From positions 1 to 64,000 of the forward strand of contig BTVJ01000021.1 in assembly GCA_045863395.1 (NCBI GenBank): DNA of 64,000 bases, read 5' to 3'. Of this stretch, positions 1 through 64,000 are shown one piece after another (the stretch's first letter is position 1; the number at the start of each line of letters is the position of its first letter). The position numbers were made by a program, and so were the translations under genes. Source of the DNA: Myxococcales bacterium (GTDB lineage: Bacteria > Myxococcota_A > UBA9042 > JABWCM01 > BTVJ01). The notes under the pieces were generated by a model, which searched no databases, was not told the origin of the DNA, and saw only the letters and a program-made list of their open reading frames with translations.

Positions 1-275
1 GCGATCCAGTTCATGAGGAGGAGGCCGCAGAGCATGGCGAGGAGGCCGGCGCGCGTCCGGCCGAGCACCACCCAGACGCCGGCACCCACCTGCCCGACCC
101 CGTTGACCAGCAGGAGCCAGAGCCCGGGGACCAGAAAGTTGGCGAAGGGGCTGTCCGCGAGCAGCCCCACCTCCATGCCCAGCTTCGCCCCAGTTGGATC
201 AGCGACGAGGAGGGCTCCACCGGCGAGGGCAGCGAGGCCCTGGACCAGGAGCAGCGCGACGAGGACTGTGCGCAT
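1..275 (-). CDS. Small integral membrane protein (5' part; runs off the window)
   Basis: ATG at 275 just after the TAG of the upstream gene; reads MRTVLVALLLVQGLAALAGGALVADPTGAKLGMEVGLLADSPFANFLVPGLWLLLVNGVG..., hydrophobic helices. Confidence 0.7.
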   Translation of the reverse strand, partial: MRTVLVALLLVQGLAALAGGALLVADPTGAKLGMEVGLLADSPFANFLVPGLWLLLVNGVGQVGAGVWVVLGRTRAGLLAMLCGLLLMNWI

Positions 276-276
276 C

Positions 277-3200
277 CTACTGTGGCCCCGTCCCCGCGAC
301 GGGCGTGGTCTTGAACTGGGTGTAGTTGATGCTGCCGACCACCATCTCCTGGACGTGCGTCGCGGTCGGGACCGTGACGCCCCAGTAGTTGCCCGTCGCG
401 CTGAGGGTGCCGCCGCTCAGCACCCCCGACATCTCCGTGCCCCCGGTCGCCGGGGTCGTGTGGGCGATGCGGGCGAGGGTCATGGTGCCAGAGCCATAGG
501 CGTAGGCGTCGTTGACGATGATGGACAGCGCCGTGTAGGTGTCGAACGCAACATCGTAGAAGGTCAGGCCCAGGTTCGTCCCGAAGCTCTGGAGCGTCGT
601 CGCTCCAGAGTAGACCTTGCCGCTGATGGAGGTGGTCGAGGTGTCCTCGGAGTAGCTCGCCTCGAAGTGCAGCACGTGGCCGGCCCCGGGCACCGACCAG
701 GACTTGGACCCCGAGTCGCCGCTCCCATAGGGCGAGGTGGTGGACAGGGCCGCGTTGGCGTAGGCGGTCCTCCACGCCGTCGCGTTCCCGAAGATGTTGT
801 TGCCCGTGACACTCAGGGTCGGGTTGGCGCCGTCGAGGATCGTCGCCTGCACACCCTCCCGGGCGTTGGACTGGATGTTGCTCGACTGGACGCTGCCCGT
901 CGCGGTCCCCTGGATGAGGACGCCGTAGCCGTTGAGCTTCACGTTGCTCGCCGACAGCGCCAGGTGGCTCTTGCGGACGCGCACGCCACCGAGCGCGTTG
1001 TCCTGCACCGTCGCGTTCGTCAGCGCGTTGCTCGTCGACGTGGCGCCGTCCAGCTCCAGGCCCCAGAGCCCGCTCCCGGTCAGGGTCGCCTTGTCGAAGG
1101 TGCGAGCGCCGGTGCCCTCCAGGCGAACGGCGTCCTTGCCCGCCCCGTCGACGAGCAGCTCGGTCGCCACCACGGCCGACGTCCCCGTCGCGTGCAGCCC
1201 GTGCTCGCGGCAGTCGAGCACGGTGACGTTGCTCAGGTTCGTCGCCCCGGCCTGGGCCCGGAGGCACGTCCACCCGTCGCTCAGGGTCGCGTGGGTCATG
1301 GTCGTGGTCCCCGCGCCCGTGCCCTGGACGAACGTGTAGCCACCCTTGGCCGGGATGGTCCCCTCCACATCGAAGGACACGGGGCTCCCGGGCGCCCCCT
1401 CCACGCTCAGGGTCCCGGCAGCCCGGTCGATGAACCAGTCGCCACGCCCGTCGCCGTCCTGGTCCGTGGGGACGAAATTCACCGTGGTGCCGGGCGCGAT
1501 GGTCAGCGTCGCCCCCGATCCGACCGTGACGCCGCCGGTCACCCAGACATCGCCGGACCACGTGGTGCTGGCGGTCAGCGTGACCCCCCCGACCCACGGC
1601 CAGGGGTCCCAGGTCGCGTCGAAGGGCGCGCCGACGAAGCCCTGGATGGTGAGCTGCGGCGGGTCCTGGTAGCTCACCATGGAGAGCGCGTCGGGCCACG
1701 CCCCCAGGTAGTTGAAGCGGGCGTCCACCGTGCCGCTCGTCAGCAGCGACGCGAGCTGGCGGGACTTCGTGGGGTCCAGGTACGCCACTCGGTTCAGCGT
1801 CATCGTGCCCGAGCCGTAGGCGTAGGCGTCGGCGACCTTGACGCTCAGGCTCTTGATGGTCTCGTCGGGCATCTCCAGGAAGACGAGGGACGTGTTGCTC
1901 CCGTAGCTCTGGAGCACCGTGCTCCCGCTCAGGAGCTGCCCGGTGATCGAGGTCGTGGACGTGTCCTCGGAGTAGGTGACCTCCGCCGCCAGCGCCGGCC
2001 CCCCCGGCGACGTCCAGGCGCCCACCGAGGCGTCGCCGCTGCCATAGGGCGACGTCACGCTCTTGTTGAGATACACCACCTCCATGGACCCCTCGGTGGC
2101 GTTCTCGAAGATGTTGTTCCACTGCACATCAGGGGTGGGGTTGCCGTTCGAGACGTTGGTGACGCGCACCCCCTCCTGCTTGTTGAAGCGCAGGGTGGAG
2201 TGGGTGACGCTGCCGTCCGAGGGCCCCTGGAACCAGACGCCGGTACGCCCGTTGGACGTGATGGCGCAGCCGTCGATGTCCGCCGTCCCGCCCTTGAACC
2301 AGAAGCCGTGCAGGCCGTTTCCGGTGACCGTGCAGTCTGCGATCTGGCTCCCCGTGCCGTTCACGAACAGCACGCCCGTCTTGCCGGACGCCTTCACCGT
2401 CAGGTCCGTCGCCAGGATCTTGCCGCCGCTCACCTGGATGCCCTCGTCGACCGAGTCGTGGACGTTGACCCGCGTGAGCGTCGCCACGCCGCCTACCCCC
2501 ACCAGCATCCCCAGCCGGTTGTTGCGCAGCTCCACGTCCGTCAAGGTCGCGGGCGCTCGCACCTCCAGCGCGATGTCCCCATACTCGAAGACCGCGTGCT
2601 CGATGGAGTGCGGCCCCGACCCCGTGGCGAGGGTGACCCGGTTCCAGGAGCTGGCGTTGACCTTGCCGTTGGTGTCGAGGGTGGTGAAGATCACCGGCTC
2701 GTCGGCCGTGCCCTGCACCACCAGCGTGCCCCCGATGGTCAGGTCGAAGTCCCCCACCTGGTCGTTGTTCTGGTCGAACTCCAGGAACACCACCGTCGTG
2801 CCCTTGGCGATGGTCAGAGTCTGCCCGGCGGGTACCGTAGTATCGCCCGTGATGTTGATGGTCCCGTACCAGAGCGTCGTGGTCACCGCGCCGGAGACGT
2901 CCTGCACCGACTGGAAGTTAACGGTGCGGGTGGTGGAAGACACCTGCCCCACCGCGTCTCTCACCTCCATGCGGATGGTGTGCGCGCCGTCGGTGACGTA
3001 CTGGTGGTTCTCCACCTTCTGGGTGCTCCACGGCGTGTCGAACGTGCCGTCGTCCTCCCAGTCCCAGCGGACCTGGAGCGCAGCAGCCAGCGTCTCCGTG
3101 TCGGTGGACCCCGTGGCGTCCACCGTGGCGAGCAGGTTGCCCGAGATCACCGCGCTGAAGGAGGCCACGGGCTTGTCATTCTTCACGAAGAGCTGGCGGG

Positions 3201-6200
3201 GCGCCGAGCTGCCGGCGCTGCCGAGGTTGTCCGTCGCCCGCACGCGGAGCGCGATGGTGCTGTCCGTGAGCGACCCGAGCGGCACCGTGAAGTCGAAGAC
3301 GTAGGGGGCGATCAGGTCCGGCTCGCCGACGACGACCCCATCGGCGACCAGCTCCGCCTTGACGATGCTCCGGCCCGGCGCCGGAGTGACGTCCGCCGTG
3401 ATCCCGGCGACCAGCGTCCCCTGAGTCACCTGCAGGTCCGCCGCCGGCTTGGTGATCAAGACGACCGGCGCGTTGGCGTCGGTGATCTCGACCGTGCAGG
3501 CGGCCACGCCGGTGGCTCCCTGGTTGTCCGTCACCACCACCGTCACCTCGAAGGAGCCTACCTGTGAGAACGCATGCGTCACCTTGCCGCCAGGTCCCGC
3601 CGACTGGAAGCCGTCCCCCCACGTGAACTGGAAGCCCACGATGGTGCCGTCCGGGTCCGATGAGCCGCTGGCGTCGAAGCTGAGGCTCGCGCCGGTCTTG
3701 CCGCCCGGCGGGCACACCAGGGTCGCGGCCGGCGGCTGATTGCCCGCGCCATTCGGGGCGCCGGGCGTCCAGGTGGCGTAGGCGTGGAAGTCCTTGGAGT
3801 TGTCGTCCGTGTCGGTCCCCACCGCGTCGCGCCCGTGGCTCGACCCCTCGGGCGCCACTGGGGCCGGCGCGCCCTCCCCCGCGAAGATGGCGCCGGCGAA
3901 GCTGCCGTACCCGAACGCATCCACCACCTGGGCGCCCCACCGGAGCTGGATGCTGTCCGGACCGTTCTGGTAGTCGGCGAGGGTCGAGATCTGGTCCGAC
4001 GCCGCCACCACCTCCGAGATCGACCCCGTCTTCCCCACCACGAAGAGGCCGTCGTCGCCGATGCTCCCGACCAGCGCGATGACGTTGTACTCCTGCCCGT
4101 TGGCGCCGTTGATGCCCACCAGCGAGAAGCCGTCCAGCGGCAGGCCCGGCTCGCCGAGCAGCTCCACGAAGGCGGTGGTGTCCGACCCCTGCGCGTTGTA
4201 GAGGACCTCGTTCAGCACTACCTTGCCCGGGGCCGCCGTGCCCTTGCACTCGCCCGCCACGCAGGTCTGGTTCTGGCCGCAAGAGACGGTCGTACCCCAC
4301 CCGAGGCAGCCGTCCTGGTTCCAGTCGCCGCACTGCCGCGTGCCGTTCCCCGTCGGGGTGCACTCGACCAGGCCCACCGCCGGGCAGTCGTCCACGCAGG
4401 TGGTCGCGCAGTTCCCCGCCGAGCAGACGAGCCCCGGACCACAGGCGACGCCAGACCCCCACTCCAGGCAGCCGTCCACGTTCCAGTCGTCGCAGGTCTC
4501 CACCGCGCCCGCCACGTTGCACTGCTTCTCCCCCACCACGGAGCACGTGCTGGTGCAGCCGAGCGCGCAGCTCCCGGCGGAGCAGATCTCGCCGTCTCCG
4601 CAGGCCGTCGGTGTGCCCCACTCCAGGCAGCCGTCCTGGTCGTGGTCGTCGCAGGCCTGCCACGCGGCGCCCGCACACTGCTTGGCCCCCTTCACGGTGC
4701 ACTCGTCCTTGCACCCGAGGGCGCAGCTCCCGTTGGAGCACGTCAGGCCCGGGTCGCAGGCCACCGCGGTGCCCCACTCCAGGCAGGGATCCGCGTCCGT
4801 GTTGCCGCAGGTCTTGACCCCGTTGCCGTCGCAGGCCTTGGCGCCCGCCGTGGTGCACTCGTCCACGCAGGTGGACGAGCACGAGCCGTTGGAGCAGCTC
4901 TGGCCCGCCTCACAGGGCACCACCGAGCCCCACTCCAGGCAGCCGTCGCCGTTGGCGTCTCCGCAGACCTTCGTGCCGGCCCCCTCACACGCCTTTGCCC
5001 CCTTGACCGTGCACTCGTCCTTGCAGGTGGCCGTGCAGAAGCCGCCGGAGCACGACAAGCCCGGGGCGCACGCCTGAGGCGTCCCCCACTCCAGGCAGGG
5101 GTCGGCGTCCGTGTTGCCGCAGGTCGCGACCGCGCTCCCGTCGCACTTCTTGGCGCCGACCACGGAGCACTCGTCCGTGCAGGTGGACGAGCAGTTGCCC
5201 GACGAGCACGACTGCCCGGCCTCGCACGCCACGACGGAGCCCCACTCCAGGCAGCCGTTCTGGTCGAAGTCGTCGCAGGTCTTCACGCCGCCGCCCTCGC
5301 AGGCCTTGGCGCCCTTGGTGGTGCACTCGTTGGTGCAGGTCGTGCCGCAGAAGCCGTTGGAGCAGGTCTCACCGACGCCGCAGGGGGACGCCGTGCCCCA
5401 CTCCAGGCAAGGGTCCGCGTCGCTGTTGCCGCAGACCTGGACGGCCTGGCCCAGGCACTTCTTGGCGCCGGTCACGGAGCACTCGTCGATGCAGGACGTG
5501 GAGCAGGAGCCCGCCGAGCAGGTCTGGCCCGCGGCGCACGCCTGGACCGTCCCCCACTCCAGGCAGCCGTTGCCGTCGGCGTCCCCGCAGACCTTGTAGC
5601 CGTTGCCGTCGCAGGTCTTGGCGCCCTTCACGGTGCACTCGTCGGTGCAGCCGATCTGGCAGAAGCCGTTGGCGCAGGTCTGCCCGCTGGCGCAGGCGAC
5701 CGCCGTCCCCCACTCCAGGCACCCGTCGCCGTTGGAGTCGCCGCAGGTCTGCACCGCCGCGCCGCTGCACTTCGTGGCGCCGATGACGCTGCACTCGCTC
5801 ACGCAGTCCGACGAGCAGAAGCCCGACGAGCACACGTCGCCGCCGGCGCACGCCGTCACCTTGCCCCACTCCAGGCAGCCGTCGCCGTCGTGCTCGCCGC
5901 ACTCCTGCCATCCACCAACCCCAGCGCACTGGCGCGCGCCGCTGACCGTACACTCGTCGGTGCACGAGGACGCGCAGGAGCCGCCGGAGCAGACCAGCCC
6001 GCTCTGGCACGGGGTGGAGCTGCCCCACTCCAGGCAGCCGTCGAAGTTGAGGTCCGCGCAGACGACCACGGAGTCTCCGTCGCACTTCTTGGCGCCCTGC
6101 ACCGTGCACTCCTCGGTGCCGGCGCAGCCGACGGAGCAGAAGCCGCCCTGGCACACCGTCCCCCCGATGCAGTCGACGGGCCCGCCCCACTCCAGGCAGC

Positions 6201-6693
6201 CGTCCTTGTCGTAGTCCTTGCACGTCACGACGGCGTTGCCGTCGCACTGCTTCTCGCCGACGACGGCGCAGGCGTCCTCGCAGGTCAGCGCGCAGTGGCC
6301 GTCCACGCACAGCAGCTCGCCGCAGGGCTCCGCCTTGCCCCAGTCGAGGCAGCCGCCCGTCTCGACGCACGTCTGCACGCCGTTGCCGTCGCAGCGCAGC
6401 GCCCCGGCCGCGGGGCATTGGTCCTCGCAGGTCGGGACGTCCGCCGCGGCATCCGGTGCGTCGGTCCCGCCGTCCGATCCCCCCGTGTCCTGGGTCGCCG
6501 TGTCTGCCGGCTGTGCTCCATCCTCCCCGACGCCCCCGGCGTCCTCTGCACCGATCCCGCCAGAGTCCGCGGCCGCCCCATCCGTGCCGCCGCCCGCGTC
6601 GAACGTCCCCGTCCCAGCGGTCCCCCCGCTGTCACACGCCCAAAGAACCAGGACCAGGGCGGCCCACGCTCCGCCACACAACGTCAAACGCAT
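277..6693 (-). CDS. Giant (2138 aa) surface lipoprotein: 14 Cys-rich repeats, lamin-tail-like domain, PKD/Ig-like domains, two right-handed beta-helix modules
   Basis: Lipobox-like LWAC; repeats ending DxDGCLEWG; VVLNEVLYN...FVEL (LTD-like); FDASGSSDPDG...WGDG and VRWDWEDDG (PKD); Asn/Gly parallel beta-helix repeats. Confidence 0.85.
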   Translation of the reverse strand: MRLTLCGGAWAALVLVLWACDSGGTAGTGTFDAGGGTDGAAADSGGIGAEDAGGVGEDGAQPADTATQDTGGSDGGTDAPDAAADVPTCEDQCPAAGALRCDGNGVQTCVETGGCLDWGKAEPCGELLCVDGHCALTCEDACAVVGEKQCDGNAVVTCKDYDKDGCLEWGGPVDCIGGTVCQGGFCSVGCAGTEECTVQGAKKCDGDSVVVCADLNFDGCLEWGSSTPCQSGLVCSGGSCASSCTDECTVSGARQCAGVGGWQECGEHDGDGCLEWGKVTACAGGDVCSSGFCSSDCVSECSVIGATKCSGAAVQTCGDSNGDGCLEWGTAVACASGQTCANGFCQIGCTDECTVKGAKTCDGNGYKVCGDADGNGCLEWGTVQACAAGQTCSAGSCSTSCIDECSVTGAKKCLGQAVQVCGNSDADPCLEWGTASPCGVGETCSNGFCGTTCTNECTTKGAKACEGGGVKTCDDFDQNGCLEWGSVVACEAGQSCSSGNCSSTCTDECSVVGAKKCDGSAVATCGNTDADPCLEWGTPQACAPGLSCSGGFCTATCKDECTVKGAKACEGAGTKVCGDANGDGCLEWGSVVPCEAGQSCSNGSCSSTCVDECTTAGAKACDGNGVKTCGNTDADPCLEWGTAVACDPGLTCSNGSCALGCKDECTVKGAKQCAGAAWQACDDHDQDGCLEWGTPTACGDGEICSAGSCALGCTSTCSVVGEKQCNVAGAVETCDDWNVDGCLEWGSGVACGPGLVCSAGNCATTCVDDCPAVGLVECTPTGNGTRQCGDWNQDGCLGWGTTVSCGQNQTCVAGECKGTAAPGKVVLNEVLYNAQGSDTTAFVELLGEPGLPLDGFSLVGINGANGQEYNVIALVGSIGDDGLFVVGKTGSISEVVAASDQISTLADYQNGPDSIQLRWGAQVVDAFGYGSFAGAIFAGEGAPAPVAPEGSSHGRDAVGTDTDDNSKDFHAYATWTPGAPNGAGNQPPAATLVCPPGGKTGASLSFDASGSSDPDGTIVGFQFTWGDGFQSAGPGGKVTHAFSQVGSFEVTVVVTDNQGATGVAACTVEITDANAPVVLITKPAADLQVTQGTLVAGITADVTPAPGRSIVKAELVADGVVVGEPDLIAPYVFDFTVPLGSLTDSTIALRVRATDNLGSAGSSAPRQLFVKNDKPVASFSAVISGNLLATVDATGSTDTETLAAALQVRWDWEDDGTFDTPWSTQKVENHQYVTDGAHTIRMEVRDAVGQVSSTTRTVNFQSVQDVSGAVTTTLWYGTINITGDTTVPAGQTLTIAKGTTVVFLEFDQNNDQVGDFDLTIGGTLVVQGTADEPVIFTTLDTNGKVNASSWNRVTLATGSGPHSIEHAVFEYGDIALEVRAPATLTDVELRNNRLGMLVGVGGVATLTRVNVHDSVDEGIQVSGGKILATDLTVKASGKTGVLFVNGTGSQIADCTVTGNGLHGFWFKGGTADIDGCAITSNGRTGVWFQGPSDGSVTHSTLRFNKQEGVRVTNVSNGNPTPDVQWNNIFENATEGSMEVVYLNKSVTSPYGSGDASVGAWTSPGGPALAAEVTYSEDTSTTSITGQLLSGSTVLQSYGSNTSLVFLEMPDETIKSLSVKVADAYAYGSGTMTLNRVAYLDPTKSRQLASLLTSGTVDARFNYLGAWPDALSMVSYQDPPQLTIQGFVGAPFDATWDPWPWVGGVTLTASTTWSGDVWVTGGVTVGSGATLTIAPGTTVNFVPTDQDGDGRGDWFIDRAAGTLSVEGAPGSPVSFDVEGTIPAKGGYTFVQGTGAGTTTMTHATLSDGWTCLRAQAGATNLSNVTVLDCREHGLHATGTSAVVATELLVDGAGKDAVRLEGTGARTFDKATLTGSGLWGLELDGATSTSNALTNATVQDNALGGVRVRKSHLALSASNVKLNGYGVLIQGTATGSVQSSNIQSNAREGVQATILDGANPTLSVTGNNIFGNATAWRTAYANAALSTTSPYGSGDSGSKSWSVPGAGHVLHFEASYSEDTSTTSISGKVYSGATTLQSFGTNLGLTFYDVAFDTYTALSIIVNDAYAYGSGTMTLARIAHTTPATGGTEMSGVLSGGTLSATGNYWGVTVPTATHVQEMVVGSINYTQFKTTPVAGTGPQ
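4235..6435 (-). repeat. 14 tandem ~52-aa Cys-rich repeats (C.DEC...GAK.C.G.....C.D.D.DGCLEWG....C..G..CS.G.C)
   Basis: ccccactccaggca recurs about every 156 nt; 14 CL[EDG]WG motifs counted in the translation; boundaries approximate. Confidence 0.9.
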
Positions 6694-6789
6694 CGGACAC
6701 CTCCTGTGCGCCGGGACGGTCCCCGGCGTTGCGAGGCAATATCGCCACGCGCGCGCCGGATCAAGCGAAATGGGCTGACGTGAGTGACT

Positions 6790-7788
6790 CTACAGCTTGC
6801 GCGTTGCCAGCAGGCGCCCCACGTGCTCGGCGGCCTCGTCGAGGGCGGAGCGGCCGGGCCAGCCGGCCATGGACACGATGAACCGCTCCCCGGTGTCGCC
6901 CCGCTTCACGAACACCACGTCGCTGAACCACTCACGGGCGTAGCCGGGCTTGCTCCAGGTCTGGATCTTCACGTCCCCGAAGCCGCGGCGCAGCCCGTCG
7001 AGCACGCCGTTGCCCCGGGAGCGCTTGGCCGACATGGCGCTTCGGAGCAGCTTGAGCTCCACGGCGCCCAGGGCGAACCGCTGATCCTCGGGCAGCTTCT
7101 CGTGCATCATCACGCGACGCAGGTTCTCGGCCAGCTCGCGCAGCGTCGTGCAGTTGCCCTCCTCGGGGCAGTCGAACTGCCGCTTGCCCGCCCGCTCCGG
7201 CACCTTGACCGTTCGCCCACCCTCCACGAGCTCGATGGGCGGCGAGTGTCGGGTCGTCGTCGTGTTGGTCTCCGGGTCCTTGACCCGCCCCGAGTAGGCG
7301 CGCAGCAGCACGGTCTTGCTGAAGCCGTTGCGGGGCGTGAAGAAGCGCCCGTTGAGGTCATCGAAGCCCACCAGCTCCACGAGCATGTCGTAGGCCTTGT
7401 TGTCGCTCGGGGTCAGCGCGCGGCGCACCACCTGCTCGACGGTCAGCGTCTTGGGTCCCGACCCATAGAGCCACGTGCCCCGCGCCTTCGGGGTCAGCCC
7501 CAGCGCCTTCGTCTTCTCCAGCGCCGCGGTCGCCGCGAAGAGCTTGACGCAGGAGGCCGGCCACCAGTCGTCCCGGTGCTCCGACGAGCCGCCGGTGTCG
7601 TAGGCGGCGATCACGGCGCCCTTGTCGTCGAGCTTCAGCACGAGCGCCTTGAACTGCTTGGGTGGCTTGAACCCGCCCCCCTCCAGCAGCCGGGGCAGGG
7701 TCACCTGGTCCACGGGCTGAGCGACCGCGCTCACCGCGACCGACAGGACCGCCGCGACCATCCACCCCACGAGCTTGCCGTGCGCCAT
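6790..7788 (-). CDS. Secreted serine hydrolase, class A beta-lactamase/PBP-like fold
   Basis: RBS ggagga; signal peptide; PASCVK (SxxK), SDN and KPG (KTG-like) motifs. Confidence 0.75.
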   Translation of the reverse strand: MAHGKLVGWMVAAVLSVAVSAVAQPVDQVTLPRLLEGGGFKPPKQFKALVLKLDDKGAVIAAYDTGGSSEHRDDWWPASCVKLFAATAALEKTKALGLTPKARGTWLYGSGPKTLTVEQVVRRALTPSDNKAYDMLVELVGFDDLNGRFFTPRNGFSKTVLLRAYSGRVKDPETNTTTTRHSPPIELVEGGRTVKVPERAGKRQFDCPEEGNCTTLRELAENLRRVMMHEKLPEDQRFALGAVELKLLRSAMSAKRSRGNGVLDGLRRGFGDVKIQTWSKPGYAREWFSDVVFVKRGDTGERFIVSMAGWPGRSALDEAAEHVGRLLATRKL

Positions 7789-7911
7789 CGACGTTCCTCC
7801 AGTCTGAAGACGCCGTGGGTACCATGGTCTGGGCGCGGCGTCCACGTCCCGGGCTTGCGCACCCCCACCCAGGCGGACCATGTTGGAGGCAGGGTGGACG
7901 GAGTTGCTCAG

Positions 7912-9027
7912 ATGGACGGCCCCCTGGTCACGCAGGACCTCGTCGCACGCGCCCTGGATCGCCAGTCCCTGCGCGAGCTGGACCACGACGGACTCCTCTA
8001 CCACCGGTTCCGTGACGACGCGGCGGGCGTCGCGCGGGGGACGGTGCTCATCGCCGGCCACGCGGTGCCGAGCTACCCGTCCATCGGGCGCATCTTCGTG
8101 CTGGAGCGGGGCCTGCAGCGCACCTTCGGTGACGGCCCCTTCTGGGCGGAGGAGAAGATCGACGGCTACAACGTGCGCGTGGTGCGCGTCGAGGGGCGGC
8201 TGTTGCCCCTGACCCGCGGGGGCTTCGTCTGCCCCTTCACCGAGGACCGCCTCGCCGACATGGCCGACCTGCACCCGCTCTTCGACGTGATGCCCGACGC
8301 GGTCCTGTGCTGTGAGGTGGCCGGGCGCGACAACCCCTACATCGACGCCTGCCCACCCCAAGCGGGGGACGACGTGCGCCTGTTCGCCTTCGACCTGATG
8401 CGCCTCGACGCCCCCGGCTTCGTGCCGCTCGCCCGGCGCGACGCGCTGCTCGACGGCCTGGGCGTGCCGCGCGCCCGGGTGCGGGGGCGGTACACCATTG
8501 CGCACCTGGACGCCATCCGCCGCGACGTCCTGGCGCTGGACCACCTCCGCGCCGAGGGCTTGATCTTCAAGCCGCCCGGCGAGGGGCTGCGCGTGAAGTA
8601 CGTGACCCCGTCCATCGAGCTCGTGGACATTGCCGAGGACGCCGAGCTCCTCGCCGAGCTGCCCGGGGAGTTCTTCTCCAACCGCCTCCTGCGCCTGGCG
8701 ATCAGCCTCGCGGAGCTCGGCCTCACGGCCGGCGTCGCCCACGCGGAGGCGATGGTCGGCAAGGCCCTCGTCCGCGACTTCCTGGCGACGGTGCGCGAGG
8801 TGATGGACGGGGGCGTCGTCGGAAAGACCTACCGGGTGCGCGTCCACTCGGACGGGGTCGCCGACCAGGTGCTCGCGCACCTGCAGCGGGCGTCGAGCAA
8901 GATCCAGGTCCGAGAGGTGGGTCGCCACCGAGAGGGCGACTTCGTGGTGCTGACCCTGCACAAGACCTGGCAGCACTCCACGGCCAAGCTCAAAGGCCTC
9001 CTCGATGGACAGGTCGTGATGGACTGA
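7912..9027 (+). CDS. ATP-dependent RNA ligase, Pab1020/Rnl3 family
   Basis: YPSIGRI, EEKIDGYNVR (motif I KxDG), TRGGFVCPFT, EVAGRDNPY, FAFDL, EGLIFK, RVKYVT; alternative GTG start at 7894 behind ggagg. Confidence 0.9.
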   Translation: MDGPLVTQDLVARALDRQSLRELDHDGLLYHRFRDDAAGVARGTVLIAGHAVPSYPSIGRIFVLERGLQRTFGDGPFWAEEKIDGYNVRVVRVEGRLLPLTRGGFVCPFTEDRLADMADLHPLFDVMPDAVLCCEVAGRDNPYIDACPPQAGDDVRLFAFDLMRLDAPGFVPLARRDALLDGLGVPRARVRGRYTIAHLDAIRRDVLALDHLRAEGLIFKPPGEGLRVKYVTPSIELVDIAEDAELLAELPGEFFSNRLLRLAISLAELGLTAGVAHAEAMVGKALVRDFLATVREVMDGGVVGKTYRVRVHSDGVADQVLAHLQRASSKIQVREVGRHREGDFVVLTLHKTWQHSTAKLKGLLDGQVVMD

Positions 9028-9029
9028 CT

Positions 9030-9644
9030 CTACGTGAACTGGGAGCACTGGTCCCGGGCCGCGGTCTCCACCGTGTCCCGCAGGTGCCGGGGCGGGATGA
9101 GCCGCAACCCGAGCTTGTCCGCCCAGGTGACGACGCCGTTGTCGCTGGAGCAGACCGCCGCCTCCAGCTCGTGGGCGAGCAGCACCACGTCCACGTCCTC
9201 GCGGGAGTCGATGAGGCCCGCACGGAGCGCCTGCCGATACTGGTCGCGGAGCCGGTTGATGCTCCTGTCCACGCTCTCGGCGCTGACCTCCCGCACCGCC
9301 TGCTCCGCGACGCGAAGCCCTCGGTCGATGCGCCGCCGAAGATCGTCGATGAGATCGTAGAGCAGGTAGCCGGGCACCAGGACCCCGAAGCGGCGGGGAG
9401 ACCGCAGCGCCACCACGAGCTCGAAGCCGCTCGGGAGCCCCACGTCCCCGAGGAAGGTCTGGAGCTCCTCGAAGATGGACGTCGGCATGTAGAAGTCCAG
9501 GCGCCCGCGCGCCTTGGACGCGATGCCGAGGAAGGTGGTGAAGGCCTGGTGGGGCGTCTCCCCCCACTGGCGGGCGGTGTCGGGGTTGGTGAAGACGCTC
9601 GTGTCGAGGACGACGCGCAGGGTCTCGGGAGGCTGGGTGTTCAT
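9030..9644 (-). CDS. RNA-free ribonuclease P (HARP, Aq_880 homolog; PIN-type 'RNA ligase partner' protein)
   Basis: VVLDTSVFTNPD, FYMPTSIFEEL, RRRIDRGLRVAE, LRDQYRQALRAGLIDSREDVDVVLLAHEL, SSDNG: conserved acidic metal ligands present; 204 aa. Confidence 0.9.
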   Translation of the reverse strand: MNTQPPETLRVVLDTSVFTNPDTARQWGETPHQAFTTFLGIASKARGRLDFYMPTSIFEELQTFLGDVGLPSGFELVVALRSPRRFGVLVPGYLLYDLIDDLRRRIDRGLRVAEQAVREVSAESVDRSINRLRDQYRQALRAGLIDSREDVDVVLLAHELEAAVCSSDNGVVTWADKLGLRLIPPRHLRDTVETAARDQCSQFT

Positions 9645-9708
9645 GGAGCACCTCCAGCTTCAATGTAGCACGTCCAGGGAGCGCCGGCAGCCGGGGGCCG
9701 GGGCTGTT

Positions 9709-9764
9709 GTCCGAGTGACATCGACGTAGCCCCAATGACAACGACATGGCGCTGTCAATTTGAC
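9709..9764. promoter_or_regulatory. Three NorR-like GT-N7-AC enhancer sites
   Basis: gtccgagtgac (9709-9719), gccccaatgac (9729-9739, one mismatch), gtcaatttgac (9754-9764, palindromic), upstream of a sigma54 promoter. Confidence 0.6.
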
Positions 9765-9789
9765 TACGCATGCGTATCACACATTTTCA

Positions 9790-9802
9790 ATTCAAGCACT
9801 TA
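9790..9802 (+). promoter_or_regulatory. IHF-like binding site
   Basis: attcaagcactta vs WATCAANNNNTTR (1 mismatch), in an AT-rich patch between the enhancers and the promoter. Confidence 0.5.
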
Positions 9803-9807
9803 CACGA

Positions 9808-9825
9808 CTGGCACGGCACGTGCTT
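9808..9825 (+). promoter_or_regulatory. Sigma54 (-24/-12) promoter of ric
   Basis: cTGGCACGgcacgTGCtt: GG at 9810-9811, GC at 9822-9823, exact 10-nt spacing. Confidence 0.75.
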
Positions 9826-9869
9826 AGCCGGGCACGCGAGAACGGCGACCCACGCAAGGAGACGACGCC

Positions 9870-10535
9870 ATGACCACCTTCGAGACCTCCACCCCAGTCG
9901 GCCAGATCGCCACCTCCCACCCCGGCGCCGGCCGCGTCCTGATGCGACACAACATCGACTTCTGCTGTGGCGGGCGCCGCTCCCTCGCCGACGCCTGCGC
10001 CTCCGCCGGCATCGACGCGGCCGCCCTGCTCTCCGAGATCGCCGCGGAGGAACCCCAGCGCGACGACGTGCGCTGGGACCTGGAGCCCGTCGACGGGCTC
10101 ATCGGCCACATCCTCGAGGCCTACCACCGCCCTCTGGACGAGGAGCTGCCGCGCATCGCCGGCCTGATGAACAAGGTCACCCACCGCCACGGCGACGAGA
10201 ACCCCTGGCTCGCGGAGCTCAAGTCCAACGTCGACGCCGTCATCCAGGACCTGGTCGAGCATATGGTGAAGGAGGAGCGCGTGCTGTTCCCCTGGATCCT
10301 GTCGGGCAACGGACGGACGGCGGGCGGCCCCATCCAGGTGATGCACACCGAGCACGACACGGTCGCCTGGTACCTCGGCAAGATCCGCTCGCAGACCGGC
10401 GACTACGTTCCGCCCGCCGGCGCCTGCAACTCCTGGCGCGCCCTCTGGATTGCCCTGGAGGGCCTGGAGGTCTCCCTCAAGGAGCACATCCACCTGGAGA
10501 ACAACGTCCTCTTCCCCCGCGCCCTCGCTGCCTGA
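9870..10535 (+). CDS. ric: Iron-sulfur cluster repair di-iron protein (Ric/YtfE/ScdA)
   Basis: IDFCCGG N-terminal motif; hemerythrin-like HMVKEERVLFP, EHD, HIHLENNVLFP; RBS aaggag. Confidence 0.93.
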   Translation: MTTFETSTPVGQIATSHPGAGRVLMRHNIDFCCGGRRSLADACASAGIDAAALLSEIAAEEPQRDDVRWDLEPVDGLIGHILEAYHRPLDEELPRIAGLMNKVTHRHGDENPWLAELKSNVDAVIQDLVEHMVKEERVLFPWILSGNGRTAGGPIQVMHTEHDTVAWYLGKIRSQTGDYVPPAGACNSWRALWIALEGLEVSLKEHIHLENNVLFPRALAA

Positions 10536-10605
10536 CCCTGCATGGCGGCCCGGGAGCCATTCCCCGGGCCCCTGCCCCACCGCGACTCCCCAGCTTCAGG
10601 ACCAG

Positions 10606-10631
10606 CGCCCCCGGTGGAGACACCGGGGGCG
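10606..10631. terminator. Perfect 11-bp hairpin between convergent ric and lysR genes (possible terminator/stabiliser, no U-tract)
   Basis: cgcccccggtg-gaga-caccgggggcg; a second stem ggcccggg/cccgggcc at 10547-10570. Confidence 0.5.
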
Positions 10632-10634
10632 GGT

Positions 10635-11549
10635 CTACCTCAGGGGCACTGACCGCAGCTCCGCCGCCAGGAGCTGGAGCTCGTGCTCCATGGGGTGGCT
10701 CCCCCGCCAGATCAGCCGGAAGAAGTCCCGGTGCGGCTCTACGTGCTCGACGAGGGGCACCAGCCGCCCCGCGGCCAGATCCGGCTCGACGAAGTAGCGG
10801 GGCAGCACGGCGACCCCGGCCCCCTCCAGCAGCCGGTAGCGGACCGCCGCGATGGTGCCAAGGTGCTCGGCGCCGCGGAAGGCCCACACGTCCGACACCG
10901 GAGCGGCGTCCAGGAAGTAGCGGAACAGGGGCAGATCCGGGTGCGCGTCCAGCAGCACGTGGGCCATGGCGTGCTCGGGCTCTGTGAGGGGCCGGTCCGC
11001 GATGAGCCCCGGCTCACCGACGAACACGTATCGCTCCTCGTGGAGCGGGGCGTAGCGCAGGTCTCCGAGCGTCAGACGCACGCTGGAGATCATGGCGTCG
11101 ATGCGCCCGCTCCGCACGCGCTCCAGCAGGTCGGCGCTGTCCCCGAAGTACAGATCGAGCAGGCGCTCCGGGCGCTGCTCCCGCATCCGCTTGAGTTCCG
11201 GCAGGACCCAGCTCATGCCGAGCTCGAAGCGCGTGCCCACCGTCAGCGCGAAGGGGAGCGACTCGTCCACCTCGACCACCGCCTCGATGCAGGCGCGGGC
11301 CTCCTCCAAGCACCGCTGGGCGTGGGGGAGCAGCGCCTCCCCTGCCGGGGTCAGGCGCACCGTCCGTGTGGTGCGGTCGAAGAGCGGCACGCCGACCAGC
11401 TCCTCCAGGGCCCGCACGCGGGCGCTCAGCGCCGACGGAGACAGCATCACGTGGCTGGCCGCCGTCTTGAAGTGCAAGGTCCGGGCGGCCGCGACGAAGC
11501 AGCGCAGCGTCTCGATGTCCGGCAGCATCGCGGGGATCAGGTTCCTCAT
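10635..11549 (-). CDS. LysR-family transcriptional regulator
   Basis: LRCFVAAARTLHFKTAASHVMLSPSALSARVRALEELVGVPLFDRTTRTVRLTPAG HTH plus substrate-binding domain. Confidence 0.93.
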   Translation of the reverse strand: MRNLIPAMLPDIETLRCFVAAARTLHFKTAASHVMLSPSALSARVRALEELVGVPLFDRTTRTVRLTPAGEALLPHAQRCLEEARACIEAVVEVDESLPFALTVGTRFELGMSWVLPELKRMREQRPERLLDLYFGDSADLLERVRSGRIDAMISSVRLTLGDLRYAPLHEERYVFVGEPGLIADRPLTEPEHAMAHVLLDAHPDLPLFRYFLDAAPVSDVWAFRGAEHLGTIAAVRYRLLEGAGVAVLPRYFVEPDLAAGRLVPLVEHVEPHRDFFRLIWRGSHPMEHELQLLAAELRSVPLR

Positions 11550-11604
11550 GGTCTCGCTCCTGCCGATCCCCGCGGAGTACGGCGCCCATCGGTGGCGGCG
11601 GCGC

Positions 11605-14600
11605 TCACGCGGACGCTCCCAAGACCTGCACCTCGCTGCGCCCCGCACCGAGGGGGCGCACCACCACGCGAGCCCCCAGTCGCTCGGCGAGCCCGTCCAC
11701 GTGGGAGATGACCCCCACCTGGCAGCCGCTGGCCTGCAGCGCCTCCAGCGCGCCGACCGCCCGGTGCAGCGTGTCCGGGTCCAGGCTGCCGAAGCCCTCG
11801 TCGATGAACAGCGACCCGATGGCCACGCTGCGCGACGACAGGGACGACAGGCCCAGCGCGAGGGCGAGGGACACGAGGAAGCTCTCGCCCCCGGACAGGC
11901 TGCTCACGCTGCGGGGGTCGTCGCCCATGTCGCCGTCGATGATCTGGATGTCGAGCTCTCTGCCTCCCACCCTCTCCAGCCGGTAGCGCCGGTGCAGCTC
12001 CTGGAGGCGCACGTTGGCCGCGGCGAGCAGCGCGTCGAGGGACAGGCTCTGAGCGAAGTTTCGGAAGGTCTTGCCCGCGGAGTCCCCAATGACGCTGGAG
12101 AGCTGGCTCCAGAGCTTGGACTCGCCCTCCTGCTGCACCATGCCGGGCGCCAGCTCGGCGCGGCGCCGGGACGCCTCGTCGTCCGCGCGGAGCCGGACCT
12201 CCGACTGCACGCGGCGCTCCTCCAGGGTGGAGAGGGTCGCCTCCGCCTCCGTGAGGACGTCGGCTGCCGCCTCGTGGCTGAGGCTCGGCGCACCGGAGGC
12301 CTCGTGGGCCGCCAGGGCGCGGCGCCGCTCGTCGAGCAGCGCCGTGCAGGTGGTCCGGTGGTCGTCGATGGCACGGAGGTGGGCCCTGCGCTCCTCGCGC
12401 CACCGATCGTCCCGGGCCAGCAGCGCTGCAAGCTCGGCTCGCGCGAGGCCGAGGCGCGACAGCTCGCCCTGGAGCGCCTCCTCGGCAGCCCGCCCCTCTT
12501 CGATGCGCCGGGCGAGCTCGCTCGCGCTGGCGGCGGCCGTGGCCACCGCCGCAGCCGACGCGGTCCGCGCCAGGTCCAGGCTGACGGCCGCCTGCCTGTG
12601 GCGCTCGCGCGCAACCGCCACGGCCGCGCCCAGCTCCTGGCGGACGGCCTCCACCGGGCGCCCACCGAGGATGCCGCGCCGCTCCTCACGGAGCACCTCC
12701 AGGGCGGCGACCCTCGCGCGGTGAGTGGCCCGGCGCTCCTCCAGGTCCTCACGGGCGCGCCGCGAGGCCGCACGAAGCTCGGCGAGGCGCGGCCCGAGCG
12801 CCGCGAGCGCCTCGCGGGCCCTCGCGAGGCCGGCCGTCCGCTCGGCGTGGGCGGACACCAGGGCCGCCAGGGCGGCCTGGCCCGCCTGCGGGTCGCGACG
12901 CACCAGTGCGCGCTCCACGGGGCAGCCGATCAGGGCCGGGCCGAGCTCCTCCCACGCGGCGGCCGCCTGCGCCGTGGCTCGCGCCAGCTCTCCCTCGTTG
13001 CGTTCGACCTCGATGGAGGCGAGGGTGCGCCTCCGCTCGACCTCCCGCAGCGCGGTGATCACGCCCTCCCGTGCCTCGCGCGCCGCCTCCGCGGCCCTCC
13101 GCGCCGCCTCCAGCGCCGCGGCCTGGGCCTCGACCCTCCTCTCCTGCGCTGCGATGGCGTCGAGGCGGGCGCGGCACGCAGCCGCTGCGGCGTCTGCCGC
13201 CACGGCGTCCGGCGCGTGCGGCAGGGGCGGCACGGGCCAGGGCGCGCCGGCGTGACCCCCGCCCGCAGTGTCGCCGTGACCGGGTACGAGCGCGTCGCCC
13301 TGGCTCCCCGCGGACGTCGCCGTACCGCCCGGGGAAGACCCGCCCGTGGCTGCGTCGTCGCCGTCCCACGCGAGCCGAGCCCCTTCGCCCCCGGAGGTGC
13401 GTGCGGCGCTCGCGGCGGCGGCCGACCAGGCCCCCTGTGCCGCCGCGAGCGCCGCCCGGTGGCTCCCCGCCGCCGACTCTGCGTCCTGCTCCCGCTCCCT
13501 CAGGGCCGCCGCCCTCTCCGCCGCCGCTGCTGCCTTTCGCTGGGCCTCGCTGGCCCGGCTCCGCAGCGACGCCACCCGCTGCTCCAGCTCCCCGACGCGG
13601 GCGTCTCCTGGGCCATCGCCCGCCCACGGGTGCTCGACCGCGCCGCACAGGGGACACGCCTCCCCCTCTCGCAGCTCGGCCCTCCGGTGAGCCAGCTCGG
13701 ATGCCGCTCGGGCCGCGACGAGCGCCGCCTCCGCCGCGGCCAGCCCGCCATCGTCAGCGCCGAGGCGCGCCGCCTCTTCGGCGGCCGCGCGCCCCGCGCG
13801 TGCCTCGGTCGCCACACGGAGCGCCTCCGCCAACGCTGCGGACTCCCGAGCCGCGTCGCGGGCGATGCGGCCGAGCGCCTCGCACGCGCCGAGCCGCTCC
13901 GCCGCATCCTCCCGGGCGCTGCGCAGCGCCGCGGGATCGGGGCCGGCCGCCTGCGCCGCCCCGGCGAGCGCCGCCTGCGCCTTCGCGAGGGCGCCCTGGC
14001 GCCGCTCCAGCTCCTGCTGCCGCTCGGCCTCCGCCGCGACGAGGGACTCCTGGGCATCGCGCGCCACCCGCAGGGCCGCGGTCGCCGCTGCGGCCAGCTC
14101 ACCGGCCGCCCGGAGCCGGTCGATCTCTCTGCGCCAGCGACCCCACTCGGCGGCGACGGGCGCGACTCCCGCGTGGGCGTCGAGCCATGCCGCGGCCTCG
14201 GCGGCGGCCGCGAGTGCTCCCGCCTCGGCGGCCGCGCCCTCGGCGGCCGAGGCATCCGCGAGCACGGCACCCTCCTCGGCTGCTCGGGCGGCCCGCTCCG
14301 CCGCGTCGGCCTCCTCGCGCGCCTGGCGGCCGCGCACGTCGAAGGCGGCCGCACGCTCCAGCTCGGGCTCCGCCGCCTCCCGCGCCTCCTCCACCCGGGC
14401 GACCTCCACCGCCGCCTCCGCCTCCAGAGACGAGGCAGAGTCCTCGCCGCGGCGGGCCTCGGCCTCACGCTCTCTCGCACGCTCGAGCTCCGCGCGAGCC
14501 CCTACCACCGCTCGCGTGGCGACCTCGGCGCGCTCCAAGGCGGCTCGCCCCCGCTGTGCCGCGTCGACCGCCTCCAGCTCCGCGCGCTCCGCAGCGGCCT

Positions 14601-15465
14601 CCCTGAAGCGCTGCTCCGCAACCTCCACCTCCGCGGCCGCGGCGGCGACGGCGCCCCTCCGCTCCTCCGCCGCCCGGTGCCAGGCCTGCGCCAACCGCGC
14701 CCCCTCCGCCCGCGCGCGCACCGCCTCCCCCTCGGCCACGGCCTGGGCGCGCGCGGCCTCCACCTCGGCGCGCGCCTCCACCCCCAGCGTCTGCACCGCG
14801 TCCAGCTCCGCCTGGCGCCGGGCCAGCTCCTCGCCCTCCCGCTTGGCCCGCTCGAAGGCGAGCCTTCCGACCGTCCCGTACAGCCCCGTGTCCGTCATGC
14901 GCTCCAGCAGGGCGGCGCGCTCGTCTGCCGACGCCCGCAGGAACGCGGAGAAGTCCCCCTGCGCCAGCAGCACCGACCGGGTGAACTGCTCCCAGGACAG
15001 GCCCAGCCGCCTCTCGACCCCCGCCCGGGTCTCTTCCACGCCGTGGGCGACCACGTGACCGTCCGGCTCCGACAGCGACATCGTGACCTGCTGGAGCTGC
15101 CCGTCCGCCCGGCGCCTCGCCCGGCGCACCGACCACGTCGAGCGCCACCTGAGGCCGTCGACCCCGAGGAAGTCCACCTCCGCCTCCCCCTCGCCTGCAC
15201 CCCGTCGCAGCACGTTGCGAGGGTCGACGACGGTCAGCCCGTCTCCGTCCGGATCCGTGCGCGAGGTCCTTGCGGCGTCCCTGACCCGGGGGACGCGGTT
15301 GAACAGCGCGAGGCACATGGCATCGAGGATGGTGCTCTTGCCGCTGCCCGTCGGGCCGGTGATGGCGAACACGCCAGCGCCGCCGAGGACGGGCCCCGTC
15401 AGGTCCACGTCGAACCGCCCCTCCAGGCTGGCCAGATTGGAGCCGCGGATGGCAAGGATCCTCAT
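11605..15465 (-). CDS. sbcC: SbcC (Rad50-like) ATPase
   Basis: GPTGSGKST Walker A, LLAQGDF Q-loop, CPLCG zinc hook, LSGGESF signature, LFIDEGFGSLD Walker B, ISH. Confidence 0.95.
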   Translation of the reverse strand: MRILAIRGSNLASLEGRFDVDLTGPVLGGAGVFAITGPTGSGKSTILDAMCLALFNRVPRVRDAARTSRTDPDGDGLTVVDPRNVLRRGAGEGEAEVDFLGVDGLRWRSTWSVRRARRRADGQLQQVTMSLSEPDGHVVAHGVEETRAGVERRLGLSWEQFTRSVLLAQGDFSAFLRASADERAALLERMTDTGLYGTVGRLAFERAKREGEELARRQAELDAVQTLGVEARAEVEAARAQAVAEGEAVRARAEGARLAQAWHRAAEERRGAVAAAAAEVEVAEQRFREAAAERAELEAVDAAQRGRAALERAEVATRAVVGARAELERAREREAEARRGEDSASSLEAEAAVEVARVEEAREAAEPELERAAAFDVRGRQAREEADAAERAARAAEEGAVLADASAAEGAAAEAGALAAAAEAAAWLDAHAGVAPVAAEWGRWRREIDRLRAAGELAAAATAALRVARDAQESLVAAEAERQQELERRQGALAKAQAALAGAAQAAGPDPAALRSAREDAAERLGACEALGRIARDAARESAALAEALRVATEARAGRAAAEEAARLGADDGGLAAAEAALVAARAASELAHRRAELREGEACPLCGAVEHPWAGDGPGDARVGELEQRVASLRSRASEAQRKAAAAAERAAALREREQDAESAAGSHRAALAAAQGAWSAAAASAARTSGGEGARLAWDGDDAATGGSSPGGTATSAGSQGDALVPGHGDTAGGGHAGAPWPVPPLPHAPDAVAADAAAAACRARLDAIAAQERRVEAQAAALEAARRAAEAAREAREGVITALREVERRRTLASIEVERNEGELARATAQAAAAWEELGPALIGCPVERALVRRDPQAGQAALAALVSAHAERTAGLARAREALAALGPRLAELRAASRRAREDLEERRATHRARVAALEVLREERRGILGGRPVEAVRQELGAAVAVARERHRQAAVSLDLARTASAAAVATAAASASELARRIEEGRAAEEALQGELSRLGLARAELAALLARDDRWREERRAHLRAIDDHRTTCTALLDERRRALAAHEASGAPSLSHEAAADVLTEAEATLSTLEERRVQSEVRLRADDEASRRRAELAPGMVQQEGESKLWSQLSSVIGDSAGKTFRNFAQSLSLDALLAAANVRLQELHRRYRLERVGGRELDIQIIDGDMGDDPRSVSSLSGGESFLVSLALALGLSSLSSRSVAIGSLFIDEGFGSLDPDTLHRAVGALEALQASGCQVGVISHVDGLAERLGARVVVRPLGAGRSEVQVLGASA

Positions 15466-16691
15466 GGCTCCCCCTGCGCCTGCTCGACCAGCGCATGGAA
15501 GGCATCCAGCAGCGCCGCCGGCGGCTCCCCGGCCTCGGGGAACAGCGCGCTCCAGCGCCTCAGGAACACGTCGCCGGGCTGGATCTCCCTGATCCCCACG
15601 GTCTCGTGGTCGGCGAGGGCCCCCGCCGCGGACCGCACCACGTGCGTACACAGGAGCCGCGCGGCCTTGCCCTCGACCGCCGCCTCCACCCGCGCCTTGA
15701 GGCCGGGCTCCGGCGCGTCGAGGCGCACGCGGACCTCCAGCCACGGCAGCTCGGCAGCTCCCTGCCCATCCCGCCCGGGGAGCGCCTCCAGGAGCGCCAG
15801 GACGTCCGCCAGGGGCCCCGGTCCGTCCGGCGGAACACGCAGGAGCTCGACGGCGCGGGGGACGTGGAGCGGCTCGATGCTGCGCTCCCCGTGCAGCTCG
15901 ACGAGCACGACCTGGTGGGGGTACGCCTCCTCGTCGAAGGCCATGGGGATCGGGCTCCCGGCGTAGCGCACCTCCGGGCGCCCTCCCACCGCCTGCGGGC
16001 GGTGCAGGTGACCGAGCGCCGCGTAGGCCACGTCCGCCGGGAACAGGTCCACGGGCAGCGCGTGGAGGTTGCCGCCGAGGATGCGTCGCTCGCTCAGCTC
16101 TGACAGGGAGGTCCCCGTCATGTAGCAGTGGCCCGTGACCACGAGGGGCTCCCCGTCCACCCGCCGGCGTGCTGCCTCCGCGAAGACCTCGTCGTGGACG
16201 GCCCGCACCCCGCCGATCAGGGGGTCGGCGAGCGGATCGCCCACGGCAGGAAGATCGGCAGGCCGCAGGTATGGCAGGGCCGCGCACAGGGCGGTGCTCC
16301 CGTCGGCGCCGTGGAGGCGCACCAGCACGCGGCCCATGTCGATGCCGTCGTCGCCCCGGGGGAGGCCCCCGACCACGTGCACCCCGAGGGCGCCGAGCAC
16401 GCTCCGCGGAGCGTCCAGCCGCGCCGCCGAGTCGTGGTTGCCGCCTACGATCACGGTCTGGAGCGCCGGGAGCCGCCGGCGCGCCTCCACCAGGGTCTCG
16501 AACAGCATGCGCTGAGCCTCCGCAGGGGGGTTGGCGGAGTCGAAGACGTCACCGGTGACGAGCAGGGCGTCGACGCGGCGCTCCTCGAGGGTGTCCACGA
16601 GCCAGGCGAGGAAGCGGCGGTGCTCGTGCTCGCGCGGCACGTCGTGCAGCGTGTGGCCGAGGTGCCAGTCCGAGGTGTGGAGGAGGCGCAT
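15462..16691 (-). CDS. sbcD: SbcD (Mre11-like) nuclease
   Basis: LHTSDWHLG, GDVFD, GNHDS, ALGHLH, YAGSP; 4-nt overlap with sbcC. Confidence 0.95.
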   Translation of the reverse strand: MRLLHTSDWHLGHTLHDVPREHEHRRFLAWLVDTLEERRVDALLVTGDVFDSANPPAEAQRMLFETLVEARRRLPALQTVIVGGNHDSAARLDAPRSVLGALGVHVVGGLPRGDDGIDMGRVLVRLHGADGSTALCAALPYLRPADLPAVGDPLADPLIGGVRAVHDEVFAEAARRRVDGEPLVVTGHCYMTGTSLSELSERRILGGNLHALPVDLFPADVAYAALGHLHRPQAVGGRPEVRYAGSPIPMAFDEEAYPHQVVLVELHGERSIEPLHVPRAVELLRVPPDGPGPLADVLALLEALPGRDGQGAAELPWLEVRVRLDAPEPGLKARVEAAVEGKAARLLCTHVVRSAAGALADHETVGIREIQPGDVFLRRWSALFPEAGEPPAALLDAFHALVEQAQGEP

Positions 16692-16879
16692 GATTCCCTG
16701 CCCGACGTCCGTCAGGAATTGGGGCAGGCCCAGGTGAAGTACCGTCGCCGGCGGGTTACGTCAAGACCCTTCTCGCGCCATTGTGCGGAGACCCGAAACC
16801 GCGACGGGATCACTGTGCGGCCCAGGCGCAGAATCGGGCCGTCGACAACTACCGGTGGGCACCGCTACACTGGGGGTCC

Positions 16880-18040
16880 ATGAGGTTCATTCCCCCACAG
16901 CGCGCGCACCTGGTCGCGATCCTGGCGGTCACGGGCGGGTGCGCCGCCAGCGGATCGGCGCCCTCTGGCGAGGCGCCGCCGGCCGACGTCCCGTCCATCG
17001 CAGCCCCGGACACCAGACCGGGCTCGGACGCTCGTGACGCTGGCTCCACGGGAGAGACCGGGGACGCCCCCTCGACCGCCATCGAGGACGCCCTCGTGGA
17101 CGGCGCGCCAGGGGACGGAGCCTCCGCCGACGACGCCGCAGTGTCGCCCGCGTGGGAGCTCCCTCCGTGCTACCGCGCCTGCGACCGGGTGGTCTCCTGT
17201 GGGGTCGACGCCTGCGAGGGGTGGACGTGGGCGACGTCCGGACAGCTCTTCGAGGCCTGCTTTCAGGCGTGCACGGGCCACCTGAGCGATCTGGTGCTGG
17301 GCGCCGCCGCCTGCACTTCCGTCCTCGACGCGGCGCGCCCGCACGTAGCCCTGCTCGACGCCGGGTGCCCTGCCAGCTCCTGCCCCGACGGGTGCGCGCG
17401 GTTCGCCGACTGCACCGTGCAGGAGTGCCCCGGCGTCGGCGCGGTCCAGCGCGCGAGCCTGGACGCGAGCTGCCTGACGTGGTGCACCGCACCAACCGCC
17501 TCCTGGCTGCTCCAGCCCAAGGACTGCGCCGACCTGGTCGACGCCGTGAGCGTGAACAACCCGGGCTTCGTGTCGGCGTGCGGCAAGAGCACGGTGTGCG
17601 CGGAGGCGGCCCAGTGCGGACCGTGGGCCGCCAAGGTGGCGGGCTGCATGGTGGAGCACTGCGCGGGCAACCTGGACCCATGGGCGGCGAGCGTGGAGCA
17701 GCTCCTCGCTGCCTTCTGCTCGACGCCGCCGGACTGCCCGCCTCCAGCAGACGTCGCTGCGCTGCTCTCCGGGGCGGTCACCTGCGACCACCCTGCCCTC
17801 GCGCCTCTCGGCCCCGCGCCCCCGTTCACCGCCCTGTGCGACGGCAGCGCCGGCGTGACCCCGGCCGAGGCGACCGGGGCCTGCGAGGCGCTCCTCGCGT
17901 GCCCGGCGACCGCGGGGTTGGGCCCCCCGCAGAAGTGCGCCGGCCAGGTGGCGATCCTCCCCGACGCGGCCGTGCGCATCGCCTGCCTCGCCGCCGCGCC
18001 GGGCTGCGCTGACGTGTACGCCTGCCTGGAGGGCCTCTGA
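16880..18040 (+). CDS. Cys-rich lipoprotein of unknown function
   Basis: Signal ending TGGC; Pro/Asp/Ala linker; repeated helical C-x3-C...C-x4-C units; stop overlaps ATG of the next gene. Confidence 0.7.
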   Translation: MRFIPPQRAHLVAILAVTGGCAASGSAPSGEAPPADVPSIAAPDTRPGSDARDAGSTGETGDAPSTAIEDALVDGAPGDGASADDAAVSPAWELPPCYRACDRVVSCGVDACEGWTWATSGQLFEACFQACTGHLSDLVLGAAACTSVLDAARPHVALLDAGCPASSCPDGCARFADCTVQECPGVGAVQRASLDASCLTWCTAPTASWLLQPKDCADLVDAVSVNNPGFVSACGKSTVCAEAAQCGPWAAKVAGCMVEHCAGNLDPWAASVEQLLAAFCSTPPDCPPPADVAALLSGAVTCDHPALAPLGPAPPFTALCDGSAGVTPAEATGACEALLACPATAGLGPPQKCAGQVAILPDAAVRIACLAAAPGCADVYACLEGL

Positions 18041-19335
18041 TGAGCTGGCGCATCGGTGCGCTCCTGGCGCTCGCGTCCCTCGCCTGCGAGCAGGCGCGCC
18101 CACCTGCCCTCGGCGTCATCGAGGCCCCAGCCAGCGCCAAGACCGCGTGGCTCTTCGACGACGCCGCCGCCCCGCGCCACCTGCGCCTGGAGGTCGCCCC
18201 GAAGGACTGGGAGTGGCTCAACGCGAACCCGCTCCTGGAGCAGTGGGTCCCGGCCACGGTCCACTTCGAGGGCCAGACGTTCACGAACGCCGCGGTGCGG
18301 TACAAGGGCGCCGTCGGGTCCCTGTACTCGTGCGTGGACGCGACGGGTGCGCTGACCTGCCGCAAGCTGTCCCTCAAGGTGAGCTTCAACGAGGTGGACA
18401 AGTCCGGCCGCTTCTACGGCGTGCGCAAGCTCGTGCTCAACGCGTGCAGCCGCGACGACACGTACCTCCGGGAGCGCCTCGCCTACGCCGCCTTCCGCGA
18501 CGCCGGGGTCGTCGCCCCCCGGGCGGTCCACATGCGCGTCAGCGTCAACGACGGCCCGGAGAGCCTCTACCTCGCCGTGGAGAACCCGGACAAGGAGCTC
18601 CTGGAGGAGCGCTTCGCCGACCCCGACGGCGACCTCTACAAGGAGGCCTGGCCTCGCTCGCTGGATCCCGCGTGGTATGCGTCCAAGCTGAAGACCAACG
18701 AGAACACCTCGACGGGCGCGCGCCTGCTGACCCTCGCGAAGGCGCTGGCAGCGACGCCCAAGCCGGACCACCCCGCCCTGGTGGACGCCTGGATGGACCG
18801 CCCCCTGATGGCGCGCTACCTGGCCGTGGATCAGGCGGTCAACAACTGGGACGGCGTGACCCGCTTCTACTGCGGAGGCGCCTCCTGCTCCAACCACAAC
18901 TTCTACCTGTACGACGACCCCACGAGCGGGCGGCTCGTCGTGATCCCCTGGGACCTGGACTTCACCTTCGTGTGGCCGGACGACCAGCTCGGCCGCTCGT
19001 GGAGCGACGCGGGGCCCGGCGCCTGCGACCCCGAGCCCGTCAACGGCGTCGCGACGGTCCTCCCAGCCCAGTGTGATCCGCTGGTCGGTGTCCTCGTCGG
19101 GGACGAGGCCGCCTGGCTGGATGCCTTGGCGACCCTGTCGGCGCCGGGCGGCGCCCTCGACCTGGACCGGCTCCTCGGGCGCCTCGACGGCTACCGGGCG
19201 CAGATCCGGGAGGTCGCCGAGACCGACCCGCTGGGCCCGGGCGCGGCCGAGTGGCGGCGAGCGACGGCGCGCCTCCGCGAGACGCTGCGGGCGCAGGCAG
19301 CGCACATTGCGGCCCGGCTCGCGGAGGGCCGGTAG
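18040..19335 (+). CDS. CotH-family kinase (lipoprotein)
   Basis: LAC lipobox; VRYKG, KLSLKVSFNE, LRERLAY, LYLAVE, NNWDG, NHNFYLY, IPWDLDFTF. Confidence 0.88.
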   Translation: MSWRIGALLALASLACEQARPPALGVIEAPASAKTAWLFDDAAAPRHLRLEVAPKDWEWLNANPLLEQWVPATVHFEGQTFTNAAVRYKGAVGSLYSCVDATGALTCRKLSLKVSFNEVDKSGRFYGVRKLVLNACSRDDTYLRERLAYAAFRDAGVVAPRAVHMRVSVNDGPESLYLAVENPDKELLEERFADPDGDLYKEAWPRSLDPAWYASKLKTNENTSTGARLLTLAKALAATPKPDHPALVDAWMDRPLMARYLAVDQAVNNWDGVTRFYCGGASCSNHNFYLYDDPTSGRLVVIPWDLDFTFVWPDDQLGRSWSDAGPGACDPEPVNGVATVLPAQCDPLVGVLVGDEAAWLDALATLSAPGGALDLDRLLGRLDGYRAQIREVAETDPLGPGAAEWRRATARLRETLRAQAAHIAARLAEGR

Positions 19336-19351
19336 CCGCTCTCGTCGAGCG

Positions 19352-20374
19352 TCAGTTGCTCGGGGTGAAGATGGTCGTGACCCCCTCGACCAGGTAGCGC
19401 GCGGACACCGCCATCTGGAGCGTCGGGGCGATGGCGTTGACCACCGCGTTCCAGTCGGCGACCTCGGTGGTGGTGACGAACACGATATCGCCGGGCGCGA
19501 GCAGGACGTCCCGTCGCTTGCCCGCGCCGATGTCCTCGGCGTCGACCACGTACACCTTGGGGTCGACCAGCGCGCCCCGGATGACGCGGACCGCGGTCTC
19601 CTTGCCGTTCTCCGTGACCCAGCCGGCCTTGGTCAGCGCCTGCATCAAGGTCAGCATGCCCTTGTGGTCGACCACCGCCGGGGAGCGCACCTCGCCGAGG
19701 ACGTACACCTCGCCGGAGACGTAGGGCGGCACGAACACGAGGTCACCGGGGCGGATCCACACGTTCTGCTTCGCGTCCCCGCCCAGGAGCCGCGAGAACC
19801 GCACCGGCACGATGGTGCCGCTCCGCATGAGCGAGGCCCGGTCGATGTCGCCCGATGCCCGCCCCGTTGGGTCCACCATCAGCCCGCCCGCGAGGGCGAG
19901 GGCCTCCAACATGCTCATGGGCCCCTCGAGCGGGAACACGCCCGGCCGCTGCACCGCCCCGAGCACCATGAAGCGCTGGCTCCGCGCCTCGGTGAGGGAG
20001 ACCACGACGTGGGGGTCCGGCACCAGCCGCTTGAGGAGGCCCTCGATGTGCCTCGCGGCCTCCTTGGGCGTCCTGCCGGCCACGTAGACGTCCTCGATGA
20101 CGTAGAGGGTGATCATCCCGTCGGGGCGCACGAGCAGCCCCTCGCGGGCGAGCGCCGGCTGCCCGGCCACGTCGACGCTGAGCCGGTCACCGGGCCCGAT
20201 GCGATACTCTGGGACGACTGGGTCCAGGTAGGGCGCCATGTCCACGTCGAGCGGAGGGGACCCCGCCATGAGGACGCGGTTCGCCTCGTCCAGAGACTCC
20301 GGCGCCTCGTTGACCGCGACGCCACAGGAGACCAGGAGGAACACGACGGCCAGGCGCGGCCCATGTACGGTCAT
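19352..20374 (-). CDS. wza: Polysaccharide export lipoprotein (Wza/OPX; PES + SLBB domains)
   Basis: YRIGPGDRLSV, VRPDGMITLYVI..V.VAGRT, VLGAVQRPG, VYVLGEVRSP; LVSC lipobox. Confidence 0.85.
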   Translation of the reverse strand: MTVHGPRLAVVFLLVSCGVAVNEAPESLDEANRVLMAGSPPLDVDMAPYLDPVVPEYRIGPGDRLSVDVAGQPALAREGLLVRPDGMITLYVIEDVYVAGRTPKEAARHIEGLLKRLVPDPHVVVSLTEARSQRFMVLGAVQRPGVFPLEGPMSMLEALALAGGLMVDPTGRASGDIDRASLMRSGTIVPVRFSRLLGGDAKQNVWIRPGDLVFVPPYVSGEVYVLGEVRSPAVVDHKGMLTLMQALTKAGWVTENGKETAVRVIRGALVDPKVYVVDAEDIGAGKRRDVLLAPGDIVFVTTTEVADWNAVVNAIAPTLQMAVSARYLVEGVTTIFTPSN

Positions 20375-22380
20375 GCGGCGTCCTTTGAAGGGGGGGGGAG
20401 CGGCGACACGCGCTCCTCGGCGCCGACCCAGGCGCGCTGGACGCCCGTCAGCACGGCCCCGATCACGGTGGAGCCCGCGTGGAGGAGGCGCTCCAGTGCG
20501 GCGTGGACCTCCTCCTGCTCGGTCTGGCCGGCCGCCACCACCAGGATGACGCCGTCGACGGACTGACCGAGCAGCTCCGCGTCGACGCTGGGCAACACCG
20601 CCGGGGCGTCGACCACCGCCAGAGAGAACAGCCGCCCGGCCTGCCGGATCAGCCCGTCCATGCGCTCCCCCTGCAGCAGCGTGACCGCGTCCTCCCGGGG
20701 ACCACCGCTGGTCACCGTGCAGACGCCGTCCGTCAGGCGCTGCACGAGGGGGCGGTCGCTCTGGCCATCGAGGAAGCTCTCCAGGAGCGGGGGCCCGCTC
20801 GCCGTGTCGCGCAGGTTGGCGTCGAGCCGGATCACGGGGATCCTCCACTCGGCGAGCACGTGCGTCAGGGAGCGGGCCACCTTGGTCTTCCCCTCTCCGG
20901 GGCGGGCGCTCGTGATGACCACGGCGTACGACCCCGCATGCGCCGCCTTCTGTCTGAGGTCGAAGGCGACCTTGCGGATCCCTTCCTCCCACCCCGCGGA
21001 GTCCTGGCGGATGTCCGGCAGCGTCGCGAGCACGGGCAGACCGACCCGCCGCAGCTCGCTCGGGGCGCGCACCCGCGTGTCGCGGAACTCGAGGACCACG
21101 GCACCCATGAAGGAGACCACGAACCCGACGACGATGGCCGCAGCGGTCAGCATCTGCCGCAGCGGCCGCTCGGGCTTGTCCGGGGGCGTCGCCTGCGTGG
21201 CGATCTCGACCAGCGGGCGCTGGTTGGCTGCGACGCGCTCGATGGCGGCGAGCGCCGCCAGGCCCTCGCGCAGGTCCTCGCCGGCGAAGTCGCGCTGGAC
21301 CGTGAGCGCCTGGAACTCGCGCTGCAGGGTGGGCACCTCCGCGAGCTGGCGGCGCACCTCCGTCCGCCAGCCGGTGACGGCGTCCAGCTCGGCCTGAGCT
21401 GCGCGCAGCTTGGACTCCTCCTCGATGACGGCCATGCGCAGCGACTGGCGGACGGGGTTCGGGGCGACGCTCGTCGTCCGGACACCCTTCCCGGCGGCCT
21501 TGCTCTCCACGGCCTTCGCGGCGAGGCCCGGGTCGGAGCCCGCAGCGAGGGCCTGGTGCATCATGGCCAGGCGCAGCCGGTCCGTGTTCGGGCTCTGGAC
21601 GGCCGCGGAGGGCATCACGGTCGCCGTGTGCAGCAGCTCCTGCTCCGCCTCCATCTTCTCGGTCAGCAGCTCGAGGACCCGCTGCCCGGCGGCCATGGTG
21701 GCGGTCAGCTCGGCGATGCGGTCGTCCAGGGTGCGGGAGCGCTGGGCGAGGAGCCCTATCTGCGAGTCGTCCTGGAGGCCGTTGCGCTGCACGAACTCGG
21801 TGATCGCGTCCTGACCGGCGGCCACCTTCTCACGGGCCGCGGCGACGCGGCGCGCCTGCTCGGCCCTCTCGGCCTCGATGCGCTCGGCCAGCAACACGCG
21901 CTGGCGCTCCACGAAGGCGACCGCGACGGCGTTGGCCAGCATGGCGGCTCGGTCAGGCGTCGTGGACGTCCCGTGCAGCACCAGCATCCGGGCCCCGCCC
22001 CGGTAGCCCTCGAAGGCCACGTTCGAGCGAACGTCGCGCGGCGAGACGTCGGGCACCGAGCGGAGCACGGCGTGGACGATGGGGTCCTCCTTCACCAGGT
22101 CGTCCAGGGCAGAGGTGTCCATGGGAACGGACCAGGAGGTGGCCAGCCGCGTCCCCCCCAGCACCTCGGCCGAGTCCTGCACGACGAGGCGCACCGACGC
22201 AGTCCACTCATTGTTGACCTTCGCCAGAACGACGGCCGCCAGGCCGGCCGCCAGCAGCAGCCCCACCAGGGCGATGCGCCCCCGCCGCGCGAACAGGCCA
22301 CGCAGGATGCGGCCAAGGTCGAGCTCAGGTGGGGCCAGGCCTCGCGGGGCCTGTGGGTCTTGCGGTCGGTTCGCATCCAT
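20371..22380 (-). CDS. wzc: Polysaccharide co-polymerase / BY-kinase-like (Wzc/GumC)
   Basis: Two TM helices flanking a coiled coil; ITSARPGEGKT Walker A, LDANLR, VVDAP; no C-terminal Tyr cluster. Confidence 0.82.
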   Translation of the reverse strand: MDANRPQDPQAPRGLAPPELDLGRILRGLFARRGRIALVGLLLAAGLAAVVLAKVNNEWTASVRLVVQDSAEVLGGTRLATSWSVPMDTSALDDLVKEDPIVHAVLRSVPDVSPRDVRSNVAFEGYRGGARMLVLHGTSTTPDRAAMLANAVAVAFVERQRVLLAERIEAERAEQARRVAAAREKVAAGQDAITEFVQRNGLQDDSQIGLLAQRSRTLDDRIAELTATMAAGQRVLELLTEKMEAEQELLHTATVMPSAAVQSPNTDRLRLAMMHQALAAGSDPGLAAKAVESKAAGKGVRTTSVAPNPVRQSLRMAVIEEESKLRAAQAELDAVTGWRTEVRRQLAEVPTLQREFQALTVQRDFAGEDLREGLAALAAIERVAANQRPLVEIATQATPPDKPERPLRQMLTAAAIVVGFVVSFMGAVVLEFRDTRVRAPSELRRVGLPVLATLPDIRQDSAGWEEGIRKVAFDLRQKAAHAGSYAVVITSARPGEGKTKVARSLTHVLAEWRIPVIRLDANLRDTASGPPLLESFLDGQSDRPLVQRLTDGVCTVTSGGPREDAVTLLQGERMDGLIRQAGRLFSLAVVDAPAVLPSVDAELLGQSVDGVILVVAAGQTEQEEVHAALERLLHAGSTVIGAVLTGVQRAWVGAEERVSPLPPPSKDAA

Positions 22381-22616
22381 CGGGGGGTGCTCCAGGACAC
22401 GTTTATCGTGGCGACTCGCCTCGGGACGAGGCCGGTCTCGCACTCTACCATAGGCGGGACCGGAAGGGCGTGCAATTGACCACGGCGTCCCAGTGGGATA
22501 ACTGTAGCCGCGATTGCGTGATGCCCGCACCGCGGAGGAGCTCCAGTAGTTGGTCTGCTCCCCCGGGGACCTCTGGTCTGCGCCTGGCCATCCGCCAAAC
22601 AATGAGGAGGAGCTCC

Positions 22617-23045
22617 ATGAGGTGGTTCGCAGTTTGCCTGGCCGTCATGACGCTGAGCGTGGCCGGGTGCTCGAAGAAGTCCGCGCCGACGCCGACGACC
22701 GTCAAGTCCGACACCTACGTCCACCACGCGTCCGGAGGCGGCTCGTCCACTGGCGGCGTCTGCAACGGCAACAACGTCGAGAGCGTCATGCAGAAGTACG
22801 GAAACCAGCTCCGCAACTGCTTCACGGCACAGGTGCCGAACAACCCGAACTTCGGCGGCCGGGTCACCCTGAACTACACCATCCAGACCAACGGCGCGAT
22901 CAGCAACATCAGCACGTCCGAGTCCACCATCAACCACGGCGGGGTCGAGAAGTGCCTCAAGGACTCCGTCGCCGGGGCGCAGTTCGCCAAGCCAAACGGG
23001 GGCACGTGCAACGTCCGGTGGCCGCTGTCCTTCAACGTGAAGTAG
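22617..23045 (+). CDS. Lipoprotein with AgmX/PglI-type (TonB-C-like) C-terminal domain
   Basis: RBS gaggaggag; VAGC lipobox; LRNCF...NFGGRVTLNYTIQTNG...VEKCL...FAKPNGG..VRWPLSF. Confidence 0.8.
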   Translation: MRWFAVCLAVMTLSVAGCSKKSAPTPTTVKSDTYVHHASGGGSSTGGVCNGNNVESVMQKYGNQLRNCFTAQVPNNPNFGGRVTLNYTIQTNGAISNISTSESTINHGGVEKCLKDSVAGAQFAKPNGGTCNVRWPLSFNVK

Positions 23046-23190
23046 GGACGCAACGGGCTCGCACGTCCGGGACGTCTGGGTGAAGAGAACGCTCAGGCCC
23101 AGGCACCGACCTGCCGATGCAGCCCGCATGATTGCCCTGCCAGATTCGCTGGGTTTGCACACCCATGGCCCTTGGGGAAATACTCCCCGC

Positions 23191-24018
23191 ATGCAGCAGC
23201 CCTCCCCTGCCCTCTCCGACCCGCCCGAGCCGACCGGCCCCCCGGCAGAGCCGCCGGATCTCTCCGACCTGGCCGTGCGGATGGCGCGCCTGTTCCCGAG
23301 CGGCCTGGAGACGCTGGAGGTGCTGCGGGGCGTCGGGCTCGACCTGAGACACGTGCCGCCGAGCGCCCGCCCCGGAGCGCTCCTCGCCGTGTGGCAGGCG
23401 GCCGTCGCAGCGGCCGACGCACAGGGGCGCCTCCCTGCCCTGCTGGACGCTGCACGGCAGCGCTACGGCCACGAGCGCGCCATCGTCGCGAGAGACCCCA
23501 CCGAGCCCGTGCGGACCTTCTTCCTCCCCCTCGCGCTGCTCGGGGTGTCCCTCGGCGTCGCCGTGGCGCTCGCGTCCTTCCTGGCCAGCATCGACTCCAG
23601 GCGGTGGACCCGCATGGACACCATCACCCTCGACTTCGCAGACCTGGAGATTCGAGCGCGGTTCAAGACGGTTCCGCCGCCTCCATGGGCGTTCTGGCTG
23701 CCGCAGCCCCATGTGACCGAGACAGCTCCCGCTGCTGCGCCCGTTCACGCAATGGCACTGCCGGAGGTCGCGCCAGTGTCGGCGCCCACGACTCCCGGAG
23801 CGCCTGCCCGTAGCTGGCTGGACGCGTCTCCGCGCGCGGCCCATGGGGCAACACCCGCGGCGCCTGGTCTGGTCGACTCCGCGCGGGACGCCCCCTCGCT
23901 GGACGGCGGGCGGGCCGGTCGCGGGGAGCCGGTCGTCGTTCCCGGGATCCCCCCCTTCGACGCCACCGCACTGCCCACTCGTCCGGAGCTGGCGCGGCCG
24001 CTGCTCCGGAGCCCCTGA
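23191..24018 (+). CDS. Membrane protein with N-terminal EAD1-like domain and Pro-rich tail
   Basis: LAVRMARLFP...VLRGVGLDLRHV...W..AV..ADAQGRLPALLDAARQRYG resembles effector-associated domain 1; TM helix follows; start uncertain. Confidence 0.5.
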   Translation: MQQPSPALSDPPEPTGPPAEPPDLSDLAVRMARLFPSGLETLEVLRGVGLDLRHVPPSARPGALLAVWQAAVAAADAQGRLPALLDAARQRYGHERAIVARDPTEPVRTFFLPLALLGVSLGVAVALASFLASIDSRRWTRMDTITLDFADLEIRARFKTVPPPPWAFWLPQPHVTETAPAAAPVHAMALPEVAPVSAPTTPGAPARSWLDASPRAAHGATPAAPGLVDSARDAPSLDGGRAGRGEPVVVPGIPPFDATALPTRPELARPLLRSP

Positions 24019-24106
24019 CGTCACCGTCGACAGGTCGCGGTCCCCGGGCTACCATGCGGTCCCGAAGCGGGTGTGGCCGAGAGCCGCCCCCTCAGTGGAG
24101 GCCGCC

Positions 24107-25111
24107 ATGGAGACGAGCACACCGCCCTCCCCCTTCGAGGACATCGACGGCGCCGCGCTGCGGGCCCAGGTTGCCGCTTGCGACGCGGCCCTCGGCAAGT
24201 ACGTGGACGAGATCGACTACCGGAACCTGAGCTGGTACGTGTCGCGCGCCTGTCTGCGCTATGCCCTCGGCGGTGACCCGGCCGCGGTGACCGATGACCT
24301 GTGGCTCGCGGCGCGGTGCCTCCAGGGACGCGAGTCCATGCACCTGGATCGCATCCCCGTGGAGAGGTTCCTGACCCGCCGCATCCTGCCCATCGAGCTG
24401 GGGCTGCTGAGCGGCCAGCCGGCCATCACGCGGGACCTGGCCGAAGGGGCCGGCTTCTCTGTGCCGACCGTCATCGCCAACGAGTCCGAGGAGCTGTTCC
24501 GCGAAGCCGGCCGCCTGACGTCGTGGTTCCGCCGCGGCTCCTGCGCCACCCACCAGGATCTCGCCGGCCTCGGCGCGGTGGTGTTTGGGGGTGCGCTGGC
24601 CGCCATCTCCCGCGGCTTCGACGACGAGGCGGCGCTCGGTCTCAACCTCTTCGCGGACGCCCGCGAGCCGTTCCGGCACGTCGAGCCGCCAGAGAAGGTC
24701 GCGGCCGTGCTGAGGCGCTACGACGGGCTGCTCTTGTCCCTGGCCTGCCTGCTGCGCAATGAGCCGGACCGGCTCGCCCACGTGCTCGCCGGGGTGGTCG
24801 AGGGCTACTGCGCCGACCTGCGGCACAAGCTCGGCGCGGAGCTGCTCACCCCCACCGAGCCCCACCACTACTTGGACCTGTCGTCGCTGGCGATCCTGGC
24901 CATCGCCGCGCTGCGCCGCATGGAGGTTCCCGTCTCCAGCGACGGGCCCGTCGGCGGCTACGCGGCCATCTACCGCTTCTTCATGACCTCTCCGCCTCGT
25001 GAGGCGCAGCCCCTCTCCGGCCTGGACGAGCAGTCCAAGGCATTGCTCCGCTCCATGGGCGTGTCCGACGAGACCATCGACGGCGCCCAGGAGCCGCCGC
25101 CAGAGGGATAG
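24107..25111 (+). CDS. Hypothetical all-alpha protein (possibly Imm49-like)
   Basis: RBS ggagg; strong GC3 bias; helical; C-terminal LSSLAILAIAALRRMEV loosely resembles immunity protein 49. Confidence 0.6.
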   Translation: METSTPPSPFEDIDGAALRAQVAACDAALGKYVDEIDYRNLSWYVSRACLRYALGGDPAAVTDDLWLAARCLQGRESMHLDRIPVERFLTRRILPIELGLLSGQPAITRDLAEGAGFSVPTVIANESEELFREAGRLTSWFRRGSCATHQDLAGLGAVVFGGALAAISRGFDDEAALGLNLFADAREPFRHVEPPEKVAAVLRRYDGLLLSLACLLRNEPDRLAHVLAGVVEGYCADLRHKLGAELLTPTEPHHYLDLSSLAILAIAALRRMEVPVSSDGPVGGYAAIYRFFMTSPPREAQPLSGLDEQSKALLRSMGVSDETIDGAQEPPPEG

Positions 25112-25151
25112 ACAGGGGGCCAGACGGCGGGCGAACCCGAGGGACGGGCGG

Positions 25152-25460
25152 TCAGGACACCTCGGCCTCGTCGTCGTAGACGATGGCCATGACGTCGTCG
25201 GGCAGGTCGGCGCGGATGCAGAAGTCGAGGGCGTGCAGAGCGTCCATCGCCGCGACCGCTGCCCAGGCCAGCTCGTGGAGCAACGACTCAGGCGAGTCGT
25301 CCTCCTCCATGGCGACCCGGATGCGCTCCGAGGTGGCCTCATTGGTCACGATCAGGTTCGGGACGAGGCGGTTGTCAGCCATGAAGCCCGCCAGCGCCGA
25401 GAGGACCTCCGCGTGCCACCGGCTCCAGTCCTGAACCTTCACCTCCTGCTTCACGAACAT
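25152..25460 (-). CDS. Small acidic hypothetical protein
   Basis: MFVKQEVKVQDWSRWHAEVL..., typical codon usage, RBS-like agagg. Confidence 0.6.
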   Translation of the reverse strand: MFVKQEVKVQDWSRWHAEVLSALAGFMADNRLVPNLIVTNEATSERIRVAMEEDDSPESLLHELAWAAVAAMDALHALDFCIRADLPDDVMAIVYDDEAEVS

Positions 25461-25664
25461 CGGGCCACCTCTCGCTGAAGAAGGTGCCAGTGGAGGCGGA
25501 ACGGGGTCAACGGGCGAGGTGTGACTTGCTGGGGCGTAGTGGCCGTGGGAGGGGGCTTGCGGCGCCTCATGGCGAGGCCCTGAGGGCGGGAGCTGACGGC
25601 CACGCCGCCCGGGCACGCCTCGAAGGGCACGCTCGGGCGACGCGGTCGCCGCCACGGGGTCTGC

Positions 25665-25904
25665 CTACTTGTCGGGCTTCGCCTTGCCCTTGTGGCACTC
25701 CATGCAGTCGCCCTTGGCGACGTGCTCCTTCGCGACCTTGTACAGCGGCGTATCCGACGCCTCCTTCTTGGGCTTGCCATCCTCGTGGCACTGCGCGCAC
25801 TTGAGACCCGTCGCCTTCGTGAAGGGGGCCTTCGCCTCGGCGCCCGGCCCCATCGTCAGCCCCAGCCCCGCCATGATCGCCAATGCGAACATCCAACGCT
25901 TCAT
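25665..25904 (-). CDS. Very small secreted di-heme cytochrome c (79 aa)
   Basis: RBS gaggag; Sec signal ending AEA; CAQCH and CMECH motifs. Confidence 0.8.
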   Translation of the reverse strand: MKRWMFALAIMAGLGLTMGPGAEAKAPFTKATGLKCAQCHEDGKPKKEASDTPLYKVAKEHVAKGDCMECHKGKAKPDK

Positions 25905-26162
25905 GATTGTCTCCTCGCGGTTCCAGCGGGCATCCAGTCGCCCGTGAACCCGGGGGGGAACCCTCTCCCCGGCCGGGCTGAGGGAACTATATGGATAGCG
26001 GGGTACGGAAGTCCACTGAATCGGAGCTGGGTCGGTATCATCCTTCCGCGGGTCGGTTACAAATGGGGTAGTGGGCCGATCTGCATGGGGTCGGCGCCTG
26101 GCCAGGCCCCGCGCTTGCCACCCACTCGCGGTGTGATACGGTGCGACCCCCAGGAGGGTCCA

Positions 26163-27119
26163 ATGACCACCGTCCACCCCCGGCTGTCCCGGTTCGCTTG
26201 GTTCGTCGTCGCCTACAACCTCGCCGTGATCCTGTGGGGCGCCTGGGTGCGCATCTCGTTCTCGGGCGCGGGGTGCGGCAGCCACTGGCCGACCTGCGGC
26301 GGCGAGCTTGTCCCGACGGCGCCGACGGCCCGCACGCTCATCGAGTACGTCCACAGGCTGAGCAGCGGCGTGTCGCTGTTGCTGGTCCTGGCCCTGGTGG
26401 TGTGGGCCTTCCGCGCGCTGCCCCGCGGGCACCGGGGGCGGCGCGGCGCCGTGTGGACGGCCGCCTTCCTGCTGGCGGAGGCCGCCCTCGGCGCCGGGCT
26501 GGTGCTCTTCGGGCTCGTGGAGAACGACGACTCCGTGCAGCGGGCCTTCGTCATCGCGCTGCACCTGGTCAACACGCTGGCTCTGACCGCCTTCGGGGCC
26601 TTGACCGCGTGGTGGACCGCGGGAGGGCCACCGCTCCGCGGCCTCGGCGCTGGGACGCTCCGGTGGGGCCTGCTCGCCATGATCGCCGCATTCGTCCTGA
26701 CGGGCATGACCGGCGCGATCACCGCGCTGGGCGACACGCTGTTCCCCCTCTCTCCCACCGACGGAGACAGCCTCATCGCCCGGATCCGGGGCGACCTGTC
26801 CCCCGCCGTGCACTTCCTCGTGCGGCTGCGCATCGTCCACCCTGCGCTGGCCATCCTGCTCGCCGTGGCCCTCGGCTCCCTGGCCACGTCCATGCTCTCG
26901 AAGCGGCGACCGCCCGGCGTGCGGCGGCAGGCGCGCCTCGTGTTGGCCCTGACCCTGCTTCAGGTCATCGCGGGCTTCGTGACCATCGCGCTGCACGCGC
27001 CCGCGCTGCTCCAGCTCCTGCACTTGCTGCTCGCGCAGCTCTTGTGGATCGCGCTCGTGCTCCTGTTTGCCGAGGCGCTCGCGGAGACCGCCCCGCCCCC
27101 ACTCGCCCCTGAGCGTTGA
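26163..27119 (+). CDS. ctaA: Heme A synthase (COX15/CtaA)
   Basis: GAWVRISFSGAGCGSHWPTC, IEYVHR, LHLVNT, IVHP, LLHLLLA; about 8 TM helices; RBS aggagg. Confidence 0.88.
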   Translation: MTTVHPRLSRFAWFVVAYNLAVILWGAWVRISFSGAGCGSHWPTCGGELVPTAPTARTLIEYVHRLSSGVSLLLVLALVVWAFRALPRGHRGRRGAVWTAAFLLAEAALGAGLVLFGLVENDDSVQRAFVIALHLVNTLALTAFGALTAWWTAGGPPLRGLGAGTLRWGLLAMIAAFVLTGMTGAITALGDTLFPLSPTDGDSLIARIRGDLSPAVHFLVRLRIVHPALAILLAVALGSLATSMLSKRRPPGVRRQARLVLALTLLQVIAGFVTIALHAPALLQLLHLLLAQLLWIALVLLFAEALAETAPPPLAPER

Positions 27120-27165
27120 CCTGGACGCGTCGGCGGGGGTAGAAGGCCGGGCCAAGGAGGTTTCC

Positions 27166-28800
27166 ATGAGAGTGATCGCAGCGGTCGCGGTGGTCGCGGG
27201 GGCCCTCGCCGCCTGCTCCGACCCGGGGGCGAGCGCCGACGCCGGGTCGAGCGTCTCCGACACCGGCGTGAGCGCCGGCGATGGTGGCGTCGGGGACGCC
27301 GTGCAGGACACCGAAGCCGACGCCACCGACCCCTTCGGAGGCAAGGACGCGCTGACCGATGGCGGCGACCCGAGCGACGCGAGCGACGCGAGTGACGGGA
27401 TGGCCACGGGTGACGCGGCGGCAGAGGTCGCGCCGCAGGATGCCGGCGCCGGCGACGCCGGGGAGGCCCCCTGCCCGCCCATCGAGCACTCCCCGCTCAC
27501 GCAGATCGAGCTGGGCGACATCCCCATCGCAGCCGCGTCGGAAGAGGCGCTGACGCTCCACTGGAGGCGGGCGCTACCGGGAGAGGCGTTCACCACGGTC
27601 CCCCTGGCAGGCTCCGCGACCATCCCGGGGAGCGCTGTCACCTTTGCCGGCATCGACTACTGGATCGGCTCGAGCTGCGCGTCCCACCCGGCGGGGGCTC
27701 CCGCGGAGGTCCACCACGTCGACGTGATCGGCGAGCTGCGAATCACGACGGATCCCGGAGTCTACGACTACCTGCCGGACGTGGACGGCCACCGGGTCGT
27801 CTGGGCCAAAGAGGAGAAAGGCGGCACGGCGGACAACGTGTACCTCTTCGATCTCCACACCTTCCAGACCACCAAGCTCACGAGCCTGCAGAAGCCGCAG
27901 GGCGACGCCCACATCTCCGGCGACAACGTCGTCTGGGTGGACGGGCGCAACGCGGAGAGCGCCTGGGACCCGAACCAGGACGTCTACCTCTGGGACCTCG
28001 CGGCGGGGAAGGAGTCGCCCCTGGCCACGGCGCCGCTCGGCCAGTACGGAGTGGCAATCGCCGGCCGCATCGTGGCCTGGCGCGACGACCGGCACATGAG
28101 CGGCCCCATCGACGGCGACATCTACCTCTTCGATCTGGGCCCGGACGGAGTCCTCGGGACGGGCGACGACCAGGGAGAGCACCGGCTGACCCCGCACCCG
28201 GCGGACCAGACGGCCCCGGCCGTCGCCGTGGACGCGGACGGGCGCGCCCGGGTGGTCTGGGCCGACATGAGGGACGACGCCGACGGCAAGTGCGACCAGG
28301 TGTGCGACTGGAACATCTACCTCCACGACGCGGGGCCGGACGGGGTCTTTGGGACGGAGGACGACCAGGGACCCCTGCAGGTGACCTCGCACCCGGCGGA
28401 GCAGCACTCGCCGTCCACCTGGGGGCGCCGCATCGCGTGGCTGGACGCCCGAGGAGGCAACTGGCTCGACCCGGACGTCTGGGTCTACGACCTCGGGCCG
28501 GATCACGTGCTCGGCACCGCGGACGACGGCGGCGAGAGCCAGCTCCCGGTGCCGGTGGTCGAGCCCGGCCACCTGTCCATGTGGGGCGACCGCATGGTCT
28601 ACGAGGACTTCCGCAACGAGACGTGGGACCTGTGGCTGTGGGACTTCGCGAAGGGGACGGAGGCGCCGCTGGTCACCGAGCCCTTCGGCCAGTTCTACCC
28701 GCGCGTCCAGGGGCGCACCGTCGTCTGGCAGGACGCACGCAACAACGGGGTCGACGGGGAGGCCTTCGACGACATCTACGTGCGGGTGCTGCCCAAGTAG
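27166..28800 (+). CDS. Lipoprotein with beta-propeller repeats (TolB-like / cell-surface beta-propeller type)
   Basis: LAAC lipobox; repeats P.I.G..VVW.D.R....DIYLYDL; three GPD[GH]..GT.DD loops. Confidence 0.78.
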   Translation: MRVIAAVAVVAGALAACSDPGASADAGSSVSDTGVSAGDGGVGDAVQDTEADATDPFGGKDALTDGGDPSDASDASDGMATGDAAAEVAPQDAGAGDAGEAPCPPIEHSPLTQIELGDIPIAAASEEALTLHWRRALPGEAFTTVPLAGSATIPGSAVTFAGIDYWIGSSCASHPAGAPAEVHHVDVIGELRITTDPGVYDYLPDVDGHRVVWAKEEKGGTADNVYLFDLHTFQTTKLTSLQKPQGDAHISGDNVVWVDGRNAESAWDPNQDVYLWDLAAGKESPLATAPLGQYGVAIAGRIVAWRDDRHMSGPIDGDIYLFDLGPDGVLGTGDDQGEHRLTPHPADQTAPAVAVDADGRARVVWADMRDDADGKCDQVCDWNIYLHDAGPDGVFGTEDDQGPLQVTSHPAEQHSPSTWGRRIAWLDARGGNWLDPDVWVYDLGPDHVLGTADDGGESQLPVPVVEPGHLSMWGDRMVYEDFRNETWDLWLWDFAKGTEAPLVTEPFGQFYPRVQGRTVVWQDARNNGVDGEAFDDIYVRVLPK

Positions 28801-28809
28801 ATGGGCGCG

Positions 28810-29895
28810 TCACGGGACCACGTGCAGCCCGCCCTCCGGCGCCTCGACGATCTCACCGATGACGGCGGCAGCGAGGGAGGGGCCCGCGTCGCGGAGCGCC
28901 TCCAGGTAGCGGGCGGCCTCGCCCTCGGGCAGCGCGACCAGGAGGCCCCCGGAGGTCTGGGCGTCGGCGAGGAGCAGCCGGTCCGCCGGGTCCACGGCGT
29001 CGTCGAAGCGGGTCCACGGCGTGACCCACTCCAGGTTGCGGCGGGAGCCCCCGGGCAGGACCCCCTGTGCGGCCAGCTCCCGGGCCCGCGGCAGCAGCGG
29101 CACGTCCGCGAGCCGCACCCTCGCCGTCACCCCGCTGCCCCGCGCCATCTCGGAGAGGTGCCCGAGCAGGCCGTAGCCCGTGACGTCGGTGCAGGCGCTC
29201 GGGGAGAGGCCGTCCAGAGCCTCGGCGGCCACCCGGTTCAGCGTGGCCATGCACACGATGGCCGCCTCGATGGAGGCCGGGTCCAGGACGCCGCGCTTGA
29301 TGGCCGTCGTCAGGACGCCCGTGCCGATGGGCTTGGTCAGCACGAGGACGTGGCCGGGCTTCGCCCCCACGTTGCGCAGGACCCTGTCCGGGTGGACGAG
29401 GCCCGTGACGACCAGGCCGTACTTGGGCTCCTGATCGTCGATGGAGTGGCCGCCGACGATGTCGATGCCGGCCTCCCGCGCCTTGTCCTGGCCGCCGCGG
29501 AGGATGGCGGAGAGCACCTCCAGCTTGAGCTTCGCCACGGGGAAGCCCACGACGCCAAGAGCGAAGATGGGACGCGCGCCCATGGCATACACGTCGGAGA
29601 GGGAGTTGGCGGCAGCGATCTGCCCGAACTGGTAGGGGTCGTCGACCACCGGGGGGAACAGGTCGACGGTCTGCACGATGGCGAGCTCGGGCCCGACGCG
29701 ATACACCGCGGCGTCGTCGGCCGTCTGGTGGCCGACCAGGACGGCCGGATCGGTGATCGGGGCGAGGCCGCGCAGCACCTGCGCGAGATCGGCTGGGCCG
29801 ATCTTCGCCGCTCACCCGGCCGCGTGGCTCATGCTCGCGAGGCGGGCCTCCGCGATGCCGATGGGTGTCGGGCAGGTCTTGCTCGTGTCGGTCAT
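28810..29895 (-). CDS. selD: Selenide, water dikinase SelD, selenocysteine-containing (in-frame TGA at 29812-29814)
   Basis: SHAAG-U-AAKIGPADL continues in frame into DDAAVY, QTVDLFPPVVDDPYQFGQIAAANSLSDVYAMG, GGHSIDD, TDVTGYGLLGHL, DAQTSGGLL; RBS aaggagg before ATG 29895. Confidence 0.92.
29783..29808 (-). promoter_or_regulatory. Candidate bacterial SECIS hairpin directly 3' of the selD UGA
   Basis: mRNA UGA-GCG-GCGA-AGAUCGGC-CCA-GCCGAUCU-CGC: perfect 8-bp stem, extendable by 3 bp. Confidence 0.65.
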
Positions 29896-29956
29896 GACGT
29901 CCTCCTTGCCGGGCCGCATGATAGCGCTTGACGCCGTGGGGCGCGAGGAGGAGCGG

Positions 29957-31357
29957 GTGGAGAGAGCCGTGGTGGGGCAGAGGCGCCGGGACCTGCTGCC
30001 GCTGGCGCTGGCGGTGGGCGCCGCCCTCGCGCTGGGGCCGGGACCGGGCGGGTACTGGGACTCCTTCGACTACCTGCGCCAGATGGCGACGGGGGATCTG
30101 AGCGGCGCCCTGCTCCTCGGGCGCGCCGGCTTCGTCACGGCCGGGCGCGTGGCCTGGGCCCTTGGGAGCTGGCTCGGTCCCGACGGGGCCGCCTGGGTGG
30201 TCGCGGCGGCAGTCCTGGCGACGGCCGTCGTGGCGACCTGGGCGATGATGGCGCTCGCGGAGGCGCTGGGCGAGGGACCCCGCGACGCGGCGCTCCTGTG
30301 GGCGCTCTCTCCCGCGGTCGCCTCCTTGAGCTTCGCCGTGATGTCCGAGGTGCCGGCCATGGCGCTCGTCCTGCTGGGGCTGGCGGTGTCCGCGCGGGCC
30401 TGGCGCACGGGAGGGGGCGCAGGCGCGGCTGCGGGCGCGGCCCTGGTCGCTCTGTCGCTGAGCGCCCGGGAGACGGCGGTCGCCTGGCTCGGTCCCCTCG
30501 TGCTCGTGCCGCTCCTGTGCCGAGGAGTTCCTCGCCGCTTGGCCCTGTTCGCCGCTCTGGGGGCGGCCGTGGGGCTCGGTGCGGCGCTCGGCGTCACGGC
30601 GCTCGCCTTCCCCGAGCTGCTGCCGACCCTCACGCGGTGGCAGACCCACATGGCGGACGAGGCGGCGCGCTACCCGGTGGACTGGGGCGCCCAGCTCCGC
30701 ACGTGGGGTCTCTGGGTCCTCGCGTGCGCTCCGCTGGCCGCCCCGCTGGCGCTCCTTGGCGCTCGTGGCATGAGATGGCGGGATCCTCTGGGTATCCTGG
30801 CGCTCTGGAGCGGAGCGATGCTCCTGGCGCTCACGTTCTACCAGGATCTCTCCTGGGGGCCTCGATTCCTCGTCCCCGCGCTCCCGGGGCTCTGCCTGCT
30901 CGGGAGCCACGCCATGGGGAGGCTGGGGCCGCGCGCCCGGGGGGTCACCGCGGTGGGGCTCGCAGGGGCGATCACTGCGGGCTTCTTCGCCGCGGCGCCG
31001 CTCCGCGGCCTGGCCGCCCGAGGCCGGGACGCAGCGAGCGCCGCGGCGGCCCCCGAGGGCAGCGTGCTCATCGCGGGGTGGCTCTGCCCGGCGCTGCGCT
31101 TCCGCGCGGCCGTGGATCCGGGAGCGCCCCGGCCCACGCTGATCTGCCCCGGGTGGACGTGGCCCGGCGAGGAGCTGGCCGACGTCGTCCGCGCCCACCT
31201 GGCCGCGGGGCGCCCCGTCCTCGCGGCCGTTGACCCGGCGCTCTGGCCGGGGGCGCGCTTCGAGGAGAGCCTCCGGGACGTGCTCGCCCTGGGAGAGCAG
31301 GGCTTCGCGCTGGAGCCAGCCGGCAGCCTCGTGAGGATCCGGGCGACATCGCGGTGA
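29957..31357 (+). CDS. Multi-pass membrane protein, probable GT-C (PMT/ArnT-like) glycosyltransferase
   Basis: YWDSFDY first loop, LSP...SFAVMSEVPA, ARET, PRFLVPALP; many TM helices; start uncertain (ATG 29918 possible). Confidence 0.6.
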   Translation: MERAVVGQRRRDLLPLALAVGAALALGPGPGGYWDSFDYLRQMATGDLSGALLLGRAGFVTAGRVAWALGSWLGPDGAAWVVAAAVLATAVVATWAMMALAEALGEGPRDAALLWALSPAVASLSFAVMSEVPAMALVLLGLAVSARAWRTGGGAGAAAGAALVALSLSARETAVAWLGPLVLVPLLCRGVPRRLALFAALGAAVGLGAALGVTALAFPELLPTLTRWQTHMADEAARYPVDWGAQLRTWGLWVLACAPLAAPLALLGARGMRWRDPLGILALWSGAMLLALTFYQDLSWGPRFLVPALPGLCLLGSHAMGRLGPRARGVTAVGLAGAITAGFFAAAPLRGLAARGRDAASAAAAPEGSVLIAGWLCPALRFRAAVDPGAPRPTLICPGWTWPGEELADVVRAHLAAGRPVLAAVDPALWPGARFEESLRDVLALGEQGFALEPAGSLVRIRATSR

Positions 31358-31461
31358 CATGCAGCGCCAGGCGCCGCTTGATCGGCGGGGCCCGCTCTGC
31401 GACGATCACGCCGCCCGCGCACCCGACCCCCAGGGTCAGAGACACCCCGTGGAGGATCCCG

Positions 31462-32787
31462 ATGGCTCGACTCACCCTGCTCGCAGCCCTGCTCACCCTG
31501 GCCCCGGCGGCCTACGGTGCCGTGCTCTTCGACGACGACTTCGGCGGCACGGGCAACCTGAACGGCTACAACGACTGGAAGGCGCGGTACTGCAGCGACC
31601 CGTGGTCCCGCATCGACGGCCGGGCGGCCCCGCTGACGGACGACGGCTGCTCCTGCGGCGGCTGGTCCCCGTGCAAGTTCGCCGTCTACACGAACAACGG
31701 CGGGTGCGGCGGCTCCGAGGCCATCGACAACGTGGTGACCAACGGCGACGAGGGGTGGACGGACTACGTGCTGGAGGCGACGTTCCACCACTCGGACAAC
31801 GACACCATCGGCGTGGCCTTCCGGTTCAAGAACACGGCCAACTACTACCTGCTGGTCATGAGCAACGACATCGGGCCCGGGGTCAACGCCTGCGACACCG
31901 AGTTCAAGGGGTCGCGCCTGTACCGCATCATCGACTCCAACGTGACGCAGCTCGCGCAGAGCCCACTGACCTACACGCCGGGCAAGAAGGGGAGCCTGCG
32001 AGTGCGTGTCGAGGGCAAGGCGATCCTGGCGGAGATCGACGTGCTCGGGGACGGCGTGTGGCAGACCATCGTGTCGATGGAGGACGGGTCCCAGGGGACC
32101 CTCGTGCAGGGGCGCATCGGCATCTACGCGTACCAGAGCGGCCTCGTGGACGCGGCGTGCATCGGCAAGCCCTGCGGCTTCGAGCGCGTGCGCGTGCTGA
32201 CGCTGGACGAGGGGGTCCCGCTCCCCGACATGGACGGCGACGGGGTGGCCGACTTCGAGGACAACTGCCCCGGCGAGCCCAACGGCGACCAGGCGGACGG
32301 CGATGGGGACGGCATCGGGGACGCCTGCGACGAGCCGACCACCGAGCCGGATGCCGGCGGCTGGGAGGACGCCGGGGCCCACGCCGACGCGGGGGGCGAC
32401 GACGCGGCGCCGGGTGATGACGCTGCGTCGGGAGCTGACTCGGCGAGCGGCGGAGGCGGCGACGGCGGCGGGAGTGGGAGCGGTGGAGACGGGGGCGGAG
32501 GCGGAGGCGCTGGTGGAGACGGGGGCGGCGGGGGCGGCGGAGGCGGCGGGGGCGGCGGGGGCGGCGGAGGCGGAGGCAAGCCCGGCGCCGGAGACCTGGA
32601 CGCGGAGCTGCCCTCGGCGGACCTGTTCGGCTCAGAGCCGGATCCCTCTGAGGGGGCGGGCGGGGGCGGCAAGGTCACCGTCAGCGCCGGAGACGGGGGC
32701 GAGGGCTGCTCCACACGCGCACCGTCCTTCGGCCTGGGTGGCCTCCTCCTCGCGCTCCTCGCGGTGCGGCGCCGTCTGGCGCGCTGA
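31462..32787 (+). CDS. Secreted lectin-like (TSP-C/ConA-type) protein with thrombospondin type 3 repeats, Gly-rich linker and MYXO-CTERM-like tail
   Basis: Signal peptide; WTDYVLEA...DNDTIGVAFRF; DMDGDGVADFEDNCP...QADGDGDGIGDACD; GCSTRAPSFGLGGLLLALLAVRRR. Confidence 0.8.
   Translation: MARLTLLAALLTLAPAAYGAVLFDDDFGGTGNLNGYNDWKARYCSDPWSRIDGRAAPLTDDGCSCGGWSPCKFAVYTNNGGCGGSEAIDNVVTNGDEGWTDYVLEATFHHSDNDTIGVAFRFKNTANYYLLVMSNDIGPGVNACDTEFKGSRLYRIIDSNVTQLAQSPLTYTPGKKGSLRVRVEGKAILAEIDVLGDGVWQTIVSMEDGSQGTLVQGRIGIYAYQSGLVDAACIGKPCGFERVRVLTLDEGVPLPDMDGDGVADFEDNCPGEPNGDQADGDGDGIGDACDEPTTEPDAGGWEDAGAHADAGGDDAAPGDDAASGADSASGGGGDGGGSGSGGDGGGGGGAGGDGGGGGGGGGGGGGGGGGGGKPGAGDLDAELPSADLFGSEPDPSEGAGGGGKVTVSAGDGGEGCSTRAPSFGLGGLLLALLAVRRRLAR
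32449..32577 (+). repeat. GGN-codon low-complexity tract (poly-Gly linker)
   Basis: ggcggc/ggaggc runs encoding a long Gly stretch. Confidence 0.85.
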
Positions 32788-32808
32788 CCCCCCTCCCCCG
32801 GAGACACC

Positions 32809-34830
32809 ATGCGCACACGCGCGACCCTGCTGGCGCTGCTGGTCGCCTCCTGCGGCGCCTCCGATTCGACGCCGTCGGGCACCGTCGACGCCCCGACGGA
32901 CGACGTCACGTCCACGGACGCCCCCCCAGGCGACGGAGCTGCCCCCGCCGGGGACTCCAGCGCACCGGCGCTCCCAGAGGGCCCCTTCTTGACCCCAGAG
33001 GGCTGCAACGCCCTTGCCCCCGAGTGGAGCTGCCTGCTGCCGTTCCCCTCCGATGCCTTCCTGCAGCCGGACCCGTCCATGCCCACGGGGCGCCGCGTGG
33101 AGGTGCCCGACGCCGCCGTCCCCCGGGATCTGGACGACGTGGCGCCCGACTTCGAGGGGGTCACCCCAGTGGACGGCTTCTCGGTGTTGCCCCAGATCGG
33201 CGTGCTGATCCCCGGCGGCATCGACGACGGGCCGCTGGTCTTCCATACGGAGGACCTGTCGCTGTCCATGGAGTGGTCGAGCCCCACCCTGCTCATCGAC
33301 GCGGAGACCGGCGAGCGGGTCATGCACTTCGCCGAGCTCGACCCGCGAACGTCGCCGGACGTCGGGGCGTTCCTGATCATCCGCCCGCTGGTGCGGCTCA
33401 AGGACGCCCACCGCTACGTGGTGGCGCTGCATGACCTGACGACCCCGGGGGGGAGCGCCGTGGAGCCGCCGGCCGCCTTCCGGGCACTTCGGGACGCGAC
33501 ACCCGACCTGAAGCTGGCGGAGCTGGCCCAGGTGTACGAGGCCCGCGTCTTCCCTGTGATCACCGGGGTGCCCAGAGGGGAGCTGCAGCTCGCCTGGGAG
33601 CTGACCACGGCCTCGCCGGACGTCGTGACGCGGGACATGATGGCCGTTCGCGCCGACGCCCTGGAGCGCATGGCCACCACCGCCCCGGCGGTCCAGGTCT
33701 CGGCGGTCACGGACGACGTGGACTCGCACATCGCCCGCCGCATCGAGGGCACCCTGACGGTCCCCCTCTATCTGGGCGACGCCAAGCCCGGCGCCACCCT
33801 CCATCGAGGTCCGGACGGCCTGCCCGCCGCCAACGGGATCGTCGCCGTTCCCTTCACGCTGCTGGTGCCGCGCAGCGCCTGGGACTCCGGGACGCCCGCG
33901 CGGTTCCTTCAGTTCGGTCACGGCTTCTTCGGGGGGCGAGGCGAGATAGACGGGGAGTTCGTGCGCACGTTCGCCGACCGGACCGGCGTGGTGGTCGCCG
34001 CCGTGGACTGGTGGGGGATGTCCAAGGACGACCTGCCCGTGGTGCTGGAGAAGATGGTCCTCGACGTGTCGCGCTCCCTCGGGTTCACGGAGCGCCTGCA
34101 CCAGGCCATGGTCAACCAGCTCGCGCTGGCCCACGCCCTGCCCGCCATCGCGGCGCTGCCTGAGCTTCAGGGAGCGGGCGGCCCATTGCTGGACCCCGGC
34201 CACGTCTACTTCTACGGCATCAGCCAGGGGCACATCCTCGGCGCCATCTACGTGACCCTGAGCCCCCACGTGGAGCGCGCCACCTTCGCCGTGGGCGGCG
34301 CCGGCTTCGGCCTCATGATGTCCCGGGCCAACCCGTTCCTGGCGTTCATGGCGCTCATCGACGCGCGCTTCGGGAACGATCCGGTGAAGACGCTGCAGAT
34401 CCAGCTCCTGATGCAGACCACCTTCGACCGCATCGACCCCATCACCTACACGCCGCGCCTGCTCTCCGACACGCTGCCAGGCTGCCCGGCGAGCCGGCGC
34501 GTGCTCCAGCACATCGGCATCGGCGACACCTCCGTGCCCAACCTGGCGAGCCACGTGTTCGCGCGGGCGCTGGGGCTCCCGTCGATTGCGCCCGCCCCGC
34601 GCCCCATCGCGGGGCTGTCGACGAAGGCGCCGCCCATCGACGGGTCCGCGGTCGCCGAGTACGACTTCGGGGTGCCCATCCCCGACATCGTCGCGCGGCC
34701 GGTGCAGACCAAGAACGAGGTCCACGAGGGGCAGCGCGCGCTGCCCGCCTCCATGGATCAGATCGACGCCTTCCTGCGGGAGGGCGGCACCATCCAGAGC
34801 TTCTGCGACGGCGTCTGCGACCCGGAGTGA
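32809..34830 (+). CDS. Lipoprotein alpha/beta-hydrolase (lipase-like)
   Basis: VASC lipobox; LLPFPSD and DGFS N-terminal lipase-type motifs; FGHGFFG; YGISQG nucleophile elbow; C-terminal His (EVHE). Confidence 0.78.
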   Translation: MRTRATLLALLVASCGASDSTPSGTVDAPTDDVTSTDAPPGDGAAPAGDSSAPALPEGPFLTPEGCNALAPEWSCLLPFPSDAFLQPDPSMPTGRRVEVPDAAVPRDLDDVAPDFEGVTPVDGFSVLPQIGVLIPGGIDDGPLVFHTEDLSLSMEWSSPTLLIDAETGERVMHFAELDPRTSPDVGAFLIIRPLVRLKDAHRYVVALHDLTTPGGSAVEPPAAFRALRDATPDLKLAELAQVYEARVFPVITGVPRGELQLAWELTTASPDVVTRDMMAVRADALERMATTAPAVQVSAVTDDVDSHIARRIEGTLTVPLYLGDAKPGATLHRGPDGLPAANGIVAVPFTLLVPRSAWDSGTPARFLQFGHGFFGGRGEIDGEFVRTFADRTGVVVAAVDWWGMSKDDLPVVLEKMVLDVSRSLGFTERLHQAMVNQLALAHALPAIAALPELQGAGGPLLDPGHVYFYGISQGHILGAIYVTLSPHVERATFAVGGAGFGLMMSRANPFLAFMALIDARFGNDPVKTLQIQLLMQTTFDRIDPITYTPRLLSDTLPGCPASRRVLQHIGIGDTSVPNLASHVFARALGLPSIAPAPRPIAGLSTKAPPIDGSAVAEYDFGVPIPDIVARPVQTKNEVHEGQRALPASMDQIDAFLREGGTIQSFCDGVCDPE

Positions 34831-35756
34831 CCCTCGACGTGACACGCTTCACCATCACCGACCGCCCCCTGGAGGAGCTCGGCGCGCCGCTTCGGCGCTC
34901 GCCCATCCACGAGCGGGTGCTGGTCGTCGAGCGCCCGGACGGCTTCGAGTGGGTGCTCACCGTCTGGGAGGACCCGGGTGGAGACCGGGCGCTGCACGCC
35001 GGCGTGCGGCGCCTGGTGGAGGCGACGCTGCTCAGCGCGCTCTCCTGTCCGGCCTCGAACCGGGAGGCCGTGGAGCAGACCCCTCGGGCCCTGCGCCTGC
35101 TCCAGCTCGCCGAGGTGCCCGGGCGCGCGGACGCGGCCCTTCGCGCCTTCGGCTTCCAGCCGTGGGAGGCGCCGGAGTCGTGGCTCGACGAGCGGCTGGC
35201 CGCGCTGCGTACGGAGGCCCGGGCGGTGGGGGCGCCGCTGGGCGACGTGCGCGCCACGTGGAGCGCAGAGGTCCGCGCGCCCGGCGGCATGCTCGGCGAC
35301 AAGCTGCGCGCCCTTCATACGGTGATGACCGACCGGCTCGGCGCCGACGTCTGGGGCGCCACGCCCGGCGGCCCCTCCCGCCTGCTGGCGGAGCTCCTGC
35401 GGCGCTTCTTCGCCGCGGAGATCACCCCGACCTTGGACGGGTTGCGGACGGCGGAGCTGCTGCTGGTTCAGCGAGAGCCGGGGTTCGTGCGCTGGATCTC
35501 GCCCCTGCTCTTCCAGGCCCTGTGCGACCTCGTGGGCGTGGTCACGGTCGCCACGTGGGGAGAGCCCGTCCAGTGGGCCGTCTGCGCCCCAGAGCCAGGC
35601 GGCTTCGTCCCGCCGCCCACCTTCCGCATCGCCACCCCGTCCGGGGCCTCGCACGTCCCCATCGCCGCACACCTGCTGCGCTGGTGCGTCATGCCGCTGC
35701 AGCCTGGCGAGCAGCCCCCGCCCCTGGCTGACTGGATCGCGAAGCAGTACGCCTGA
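34827..35756 (+). CDS. Hypothetical protein
   Basis: GTGA overlap with the upstream stop; coherent codon bias. Confidence 0.65.
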   Translation: MTLDVTRFTITDRPLEELGAPLRRSPIHERVLVVERPDGFEWVLTVWEDPGGDRALHAGVRRLVEATLLSALSCPASNREAVEQTPRALRLLQLAEVPGRADAALRAFGFQPWEAPESWLDERLAALRTEARAVGAPLGDVRATWSAEVRAPGGMLGDKLRALHTVMTDRLGADVWGATPGGPSRLLAELLRRFFAAEITPTLDGLRTAELLLVQREPGFVRWISPLLFQALCDLVGVVTVATWGEPVQWAVCAPEPGGFVPPPTFRIATPSGASHVPIAAHLLRWCVMPLQPGEQPPPLADWIAKQYA

Positions 35757-35816
35757 CGGCTGGGTCCGCGGCGCTCCGCGACTCGGGAAGTGGAGCGGGA
35801 CCGCGGCGCCGTTCGC

Positions 35817-35845
35817 TTCTACCGAAACCGCCGAAGGCGTATACT
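35817..35845 (+). promoter_or_regulatory. Possible sigma70-type promoter followed by a G10 tract
   Basis: ttctac-17 nt-tatact; G10 at 35854-35863 runs into the RBS. Confidence 0.35.
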
Positions 35846-35874
35846 CCGCGCCCGGGGGGGGGGAGGCGGAGCAC

Positions 35875-38286
35875 ATGGCCGTTCGGTCCTGGCGTTGGAG
35901 AGTGACCGCGCTGCTGGCCCTGGGGGTGGTCGCGTGCGCCGGGGAGGCCGGGACCGCGGAGGACGCCCAGACTTCGGACGCGGGCGACGCGGGGGACACG
36001 GGCGCGCCCGGCGATGCCCCGCTGAAAGACACCTCCCACGCCTCCCTGCGCATCGCGGCGGTCTCTCCGACACTCCCTGCCTCCGTGCGCTACGTCGCTA
36101 CCCTCCTGGACGGGCGCGTCCTTCGCGCGACGTGTCCCGGCGAGGGCGACGGAGAGCTCGGCTGCGACGGCACGGACGCCCTCCTGGCAGAGGCCGGCTC
36201 CGTGGTCGTCAAGGCGCGCGGGCACCACTTCACCTCAGTCACGGTCGCGGGCGACGTCGTCGTCCCGCTGGACCCTCTCTCGCCACTGGAGGTCACCGCC
36301 GACTACCGGACCGGGCTCGTCGAGCTGGCCGACTTCAAGACCCTGGCCGTCCCCGCCGCGACAGAGCTCGGCCCGGTCGAGCTGGTGAAGTTCCTGGTGG
36401 ACCTGCGGGGCGACCCGGTCGTCTACCTGCAAGACACGAAGAAGCAGCCGCTCCACTACGCCTTCGCCCACCAGGTGCTGGGGGTCGCCATGACGCTGGC
36501 GGAGTTCGAGGCGGCGACCTACCACGGCGCCGATCGCACATTCATGGCGGGGACCCTGGTGCGATACCCGGACCGCACGATAGAGACCGCCCGCGGGCCG
36601 CTCGACTCGCCCGTGGCCGTGACCTTCTTCCCCAGCGACGACCTGAGCCCCGGGCAGGCGCTGCTCGTTCACCAGCTCCTCGAGGAGCGGCTGGCCTTCG
36701 CCCCGCTCGACGGGTCGGAGGGGCGCCTCGCCTACCTGCCCGCCGGTTCACAGCAGCAGGGGCAGCTCGACGGAGAGGCGCCCCTGTTCGCCGCGCACGA
36801 CGCCGCCTGGATGAGCCAGGGCGAGCTCTGGGGCGCCGTGGACATGCAGCTCCTCAACCCGGGCGTGGCCTACGGCACGCTGCGGGTGATGACCCCCGAG
36901 GAGCTGGAGACTGCGGTGGTCAGCTTCACGGACGTGCTGGTGCTCGTCCGGCTGCCCAACCACCTGCCCATCGTGGGCGGCACCATCACCGAGGAGCTCC
37001 AGACGCCGCTGGCCCACGTCAACGTGGCCGCCCGGGCCCGGGGCACCCCCAACATGGCGCTCCTGGGCGCGTCCCTGGACCCGCGGGTGGCCCCGTTGCT
37101 GGGGACGCTCGTGCGCCTGGAGGTGACTCCGGCCGGCTTCGACCTGCGCGCGGCCACGCTGGAGGAGGCGTCGACGTTCTGGGCCGAGCGTGCGGACAAG
37201 CCCCTGCTCGTTCCCGGCGCCGACGTCGAGCGGGACGGGCTCCTCGCCTTCGCGGACATCGGCTTCGGCGACGCAATCGCGGTGGGCGTGAAGGCCGCCA
37301 ACGTGGCCGAGCTGTCTCACCTGCTCAAGGGCAAGGCGCCGTCGGGCTTCGCGGTGCCATTCCACCACTACGACCGCTTCATGCGCGAGACGCTGGTCAA
37401 CGGCGTGCTCTGCAAGGGCGCCAAGGCCGACTGCCTCGCCGAGGGGCGCCCCGCGGAGGTGTGCGACGGTGCGCACGGGGTGTGCCTTGGCGCCGCTGGG
37501 AGCGACCTCTACACGCTGGTGGACCGCCTGCTGGACGAGCCGACCGTCACCGCCGACACGCCGCTGCGGGAGGCCACCCTCGACATGCTGCGCTGGATCA
37601 TGCGGAACAGCCCCGTGGCGGCCGACTTTGCCACCGCCCTCGACGGGATGGTGGCGGCGACCCACGGCGCCGCCAAGGTGCGGCTGCGGTCGAGCACCAA
37701 CGCGGAGGACCTCACGGAGTTCAGCGGGGCCGGCCTCTACGCCTCGACGGGCGCTTGGGCGACCGGAAAGCAGCGGGCGTCGGCGGAGATCCGCAAGGTG
37801 TGGGCGTCGGTGTGGAGCTTCGCCGCCTTCGAGGAGCGGTCCTTCTGGAACATCGACCACCGGGCGGTGCGCATGGGGGTCGCGGTCCACGAGGCCTTCG
37901 AGGGCGAGGAGGCCAACGGGGTGCTCATCACCCAGAACATCGCGGACCCCATGGTGGTGGGCATGTACGTCAACGTCCAGGCGGGCGACGCGCCCGTGAC
38001 CAACCCGGTCGGGGGCTTGCTGCCCGAGGTGTTCAGCATCGTGCCCGCGCCGCAGGGGCTCCAGGTGGTCCGTCAGCGATACTCCAGCCTGTCGCCCGGC
38101 GTGCCGGTGATGACGGACGCTGAGATCGGGGCGCTCGCCTCGGCGGCGAACAAGGTGCAGCTCCACTTCGCGCCGCTCTACGGCAAGAGCCCGTCGGTGC
38201 TGGCGCTGGACCTGGAGTTCAAGCTCCGCGCGGACACGCGGGAGCTGGTCGTCAAACAGGTGCGCCCCTACTACCAGGCGCAGTGA
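35875..38286 (+). CDS. Lipoprotein with phospho-His swivel and PEP/pyruvate-binding (ATP-grasp) domains; dikinase-like
   Basis: VVAC lipobox; QTPLAHVNVAARARG; VGVKAAN, GFAVPF, RSSTNAEDLTEFSGAGLYAS, KVWASVW, DLEFK, KQVRP. Confidence 0.85.
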   Translation: MAVRSWRWRVTALLALGVVACAGEAGTAEDAQTSDAGDAGDTGAPGDAPLKDTSHASLRIAAVSPTLPASVRYVATLLDGRVLRATCPGEGDGELGCDGTDALLAEAGSVVVKARGHHFTSVTVAGDVVVPLDPLSPLEVTADYRTGLVELADFKTLAVPAATELGPVELVKFLVDLRGDPVVYLQDTKKQPLHYAFAHQVLGVAMTLAEFEAATYHGADRTFMAGTLVRYPDRTIETARGPLDSPVAVTFFPSDDLSPGQALLVHQLLEERLAFAPLDGSEGRLAYLPAGSQQQGQLDGEAPLFAAHDAAWMSQGELWGAVDMQLLNPGVAYGTLRVMTPEELETAVVSFTDVLVLVRLPNHLPIVGGTITEELQTPLAHVNVAARARGTPNMALLGASLDPRVAPLLGTLVRLEVTPAGFDLRAATLEEASTFWAERADKPLLVPGADVERDGLLAFADIGFGDAIAVGVKAANVAELSHLLKGKAPSGFAVPFHHYDRFMRETLVNGVLCKGAKADCLAEGRPAEVCDGAHGVCLGAAGSDLYTLVDRLLDEPTVTADTPLREATLDMLRWIMRNSPVAADFATALDGMVAATHGAAKVRLRSSTNAEDLTEFSGAGLYASTGAWATGKQRASAEIRKVWASVWSFAAFEERSFWNIDHRAVRMGVAVHEAFEGEEANGVLITQNIADPMVVGMYVNVQAGDAPVTNPVGGLLPEVFSIVPAPQGLQVVRQRYSSLSPGVPVMTDAEIGALASAANKVQLHFAPLYGKSPSVLALDLEFKLRADTRELVVKQVRPYYQAQ

Positions 38287-38296
38287 GGAGGTCGAC

Positions 38297-39190
38297 ATGA
38301 GGTGGACGATGGTGCTGGCGCTCGGCGCGACGATGCTCGGGTGCGACGGCGACGACGGTGGGACGAACCCGGGCGCGGACGCGACGGTCGCGGACACGGC
38401 GGGGGACGCGGGCGGCAAGGACGTGCAGGCGGGGGACGCAGCGGACGCGGGCGGGGGAGAGGACGGCACACCGGGCAACGACGTCGCGGACACGGCCGGC
38501 GACGACGCGGGAGTGGACGCGGGCCCCTTGGACGGAGGGACCACCGACGGGGGGACGGCGGACGCCGGGCCGGGAGACACGGGACCCGACGACGCCGGGA
38601 CGACCGACGGTGGCGCGGGAGACGCTGGCAGCGACGCAGCGCAGGACGCGGGCCTGCCGGAGGGGTTCGAGATCCGCATCCCCGGCAGCAACGAGATCAC
38701 CTGCCCCGGGGTTGGGGGCGGGACCGAGACCATCGACCAGCCGGACACGGACCACGTCTGCACCTTCGCGCATGGCGGCGGCTTCGGCCAGCTCTACGTC
38801 CAGGCCAGCGCGAGCGGCTGCGCCCCGGGCGGCTTCGGCGGCACACCGATCTACGACGTGGTGGGCGCCTGGATGGCGATGGACGGGAAGGTCGTGTCGC
38901 TGGGTGAGCCTGGCTACGACTGGGGCGGCAACCACCACAACGACTTCATCACGTTCTCGTGGGGAGGCACCAAGTACAAGTACTACCACTCCTCCTTCGG
39001 GTGGGGCTGGCGCGCCTGCCAGCCGCCCGACTGCATGCAGGTGTTGAGCAGCGGGGGAGCGGTGGTGGAGGACGGCTGCACCAAGGATCGCACGCTGCCC
39101 GTGGTGTGCGTCCTCGTGGAGGCGGACGGCACCGTGCCGCCGCTCGTGGACACCTTCGAGCCCTGCGCGGGCGACCCCAACTACCAATGA
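38297..39190 (+). CDS. Lipoprotein of unknown function (Asp/Gly linker + Cys-containing domain)
   Basis: RBS gaggagg; MLGC lipobox; YDWGGNHHND, YYHSSFGWGWRACQPPDC. Confidence 0.75.
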   Translation: MRWTMVLALGATMLGCDGDDGGTNPGADATVADTAGDAGGKDVQAGDAADAGGGEDGTPGNDVADTAGDDAGVDAGPLDGGTTDGGTADAGPGDTGPDDAGTTDGGAGDAGSDAAQDAGLPEGFEIRIPGSNEITCPGVGGGTETIDQPDTDHVCTFAHGGGFGQLYVQASASGCAPGGFGGTPIYDVVGAWMAMDGKVVSLGEPGYDWGGNHHNDFITFSWGGTKYKYYHSSFGWGWRACQPPDCMQVLSSGGAVVEDGCTKDRTLPVVCVLVEADGTVPPLVDTFEPCAGDPNYQ

Positions 39191-39951
39191 TCGCGGTGGT
39201 GAGGGAGCCCGCCCGGTCGCTGGCGGAGTGCGAGCTGTCCTTCATCGACCGGGAGCACGTGGACGCCGCGCTGGCCGCTGCGCAGCACGCCGCCTACCGG
39301 GACGCGCTGGCCGCCTGCGGGTTTGGCGTGCAGTGCCTCCCGGCCCTGGAGGGGCTCCCAGACAGCGTGTTCGTGGAGGACGCCGCGGTGGTGCTCGACG
39401 AGCTCATCGTGCTGGCCCGGCCGGGAGCGCCGTCGAGGGCGCCGGAGGTGGAGGCCATCGCGCCTCACCTGACATCGCTGGGGCGGGTGGAGCGGCTTCA
39501 GGGTGGGCGCCTCGACGGGGGCGACGTCCTGAGGATCGGCCGGACGCTCTGGGTGGGGCTCTCGGGGCGCACCGACGCAGCCGGCATCGGAGCCCTCCGC
39601 GCCATCGCCGCGCCGCTGGGCTACACCCTGGTGGCGGCGCCCATCCGCGGGTGCCTCCACCTGAAGACCGGCGCCACCGCGGTCAGCGACGACACGGTGA
39701 TCGTGAACCCCGCCTGGGTGGACCCGACCCCGTGGCGCCACCTGCGCGTGGTCGAGGTCCACCCCACGGAGCCCTTCGGCGCCAACGTTCTGCGGGCGGG
39801 GGGCCGGGTGCTCGTCTCCGACGCGGCTCCCCGGACGGCGGACATGCTCGCGGCGCTCGGATTCGAGACGCTGGCGGTGGACATCGGCGAGCTGGAGAAG
39901 GCAGAGGCGGGGCTGACGTGCCTGTCGCTGCTGCTCGATCCCAGGCCGTAG
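39187..39951 (+). CDS. ddaH: N(G),N(G)-dimethylarginine dimethylaminohydrolase (amidinotransferase fold)
   Basis: PDSVFVED, LDGGDVL, LHLKT, ELEKAEAGLTCLS (catalytic Cys); ATGA overlap. Confidence 0.88.
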   Translation: MIAVVREPARSLAECELSFIDREHVDAALAAAQHAAYRDALAACGFGVQCLPALEGLPDSVFVEDAAVVLDELIVLARPGAPSRAPEVEAIAPHLTSLGRVERLQGGRLDGGDVLRIGRTLWVGLSGRTDAAGIGALRAIAAPLGYTLVAAPIRGCLHLKTGATAVSDDTVIVNPAWVDPTPWRHLRVVEVHPTEPFGANVLRAGGRVLVSDAAPRTADMLAALGFETLAVDIGELEKAEAGLTCLSLLLDPRP

Positions 39952-39987
39952 CGCCGTAACGTCCCAGGTCACCGGGCCAGGACGCTC

Positions 39988-42303
39988 CTACCGCGCCCTC
40001 CTTCGCCCTCGGGTGGCGGCGACGACCCAGAGCGCCATGAGCGTCAGCGCGGCCGGCGGCGCGCCGGGGGACGCCGCCCGGCAGCCATCACTGGCGGTGC
40101 CGGAGGGCGCGGCCGCGTCGGTCCCCTGGGCGTCAGGGCCATGCGGGACCACGTCGTCGCCTGCCGTGTCCACCTCGAGGTCGCCTGCGCCCGCATCCGC
40201 GGCGTCGACCCTCGCGCCGACGTCTGGTTCGTCGTGCACCTCAGATACGTCGTCCGTTGCGTCGCCGACGGCGTCCTCGGTGGGGCCCGCGTCCGGCTCC
40301 GGCGGCGCAGGCGGGAGCCACTTCAGGGTGGTCTGGTGGCGCATGGAGCGGCAGTGGGCGCTCAGAACGTTGATGTGGACCGTGGCGCCGGGCTCCAACT
40401 CCAGGTCCGTGACGGTGACCGTCGTGGGCGAGCCGTCCCGCACGGCGTCAGCGACCTCGACGCCGTTGACGATGCTCAGGGAGGCCCCGCCGAACTCCAG
40501 GGGGACCAGCGCGAGCTGAGCCGGCGCGCCGCGCCGCAGGACCACCTCGTGGAGCACGTCGCCCTCCTCCAGCGGGGCGCCGTCGAGCCGCTCCAGCGCC
40601 ATCGTCAGCTCCAGGCCCCCGACCGGCTCCTCGGGCACGGTTGCGACGTAGGAGACCACCAGGGGCACGCGCGCCCCGATGAGGCGCAGCGCGGAGCAGA
40701 CGCCCTGATCGAGACCGAGGGCCTTGGCGACGGTGTCCGCGCCGATGGCCGTCCCCATCCTTGGGAGGCCGGCGGTCAGGGGGACGCTGCGGCCGCAGAC
40801 GTCGAGCCCCCGCTCAGACAGCACCTGGGCGGCGACCTGGGCGCTGCCTGCCGGGAGGACACCGTCCTCCTCCAGGTCCGCGACCGCCTGCTGGACGATG
40901 GCGGCGGCGTCCGCGAAGGTCGGGGCCCCGGCGAGCTGGTGGATCAGCGCCCACGCCACCTCGTCGACGGCGTCCCCCAGGAGGCCCCGCAGCTCCCAGA
41001 GGGCGGTGGAGATCAGCGGGCCATCCAGGTGCGCCTCGCCGATCAGGTCGTCGGGACACCGCGGGGTGCCCTCCAGGTGGCGGACGGACCGCTCCAGGTC
41101 CTCTCCCTTCGACAGGTACGCCATCAGATCCACCTCGCCGGTGATCACGCCCGCCCAGTAGTCGGACATGCCCTCGTTGAGGGCGGTCGGCGCAGAGTGG
41201 AAGCCCTCCGCGTCGATGTTCACCGGGTAGTCCGAGTGCCCGGCGGTGTCGTTGGCGAGATCGAAGAAGGGGTGGCCGATCTCGTGGGCCGCGATGGGCC
41301 CGCTGTAGGCGAAGTCGAGGGCCTCGGTGTGGCCGAACACGGTCACGAAGAGGTCACCCGTGTCCAGGTAGGCGTAGGCGTTGGAGTAGCCCTCGCCCGG
41401 CGACTCCTCGTAGTTGACCAGGACGCTGGCCGGGGCCGCGAGGGCGACGCCGAAGCGCTGCGTGAAGTAGCTCAGGGCCCGCTCGACGTGGTGGTAGGCG
41501 TTGACCTCGGCGAAGGGGTCCGGCGCGTCCCAGGGAGCGGGATCGTAGAGGAAGTCCCCCGCCTCGTCGGCGGCGGCGTGGCGCGTCTTGGCGTAGGCGC
41601 CGTCGGTCCAGGCCGCGCTCCACACGTCGGCGAGGGGGCTCGTCAGCTCCTGGGCGCCGTCGGGGAGGCCGGACAGGGCGACCTCCTCGGGAGCGCCTGC
41701 CAGGGGGTGCAGGGGGTAGACGCGGCCCTGGGCGGTGTGCGAGGCGCGGGAGAGGCGGACCCCTGCGGCGTCGAAGGTGACGCGCCATCGCTCAGGAGGA
41801 GCAGAGGTGGTGGCCGTGGCCACCCAGCGCGCGTGGCCACCCCGAGCGTCAGGGACGATGACGAGCGTGGGATGCAGCGACGCGGCTGGCAGGGCCTCCG
41901 CCATCCGCCGCGCCGCCTCTTCCCGCGACGGAGCGAGCGCCGGATCGAGCACCAGGCCCGTCACGAGGCGCTCGTGGACCAGCGCGGGACGCCCGAGCCG
42001 GTCGAGCCGCACGACGGCGCCCCCACCGCGCACCGGGACGCCGCGATGGAGCTGGGGGAACGCGACCGTCGTCCTGCCCCGCCAGGTGTGGACGCGCGGC
42101 TCCCCGAGGGCGCTCGCCTCGACGCCGAGCGCCCGCAGCGTCGCCCGGGCGTCGGCCATGGGCTCGCCGTGCAGGGGCACCGTGACGGAGGCCGCGGTGG
42201 CGCCGTGGTCACGGAGCACACGCACGGACAGCGGAGGGGGAGGTGCCGGCGCGCAGGCTGCGGCGAGCAACGTGAGGACCAGGGCGATTGCGGAACGGGA
42301 CAC
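39988..42303 (-). CDS. Secreted zinc metallopeptidase (M4/M36-like) with propeptide and MYXO-CTERM-like tail
   Basis: LAAAC; FPQLHRGVPV (FTP propeptide); EVNAYHH, NAY, AHEIGH (HExxH), LNEGMSD, EAHLDG; tail DGC...LMALWVVAATRGRRRAR. Confidence 0.82.
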   Translation of the reverse strand: MSRSAIALVLTLLAAACAPAPPPPLSVRVLRDHGATAASVTVPLHGEPMADARATLRALGVEASALGEPRVHTWRGRTTVAFPQLHRGVPVRGGGAVVRLDRLGRPALVHERLVTGLVLDPALAPSREEAARRMAEALPAASLHPTLVIVPDARGGHARWVATATTSAPPERWRVTFDAAGVRLSRASHTAQGRVYPLHPLAGAPEEVALSGLPDGAQELTSPLADVWSAAWTDGAYAKTRHAAADEAGDFLYDPAPWDAPDPFAEVNAYHHVERALSYFTQRFGVALAAPASVLVNYEESPGEGYSNAYAYLDTGDLFVTVFGHTEALDFAYSGPIAAHEIGHPFFDLANDTAGHSDYPVNIDAEGFHSAPTALNEGMSDYWAGVITGEVDLMAYLSKGEDLERSVRHLEGTPRCPDDLIGEAHLDGPLISTALWELRGLLGDAVDEVAWALIHQLAGAPTFADAAAIVQQAVADLEEDGVLPAGSAQVAAQVLSERGLDVCGRSVPLTAGLPRMGTAIGADTVAKALGLDQGVCSALRLIGARVPLVVSYVATVPEEPVGGLELTMALERLDGAPLEEGDVLHEVVLRRGAPAQLALVPLEFGGASLSIVNGVEVADAVRDGSPTTVTVTDLELEPGATVHINVLSAHCRSMRHQTTLKWLPPAPPEPDAGPTEDAVGDATDDVSEVHDEPDVGARVDAADAGAGDLEVDTAGDDVVPHGPDAQGTDAAAPSGTASDGCRAASPGAPPAALTLMALWVVAATRGRRRAR

Positions 42304-42388
42304 GGCGACCTCCGGGTGCGGGGCGGAGGCGATTGTGCCACGCGGAGGGCAGCGCGCTCCACCCCCGATGTGCGGGCGCACTTGCTGC

Positions 42389-43330
42389 TCAGGGCACGTC
42401 GTGATCCGCAAAGGAGAGGCTCCAGGAGCGCGGATCCTTGACGAGGGCGGGGCAGGCGGCGCCCCAGCGCCCCACGCTGAGGGTCATGGGCTCCGGGTTC
42501 GCCCAGGCGGGGACGGGGAAGAAGCCGGCGCGAGCGAGGGAGCGGCGGCCGGGGGTGCCGCGGAAGGCCAGGGCCGCGGCAGCCCTGCAGCCGTACCGGG
42601 CCGCGCTGTGAAGCATGGCCTCGTGGAGCTGGCCCAGGAGGTGCGGAGGAGCGAGCGCGTCCATGATCAGCGCCACGGGGAGGCGGCGCACCCGCCGCAC
42701 GGCGAACACACCCCACGCGAGGAGGCGCCCTGCGCCCCTCACCTCTGCGACACCGTAGGCAGCACCCGGGCGCCCGTACCGCCAGCGAAGGGTCGCGAGA
42801 TCCGACTGGACCGCGACCCAGCCCAGGTCGTGACTCAGGAGGCCGGTCACGTCGCTCGGGGGTGCGACGGGCGCGGGACCGTGAACCTGGCGCGCGAGCG
42901 GCAGCGGCCGCGCCAGCAGGGGAAGGGGCCCCAGAGCCACGCGGCCTTGCCGCGCAAGGACGCCCGGCGTGGAGGCGGGGTTGGAGAAGCCGTAGACGGA
43001 GGCGGGCCCCACGAGTCGCTGGAGGAGGGCGCGCAGCCGCGAGTTGAGGCCCTGGTGGCGCCACCCGTCCGCGGTGGCCGCGTCGATTGACTGCACGCAC
43101 GGCTCGACACGGCGGCCCACCCGGAGGGCTCGGCGTAGTCCCCCGGCATGAGCCACGATGCGCCCCTGGACCTCTGCGATGACGGAGCAGCCGGGCCCCG
43201 CCGGCGTCGCGCGGTAGAGCCACGACCAGGTGCCGGGCGGTCGCGCGACCCCGAACACCGACGCCAGGAACGCATCCACGGCGGGGCCGTCCTCGGGCAT
43301 TGCCTCGCGGAGCGTCGGCTCGGGGGTCAC
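42389..43330 (-). CDS. GNAT-family acyltransferase
   Basis: LREAMPED, WSWLY..TPAG, QSIDAAT...WRHQGL, YGFSNPAS; GTGA overlap with the upstream gene. Confidence 0.75.
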   Translation of the reverse strand: MTPEPTLREAMPEDGPAVDAFLASVFGVARPPGTWSWLYRATPAGPGCSVIAEVQGRIVAHAGGLRRALRVGRRVEPCVQSIDAATADGWRHQGLNSRLRALLQRLVGPASVYGFSNPASTPGVLARQGRVALGPLPLLARPLPLARQVHGPAPVAPPSDVTGLLSHDLGWVAVQSDLATLRWRYGRPGAAYGVAEVRGAGRLLAWGVFAVRRVRRLPVALIMDALAPPHLLGQLHEAMLHSAARYGCRAAAALAFRGTPGRRSLARAGFFPVPAWANPEPMTLSVGRWGAACPALVKDPRSWSLSFADHDVP

Positions 43331-43599
43331 TTCTTGTCGCAGGAGAGGGTCCAGGTGAAGTCCGCCTGCGGAGAGCCGCGCCACGTCACGAACGTGGACT
43401 CGGCCTTCGGGGCGACGTCCTGGGTGACCCCGTCAGCGTTCACGTCGGACCTCACCGTGCAGCGGATGACGTGATCGCACCGGTTCTTCACGTGGACCAG
43501 GTGGTCGTAGCCAGCGACGTAGCGGACCTGCTTCGTGGCCTCGGCGCAGCCATCGGCGTCGCCGGCGATCATCGCGAGCACCAACCAGAGCGTGGCCAT
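43327..43599 (-). CDS. Small secreted Cys-containing protein
   Basis: RBS gaggagg; hydrophobic N-terminus; GYDHLVHVKNRC...CTV..DVN...TWRGSP..F...C. Confidence 0.65.
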   Translation of the reverse strand: MATLWLVLAMIAGDADGCAEATKQVRYVAGYDHLVHVKNRCDHVIRCTVRSDVNADGVTQDVAPKAESTFVTWRGSPQADFTWTLSCDKK

Positions 43600-43685
43600 G
43601 GGGTTCACCTCCTCCCCGACGCTACGCCGCCAGGGCGGCGCGCGCAAGGGTTGTGGGCGTGCCGGGACGCCGCTATCCTCGCGCC

Positions 43686-45617
43686 ATGGACATCAAGACC
43701 ACGTGCAACCGCGACTGCCCCGACGCCTGCGGCATCGTCGCCACGGTGGAGGCCGGGCGCGTCACCAGGCTGCGGGGTGACCCGGCGCATCCGATCACCG
43801 GCGGCTTCCTCTGCTACCGCACCAACCGGTTCCTGGAGCGGCAGTACGCCCCCGAGCGGCTCACGGCGCCCCTCGTCCGGCGCGGCGGCGCGCTCGTAGA
43901 GGCGACCTGGGAGGAGGCGCTCGACCTCGTGGCGTCGACGCTGCTCCGGGTGCGCTCGGCGTCCGGGGGCGCTGCCATCCTCGCGTACCGGAGCGGGGGC
44001 TCCCTGGGGCTCGTCAAGCACTTGACGGAGCACTTCTGGGAGTCCTTCGGGCCGGTCACCGTCAAGTCCGGGGACATCTGCTCAGGCGCGGGCGACGATG
44101 CGCAGCTCACGGACTTCGGCGACGAGGACAGCCACGACCTGCTGGACCTGAACAACTCCCATGGCATCGTGCTCTGGGGAAAGAACGTCCACGCGAGCAG
44201 CGTGCACCTGGTGCCCATCTTGAGAGCGGCGCGAGGGCGCGGGGCCCGCGTGGTGCTCATCGATCCGGTGCGCCACCGCGGCACCGAGCTCGCAGACGCC
44301 TACGTGCAGCCGCGACCGGGCGGCGATCCGGCGCTGGCCCTGGCGGTGGCGCGGGCGCTCTTCGATGCGGGGCGGGCGCGGCTCGATGGCTGCGACCACG
44401 GCGAGGCGTTCAAGGCGCTGTGCTGCTCGCGGACCGTGGAGGAGTGGGCCGCCGTCGCCGGCGTGACCGGGGACGAGGCCGCCCTCGTCGCGGCCACCCT
44501 GGCGGACGGCCCCACGAACATTCAAGTGGGCTGGGGCCTCGGGCGACGGCGCAACGGCTCGGCGGCCGTGCGGCTCATCGACGCCCTCGGCGCCATCTCG
44601 GGCAACCTGGGGGTGCCGGGCGGTGGTGTCTCCTTCTACTACAAGCGGCGCGGCGCCTTCGACACGTCGTTCATCCACTCGAGCCCGCCGCGGCGCCTGC
44701 CCGAGGCGCTGCTCGGGGAGGCGATCCTCGCCGCCCGCGACCCGGAGGTGCGGGTCGCCTTCATCACGGCCGCCAACCCCGTCGCCATGCTGCCAGACTC
44801 GGAGACGGTCGCCCACGCCCTGCGCACCCGGGAGCTGACGGTGGTGGTGGACGCCTTCCTGACGGACACGGCCCGGTGCGCCCACGTCGTGCTCCCCACC
44901 ACCACCATGCTGGAGGACACGGACCTGGTGGGCGCCTACGGTCACCACTGGATCGGCGCGGTGGAGCCGGTGGTGGCCCCACCACCGGGAGTGCTCACCG
45001 ACTACGAGATCATCCAGGCGCTGGCGCGACGAACGGGAGTGGCGGGCTTCGACGAGCCGGTGGATAGCTGGCGCCGGCGGCTGCTCTCGAGGGTGGAGAG
45101 TCACGGGGTCACGCTCGAGCGACTCCAGAGGGGGGCGGTCCGCAGCCCCCTCGCGCCCACCGTGTTGTTCGACGGTGGGGTGGCGACGGAGAGCGGCCGC
45201 GTCAACCTGATCCACGCGGTCGATCCGACTCCGCCAGCCGTGACGGCCGAGCGCCCCATGCTGCTGATGGCGCTCTCCACGGATCGGGCGCAGGCGTCGC
45301 AGTGGCCGGCCCACACGCAAGATTCGCCACCGGTCGCCCGCGTGCACCCGGACAACGCGGTGGTGCCCCACGGGGCCCAGGCGTGGCTGGAGTCGGAGGT
45401 GGGGCGCATGGCGGTGGTGGTGCACCACGACCCGGGGCAGCGGCGGGACGTGGCCATCGTGCCGAAGGGCGGGTGGCACCACCGGGGGCGCAGCGCCAAC
45501 GCCCTGATCCGGGGTGAGCTCACGGACGCGGGCGGGGGAGCGGCCTACTACGACACCCCGGTGCGCATCCTGCCCATGGACGCGAGGGATTCGGGCACCA
45601 GCGGCGCCACGATCTGA
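43686..45617 (+). CDS. Molybdopterin-dependent oxidoreductase (DMSO reductase superfamily, cytoplasmic)
   Basis: TCNRDCPDACG...GFLC Fe-S motif; ERLTAPL, WEEALD, VVVDAFLTDTARCAHVVLP; no Tat signal. Confidence 0.9.
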   Translation: MDIKTTCNRDCPDACGIVATVEAGRVTRLRGDPAHPITGGFLCYRTNRFLERQYAPERLTAPLVRRGGALVEATWEEALDLVASTLLRVRSASGGAAILAYRSGGSLGLVKHLTEHFWESFGPVTVKSGDICSGAGDDAQLTDFGDEDSHDLLDLNNSHGIVLWGKNVHASSVHLVPILRAARGRGARVVLIDPVRHRGTELADAYVQPRPGGDPALALAVARALFDAGRARLDGCDHGEAFKALCCSRTVEEWAAVAGVTGDEAALVAATLADGPTNIQVGWGLGRRRNGSAAVRLIDALGAISGNLGVPGGGVSFYYKRRGAFDTSFIHSSPPRRLPEALLGEAILAARDPEVRVAFITAANPVAMLPDSETVAHALRTRELTVVVDAFLTDTARCAHVVLPTTTMLEDTDLVGAYGHHWIGAVEPVVAPPPGVLTDYEIIQALARRTGVAGFDEPVDSWRRRLLSRVESHGVTLERLQRGAVRSPLAPTVLFDGGVATESGRVNLIHAVDPTPPAVTAERPMLLMALSTDRAQASQWPAHTQDSPPVARVHPDNAVVPHGAQAWLESEVGRMAVVVHHDPGQRRDVAIVPKGGWHHRGRSANALIRGELTDAGGGAAYYDTPVRILPMDARDSGTSGATI

Positions 45618-46336
45618 CCCACGTAGCTCCGGGGGGTCGGCTCGTCGATGCCGAAGCGCACCGGGGCCAAGCCGCGGGGATCGTGGAAGGTCCCGAAGGC
45701 CAGGTCCATCAGCGGGCTCAGATTGGCGAAGTTGGCGCGCTGCCCGACCTCCACCTCGTGATGCCAGTTGTGGAGCCGGGGCGAGCCCACGAGCTTCTCC
45801 AGGGGGCCGAGCCGCAGCGACACGTTGGAGTGGATGAAGAGGCCCCACAGCCCGCGGAAGGCGACGAAGCCTGCGATGTGCTCCAGGGGGAAGCCGAGCA
45901 GGAAGGCGGGCAGGTTCTCCACGAGCCGCGTCAGGAAGCCGTCCACCGGGTGCTCCCGATAAGCAGCGAGCCAGTCCAGGTGCTCCGTCGTGTGGTGGAC
46001 ACGGTGGAAGCGCCAGAGCAGGGGGACGGCGTGGCTCGCGCGGTGAAACCAGTAGACCGACAGGTCGCAGAGCGCGATGGCCAGCGCGACGCGGGCCCAC
46101 AGGGGGAGCTCGCTGGCGGCCTCCCGCAACCCCGAGAGTGGGAGTCCATGGAGCCCCTGCGCTACGAGGACGAGCCCTCCGACGACCAGGCCGTTCCAGA
46201 CCAGCGCCTGCCCCGCGTAGAAGAGGAGGTCCGTCCCCCACTCGGGCCGCAGTGTACGCTGGGCGCGCGCCGGGAAGGACCGCTCCAGGCCCCAGAAGAT
46301 CGCGGCCATGGCCACGAAGAACACCAGCTCGGTCAC
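45548..46336 (-). CDS. Sterol desaturase / fatty acid hydroxylase family protein
   Basis: YWFHRASH, WRFHRVHH, FIHSN, HNWHH His boxes; overlaps the 3' end of the oxidoreductase by 70 nt. Confidence 0.88.
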   Translation of the reverse strand: MTELVFFVAMAAIFWGLERSFPARAQRTLRPEWGTDLLFYAGQALVWNGLVVGGLVLVAQGLHGLPLSGLREAASELPLWARVALAIALCDLSVYWFHRASHAVPLLWRFHRVHHTTEHLDWLAAYREHPVDGFLTRLVENLPAFLLGFPLEHIAGFVAFRGLWGLFIHSNVSLRLGPLEKLVGSPRLHNWHHEVEVGQRANFANLSPLMDLAFGTFHDPRGLAPVRFGIDEPTPRSYVGQIVAPLVPESLASMGRMRTGVS

Positions 46337-46980
46337 TGCGCCTCCTGGGGCTGCTGCTGCGGCTCGACGAGCGGCGCGAACAGCCCTGGATCCGCGGCCT
46401 TCGACGACGGAATCAGGATACGCGGCGGCGGAGGGTCGTTGGGAGGAGGCGGCAGATCGGTGGGCATCATCGCCTTGGAGGAGTGGAACATCACGGGCGG
46501 CGCCTCGGGACGGGGCCTGAGAGGACGGACCTTGGGGGGCCGAGCGACGTCGGCCGGAGCCTCCGCGGGGGCGACGGCGCCCGGCGCGGCGGGGGCGACG
46601 GCGCCCGCAGCCTCCGCGGGGGCGACGGCGCCCGGTGCGGCGGGGGCGACGGCGCCCGGAGCCTCCGCGGAGCGGTCCGCTTCTACGGCCGGAGCGGTGG
46701 GCTCCGAGCTGGGCGTGTCCGAAGGGGTGGGCGCCTTCACAGGGCCCGCCTTTCCCCGCGCTCCGGCGGGAGGTGCCTCCGCGGGAGCCTGCGCCGCGCC
46801 CGCGGCGGGTGAAGGAGCCTCCCGCGCGGCATCCGGCGCCCCGACGGGGACCGGGTCCGCGTCGGGCGGCACGGCGGAGCGCTGGGTCGCCCAGACGATG
46901 ACGACGAGGGCAGCAACGGCGACGGCGAGCGCAGCAGCCCGGGCGGGCCGCGGCCAGGTGGAGCGGGCGGGCGTTGACAT
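46333..46980 (-). CDS. Single-TM Pro/Ala-rich protein with short tandem repeats
   Basis: RBS ggagg; one TM helix; GAVAPA repeats; MFHSSKA tail; coupled to the desaturase by GTGA. Confidence 0.6.
   Translation of the reverse strand: MSTPARSTWPRPARAAALAVAVAALVVIVWATQRSAVPPDADPVPVGAPDAAREAPSPAAGAAQAPAEAPPAGARGKAGPVKAPTPSDTPSSEPTAPAVEADRSAEAPGAVAPAAPGAVAPAEAAGAVAPAAPGAVAPAEAPADVARPPKVRPLRPRPEAPPVMFHSSKAMMPTDLPPPPNDPPPPRILIPSSKAADPGLFAPLVEPQQQPQEAQ
46555..46670 (-). repeat. Four 24/27-bp tandem units (gggggcgacggcgccc core)
   Basis: Core repeated four times, encoding GAVAPAAP/GAVAPAEA. Confidence 0.85.
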
Positions 46981-47219
46981 CGGGTCCTCCATGGGTGGCG
47001 CCGGCTCGGCGGCGTAGACCTGCGTGGAAGCTCCCATCAACGCACAGGTCGTCGCCGGGATCCACTCTCTGTTGAGCACGGCGGGCCAATTCACGGGCTC
47101 AGCAACACGGATGGGCTCGGACCCCACCCGCAGCCGACCGAGATCGCGACGCATGCTCAGAAAAGAGTCACAGGTAGCCAGCGTCCGGAGTCCTCCCCCC
47201 GGAGCCAGGTTCGGCCCCG

Positions 47220-48758
47220 TCAGCGCATGACGGCGATGGCGTCGGGGATCGCCTCGGAGCCCGTGCCCAGCTCCACCTGGCCGAGGTCCGTCACGACGCC
47301 GACGCCGTCGATGCGGAGCACCGCCACGTTCGGGCCCCCGTTGACGTCGACGGAGGGGATCAAGACGAGGCCCTCGCTCGACCCCCGGTCGATGAGCGCC
47401 ATCTGGTCGGCGAGCCCGATGCCCTTGATCTCTCCCGTCACCGAGAGGCCCGAGCCCAGGTCCGAGAGGATCGCCACGCGGTTGACCTCCGGGCGGCTGA
47501 TCAGCGCCGTCAGGCCGTCCGGCGAGAAGAGCGCCTCGCTGACGGCGCTCAGGGTCGTGATGCGGTCCACCTCGGTCAGCACGCCGTCGCCGATGGCCAG
47601 GACCGAGATGTCTCCCTCCTCGAAGGAGAAGGCCGACGCGTTGGGCACGAGCACGCGGCTCCCGTCCGGGGAGGCGGCGATTCGCCCCGTGTTGACGAAG
47701 TCCTTGAAGACGTCGAAGGACCCCATCTCTACCCAGGCGTCGCCGTTGCGCCCCAGCAGGCGGATGTCGTCCGGGTCCTTCGGCGCAAAGACGGTCTGGC
47801 CGCCCAGGAGCACCGCGGTCTGCTCGCCGGGCAGCACCGCGATGGACTCGGCCAGGCGCACGTTGTAGAAGCCCGCCGTGTCCACGGTCAGGGTGCCGTC
47901 GCAGCCGATGTGCACCACGGAGACCCCGCTGGTCTCGTTGACGTTGAGGCCCACCACCCAGGCGACCGAGCCGTCCTGAGAGATGGCGATGTCTCCGTAG
48001 TCGGCGGACGGCAGCTTGACAGAGTCCACCACGGCCAGCTCCTGCGCGCCCTCGACGGACACGGACACCACGTCGCCGTCCTCGCCCACGACCAGCGCGA
48101 TGGTGCCCGAAGGGACGAAGGCGATGCGCGCTGGCCGCACCCCGACGTCCAGGAGCACGCCGTCGTCGACGGGCATTCCGCCAGGCTCCAGGCTCATGGA
48201 GCGTATGGTCTTGCCCGGAGTCCCTGGCTTGGCCGTGAAGGGGTGACCGACCAGCACGACCCGGGGGCGGTCGTCGTCGCCGGGATCGCCCAGGTCGCAG
48301 AGTGGTCCAGGGTTCTCTCCGATGTCGGGCGCTGGGGGCCCGGAGTCTATGCCGGCGGCCGAGTCTCCGGCGGGCGACGCGACGTCAGCGCCGGGAGTGT
48401 CACCGGGGCTCAGAGTGTCTGTTGCGGCGTCCGTCAGCTCGGCCGTGTCAGGCAGATCGAGCGTATCAGCCAAGTCAGCCGTGTCGGGCAACGCAGGGAC
48501 GTCGTCCACCGTCGCCGAGTCCACGGGGTACGTCCCGGAGTCCTGGAGCGTGTCCGCAGTGGCATCCGCACCGGCGCCCGCACCGGCGTCCGTGCCGGCG
48601 TCCGTACCGGCGTCCGCACCGGCGACGCCCGGGCCGGCGTCCACTCCCGCCCCACCGTCCGCCCCTATGTCTGCCGCGGGCACGCCGGGGCCGTCATCCC
48701 CCCCTCCGCACGCGGACAAGCATCCGATTGCTGCAAGCGTCAGCGCGAACCTGCGCAT
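47220..48758 (-). CDS. Lipoprotein with C-terminal beta-propeller
   Basis: LSAC lipobox; Asp/Thr/Ala linker; repeats IAFVPSG, IAISQDG, IAASPDG, LFSPDG. Confidence 0.75.
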   Translation of the reverse strand: MRRFALTLAAIGCLSACGGGDDGPGVPAADIGADGGAGVDAGPGVAGADAGTDAGTDAGAGAGADATADTLQDSGTYPVDSATVDDVPALPDTADLADTLDLPDTAELTDAATDTLSPGDTPGADVASPAGDSAAGIDSGPPAPDIGENPGPLCDLGDPGDDDRPRVVLVGHPFTAKPGTPGKTIRSMSLEPGGMPVDDGVLLDVGVRPARIAFVPSGTIALVVGEDGDVVSVSVEGAQELAVVDSVKLPSADYGDIAISQDGSVAWVVGLNVNETSGVSVVHIGCDGTLTVDTAGFYNVRLAESIAVLPGEQTAVLLGGQTVFAPKDPDDIRLLGRNGDAWVEMGSFDVFKDFVNTGRIAASPDGSRVLVPNASAFSFEEGDISVLAIGDGVLTEVDRITTLSAVSEALFSPDGLTALISRPEVNRVAILSDLGSGLSVTGEIKGIGLADQMALIDRGSSEGLVLIPSVDVNGGPNVAVLRIDGVGVVTDLGQVELGTGSEAIPDAIAVMR

Positions 48759-48837
48759 GATCTCCCTCCGCGCCAGTCCCCATGTCCAGGGGCTCCGGGC
48801 GCACACTACCCCGCTGGGGGACAGCGGTCCAGGGGGA

Positions 48838-50436
48838 TCACGGGGCCGGAGCGACCTCGGGTGACGGACCGGGGAGGTCCGACGGGGCCGGCGCAGGGCT
48901 GGGGATCGCGGTGGCGGGGACCATGGGACCATCCGAGGGGAGGCCTGCGCCCATGGGTGCCGGCGACACGGAGGTGCCTGCGCCCATCGGTGCTGGGGCC
49001 GGCGGCAGGGGCACGGGCGCAGCCTCCGGGAGCCGGTCCGCCTTGACCGAGGCGACGAAGGACGGGTCGCGCACCGCGATCTGGCCTTGGCGCGAGAGAT
49101 CCACCGACTTCGTGAGGATCCGCGCCGCCTCCTGCGGGGCGTGGAAGCCGGTGGAGTTCTCCGCCTCCACGAAGTCGAGCAGGAAGGTCGCCTGCCGCTG
49201 CAGCGACCGCGCCTGAGCAAGGTCCGCGTCGTTCTTCCCGTCTCTGCGCGCCTTCTCGATGTCTCCGATCAGCGCCACCAGGGCGTCCATGGCCCGGTTC
49301 CGCATCTCGAAGTGGCGGTCCTGGATGGTCTCGACCCTCGCCTTCAGCTCCGTCTCGGGGACGTTGTGGCAGGTCTGGCAGGCGCGGTTGATGTTCAGCA
49401 TCGGGCTGCGCACGTGGTGGTCGCTGATCTTCTGTGCCCCCTCCCGCTTGTAGGGCATGTGGCAGTCTGCGCAGGCCACCCCGGACCGCGCGTGCACGCC
49501 CTAGCTCCACAGCTCGAACTCGGGGTGCTGCGCCTTGAGGGTGGGGGCGCCGGTGGTCGCGTGGACCCAGTCCTTGAACCCGGTCTCCTCGTAGTACTCC
49601 AGGATCTCGTCGGCCTTGAGCCCCTTGAACCACGGGTAGGTCAGGCGCTTCTCGGGCCCCTTGAAGTAGTACTCCACATGGCACTGCCCGCAGACGTAGG
49701 AGCGCATCTCCTGCCGTGTCGCCATGGCGTTGACGTCGTAGCCCTCGACCCCCTGGCTCGCCTTGTAGGCGCGGATGCCCTCGATGAACCCGGGCCGCGT
49801 CACGCGCAGCGCCATGGTCTGTGAGTCATGGCAGTCGATGCAGGCCACCGGGTGCTCGACGAGCTTGCGGGCCTCCTCGTAGGGCATCTGGTTGACCTTC
49901 TCGAAGCCCGCGATCAGGTCGCCGTTGCCCTCCTTCATGTAGGCCGCATAGACCGACGCGTGGCAGTGGAGACAAGTGCCGGGCTGCTTGGCGACCACCT
50001 GGCGCTCCGTGTAGATCTGGTCCTCCAGCATGTAGGCGTGGCCCCGCTCCTCGCGGAAGTCCTTCGCAAAGGCGTAGCCGGCCCACATGACCTTCAGGCG
50101 CGGGTCCTCCTCGACCTTCGACTGGCTGACGCGCGTGCGCGGGTCCCGCGGGTCCGGGGTGCGGGGCATGGCCTCGCTGCCTCCGTAGCGCGTGCGCTCC
50201 ATGTCGACGGTGCGCTTGTAGTCGTCGTACTGCAGCGGGAAGTTCTTGCCCCACAGGGCGGGGTCGACACTGGTGTCGGCCAGCTCCACGACCCGGAAGA
50301 ACGGGTTCTTCGCCTCCTGTTTGTGCTCGAACACGTTGACCAGCAGCGCGGTGAGCCCTGCGGTCACCACGGCGGACGCCAGCACGACCACGCCGGCCAC
50401 CCAGAGCCGGATCTTCCTCGGGTTGCTCTCGCTCAT
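48838..50436 (-). pseudogene. nrfA: Ammonia-forming cytochrome c nitrite reductase NrfA, interrupted by an in-frame TAG at 49501-49503
   Basis: [80 protein letters not shown]; both halves share one frame. Confidence 0.88.
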
Positions 50437-50472
50437 CTTGGGCTCCTTGCAGCTCTCACTTCTGGGATCGCG

Positions 50473-50934
50473 TCAGGGGTGACCCACACCGGCGTGGCAC
50501 CGGACGCAGGCGGCCTCGCCCGCGCCCGCGTGACCCTCGATGGCCTCCACGATGGGGGCGTGACAGCCGCGGCAGCGCCGCTCCACGATCTCGAGGTTCG
50601 ACGCCTTGATGCGGATGGGCTCCGCAAAGTCCCCGGACGTGAAGGCGGCCGAGTGGTGCCAGCCGTTGGACATCTTGGCGACCATCTTGGGGATGAAGGC
50701 CTCGGGGGTGTGACAGTCATTGCAGACGGCCACGTGACGGTGCGACGACTTCGTCCAGCCATCGAGCTGCTCCTGCATCACATGGCAGTTGGCGCAGGCG
50801 TTGGGGTCGTTGGTCAGGTAGGAGCCCCCCTTCGCGTAGAAGAAGGTGTAGGCCCCGACCCCGGCGGCGGTGCCGACGGCGATGGAGAGCGCGACGACCA
50901 CGGTTGCGAGCGACAACAGGCGGTTCGGGTTCAT
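50473..50934 (-). CDS. nrfH: Cytochrome c nitrite reductase small subunit NrfH
   Basis: N-terminal TM; SYLTNDPNACANCHVM, CNDCH, CRGCH, CVRCH..VGH; directly upstream of nrfA. Confidence 0.93.
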   Translation of the reverse strand: MNPNRLLSLATVVVALSIAVGTAAGVGAYTFFYAKGGSYLTNDPNACANCHVMQEQLDGWTKSSHRHVAVCNDCHTPEAFIPKMVAKMSNGWHHSAAFTSGDFAEPIRIKASNLEIVERRCRGCHAPIVEAIEGHAGAGEAACVRCHAGVGHP

Positions 50935-51118
50935 GGAGCCTCATACGTGACCACAGGTGCTATAAACCCCGTTATCCTTTTTCACCGCTACCAATCCAAC
51001 GAGCCTCCGCGTCATGCATGCCACGAAGTGAGGCATGGAGCAATACACACGACCGTAACAACATGAAATCACGACACACTCAATCCTCACGACCAGGGGG
51101 CCGCGAGACACCTCCCCC

Positions 51119-53593
51119 TCAGGGGACGTACCACCCGATGCAGGTGCCCCACTGGCAGTGGTCGTCCCAGGTGTTCCAGTCGCCGTCGTCGCACCAGGTC
51201 CCCCAGGGGGCCTCCTCCCACTGGCAGCCGCTGCCCGGGTCGCACCAGGCGGTGGCGCACTGCCCCCCGTCGCCGCACCAGACGGGGCCGCCACTGCACC
51301 CGCCCGGGGCGCAGGTGTCGCCCTCGGTGCAGGCGTCGCCGTCGTCGCAGGGGGCGTAGCTCCAGGCGGACACGCAGCTCCCGCCCTCGCACCAGTCGTC
51401 GGTGCATGGGTCGCCGTCGTCGCAGCCGACCGGGGCCCCGGCGCAGGTCGCGCCACCCGTGCAGGCGTCTCCGGTGGTGCATGGGTTCCCGTCGTCGCAG
51501 GGGTCGCCGGTCTCCGGCTCGAAGTGGCACGTACCCCAACCGCAGAAGTCCTCGGTGCACGGGTTGTCGTCGGCGCACCACACGGGCTCGCCGCCGCACC
51601 CCCACCACCGACACCAGTCGTCCTCGGTGCATGCGTCGCCGTCGTCACACCAGGCGCCGGAGCCCGCTTCGTGGATGCAGCCGTACCAGGGCGCACAGGA
51701 GTCCGTGGTGCAGGGGTCGCCGTCGTCGCACGAGACCGGGGTGGGGCCCACGCACGCGACTCCGTCGCATCCGTCGCCCGTCGTGCAGGCGTTGCCGTCG
51801 TCGCAGGGGCCGGGCGTGGGGCTGTGGACGCATCCGGTGGCCGGGGAGCAGCCGTCCGCCGTGCAGGGGTCGCCGTCGTGGCAGCCTGTCGCGTAGAGGC
51901 CCACGCACGTGCCGTCCTGGCACGCGTCGCCTGTCGTGCAGGCGTCGCCGTCGTCGCAGGAGCCGGGAATGGGGGCGTGGGAGCAGCCCGACGGACCGCA
52001 CGTGTCCGCCGTGCAGGGGTTGCCGTCGGCGCAGCTCATCGGGGGGCCCGGCTGGCACGCGCCGGCCGCGCACAGGTCGGTGGAGGTGCAGGGATCGCCG
52101 TCGTCGCAGGGGCCGGACGCGGGCGTGTACGCGCACCCCCCGCTGCCGCACGAGTCGGCGGTGCACGGGTTGCCGTCGTCGCAGGCCACCAGTTCGCCGG
52201 CACAGATCCCGCTCGCGCAGAGGTCGGCGGTCGTGCAGGGGTCGCCGTCGTCGCAGGCCCCCGGGACGGGCCACTGCACGCAGCCCCCCGTGGCGCACAC
52301 TGCCACCGTGCAGGGCGACCCGTCGTCCGGGCAGGCGAGCGGAGCCGACGCGCACACGCCGCCGACGCAGCCGCCACTCGTGCAGGGGTCGCTGTCGTCG
52401 CAGAGGAGCGGCGACTGGATGCAGCCGCCCCCCTCGCAGCCGTCGGTGGTGCAGGGGTCGCCGTCGTCGCAAGGCAGCGCCGCGTGCCAGCAGCCGGGGG
52501 GCGTGATCGGACGCTCGCACAGAGCACAGGCAGCCTCGGAGGCCACCACCCACCCCGCGGGGCCCACGGCGACGCGGTCCCCCTCGACGGGGACGGGAGC
52601 CAGGCCCACCCAGGCATCGAAGTCGTAGGGCTCTCCGGTGTCCCAGCTCCACGCGTCATCCAACGCCCCGAGGCCGATCCAGGCCGGACCGCACTCGCCG
52701 GCCAGGTCACTGGCGAGGGCGTCCTCGGGGGCGCTCCCGAGTGTCGCGAGGTGGCCGCCCCAGCCGGCGCACAGCGCGGCCGCGTCGGCCGGGCCGATGG
52801 GCTCCGACGAGAGCGCGATGAAGCACGCCCCTCCGAGGGCGGTGCCGTCGCAGGCGGAGAGGTCCACCGGGGTGCAGCCGTCGAGAGTGCATGGGTCGCC
52901 GTCGTCGCACGTGAAGGGCACCCATGCGAGGCAGCCAGAGATCGAGGCGCAGACGCGAACGCCGTCTCCACAGTCCCACGTCCCTTCCACGTCGCACGGG
53001 TCCGAGCAGGTGCCACCCGTGTCGGTCGTGCCGCCGGTGTCCCCGCTGGCGCCGACGTCAGGAGCGGGGGCACCGGTGTCCTCCTGAGTGTCCAGGCTCT
53101 GCACGGCGTCCTGCGACACATCGGACCACGGGGTCACGGCGCCGTCTGCAGCGTCCTGGTCCGAGCGACTCCACCCCGCGTCCCCACTGCCGCCGTCCAA
53201 GCTCCAGGAGTCATCTCCGTCTGGTTCCGCGACGCCCTCGCCCGAGTCCCCACCGAGCGTGTCAGGTCCGGCCGACGTGTCCAGGCCCAACGCATCGTCA
53301 ACGTCCCAGGCGTCCGCGCTGGTTGAGTCCCCGTGACCGACCCCGTCCTTTGGCGGGCCTGCTCCTCTCGCCTCCGCGAATTCGTTGAGATCTGCGCCCT
53401 GTCCGGGCTCCCAGTCGGGGAACAGCAACCCTACGTCCGCGCCGGCCTCGGGTGCTGTGTCATCGCCATCGCCAGGGACCGGCGCAGCGCAGGACGCGAT
53501 CATGAGCAGCATCGCCGCCAGGGGTCTCCACGCAGCGCGCCCCCCCCGTGGGATGGCACCCAGGACCCGCGGTCTCATAGCCGGCCATGACAT
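51119..53593 (-). CDS. Exported Cys-rich repeat protein with a C-type lectin domain
   Basis: RBS ggagg; IASC lipobox-like; CAGWGGHLATL...AWIGL...WSWDTGEP (CTL); many CDDG[DN]PCTxDxC repeats. Confidence 0.8.
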   Translation of the reverse strand: MSWPAMRPRVLGAIPRGGRAAWRPLAAMLLMIASCAAPVPGDGDDTAPEAGADVGLLFPDWEPGQGADLNEFAEARGAGPPKDGVGHGDSTSADAWDVDDALGLDTSAGPDTLGGDSGEGVAEPDGDDSWSLDGGSGDAGWSRSDQDAADGAVTPWSDVSQDAVQSLDTQEDTGAPAPDVGASGDTGGTTDTGGTCSDPCDVEGTWDCGDGVRVCASISGCLAWVPFTCDDGDPCTLDGCTPVDLSACDGTALGGACFIALSSEPIGPADAAALCAGWGGHLATLGSAPEDALASDLAGECGPAWIGLGALDDAWSWDTGEPYDFDAWVGLAPVPVEGDRVAVGPAGWVVASEAACALCERPITPPGCWHAALPCDDGDPCTTDGCEGGGCIQSPLLCDDSDPCTSGGCVGGVCASAPLACPDDGSPCTVAVCATGGCVQWPVPGACDDGDPCTTADLCASGICAGELVACDDGNPCTADSCGSGGCAYTPASGPCDDGDPCTSTDLCAAGACQPGPPMSCADGNPCTADTCGPSGCSHAPIPGSCDDGDACTTGDACQDGTCVGLYATGCHDGDPCTADGCSPATGCVHSPTPGPCDDGNACTTGDGCDGVACVGPTPVSCDDGDPCTTDSCAPWYGCIHEAGSGAWCDDGDACTEDDWCRWWGCGGEPVWCADDNPCTEDFCGWGTCHFEPETGDPCDDGNPCTTGDACTGGATCAGAPVGCDDGDPCTDDWCEGGSCVSAWSYAPCDDGDACTEGDTCAPGGCSGGPVWCGDGGQCATAWCDPGSGCQWEEAPWGTWCDDGDWNTWDDHCQWGTCIGWYVP

Positions 53594-53761
53594 CGCGGCC
53601 TCCGGGGCTCGATCCCGTCCGCAACCCGGAACCGGGCATGCAATGCACGTCTTCCAGGACCAGCAGACGGTACGGCTCAGCCGTGAACGGTGTCAAGGCG
53701 ACGGACACCCAGCAAATCGAGGCCGGGATGCAGCCGGGAGGCGGCCGGACCGAGCCGTGAC

Positions 53762-53788
53762 ATATGAGATCTGAGTAGTCTTGACCCC
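53762..53788. repeat. Left inverted repeat (27 bp), followed by a tandem duplication of tgacccctcttc
   Basis: atatgagatctgagtagtcttgacccc; 12-mer at 53782-53793 and 53794-53805. Confidence 0.85.
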
Positions 53789-53804
53789 TCTTCTGACCCC
53801 TCTT

Positions 53805-53966
53805 CTCGCCGTCGAGGGCCTCGAAGAGGGCCTCTACTTCCGGGCGCTCGCGGCTCTCCTGGCCGCGGCGCCCGCGCGGGTCGACCTGGTGCGGATGGAA
53901 GAGGCCGACGCGAGCCTCCGCGAGCGTGTCCTGATGCACGGTTTGCTGCTGGAGACCGCGCGATGA
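53805..53966 (+). pseudogene. 3' fragment of a minimal nucleotidyltransferase (MNT) antitoxin
   Basis: LAVEGL...YFRAL...RVDLVRMEEADASLRERVLMHGLLL; N-terminal GS..DxD motif absent, replaced by the repeat. Confidence 0.7.
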
Positions 53967-54233
53967 CCGCCGCAGACCGGATGCGGGTCCTGCTCGCCGA
54001 CCTCGCCGCCGACAGGGTGGCTCTCGACCGCCACGCTCGAACCATCGATCAGTGCCTGGCAGCAACCCCGTGGGAGCCGGACGCCCCGGTCCTTTCCGTG
54101 GTCGCCGTCTCGCTCCACCACTGGTACAGCGCCGCCGAGAGCGCCCTGGAGCGCATCATCCGCTGCTTCGAGGGCGTCCCATCGCGAGACGACCGGTGGC
54201 ACCGGCGCATCGTGGAGTTGGCGACTCGCGAGA
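53963..54233 (+). pseudogene. 5' fragment of a HepT-like HEPN RNase toxin
   Basis: ATGA overlap with MNT; VAVSLHHWYSAAESALERIIRCFEG.P..D.WHRRIVE; homology stops at the right repeat before the Rx4-6H motif. Confidence 0.7.
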
Positions 54234-54237
54234 GGAG

Positions 54238-54264
54238 GGGGTCAAGTATACTCATATCTCATAT
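54238..54264. repeat. Right inverted repeat (27 bp)
   Basis: ggggtcaagtatactcatatctcatat; reverse complement matches the left copy at 24/27 positions. Confidence 0.85.
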
Positions 54265-54300
54265 CTTCGCCGGGTCCCGGCGCCACGACTCCACCTCCGG

Positions 54301-56367
54301 TCAGCCTCCGTGGCACGCCTCCAGGCGCAGCCACTGGAGGCGGGTCTCCGCGTCGAGAGCCACGAGGATCTCCCAGGCGAGGTCGGCGCCCGTGCGGCAG
54401 TCGTGGGTGACGGCTCCCGTGAAGGCGTCGACGAGGCGATACGCCGCGTCCGCCTTGATTGACGCCGCCGCCGTCACCTCCGGGGGGAGGAAGTAGCTCG
54501 CTGAGGCGTCCTGCCTCCAGAGGTTGTGGAAGACGAGGACCACGTTCGCGTCGTCCGACCACCGGACCTGGGCGAAGAGGCGGGGGTCGATGCCGCCGTC
54601 CCTCTTCCGCAGGAACGCGTGGTGTTCCCCCACCAGGGCGCGGTTCTTCGGGTCGAGGCGCGCGCGGGCCATGGCGCCGTAGAAGTCCACCAGAGCATCC
54701 GCGTCGGCTCGGTGGTTGGCGCTGCCCTCGAAGCGCGAGCGCAGCAGGTCCGAGCGCCTGAACCCGAGGCCCCACGGCTCACCCAGCTCCTGGCCCATCA
54801 GCAGCATGGGCGTGCCGCGCACCGTGGCGCCGATGCCCCAGAAGCCGGCGCCGGTCCACGGGTCGAAGCCGGTGCCGTCGGTGAGGCGGTGCTCGTCGTG
54901 GGTCTCGAGCGCCGTCATCACCAGGGCGCCCTCCCCGAAGCGCCCGGTGTTCCCGACCACCCACTCCACTCGACCCGCGTCCTTGGTCACGCCGTCGCGC
55001 CCGCACATGTCGCGCACGTAGCCCTCGGTCATGATGTCCACGATCTGCGCCATGCCCTTCTGGTCGTGGAACTCCTCCGCGAGCAGGACCGGCCGCTCCT
55101 GCCCCCGCAGCGCCGCGTAGTGGGCGAGCTTCCCCGCCAGGTAGCGCCAGGTCTCCGGTGAGAGCCCGTTCGCGTCCTCCGTGGTGTGGTCGAGGCGGAA
55201 GCCGTCCACCCCCCTGGACGACCAGTAGTTGAGAATCCGGAACAGATACTCCCGGTTGCGCCACAGCTCGTGACGGTGGGCGACATTGGTGGCGTGGTGG
55301 TAGAGGAACTTCACGTCCTTCCACTCATTGGTGTAGCCGTCACCGAGCGTGCGTGACGGGCTCCACCGGTCGGCGCCCAGGTAGAAGCCAGGCGCCGCCG
55401 CCTCCAGGTACGGAGAATCACAGGGGAACACGTCCCGCTCGCCTGCCAGCGCGGCTCTCCACGCATGGAAGGCGCGCACCAGGTCCTGGCCCCCCAGCTC
55501 CGGGCACCGCGCCTCGAGCGAGGCAAGGTCCGCCGCCGCGCTCGCATCGACCGCCGCCCAAGCGCGGACCGCCTTCTCCGTGTCGGCGAGCAGCGGCTTC
55601 ACGTGCGCCTGCTCCTGCGTCGCAGCGAAGTCCCAGAGCCCTTCGAGGTCCTCCCCAGCCGCGATGCGCTCGCCCACGGAGGTCGCCACGGTGTCGTACA
55701 TCACGTAGTTGTGCCCGAAGTGGTTGAAGGCCACGTCGAGCATCACCCGCAGGCCCTTGGCGTGGGCGGCGGCGATCACACTGTCGAGGGCCTCGTTGCC
55801 CCAGCACGGGTCACCGGACCACTCGTCGCGCCCAGTGACGATGCACGCCCGCGACAAGGTCCCCCGCGCGTGCATGTAGTCCCGCACCGCGTAGGGCGAG
55901 CCCAGGTTGTCGCACGGGTCCGGGATGTTCCAGGTGTCGTTGTTGGGGAAAAGCGGCATGAGCCAGACGGCGCGCGCGCCGACGCGCTCGGCGACGTATC
56001 GCAGCGTGATTCCCGCGCGAAAGTCGGCCGTGTCCTCCAGAAGGTCGTCCAGGGTGCCGAGGCGGATCTTCTGGAGCTCGTCGAGGGTCGGGCAGCTCAT
56101 GCCCTCCGCCCGGTAGGGGATGATCGGCGCGACCTTGGCCGCGCACGCCTCCCGCTGCCACGGCGCGCCGAGGTCCACGCGGCACGCGTTGGCGGAGCGC
56201 ACCTGGATCTCGTACAAGATGAGCCGCTTTGCCAGGTCGCTGGCCCCACCGAACGCGTGGTCGGCTTTGCCGCCGCTGGGGCCCGCCTCGGCAGGAGCCG
56301 CGGGATTCGAGTCGCTGGGGGCGCACGCTGCGAGGAGCAGCGCGAGGAGTCCGAGGAAGGTTCGCAT
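54301..56367 (-). CDS. Alpha-amylase family (GH13) lipoprotein
   Basis: LAAC lipobox, GGKAD; LYEIQVR, VWLMP, GSPYAVRDY, DVAFNH, GFRLDH, AEEF, ETHDE. Confidence 0.87.
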   Translation of the reverse strand: MRTFLGLLALLLAACAPSDSNPAAPAEAGPSGGKADHAFGGASDLAKRLILYEIQVRSANACRVDLGAPWQREACAAKVAPIIPYRAEGMSCPTLDELQKIRLGTLDDLLEDTADFRAGITLRYVAERVGARAVWLMPLFPNNDTWNIPDPCDNLGSPYAVRDYMHARGTLSRACIVTGRDEWSGDPCWGNEALDSVIAAAHAKGLRVMLDVAFNHFGHNYVMYDTVATSVGERIAAGEDLEGLWDFAATQEQAHVKPLLADTEKAVRAWAAVDASAAADLASLEARCPELGGQDLVRAFHAWRAALAGERDVFPCDSPYLEAAAPGFYLGADRWSPSRTLGDGYTNEWKDVKFLYHHATNVAHRHELWRNREYLFRILNYWSSRGVDGFRLDHTTEDANGLSPETWRYLAGKLAHYAALRGQERPVLLAEEFHDQKGMAQIVDIMTEGYVRDMCGRDGVTKDAGRVEWVVGNTGRFGEGALVMTALETHDEHRLTDGTGFDPWTGAGFWGIGATVRGTPMLLMGQELGEPWGLGFRRSDLLRSRFEGSANHRADADALVDFYGAMARARLDPKNRALVGEHHAFLRKRDGGIDPRLFAQVRWSDDANVVLVFHNLWRQDASASYFLPPEVTAAASIKADAAYRLVDAFTGAVTHDCRTGADLAWEILVALDAETRLQWLRLEACHGG

Positions 56368-57049
56368 GGCGTCCTCCGTCGGGGCCCTTCTCCCACCATG
56401 CCTGCCGAGTGTCAACCAGAGATCCGGCGAGGACGCCCCCACAGCCCGGCCCATGTCACCGCACGGAGGGCACGGTGGGCGGAGGAGCCCCCGGGCGCGG
56501 GGCGGCATCATGCCCCGACGCGCCCCGACCGGAGCGCCCCCACGAGAGAGGCGGTCGAGGTCCCGCCGCCTCACCCGTTGACGTATCGCGGTCGATGCGC
56601 AGTGCCTGGAGGTGCTGAGAGACGCGGTGTTGACCGGCTCTGGAGGCCGGGTCGCGCCGCGCCTGCTCCTCCGCGCGCTCGTCGACCTGGCGCGGGCTCG
56701 CGGTGCGCACTGCCGGCAGCCAGGCGCGCGGCCTGGTCAGTCGGTCCCAGCCTTGTCTGCTACCGGAGGCCGAGCGCCGGCTCCTCGCGGGGCGGCTGCT
56801 CGACGTGGTGGTGACAGGGACGGTGTCGCGGTGCGTGCGAGCGGAGGGCCAGGGACGGCGGTCGATCTGGAGATCCGCGGGGGATGGTGGATTGAACCGT
56901 CGGGAGGCGGCCCCCCCCCAGGGGGAGTCGCCCGCCGGGTGCGCTGGCGCCTCGGTGCCACCAGCGCGTGGAGGCCAACTCTTGGGTGTGAGTGACCGTG
57001 CGGCGCGGCCGAGCTCGTCCAGGCAGGCGGGCCAGGGGACCGTCGCCGC

Positions 57050-57545
57050 ATGACGACGTCACCGCCCCTGCACCAGGCCCTTGTGGAGCTCCTGCGGCTG
57101 CGGCCAGATCGGGTGGTCCAGCTCGCAAGCCCCGAGGAGCAGGATCCATCGGCAGCCGTCGCGCTGTCCGACGCCAACCTTGGCGACCTGGCTCCGCTGG
57201 TGATGCCCGGTGACCATCGTGGTCTTCACGCCGGCCCGAGCGGCGGCGACCTGGGCAGCACGCCCCATCGAGGTCGACGGGTGCGGCGCCGTGGTGGCGA
57301 CCGTGGTCCTCGGGCCGGACCGGATCCCGCCGCTGTCCGGTCCTGCTCAGGCGGCCGCATCCCCTCACCGGGCGGTGCTCTCGGCGCTCACCCACCCTCC
57401 CGGCCGAGGAGGCGCCGAGGTGCTCGCCGCTGCCCTGGCAGCGGCCGCCTGCCTGGACCCGGCCCGGGCTGCGTTCGACCATGGCCTGGCGTGGAGCCGT
57501 GTGGACGAGGCGGCCCGCATTGCACTGGGGGCACTCGGCTCGACC
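57050..57545 (+). pseudogene. Degenerate Rpn-like / PD-(D/E)XK putative transposase-family gene with internal deletion and frameshift
   Basis: Frame 1: LHQALVELLRLRP...LSDANLGDLAP. Frame changes near 57203 to CPVTIVVFTP...WAARPIE...VLGPDRIP...AVLSALTH...LD..RA...AAR.AL. The central nuclease core is missing. Confidence 0.55.
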
Positions 57546-57639
57546 GCGTCATCGACGCGTCCCCCGCGGACGCGCTGCTCTCCGACGGCTGAGCCTCCAA
57601 GCAGGCGCCACGGCCGGCGACCTCGCGTCGCCCCGGGCA

Positions 57640-58268
57640 TCACCGACCTGGCGGCCGACTTGGGAGGGTGGCCAACGTTCGCGGTCACCCTTGCGACTCT
57701 GGCAGCAGCCTGCGCAGGCGAGCCCCAAGGCGAAGGGCCCGGAGAGGGGGCACGCCGCGATGTGAGCCTGATCGACGCGGCTCCGCAAGGTGACTCGTCG
57801 AACGGGTCGGGATGGCAGGAGGACACCCTGTCGAGGTGGCCCGATGACTCGGGCTCGGCCGGTGTCGGCGCCGGGAGTCTGCCCGACCTGCGAGGCCCAC
57901 GGGGCGACGTGCCCGCCTCCCCCGTGGGCGCCAGCGACCCGGCCGACGAGCCCCCGTCCCCGGAGGTCTCCGGCGAACCGGCCGGCGTGCCCGCCCCTCC
58001 CGTGGACGCCGGCGAGCCCGCGGACGCCCCGCCGCAGCCCGTGGGCGCGGGCGAGCCGACCGACGCGAGCGATGCGCAGGAAGGCGTCGTGTGCGTGCCG
58101 TCGTGCGACGGGGAGGGCCGCGGGGACGACGCCTGCGGAGGGCCCTGCGGCACCTGCGGGGACGGCGTCCTCGCCTGCGACGCAGAGGGGACGGCGCTCC
58201 TTGCCGCGCGCGCTCCATCCGGGGTGTCGGTTCCCGCGAGCGTGAGGCGCCGCATCGAGCTGAAGTAG
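57640..58268 (+). other. Probably degraded lipoprotein-like coding remnant
   Basis: TLATLAAAC lipobox-like, Pro/Asp linker, eroded CVPSCDG...DDACGGPCGTC motif; no clear start; boundaries approximate. Confidence 0.35.
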
Positions 58269-58734
58269 AACGGGTTCCCCGAGCCGGACATCACGAAGTC
58301 ACCCCCGTGCGCGCGGCTCGCCGACGGCGTCCCTAGCGCCCTGAGCATGACGGGCCTCAAGTTCGGGTTCGGAGTGCCCTACTCTCTCCAAGCCGGGGTC
58401 GGCTGGGATCCGTCGCCCCTCGCGTCCATCCCCCCTGCACGGCCGACCACGTGCTCGAGTGCCGCATCAGCAACCGGAGGTCCTGGTGAGGTGGGTGAGG
58501 GCCCCACTCCTTGGCCAGTCCTGAACCGGACACGGCAGCCGGCCCTATCGCGCGAGACGCCACCAGGAGTTGGAGCGCACCGGCAGCCGACGGCGGCCCT
58601 CGACGTGCGCACCCAGCAGCCCAGGAGCCGGAGTGACACCTGGCGCCACACGGTGCGGGGCCCCGCCAGTCCTGGGACGTGGATCTTCCGCCGGATCGGC
58701 GCTACCGTCATGGGCATCGCCTCCGGAGGGCCCC

Positions 58735-61700
58735 ATGCGCCACGCCTCGCTCGTCCTCGCCCTCGCCCTCGCCGCCTGCGACGAGACCGTGATGCTCGGA
58801 GAGAGCGCCGATCTCCAAGGGCCCGCCCCCTTCGGTGTGCCCGAGGGAGGTGGCTGGACCCAGGACGCGCTCCCCGACGCCTTCACGCCCGACGGGTGCA
58901 CGACCTGCGAGGCCCCGACCGGCTTCTGCGGCGGCCGCGCGGACGGCGACTTCTGTAGTGGGGCGAAGCTCATCCATTGCCAGAGTGGCGCAACCACTGG
59001 GACCACGCCCTGCCCCGCCGGCTGCATCGCGCCTCCGGGCGGGCTGCCGCACGTGTGCGCCGCCCCCCCGGGCGACGCCTTCTGCGACGGGCGCCCCGAC
59101 GGTGCGTGGTGCGACGGGTCGACCCTGGTCGCCTGCGAGGCGGGCGCGGTCTCAGCCGAGGTCGCCTGCCCCCTCGGGTGCGCCAGCGCGCCCCAGCCCC
59201 ACTGCGCGGCCGACTCTGGCGAGGCCCTGTGCTCCGGCAAGCCGGACGGCCCGACCTGCAGCGGATCTTTGCTGGTCACCTGCGCGGGCGGGCTCGCCAC
59301 CGGGCAGACGCCGTGCTCCCTCGGGTGCGCGGCGGGCCCGCCGGCCCAGTGTGAGGCGGCGGTGGGCGACGCCTTCTGCGCGCCCCTGCAGGACGGCACC
59401 CACTGCAAGGGCAGCACGCTCGTCACGTGCAGCGGCGGCAAGGCGGCGAGCCAGGCCCAGTGCCTCAACGGCTGCGTGGCGGGCGCGGGGGCGGGCTTCT
59501 GCGCCAGCGGCACCGAGCAGGGCTTCTGCGCGGGGAAGGCGGACGGCCCCTGGTGCGACGGCCAGGCGCTCCGCACCTGCGCCGGCGGCCAGATCGCCGC
59601 GACCACCCCCTGCCCCTTCGGCTGCGTGGTCCACCAGGACGGCGACGCCTGCGGCGACCCGAGCAACCCCACCTTCTGTGCGGGCCTGCCCGACGGCCCC
59701 CACTGCAACGGCCCGGCCCTCGCCGTCTGCCAGGGCGGGCAGGTCACGTCCGAGCTGGGCTGCCCCTTCGGGTGCAAGTCGGAGGCGACCGGCGCCTCCT
59801 GCGCCGCCGACACCTTCTGCGCAGTGGTGCCCCAGAAAGCCTCGCAGAGCCCGCCGGCGGCGGCGTGCAGCGCCATGGACTGGACCCTCGAGCCCGACGG
59901 CTTCTACCTGATCAGCCAGTTCGGCACGACCAACGACCCGACCACCCTCGGAAAGCCGACGAGCTGCGGCTACCTCCAGAGCCAGTACAACGCCAAAGGC
60001 TGCGCCTGGGACGCGGGCGCGGGCGCCTGCACGAGCGCGGGGGCGCAGATCCCCTGGATTCAGGGCCACGTGGACTGGGACTATGCCAAAGTGGTCGGCG
60101 CGGGCTTCGGCGGCCCGTCCGCCTACTTCTACGTGGCGGGCGCCCAGCGCTTCGGCTGCGGGGCGTTGCTGCGGGTGACCAACCCGGCCACGGGGGCCTG
60201 CGTGGTCGCCTACGCCGAGGACGGCGGTCCCGGAGCCCTCTACGAGGGGGCCACCTACGGCGGGCGCCGCATCGTGGACGCCTCCCCGGCGGTGATCGCG
60301 ACCCTCGCCATCCAGAAGACCGGCTGGAAGAACAGCGACCTGGTGCGGGTGGAGTGGGGCAAGCCCGGCGACGTGCCAGGGCAACCCTGCGCGCCCTGCG
60401 CCGCCATCCCGGCCAAGCTCGGCACCGAGAACAACGCGGCGCCCTGGAGCCTCCTGCACATGGTGCCGAGCTGCGGCACCGGCGGCGAGGGCTGCCCCGC
60501 CGGCCCGGGCCTCTACTGCGGCACCCCTCCTCAAGACACGGCCGCCCTCTACTACTGCGCCAATGGCAGCTACACCCTCCAGTCCGCCTGCACCGGCGGC
60601 TGCCAGCAGAACCCGCCGGGCACGCCCGACTCCTGCGCCGGAGAGACGCCCAAGACCTGCCCGTCCGGTGACGGCTTCTACTGTGGCGCCTCCGTCGGTC
60701 TCGACCCGCAGACCCTCTACGCCTGCAAGGGCGGGTCCTTCGCCACCGCCCAGGTGTGCCCGAGCGGCTGCCAGACCATGCCCGCCGGCCAGAACGACCA
60801 GTGCCAGGGCGCAGAGACCGCCTGCCCCGCCGGCGACGGCGCATACTGCGGCGGGTCCCTCGGCAAGGACCCGGGCACCCTCTATCAGTGCACCGGCGGC
60901 CAGGCCAGCGTCCTCCAGGTGTGCCAGGAAGGCTGCCAGGTCAAGCCGCCCGGCTCTCCCGACGCCTGCTACGCGGGCCCGGCCGCCTGCCCCGGCGGCA
61001 ACGGAGCCTACTGCGGCGCCTCGGTCGGCAAAGACGGCAACACCCTGTACCAGTGCACCAACGGCACCTGGTCGGTGCTCCAGAGCTGCCCGAGCGGCTG
61101 CCAGCAGATGCCGGCGGGCACCCAGGACCAGTGCAAGGGCGGCTCGTGCCCGTCCGGCGACGGGGCCTACTGCGGCTCGTCCGTGGGCGGCGACGCCAAC
61201 ACCCTATACGCCTGCAAGGGCGGCGCACTGAGCCCGCTCCAGACCTGCTCGGCGGGCTGCCAGGTCAACGCCGCGGGCACGGACGACGCCTGCAAGAGCG
61301 CGGGCGGCTGCCCGGCCGGCAACGGCGCCTACTGCGGCGGCGCGCTGGGCAAGGACGCGAGCACCCTCTACCAGTGCACCAACGGGGCCACGAGCGTCAT
61401 CCAGGTGTGCCCGAACGGCTGCCAGCAGAACCCGCCCGGCACCCCCGACTCCTGCGCGGGCTCTCCGACGGGCAAGCTCGTGATGTGCAACCCCTTCAAG
61501 CCTCCCAAGGGCGTGACCTGCGCCGTCGGGTGCTACGCGGGCCACGCGGGCAGCGACTACGCGACCAACGAAGGCACCCCCGTCTACTCCCCCATCGACG
61601 GGACCGTCTCGAAGGTGGTGAACACGGTCCCAGGGCAGACCTGCGCCCCCGACTTCGGCAACCACGTGCGCATCGCCCAGGGCAGCTACGAGGTGATCCT

Positions 61701-62742
61701 GGCCCACATGCGCAAGGACATCCAGGTGGGCGCAAACGCCCCCGTCTCCATGGGGCAGCTCGTCGGCTACGTCTCCAACACGGGCTACACCTTGTCTCTC
61801 GTCGGGGGCGCGTGGAAGTGCCAGGCGGGCGGCGGCTACCACCTGCACCTGGAGACCCGCAAGAGCGGCGCCGCCTTCGACCCCTACGCGTCGAGCAACG
61901 TGACCTGGGCCGAGGGCTGCGGCGGAGGCGGCGGAGGCTCCTGCCCGAGCGGCGACGGCCTCTACTGCGGCGGTAGCGTGGGAAAAGACTCGAACACCCT
62001 CTACTCCTGCGCCGGGGGCAGCTACTCGGTCGTCCAATCCTGCCCGAACGGCTGCCAGTCCATGCCGGCCGGGCAGAGCGACCAGTGCGCGACGGGCGCG
62101 TCGTGCCCGAGCGGCAACGGAGACTACTGCGGATCGAGTCTCGGCAAGGACTCGAACACCCTCTACAAGTGCACCGACGGCGTGATCACGGAGATCCAGA
62201 AGTGCAGCAACGGCTGCGAGACCATGCCCGCGGGCACCAGCGACCAGTGCAAGGCGGACTCTCCCAAGTGCCCGAGCGGCAACGGCAACTACTGCGGTTC
62301 CAGTCTCGGAAAAGACGCGAACACCCTCTACAAGTGCACCGACGGCTCCATCACCGAGCTTCAGAAGTGCAGCAACGGCTGCGAGACCATGCCCGCGGGC
62401 ACGAGCGACCAGTGCAAATCGGGCGGGGGCTGCCCGAGCGGAAACGGACTCTACTGCGGCGGCTCGCTCGGCAAGGACGGCAAGACCCTCTACAACTGCA
62501 CCAACGGTTCGACGAGCTTCTCCGCATACTGCGCCTCTGGCTGCACGGTCGCGCCACCGGGGCAGTCCGACTACTGCGCCGGGGGGAGCTGCCCGAGCGG
62601 AAACGGCGCCTACTGTGGACAGACGGGCGGCCTCTCGTCGAGCACCCTCTACAACTGCAGCAACGGGAAATGGACAGTGCTCCAGCAGTGCGGCGGCACC
62701 TGCGTCGTCGCGCCGCCGGGGCAGCCGGACAAGTGCCCATGA
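58735..62742 (+). CDS. Large Cys-repeat lipoprotein with a DPBB (RlpA/expansin-like) domain and an M23 peptidase domain
   Basis: RBS ggagg; LAAC; RFGCGALLRVTNP...VVAYAEDGGP...RIVDASP; HAGSDY..GTPVYSPIDG, FGNHV, LAHM, HLHLE; 6 FC....DG..C repeats and 11 CP.G.G.YCG repeats. Confidence 0.87.
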   Translation: MRHASLVLALALAACDETVMLGESADLQGPAPFGVPEGGGWTQDALPDAFTPDGCTTCEAPTGFCGGRADGDFCSGAKLIHCQSGATTGTTPCPAGCIAPPGGLPHVCAAPPGDAFCDGRPDGAWCDGSTLVACEAGAVSAEVACPLGCASAPQPHCAADSGEALCSGKPDGPTCSGSLLVTCAGGLATGQTPCSLGCAAGPPAQCEAAVGDAFCAPLQDGTHCKGSTLVTCSGGKAASQAQCLNGCVAGAGAGFCASGTEQGFCAGKADGPWCDGQALRTCAGGQIAATTPCPFGCVVHQDGDACGDPSNPTFCAGLPDGPHCNGPALAVCQGGQVTSELGCPFGCKSEATGASCAADTFCAVVPQKASQSPPAAACSAMDWTLEPDGFYLISQFGTTNDPTTLGKPTSCGYLQSQYNAKGCAWDAGAGACTSAGAQIPWIQGHVDWDYAKVVGAGFGGPSAYFYVAGAQRFGCGALLRVTNPATGACVVAYAEDGGPGALYEGATYGGRRIVDASPAVIATLAIQKTGWKNSDLVRVEWGKPGDVPGQPCAPCAAIPAKLGTENNAAPWSLLHMVPSCGTGGEGCPAGPGLYCGTPPQDTAALYYCANGSYTLQSACTGGCQQNPPGTPDSCAGETPKTCPSGDGFYCGASVGLDPQTLYACKGGSFATAQVCPSGCQTMPAGQNDQCQGAETACPAGDGAYCGGSLGKDPGTLYQCTGGQASVLQVCQEGCQVKPPGSPDACYAGPAACPGGNGAYCGASVGKDGNTLYQCTNGTWSVLQSCPSGCQQMPAGTQDQCKGGSCPSGDGAYCGSSVGGDANTLYACKGGALSPLQTCSAGCQVNAAGTDDACKSAGGCPAGNGAYCGGALGKDASTLYQCTNGATSVIQVCPNGCQQNPPGTPDSCAGSPTGKLVMCNPFKPPKGVTCAVGCYAGHAGSDYATNEGTPVYSPIDGTVSKVVNTVPGQTCAPDFGNHVRIAQGSYEVILAHMRKDIQVGANAPVSMGQLVGYVSNTGYTLSLVGGAWKCQAGGGYHLHLETRKSGAAFDPYASSNVTWAEGCGGGGGGSCPSGDGLYCGGSVGKDSNTLYSCAGGSYSVVQSCPNGCQSMPAGQSDQCATGASCPSGNGDYCGSSLGKDSNTLYKCTDGVITEIQKCSNGCETMPAGTSDQCKADSPKCPSGNGNYCGSSLGKDANTLYKCTDGSITELQKCSNGCETMPAGTSDQCKSGGGCPSGNGLYCGGSLGKDGKTLYNCTNGSTSFSAYCASGCTVAPPGQSDYCAGGSCPSGNGAYCGQTGGLSSSTLYNCSNGKWTVLQQCGGTCVVAPPGQPDKCP

Positions 62743-62755
62743 CCGCGAGGCGCCC

Positions 62756-63760
62756 GTGACCACCCCGCTCCTGACCCCGTGGCCGACGCTGGCGCACCTC
62801 CCGTGGCGCGCCATCGAGGACGGCCTGATCAACGCGACCTTCGCCGTGGGCTCCCCGCCCGTCGCCGTGGTGCAGGCGCTCGCCCCGATCTTCACCGCGG
62901 CGGTCAACGACGACATCGACGCCGTGACGCGGCACATCCAGTCCCGCGGCCTGGAGACCCCGCTGCTCCTGCGCACCGGCGACGGCGCCACCTGCGCCAC
63001 CCAGGACGGCCGCTGCTGGCGTGCCCTGACGTGGATCCCCGGAGAGACGGTGCACCGCTTGACCAGCCCCGAACAAGCCCGGGAGGCCGGCGCCCTCGTC
63101 GGCCGCTGGCACCGGGCCACGGCCGACCTGGATCACGCGTTCGCCTTCGCCCGCGCGGGCGTCCACGACACACCGGCCCACATGCGCGACCTGGAATCCG
63201 CGGTCGCCGCCCACCCGGACCACCGCCTCGCCGCCGAGGCCGCTCCCCTCGCGGCGGCCATCCTCGCCGCGTGGCGAAGCCTCCCCTCCTCTCCGCCCGC
63301 CCCCCTCCAGGTCTGCCACGGCGACCTGAAGGTCTCCAATGTGCGCTTCCGTGAGGGCCGCGCCGTCGCCCTGGTGGACCTGGACACCATGGGCATGCAG
63401 TCCCTGGATGCCGAGCTGGGTGATGCGTGGAGGAGCTGGTGCAACCCCCGAGGCGAGGACACCACGGACGCCACGCTCGATCTGGTCCTCCTGGAGGCCG
63501 CCGCCAAGGGCTATCTCGCCGAGCGCCCGCTCCCCCCGGACGTCCGGGAGGCGGTGGCCACAGGCCCCGAGCGCATCGCCCTGGAGCTGGCCGCCCGCTT
63601 CTGCCGTGACGCACTGGAGGAGCGCTACTTCGGCTTCTCGCCGAGGGTCGCCCCCACCCGCGGCGACCACAACCTGCTCCGCGCCCGAGGGCAGCTCGCT
63701 CTTGCCACCGCGATGCGCACCCACCGCGACGCGATCCGGCGCATCCTCGCAGGCGCCTGA
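62756..63760 (+). CDS. APH-family phosphotransferase (N-acetylhexosamine-kinase-like)
   Basis: GLINATF, HDTPAH, CHGDLKVSN, VDLDT, ELGDAWRSWCN. Confidence 0.8.
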   Translation: MTTPLLTPWPTLAHLPWRAIEDGLINATFAVGSPPVAVVQALAPIFTAAVNDDIDAVTRHIQSRGLETPLLLRTGDGATCATQDGRCWRALTWIPGETVHRLTSPEQAREAGALVGRWHRATADLDHAFAFARAGVHDTPAHMRDLESAVAAHPDHRLAAEAAPLAAAILAAWRSLPSSPPAPLQVCHGDLKVSNVRFREGRAVALVDLDTMGMQSLDAELGDAWRSWCNPRGEDTTDATLDLVLLEAAAKGYLAERPLPPDVREAVATGPERIALELAARFCRDALEERYFGFSPRVAPTRGDHNLLRARGQLALATAMRTHRDAIRRILAGA

Positions 63761-63768
63761 TCCGCCCC

Positions 63769-64000
63769 CTACCGCGCGAGCCGCGACACCTGCTCCGCGT
63801 ACGCCCGCGGCGAGAGCGCCTCGCCGGTGACCGCCCGGGTCAGCTCACCCCACGACAGCCGCGCGCCGGGCTCGAAGAGGCGCTCCTTCAAGAACGCCCC
63901 CACCTTGGGGTCGCCCACGTACACCGCCTCGAAGGGGTCCGCGACCTTCTGGACGTCCCGGGCGATGACCGCGTGGACCTGGGCCCCGAACAGCTCCCCC
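63769..64000 (-). CDS. C-terminus of an M2/M3-type metallopeptidase (runs off the window)
   Basis: GELFGAQVH...YVGDPKVGAFLKERLFEPGARLSWGELTRAVTGEALSPRAYA. Confidence 0.6.
   Translation of the reverse strand, partial: GELFGAQVHAVIARDVQKVADPFEAVYVGDPKVGAFLKERLFEPGARLSWGELTRAVTGEALSPRAYAEQVSRLAR

What the first reader, a model, noticed from the sequence alone, without database searches (positions are those of the whole stretch)
7912..9644. Archaeal-type RNA ligase (Rnl3/Pab1020) tail-to-tail with RNA-free RNase P (HARP): a candidate RNA cut-and-seal module in a myxobacterium-like genome
Seen: an intact KxDG ligase and a HARP with its acidic catalytic residues. They converge with only 2 nt between the stop codons and no terminator. 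Established: HARPs cut pre-tRNA 5' leaders leaving 5'-P/3'-OH, are patchy in bacteria, often coexist with RNA-based RNase P, and were first annotated as 'RNA ligase partner' proteins. Pab1020-type ligases adenylate 5'-P ends and circularise RNA. Inference: HARP products are exactly the ends the ligase accepts, so the pair may circularise, adenylate or repair specific RNAs rather than only mature tRNA. The physiological substrate of the pair in bacteria is not known to me.
Basis: partly seen in the sequence, partly recalled or inferred. Interest (0 to 1): 0.75.

Follow-up and report, generated by a model that had tools for sequence, protein, structure and literature searches.

The report
Known HARP plus RNA ligase pair
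This uncultured myxobacterium carries a small protein-only tRNA-trimming enzyme and an RNA-joining enzyme tail to tail, a gene pair already published in 2025 whose joint job is still untested; only the host group is an addition.

Summary
Observation confirmed. 7912-9027(+) is an intact Rnl3/Pab1020 RNA ligase (TIGR01209, 271.5 bits) and 9030-9644(-) an intact HARP (PIN_5, TIGR03875). The stops are 2 nt apart and no terminator was found. The pair, its convergent layout and the cut-then-circularise and adenylation ideas are published (Seshadri & Gopalan, mBio 2025, PMC12153264; 132 convergent rows in Table S1), and this scan met the pair before on other DNA. The genome keeps rnpB and rnpA, so HARP is an extra enzyme. 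Additions here: a Myxococcota host (no 'myxococc' row in Table S1); HARP in 6 of 401 phylum genomes, ligase in 5, always with HARP; congruent HARP and ligase trees over 45 pairs; a divergent layout in one genus, where one genome has both genes broken; presence in sludge RNA libraries; no fibrillarin found, so the published C/D-box route cannot apply. No third partner gene or substrate RNA was found. Most likely HARP cuts tRNA-shaped RNAs and Rnl3 adenylates or seals the ends (about 0.45). That step is inferred, and 4 of 5 tested HARPs from bacteria with both RNase P types were weak or inactive. New member of a known kind; interest low.

The parts
7912..9027 (+). Rnl3 / Pab1020-type ATP-dependent RNA ligase gene, 371 aa; motif I K82, N87, R89; motif Ia T101-R102; E135; Y143; F160; E215; motif V K229
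   Evidence: K82 and K229 align with the two lysines of 8UCE that lie 146 residues apart, as PpaRnl K92 and K238 do
7900..7903 (+). Shine-Dalgarno-like GGAG, 8 nt before the ligase ATG
   Evidence: read by eye from the sequence
9028..9029 (.). 2-nt gap between the converging stop codons; no terminator-like hairpin found
   Evidence: bridged by RNA-library contigs 7899-9637 (X1) and 8851-9321 (X3)
9030..9644 (-). HARP (protein-only RNase P, PIN_5, 'RNA ligase partner') gene, 204 aa; catalytic D14, D146, S147, E149, D150, D168; tRNA-binding R103, R111, R118, R133, R137, R141
9650..9655 (-). Shine-Dalgarno-like GGAGGT, 5 nt before the HARP ATG
   Evidence: read by eye from the sequence

Best explanation
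SHOWN: this is the known HARP-Rnl3 two-gene unit. It is inherited as a pair, adapted to host codon usage, and additional to a normal RNA-based RNase P. INFERRED: the two enzymes act in sequence on a shared RNA. Oligomeric HARP grips a tRNA-shaped RNA at the elbow and cuts it by two-metal hydrolysis, leaving 5'-phosphate and 3'-OH ends (5' leader, and in the two Aquificae enzymes tested also the 3' trailer). Rnl3 loads AMP on K82, transfers it to that 5'-phosphate, and either leaves the RNA adenylated or seals or circularises it. The result would be an accessory, probably stress-time, end-protection or recycling route for tRNA-like RNAs, not bulk tRNA maturation. Identity of the pair about 0.97; this order of action about 0.45.
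For: Families and residues. rnpB (237 bits) and rnpA (98 bits) present; also in 5 of 5 other HARP-positive phylum genomes. One-way dependence: 5 of 5 ligase-positive genomes have HARP, 5 of 6 HARP-positive genomes have the ligase, among 401 searched; the same asymmetry is in PMC12153264. Tree congruence over 45 pairs: 16 of 18 HARP splits with support >=0.9 recur in the ligase tree, none conflicts; Mantel rho 0.77, 0 of 2000 permutations reach it. Both genes are broken in the same genome, G217. Linkage survives a change of layout: convergent here and in G374, divergent in G068 and G217. End chemistry fits: AaHARP products carry 5'-P and 3'-OH and cleavage needs tRNA structure (PMC12217051); Rnl3 enzymes adenylate 5'-phosphorylated RNA and mainly circularise it (PMC11040149).
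Against: No paper found in searches tests the coupled reaction. Only 1 of 5 HARPs from bacteria with both RNase P types was robustly active despite high conservation (PMC9945441). Congruent trees are expected from physical linkage or shared vertical descent alone, and the rows are related. HARP stands alone in G040; 25 of 80 metagenome loci have at least 1.5 kb on both sides and no ligase in the fetched DNA. No substrate RNA or third gene is conserved nearby. Whole circular tRNAs were reported only in three haloarchaea (PMC12558985); two are HARP-positive but ligase-negative in Table S1 and the third is not listed there, so tRNA circles do not need this ligase. Single knockouts of HARP or the ligase in archaea gave no growth defect (as reviewed in PMC12153264).
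Confidence: 0.45

Rival explanations
1. Linked but independent. HARP is a back-up RNase P and Rnl3 a general repair or circularising ligase for 5'-P/3'-OH RNAs. They stay together because they were acquired together and are useful under the same conditions.
For: Convergent or divergent layouts mean separate transcripts. HARP occurs without the ligase (G040). In Aquifex and Thermodesulfobacteriales the genes are mostly unlinked (Table S1 and Fig. S2). The mBio authors concede this reading.
Against: The ligase never occurs without HARP (5 of 5 here; all ligase-positive genomes in PMC12153264). The genome already has RtcB for repair of another end chemistry and a complete RNA-based RNase P. Both genes decay together in G217.
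Confidence: 0.25
2. Reverse order. Rnl3 acts first, adenylating (capping) 5'-monophosphate pre-tRNA leaders or wrongly circularising tRNA precursors; HARP then removes the capped leader or re-opens the circle at +1. HARP is the clean-up enzyme that makes the ligase safe to keep.
For: Fits the asymmetry (ligase never without HARP). PpaRnl adenylates strongly and ligates weakly (PMC11040149). The adenylated-leader version is proposed in PMC12153264.
Against: No data that RNA-based RNase P fails on adenylated leaders. Primary transcripts carry triphosphate, not the monophosphate Rnl3 needs (general knowledge).
Confidence: 0.15
3. Toxin-antitoxin or abortive-infection pair: HARP is a VapC-like RNase toxin and Rnl3 reseals its cuts.
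For: HARP belongs to the VapC structural group of PIN domains (PMC12153264). Two-gene unit with variable neighbours and patchy distribution.
Against: HARP occurs without the ligase. HARPs rescue RNase P-depleted E. coli rather than kill it (PMC12439589 passages). The ligase knockout in T. kodakarensis has no growth defect. No HARP found in viral contigs. No mobile-element or defence family among the 63 neighbour ORFs scanned with Pfam.
Confidence: 0.05
4. HARP is the housekeeping RNase P of this cell, as in Aquificaceae, and the ligase is a bystander.
For: All catalytic and tRNA-binding residues are kept. About half of the tRNA genes lack an encoded CCA (23 of 49 retained calls have it), and one HARP prefers CCA-less precursors.
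Against: Full-length rnpB (model positions 1-367) and rnpA are present. 395 of 401 phylum genomes searched have no HARP over the cut-off.
Confidence: 0.05

Closest known systems
HARP-Rnl3 co-localised pair (Seshadri & Gopalan, mBio 2025, PMC12153264; TIGR03875 + TIGR01209/PF18330)
   Same: Same two families, adjacent and convergent. Table S1 has 132 convergent rows; 127 of 164 bacterial double-positive genomes are co-localised. Same proposed mechanisms.
   Different: No 'myxococc' or 'polyang' row and no 'sludge' or 'wastewater' row in Table S1. The divergent layout of G068 and G217 appears confined to archaea in that table (my arithmetic from Fig. S2 and the 132/148/10 counts; I did not read all rows). 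The C/D-box route cannot apply: no fibrillarin found.
HARP / Aq880, PIN_5 (PDB 7F3E, 8KD9, 7E8K, 7OG5; PMC12217051)
   Same: E 2.7e-53 to 4.8e-50 over nearly the whole chain; D7, D138, S139, E141, D142, D160 and R94, R102, R109, R125, R129, R133 of AaHARP all kept.
   Different: Aquifex lacks RNA-based RNase P; this genome has it, like the five 'dual' bacteria of PMC9945441, four of whose HARPs were weak or inactive. Activity and oligomer state untested here.
Rnl3 ligases: Pab1020 (2VUG), PpaRnl (8UCE), MthRnl (5D1O), and 3QWU (Aquifex origin recalled, not in the call output)
   Same: Full-length matches, E 3.4e-71 (3QWU), 6.4e-59 (2VUG), 6e-58 (8UCE), 1e-34 (5D1O); nucleotidyltransferase motifs kept.
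   Different: Its known natural substrates (C/D box RNAs) are archaeal. The position matching MthRnl F281, by motif spacing only, is Ile264 here. No bacterial in vivo substrate found in searches.

Membership tests
HARP (PIN_5) | PF08745 and TIGR03875 above curated cut-off, about 200 aa | tested here: met
   186.7 vs 27 bits and 187.3 vs 95.3 bits; 204 aa
HARP (PIN_5) | Catalytic D7, D138, S139, E141, D142, D160 (AaHARP numbering) | tested here: met
   D14, D146, S147, E149, D150, D168; all invariant in 120 homologues
HARP (PIN_5) | Arginines that bind the tRNA elbow and cleavage site (R94, R102, R109, R125, R129, R133) | tested here: met
   R103, R111, R118, R133, R137, R141
HARP (PIN_5) | Tetramer-to-dodecamer assembly and pre-tRNA 5' cleavage | not testable with these tools
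   Needs biochemistry; conservation did not predict activity in PMC9945441
Rnl3 / Pab1020 RNA ligase | TIGR01209 above cut-off plus Pab1020 C-terminal domain PF18330 | tested here: met
   271.5 vs 136.9 bits; Lig_C 55.2 vs 25 bits
Rnl3 / Pab1020 RNA ligase | Motif I Lys, Asn, Arg; motif Ia Thr-Arg; motif III Glu; IIIa Phe; IV Glu; V Lys | tested here: met
   K82, N87, R89, T101-R102, E135, F160, E215, K229. Lysines mapped by alignment to 8UCE; MthRnl residues mapped by motif order, not by a printed alignment
Rnl3 / Pab1020 RNA ligase | Homodimer; ATP-dependent adenylation and circularisation of single-stranded RNA | not testable with these tools
   Needs biochemistry; the dimer was not scored
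HARP-Rnl3 pair (PMC12153264) | Both genes within 5 kb, on opposite strands | tested here: met
   2 nt apart, convergent
HARP-Rnl3 pair (PMC12153264) | Trend, not a rule: host from an extreme habitat | tested here: inconclusive
   Best RNA holders are sludge metagenomes of 2 studies of one year; X1 matches 1739 nt with 0 differences; temperature, salt and pH not known
Archaeal C/D box RNA circularisation pathway | Fibrillarin and C/D box guide RNAs in the host | tested here: not met
   No PF01269 match in a 97.4%-complete genome; 4 archaeal controls ring. No Rfam hit in the window. Genome-wide C/D RNA search not run
Aquificaceae-type sole RNase P | Loss of rnpA and rnpB | tested here: not met
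   RF00010 237.1 bits on C58, PF00825 98.3 bits on C13

The most novel reading that the evidence does not exclude
In a bacterium with no fibrillarin and an intact RNA-based RNase P, HARP makes both cuts on a pre-tRNA (5' leader at +1, 3' trailer 13-16 nt past the acceptor stem, as shown for AaHARP in PMC12217051) and Rnl3 closes the product into a covalent circle. HARP or RNase P could later re-open it at +1. That would be an enzyme-made, reversible store of circular tRNA-like RNA in bacteria, with the overlapping tail-to-tail transcripts balancing the two enzymes.
Probability: 0.1. Interest if true: 0.8.

Novelty: new member of a known kind. Interest (0 to 1): 0.22.

Why it matters
The pair is ordinary in the sense of being published. 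The open question behind it is real: why do bacteria with a normal RNase P keep HARP, and what does Rnl3 act on where C/D box RNAs do not exist? This locus does not answer it. It widens the host range to Myxococcota and to sludge, which weakens the idea that the pair is only an adaptation to extreme habitats. It also adds three small pieces of evidence for linkage: congruent trees, joint decay in one genome, and a second gene layout. If the host is not a thermophile or halophile, its enzymes may suit E. coli assays better than those tested so far.

Tried and rejected
Complex prediction (2 ligase chains plus 1 HARP, own alignments): verdict 'no answer', score 0.00 in 2 of 2 runs, controls not folded; no evidence either way. 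Third partner gene: all-against-all clustering of 1974 stop-to-stop frames from 87 loci gave only HARP, the ligase, their shadow frames and lineage-specific synteny. A Pfam scan of 63 chosen ORFs (59 of the 105 listed, leaving out HARP, ligase and distal ORFs, plus 4 window ORFs) showed no recurring RNA-related family and no Nudix. Substrate RNA nearby: Rfam 0 hits in the 64-kb window; tRNAs in only 3 of 87 loci. Viral carriage: none. The genome-contig scan with the single HARP gave only 2 loci, one a distant HARP without ligase and one weak. Expression: RNA-library contigs cover the pair, but all 30 bins have depth in X1-X3, so DNA carry-over is not excluded; contigs give no strand, level or circular junction; gaps between contigs at the intergenic regions are not used as evidence. 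Circular tRNA as support for the novel case: rejected, since the species reported lack the ligase or are unlisted. Recent transfer from archaea: rejected on GC3 0.95-0.96 like the neighbours and on tree position. Single origin in Myxococcota: the one-clade test did not finish, so not decided. One contig-length pairing (P0037 with P0209) was dropped before the tree because G374's own ligase is a different, cut sequence. Weak hits G294 (PIN_5, 26.5 bits) and G036 (TIGR01209, 19.5 bits) were below cut-off and not counted.

Full report
1. Observation. The window holds a 371-aa ORF at 7912-9027 (+) and a 204-aa ORF at 9030-9644 (-), with 2 nt between the stops. The first scores 271.5 bits on TIGR01209 (cut-off 136.9) and carries RNA_ligase and Lig_C domains. 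The second scores 186.7 bits on PIN_5 and 187.3 on TIGR03875. Both match solved structures over nearly their whole length. The HARP residues that PMC12217051 shows to be catalytic or tRNA-binding are all kept. So are the ligase motifs; 19 columns are invariant across 102 homologues, including K82, N87, R89, R102, E135, Y143, E215 and K229. No sigma-70 promoter or intrinsic terminator was found in 7600-10000; such scans are weak in 70% GC DNA. Each gene has its own Shine-Dalgarno-like word. GC3 is 0.95 and 0.96, like six neighbours at 0.91-0.96, so this is no recent import.

2. Host and context. The genome is 8.77 Mb, 97.4% complete, with one copy of each gene. It has a full-length type A rnpB, rnpA, RtcB and tmRNA, and no fibrillarin match. 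Flanking genes are a beta-lactamase-like protein below the class A cut-off and an iron-sulfur repair di-iron protein. Neither recurs beside the pair elsewhere.

3. Relatives. HARP is in 2 of 41 near relatives including this genome. In 401 phylum genomes at least 85% complete, HARP passes its cut-off in 6 and the ligase in 5, this genome included; every ligase carrier has HARP. All five other carriers also have rnpB and rnpA. Layouts: convergent in G374; divergent in G068, with a CBS-domain gene between, and in G217; HARP alone in G040; in G044 each gene runs towards a contig end, so adjacency is unknown. In G217, HARP stops matching its closest homologue at residue 133 of 202 and the ligase lies in three pieces over two reading frames: joint decay, though assembly error is not excluded. 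Among the 80 best of 150 metagenome loci, 29 have the ligase convergent, none divergent or colinear, 25 have no ligase with at least 1.5 kb on both sides, and 26 are too short to say (one of the 29 duplicates G374, and many loci are near-redundant). In 22 of the 29 the stop codons overlap by 4-39 nt, in 6 they are 1-134 nt apart, and 1 value was a script artefact. The 2-nt gap here is therefore typical.

4. Trees. Of 18 HARP splits with support of at least 0.9, 16 recur in the ligase tree and none conflicts. Mantel rho is 0.77, reached by 0 of 2000 permutations. This shows co-inheritance, not co-function; the rows are related and one pair is duplicated. In a 136-row HARP tree (quick IQ-TREE search; the careful one did not finish), 6 of 7 Myxococcota-labelled proteins fall in one 53-row clade (SH-aLRT 91) of mostly unlabelled proteins. 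Its sister clade holds Nitrospirota, Nitrococcus and Acidobacteriaceae labels; G044 is a long branch outside. No named archaeal HARP was in this tree.

5. RNA libraries. 17 RNA runs of 5 studies hold part of the stretch; the three with over half of the words are sludge metagenomes of two studies of one year. In X1 one contig spans 7899-9637 with no difference from the window; in X3 one spans 8851-9321; both bridge the stop-stop junction. This is compatible with overlapping 3' ends but does not show transcription, strand or level, since DNA may be in these libraries.

6. What is in print. [quoted passage not shown] They propose HARP cleavage followed by circularisation of C/D box RNAs, removal of adenylated leaders, repair, or a toxin-antitoxin pair. 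Table S1 has 132 convergent, 148 divergent and 10 colinear entries and no 'myxococc' or 'polyang' hit. A search for HARP, RNase P and 'myxococc' gave one unrelated paper. Searches gave no experimental test of the pair; subscription journals are largely outside this library. Other papers seen: PMC12217051 (passages and section 10), PMC9945441 (abstract and passages), PMC11040149 and PMC4797309 (passages), PMC12439589 (passages), PMC12558985 (passages). Their supplements were not read; the HARP alignment in the PMC9945441 supplement might show what separates active from inactive HARPs. The scan itself has met this pair several times on other DNA.

7. How it most likely works. Shown: identity, intact active sites, co-inheritance, one-way dependence, coexistence with RNA-based RNase P. 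From the literature: HARP oligomers measure from the tRNA elbow and leave 5'-P and 3'-OH ends; AaHARP and HtHARP also trim 3' trailers, and only on tRNA-shaped RNA. Rnl3 enzymes adenylate 5'-P ends and mainly circularise. Inferred: HARP supplies ends that Rnl3 caps or seals on tRNA-like RNAs (0.45). Rivals are linked but independent enzymes (0.25), ligase first with HARP as clean-up (0.15), toxin-antitoxin (0.05) and housekeeping RNase P (0.05). Against the favoured reading: 4 of 5 HARPs from bacteria with both RNase P types were weak or inactive; HARP often stands alone; whole circular tRNAs occur in haloarchaea that lack this ligase; no substrate gene is linked.

8. Verdict. Real, correctly typed, already described. 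It is a new member of a known kind in a phylum and habitat not listed in the 2025 table. Interest 0.22. The boldest reading not excluded, enzyme-made reversible circular tRNAs in a bacterium, gets probability 0.1.

Noticed in passing
window 9754-9764 and 9809-9823 (+), upstream of the RIC/YtfE-like gene 9870-10535: A NorR-like box and a sigma-54-like -24/-12 site (both consensus patterns recalled) lie before the iron-sulfur repair gene, suggesting nitric-oxide control. Neither alone beats chance in the window (24 and 80 of 100 shuffles). RNA-library contigs begin at 9853 (X1) and 9857 (X2). The region is shared with the divergent HARP start.
   Followed up: partly
L023 (G217:C26) 5069-6706: HARP and ligase are both broken in this genome: HARP matches only residues 1-133 of 202, the ligase is in three pieces. 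Joint decay or assembly error.
   Followed up: partly
L022 (G068:C35) 5499-7814: Divergent HARP and ligase with a 162-aa CBS-domain gene between them, on the ligase strand. CBS domains often bind adenosine ligands (recalled). No matching gene between the two in G217.
   Followed up: partly
L027 (G044:C150) 6698-8329 and L026 (G044:C45) 7682-8272: G044 has a divergent ligase with two internal insertions and a long-branch HARP outside the main myxobacterial clade; each gene runs to a contig end.
   Followed up: partly
metagenome loci L028-L107: In 22 of 29 convergent pairs the two stop codons overlap by 4-39 nt, in loci of 36-74% GC. Conserved tail-to-tail overlap could reflect antisense coupling; untested.
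   Followed up: partly
G000 whole genome: 23 of 49 retained tRNA calls encode CCA (7 of 56 ARAGORN calls dropped by length; a few doubtful ones remain). RtcB on C41; tmRNA on C44; tRNA-Sec on C66.
   Followed up: no
window 277-6693 (-): 2138-aa protein with many cysteine-rich repeats after a signal-like N-terminus; not scanned against any family library.
   Followed up: no
window 6790-7788 (-): Beta-lactamase2-fold protein (47 bits) far below the class A beta-lactamase cut-off (18.8 vs 200), divergent from the ligase.
   Followed up: no
window 10635-16691 (-): LysR regulator followed upstream by SbcC- and SbcD-like genes; ordinary.
   Followed up: no
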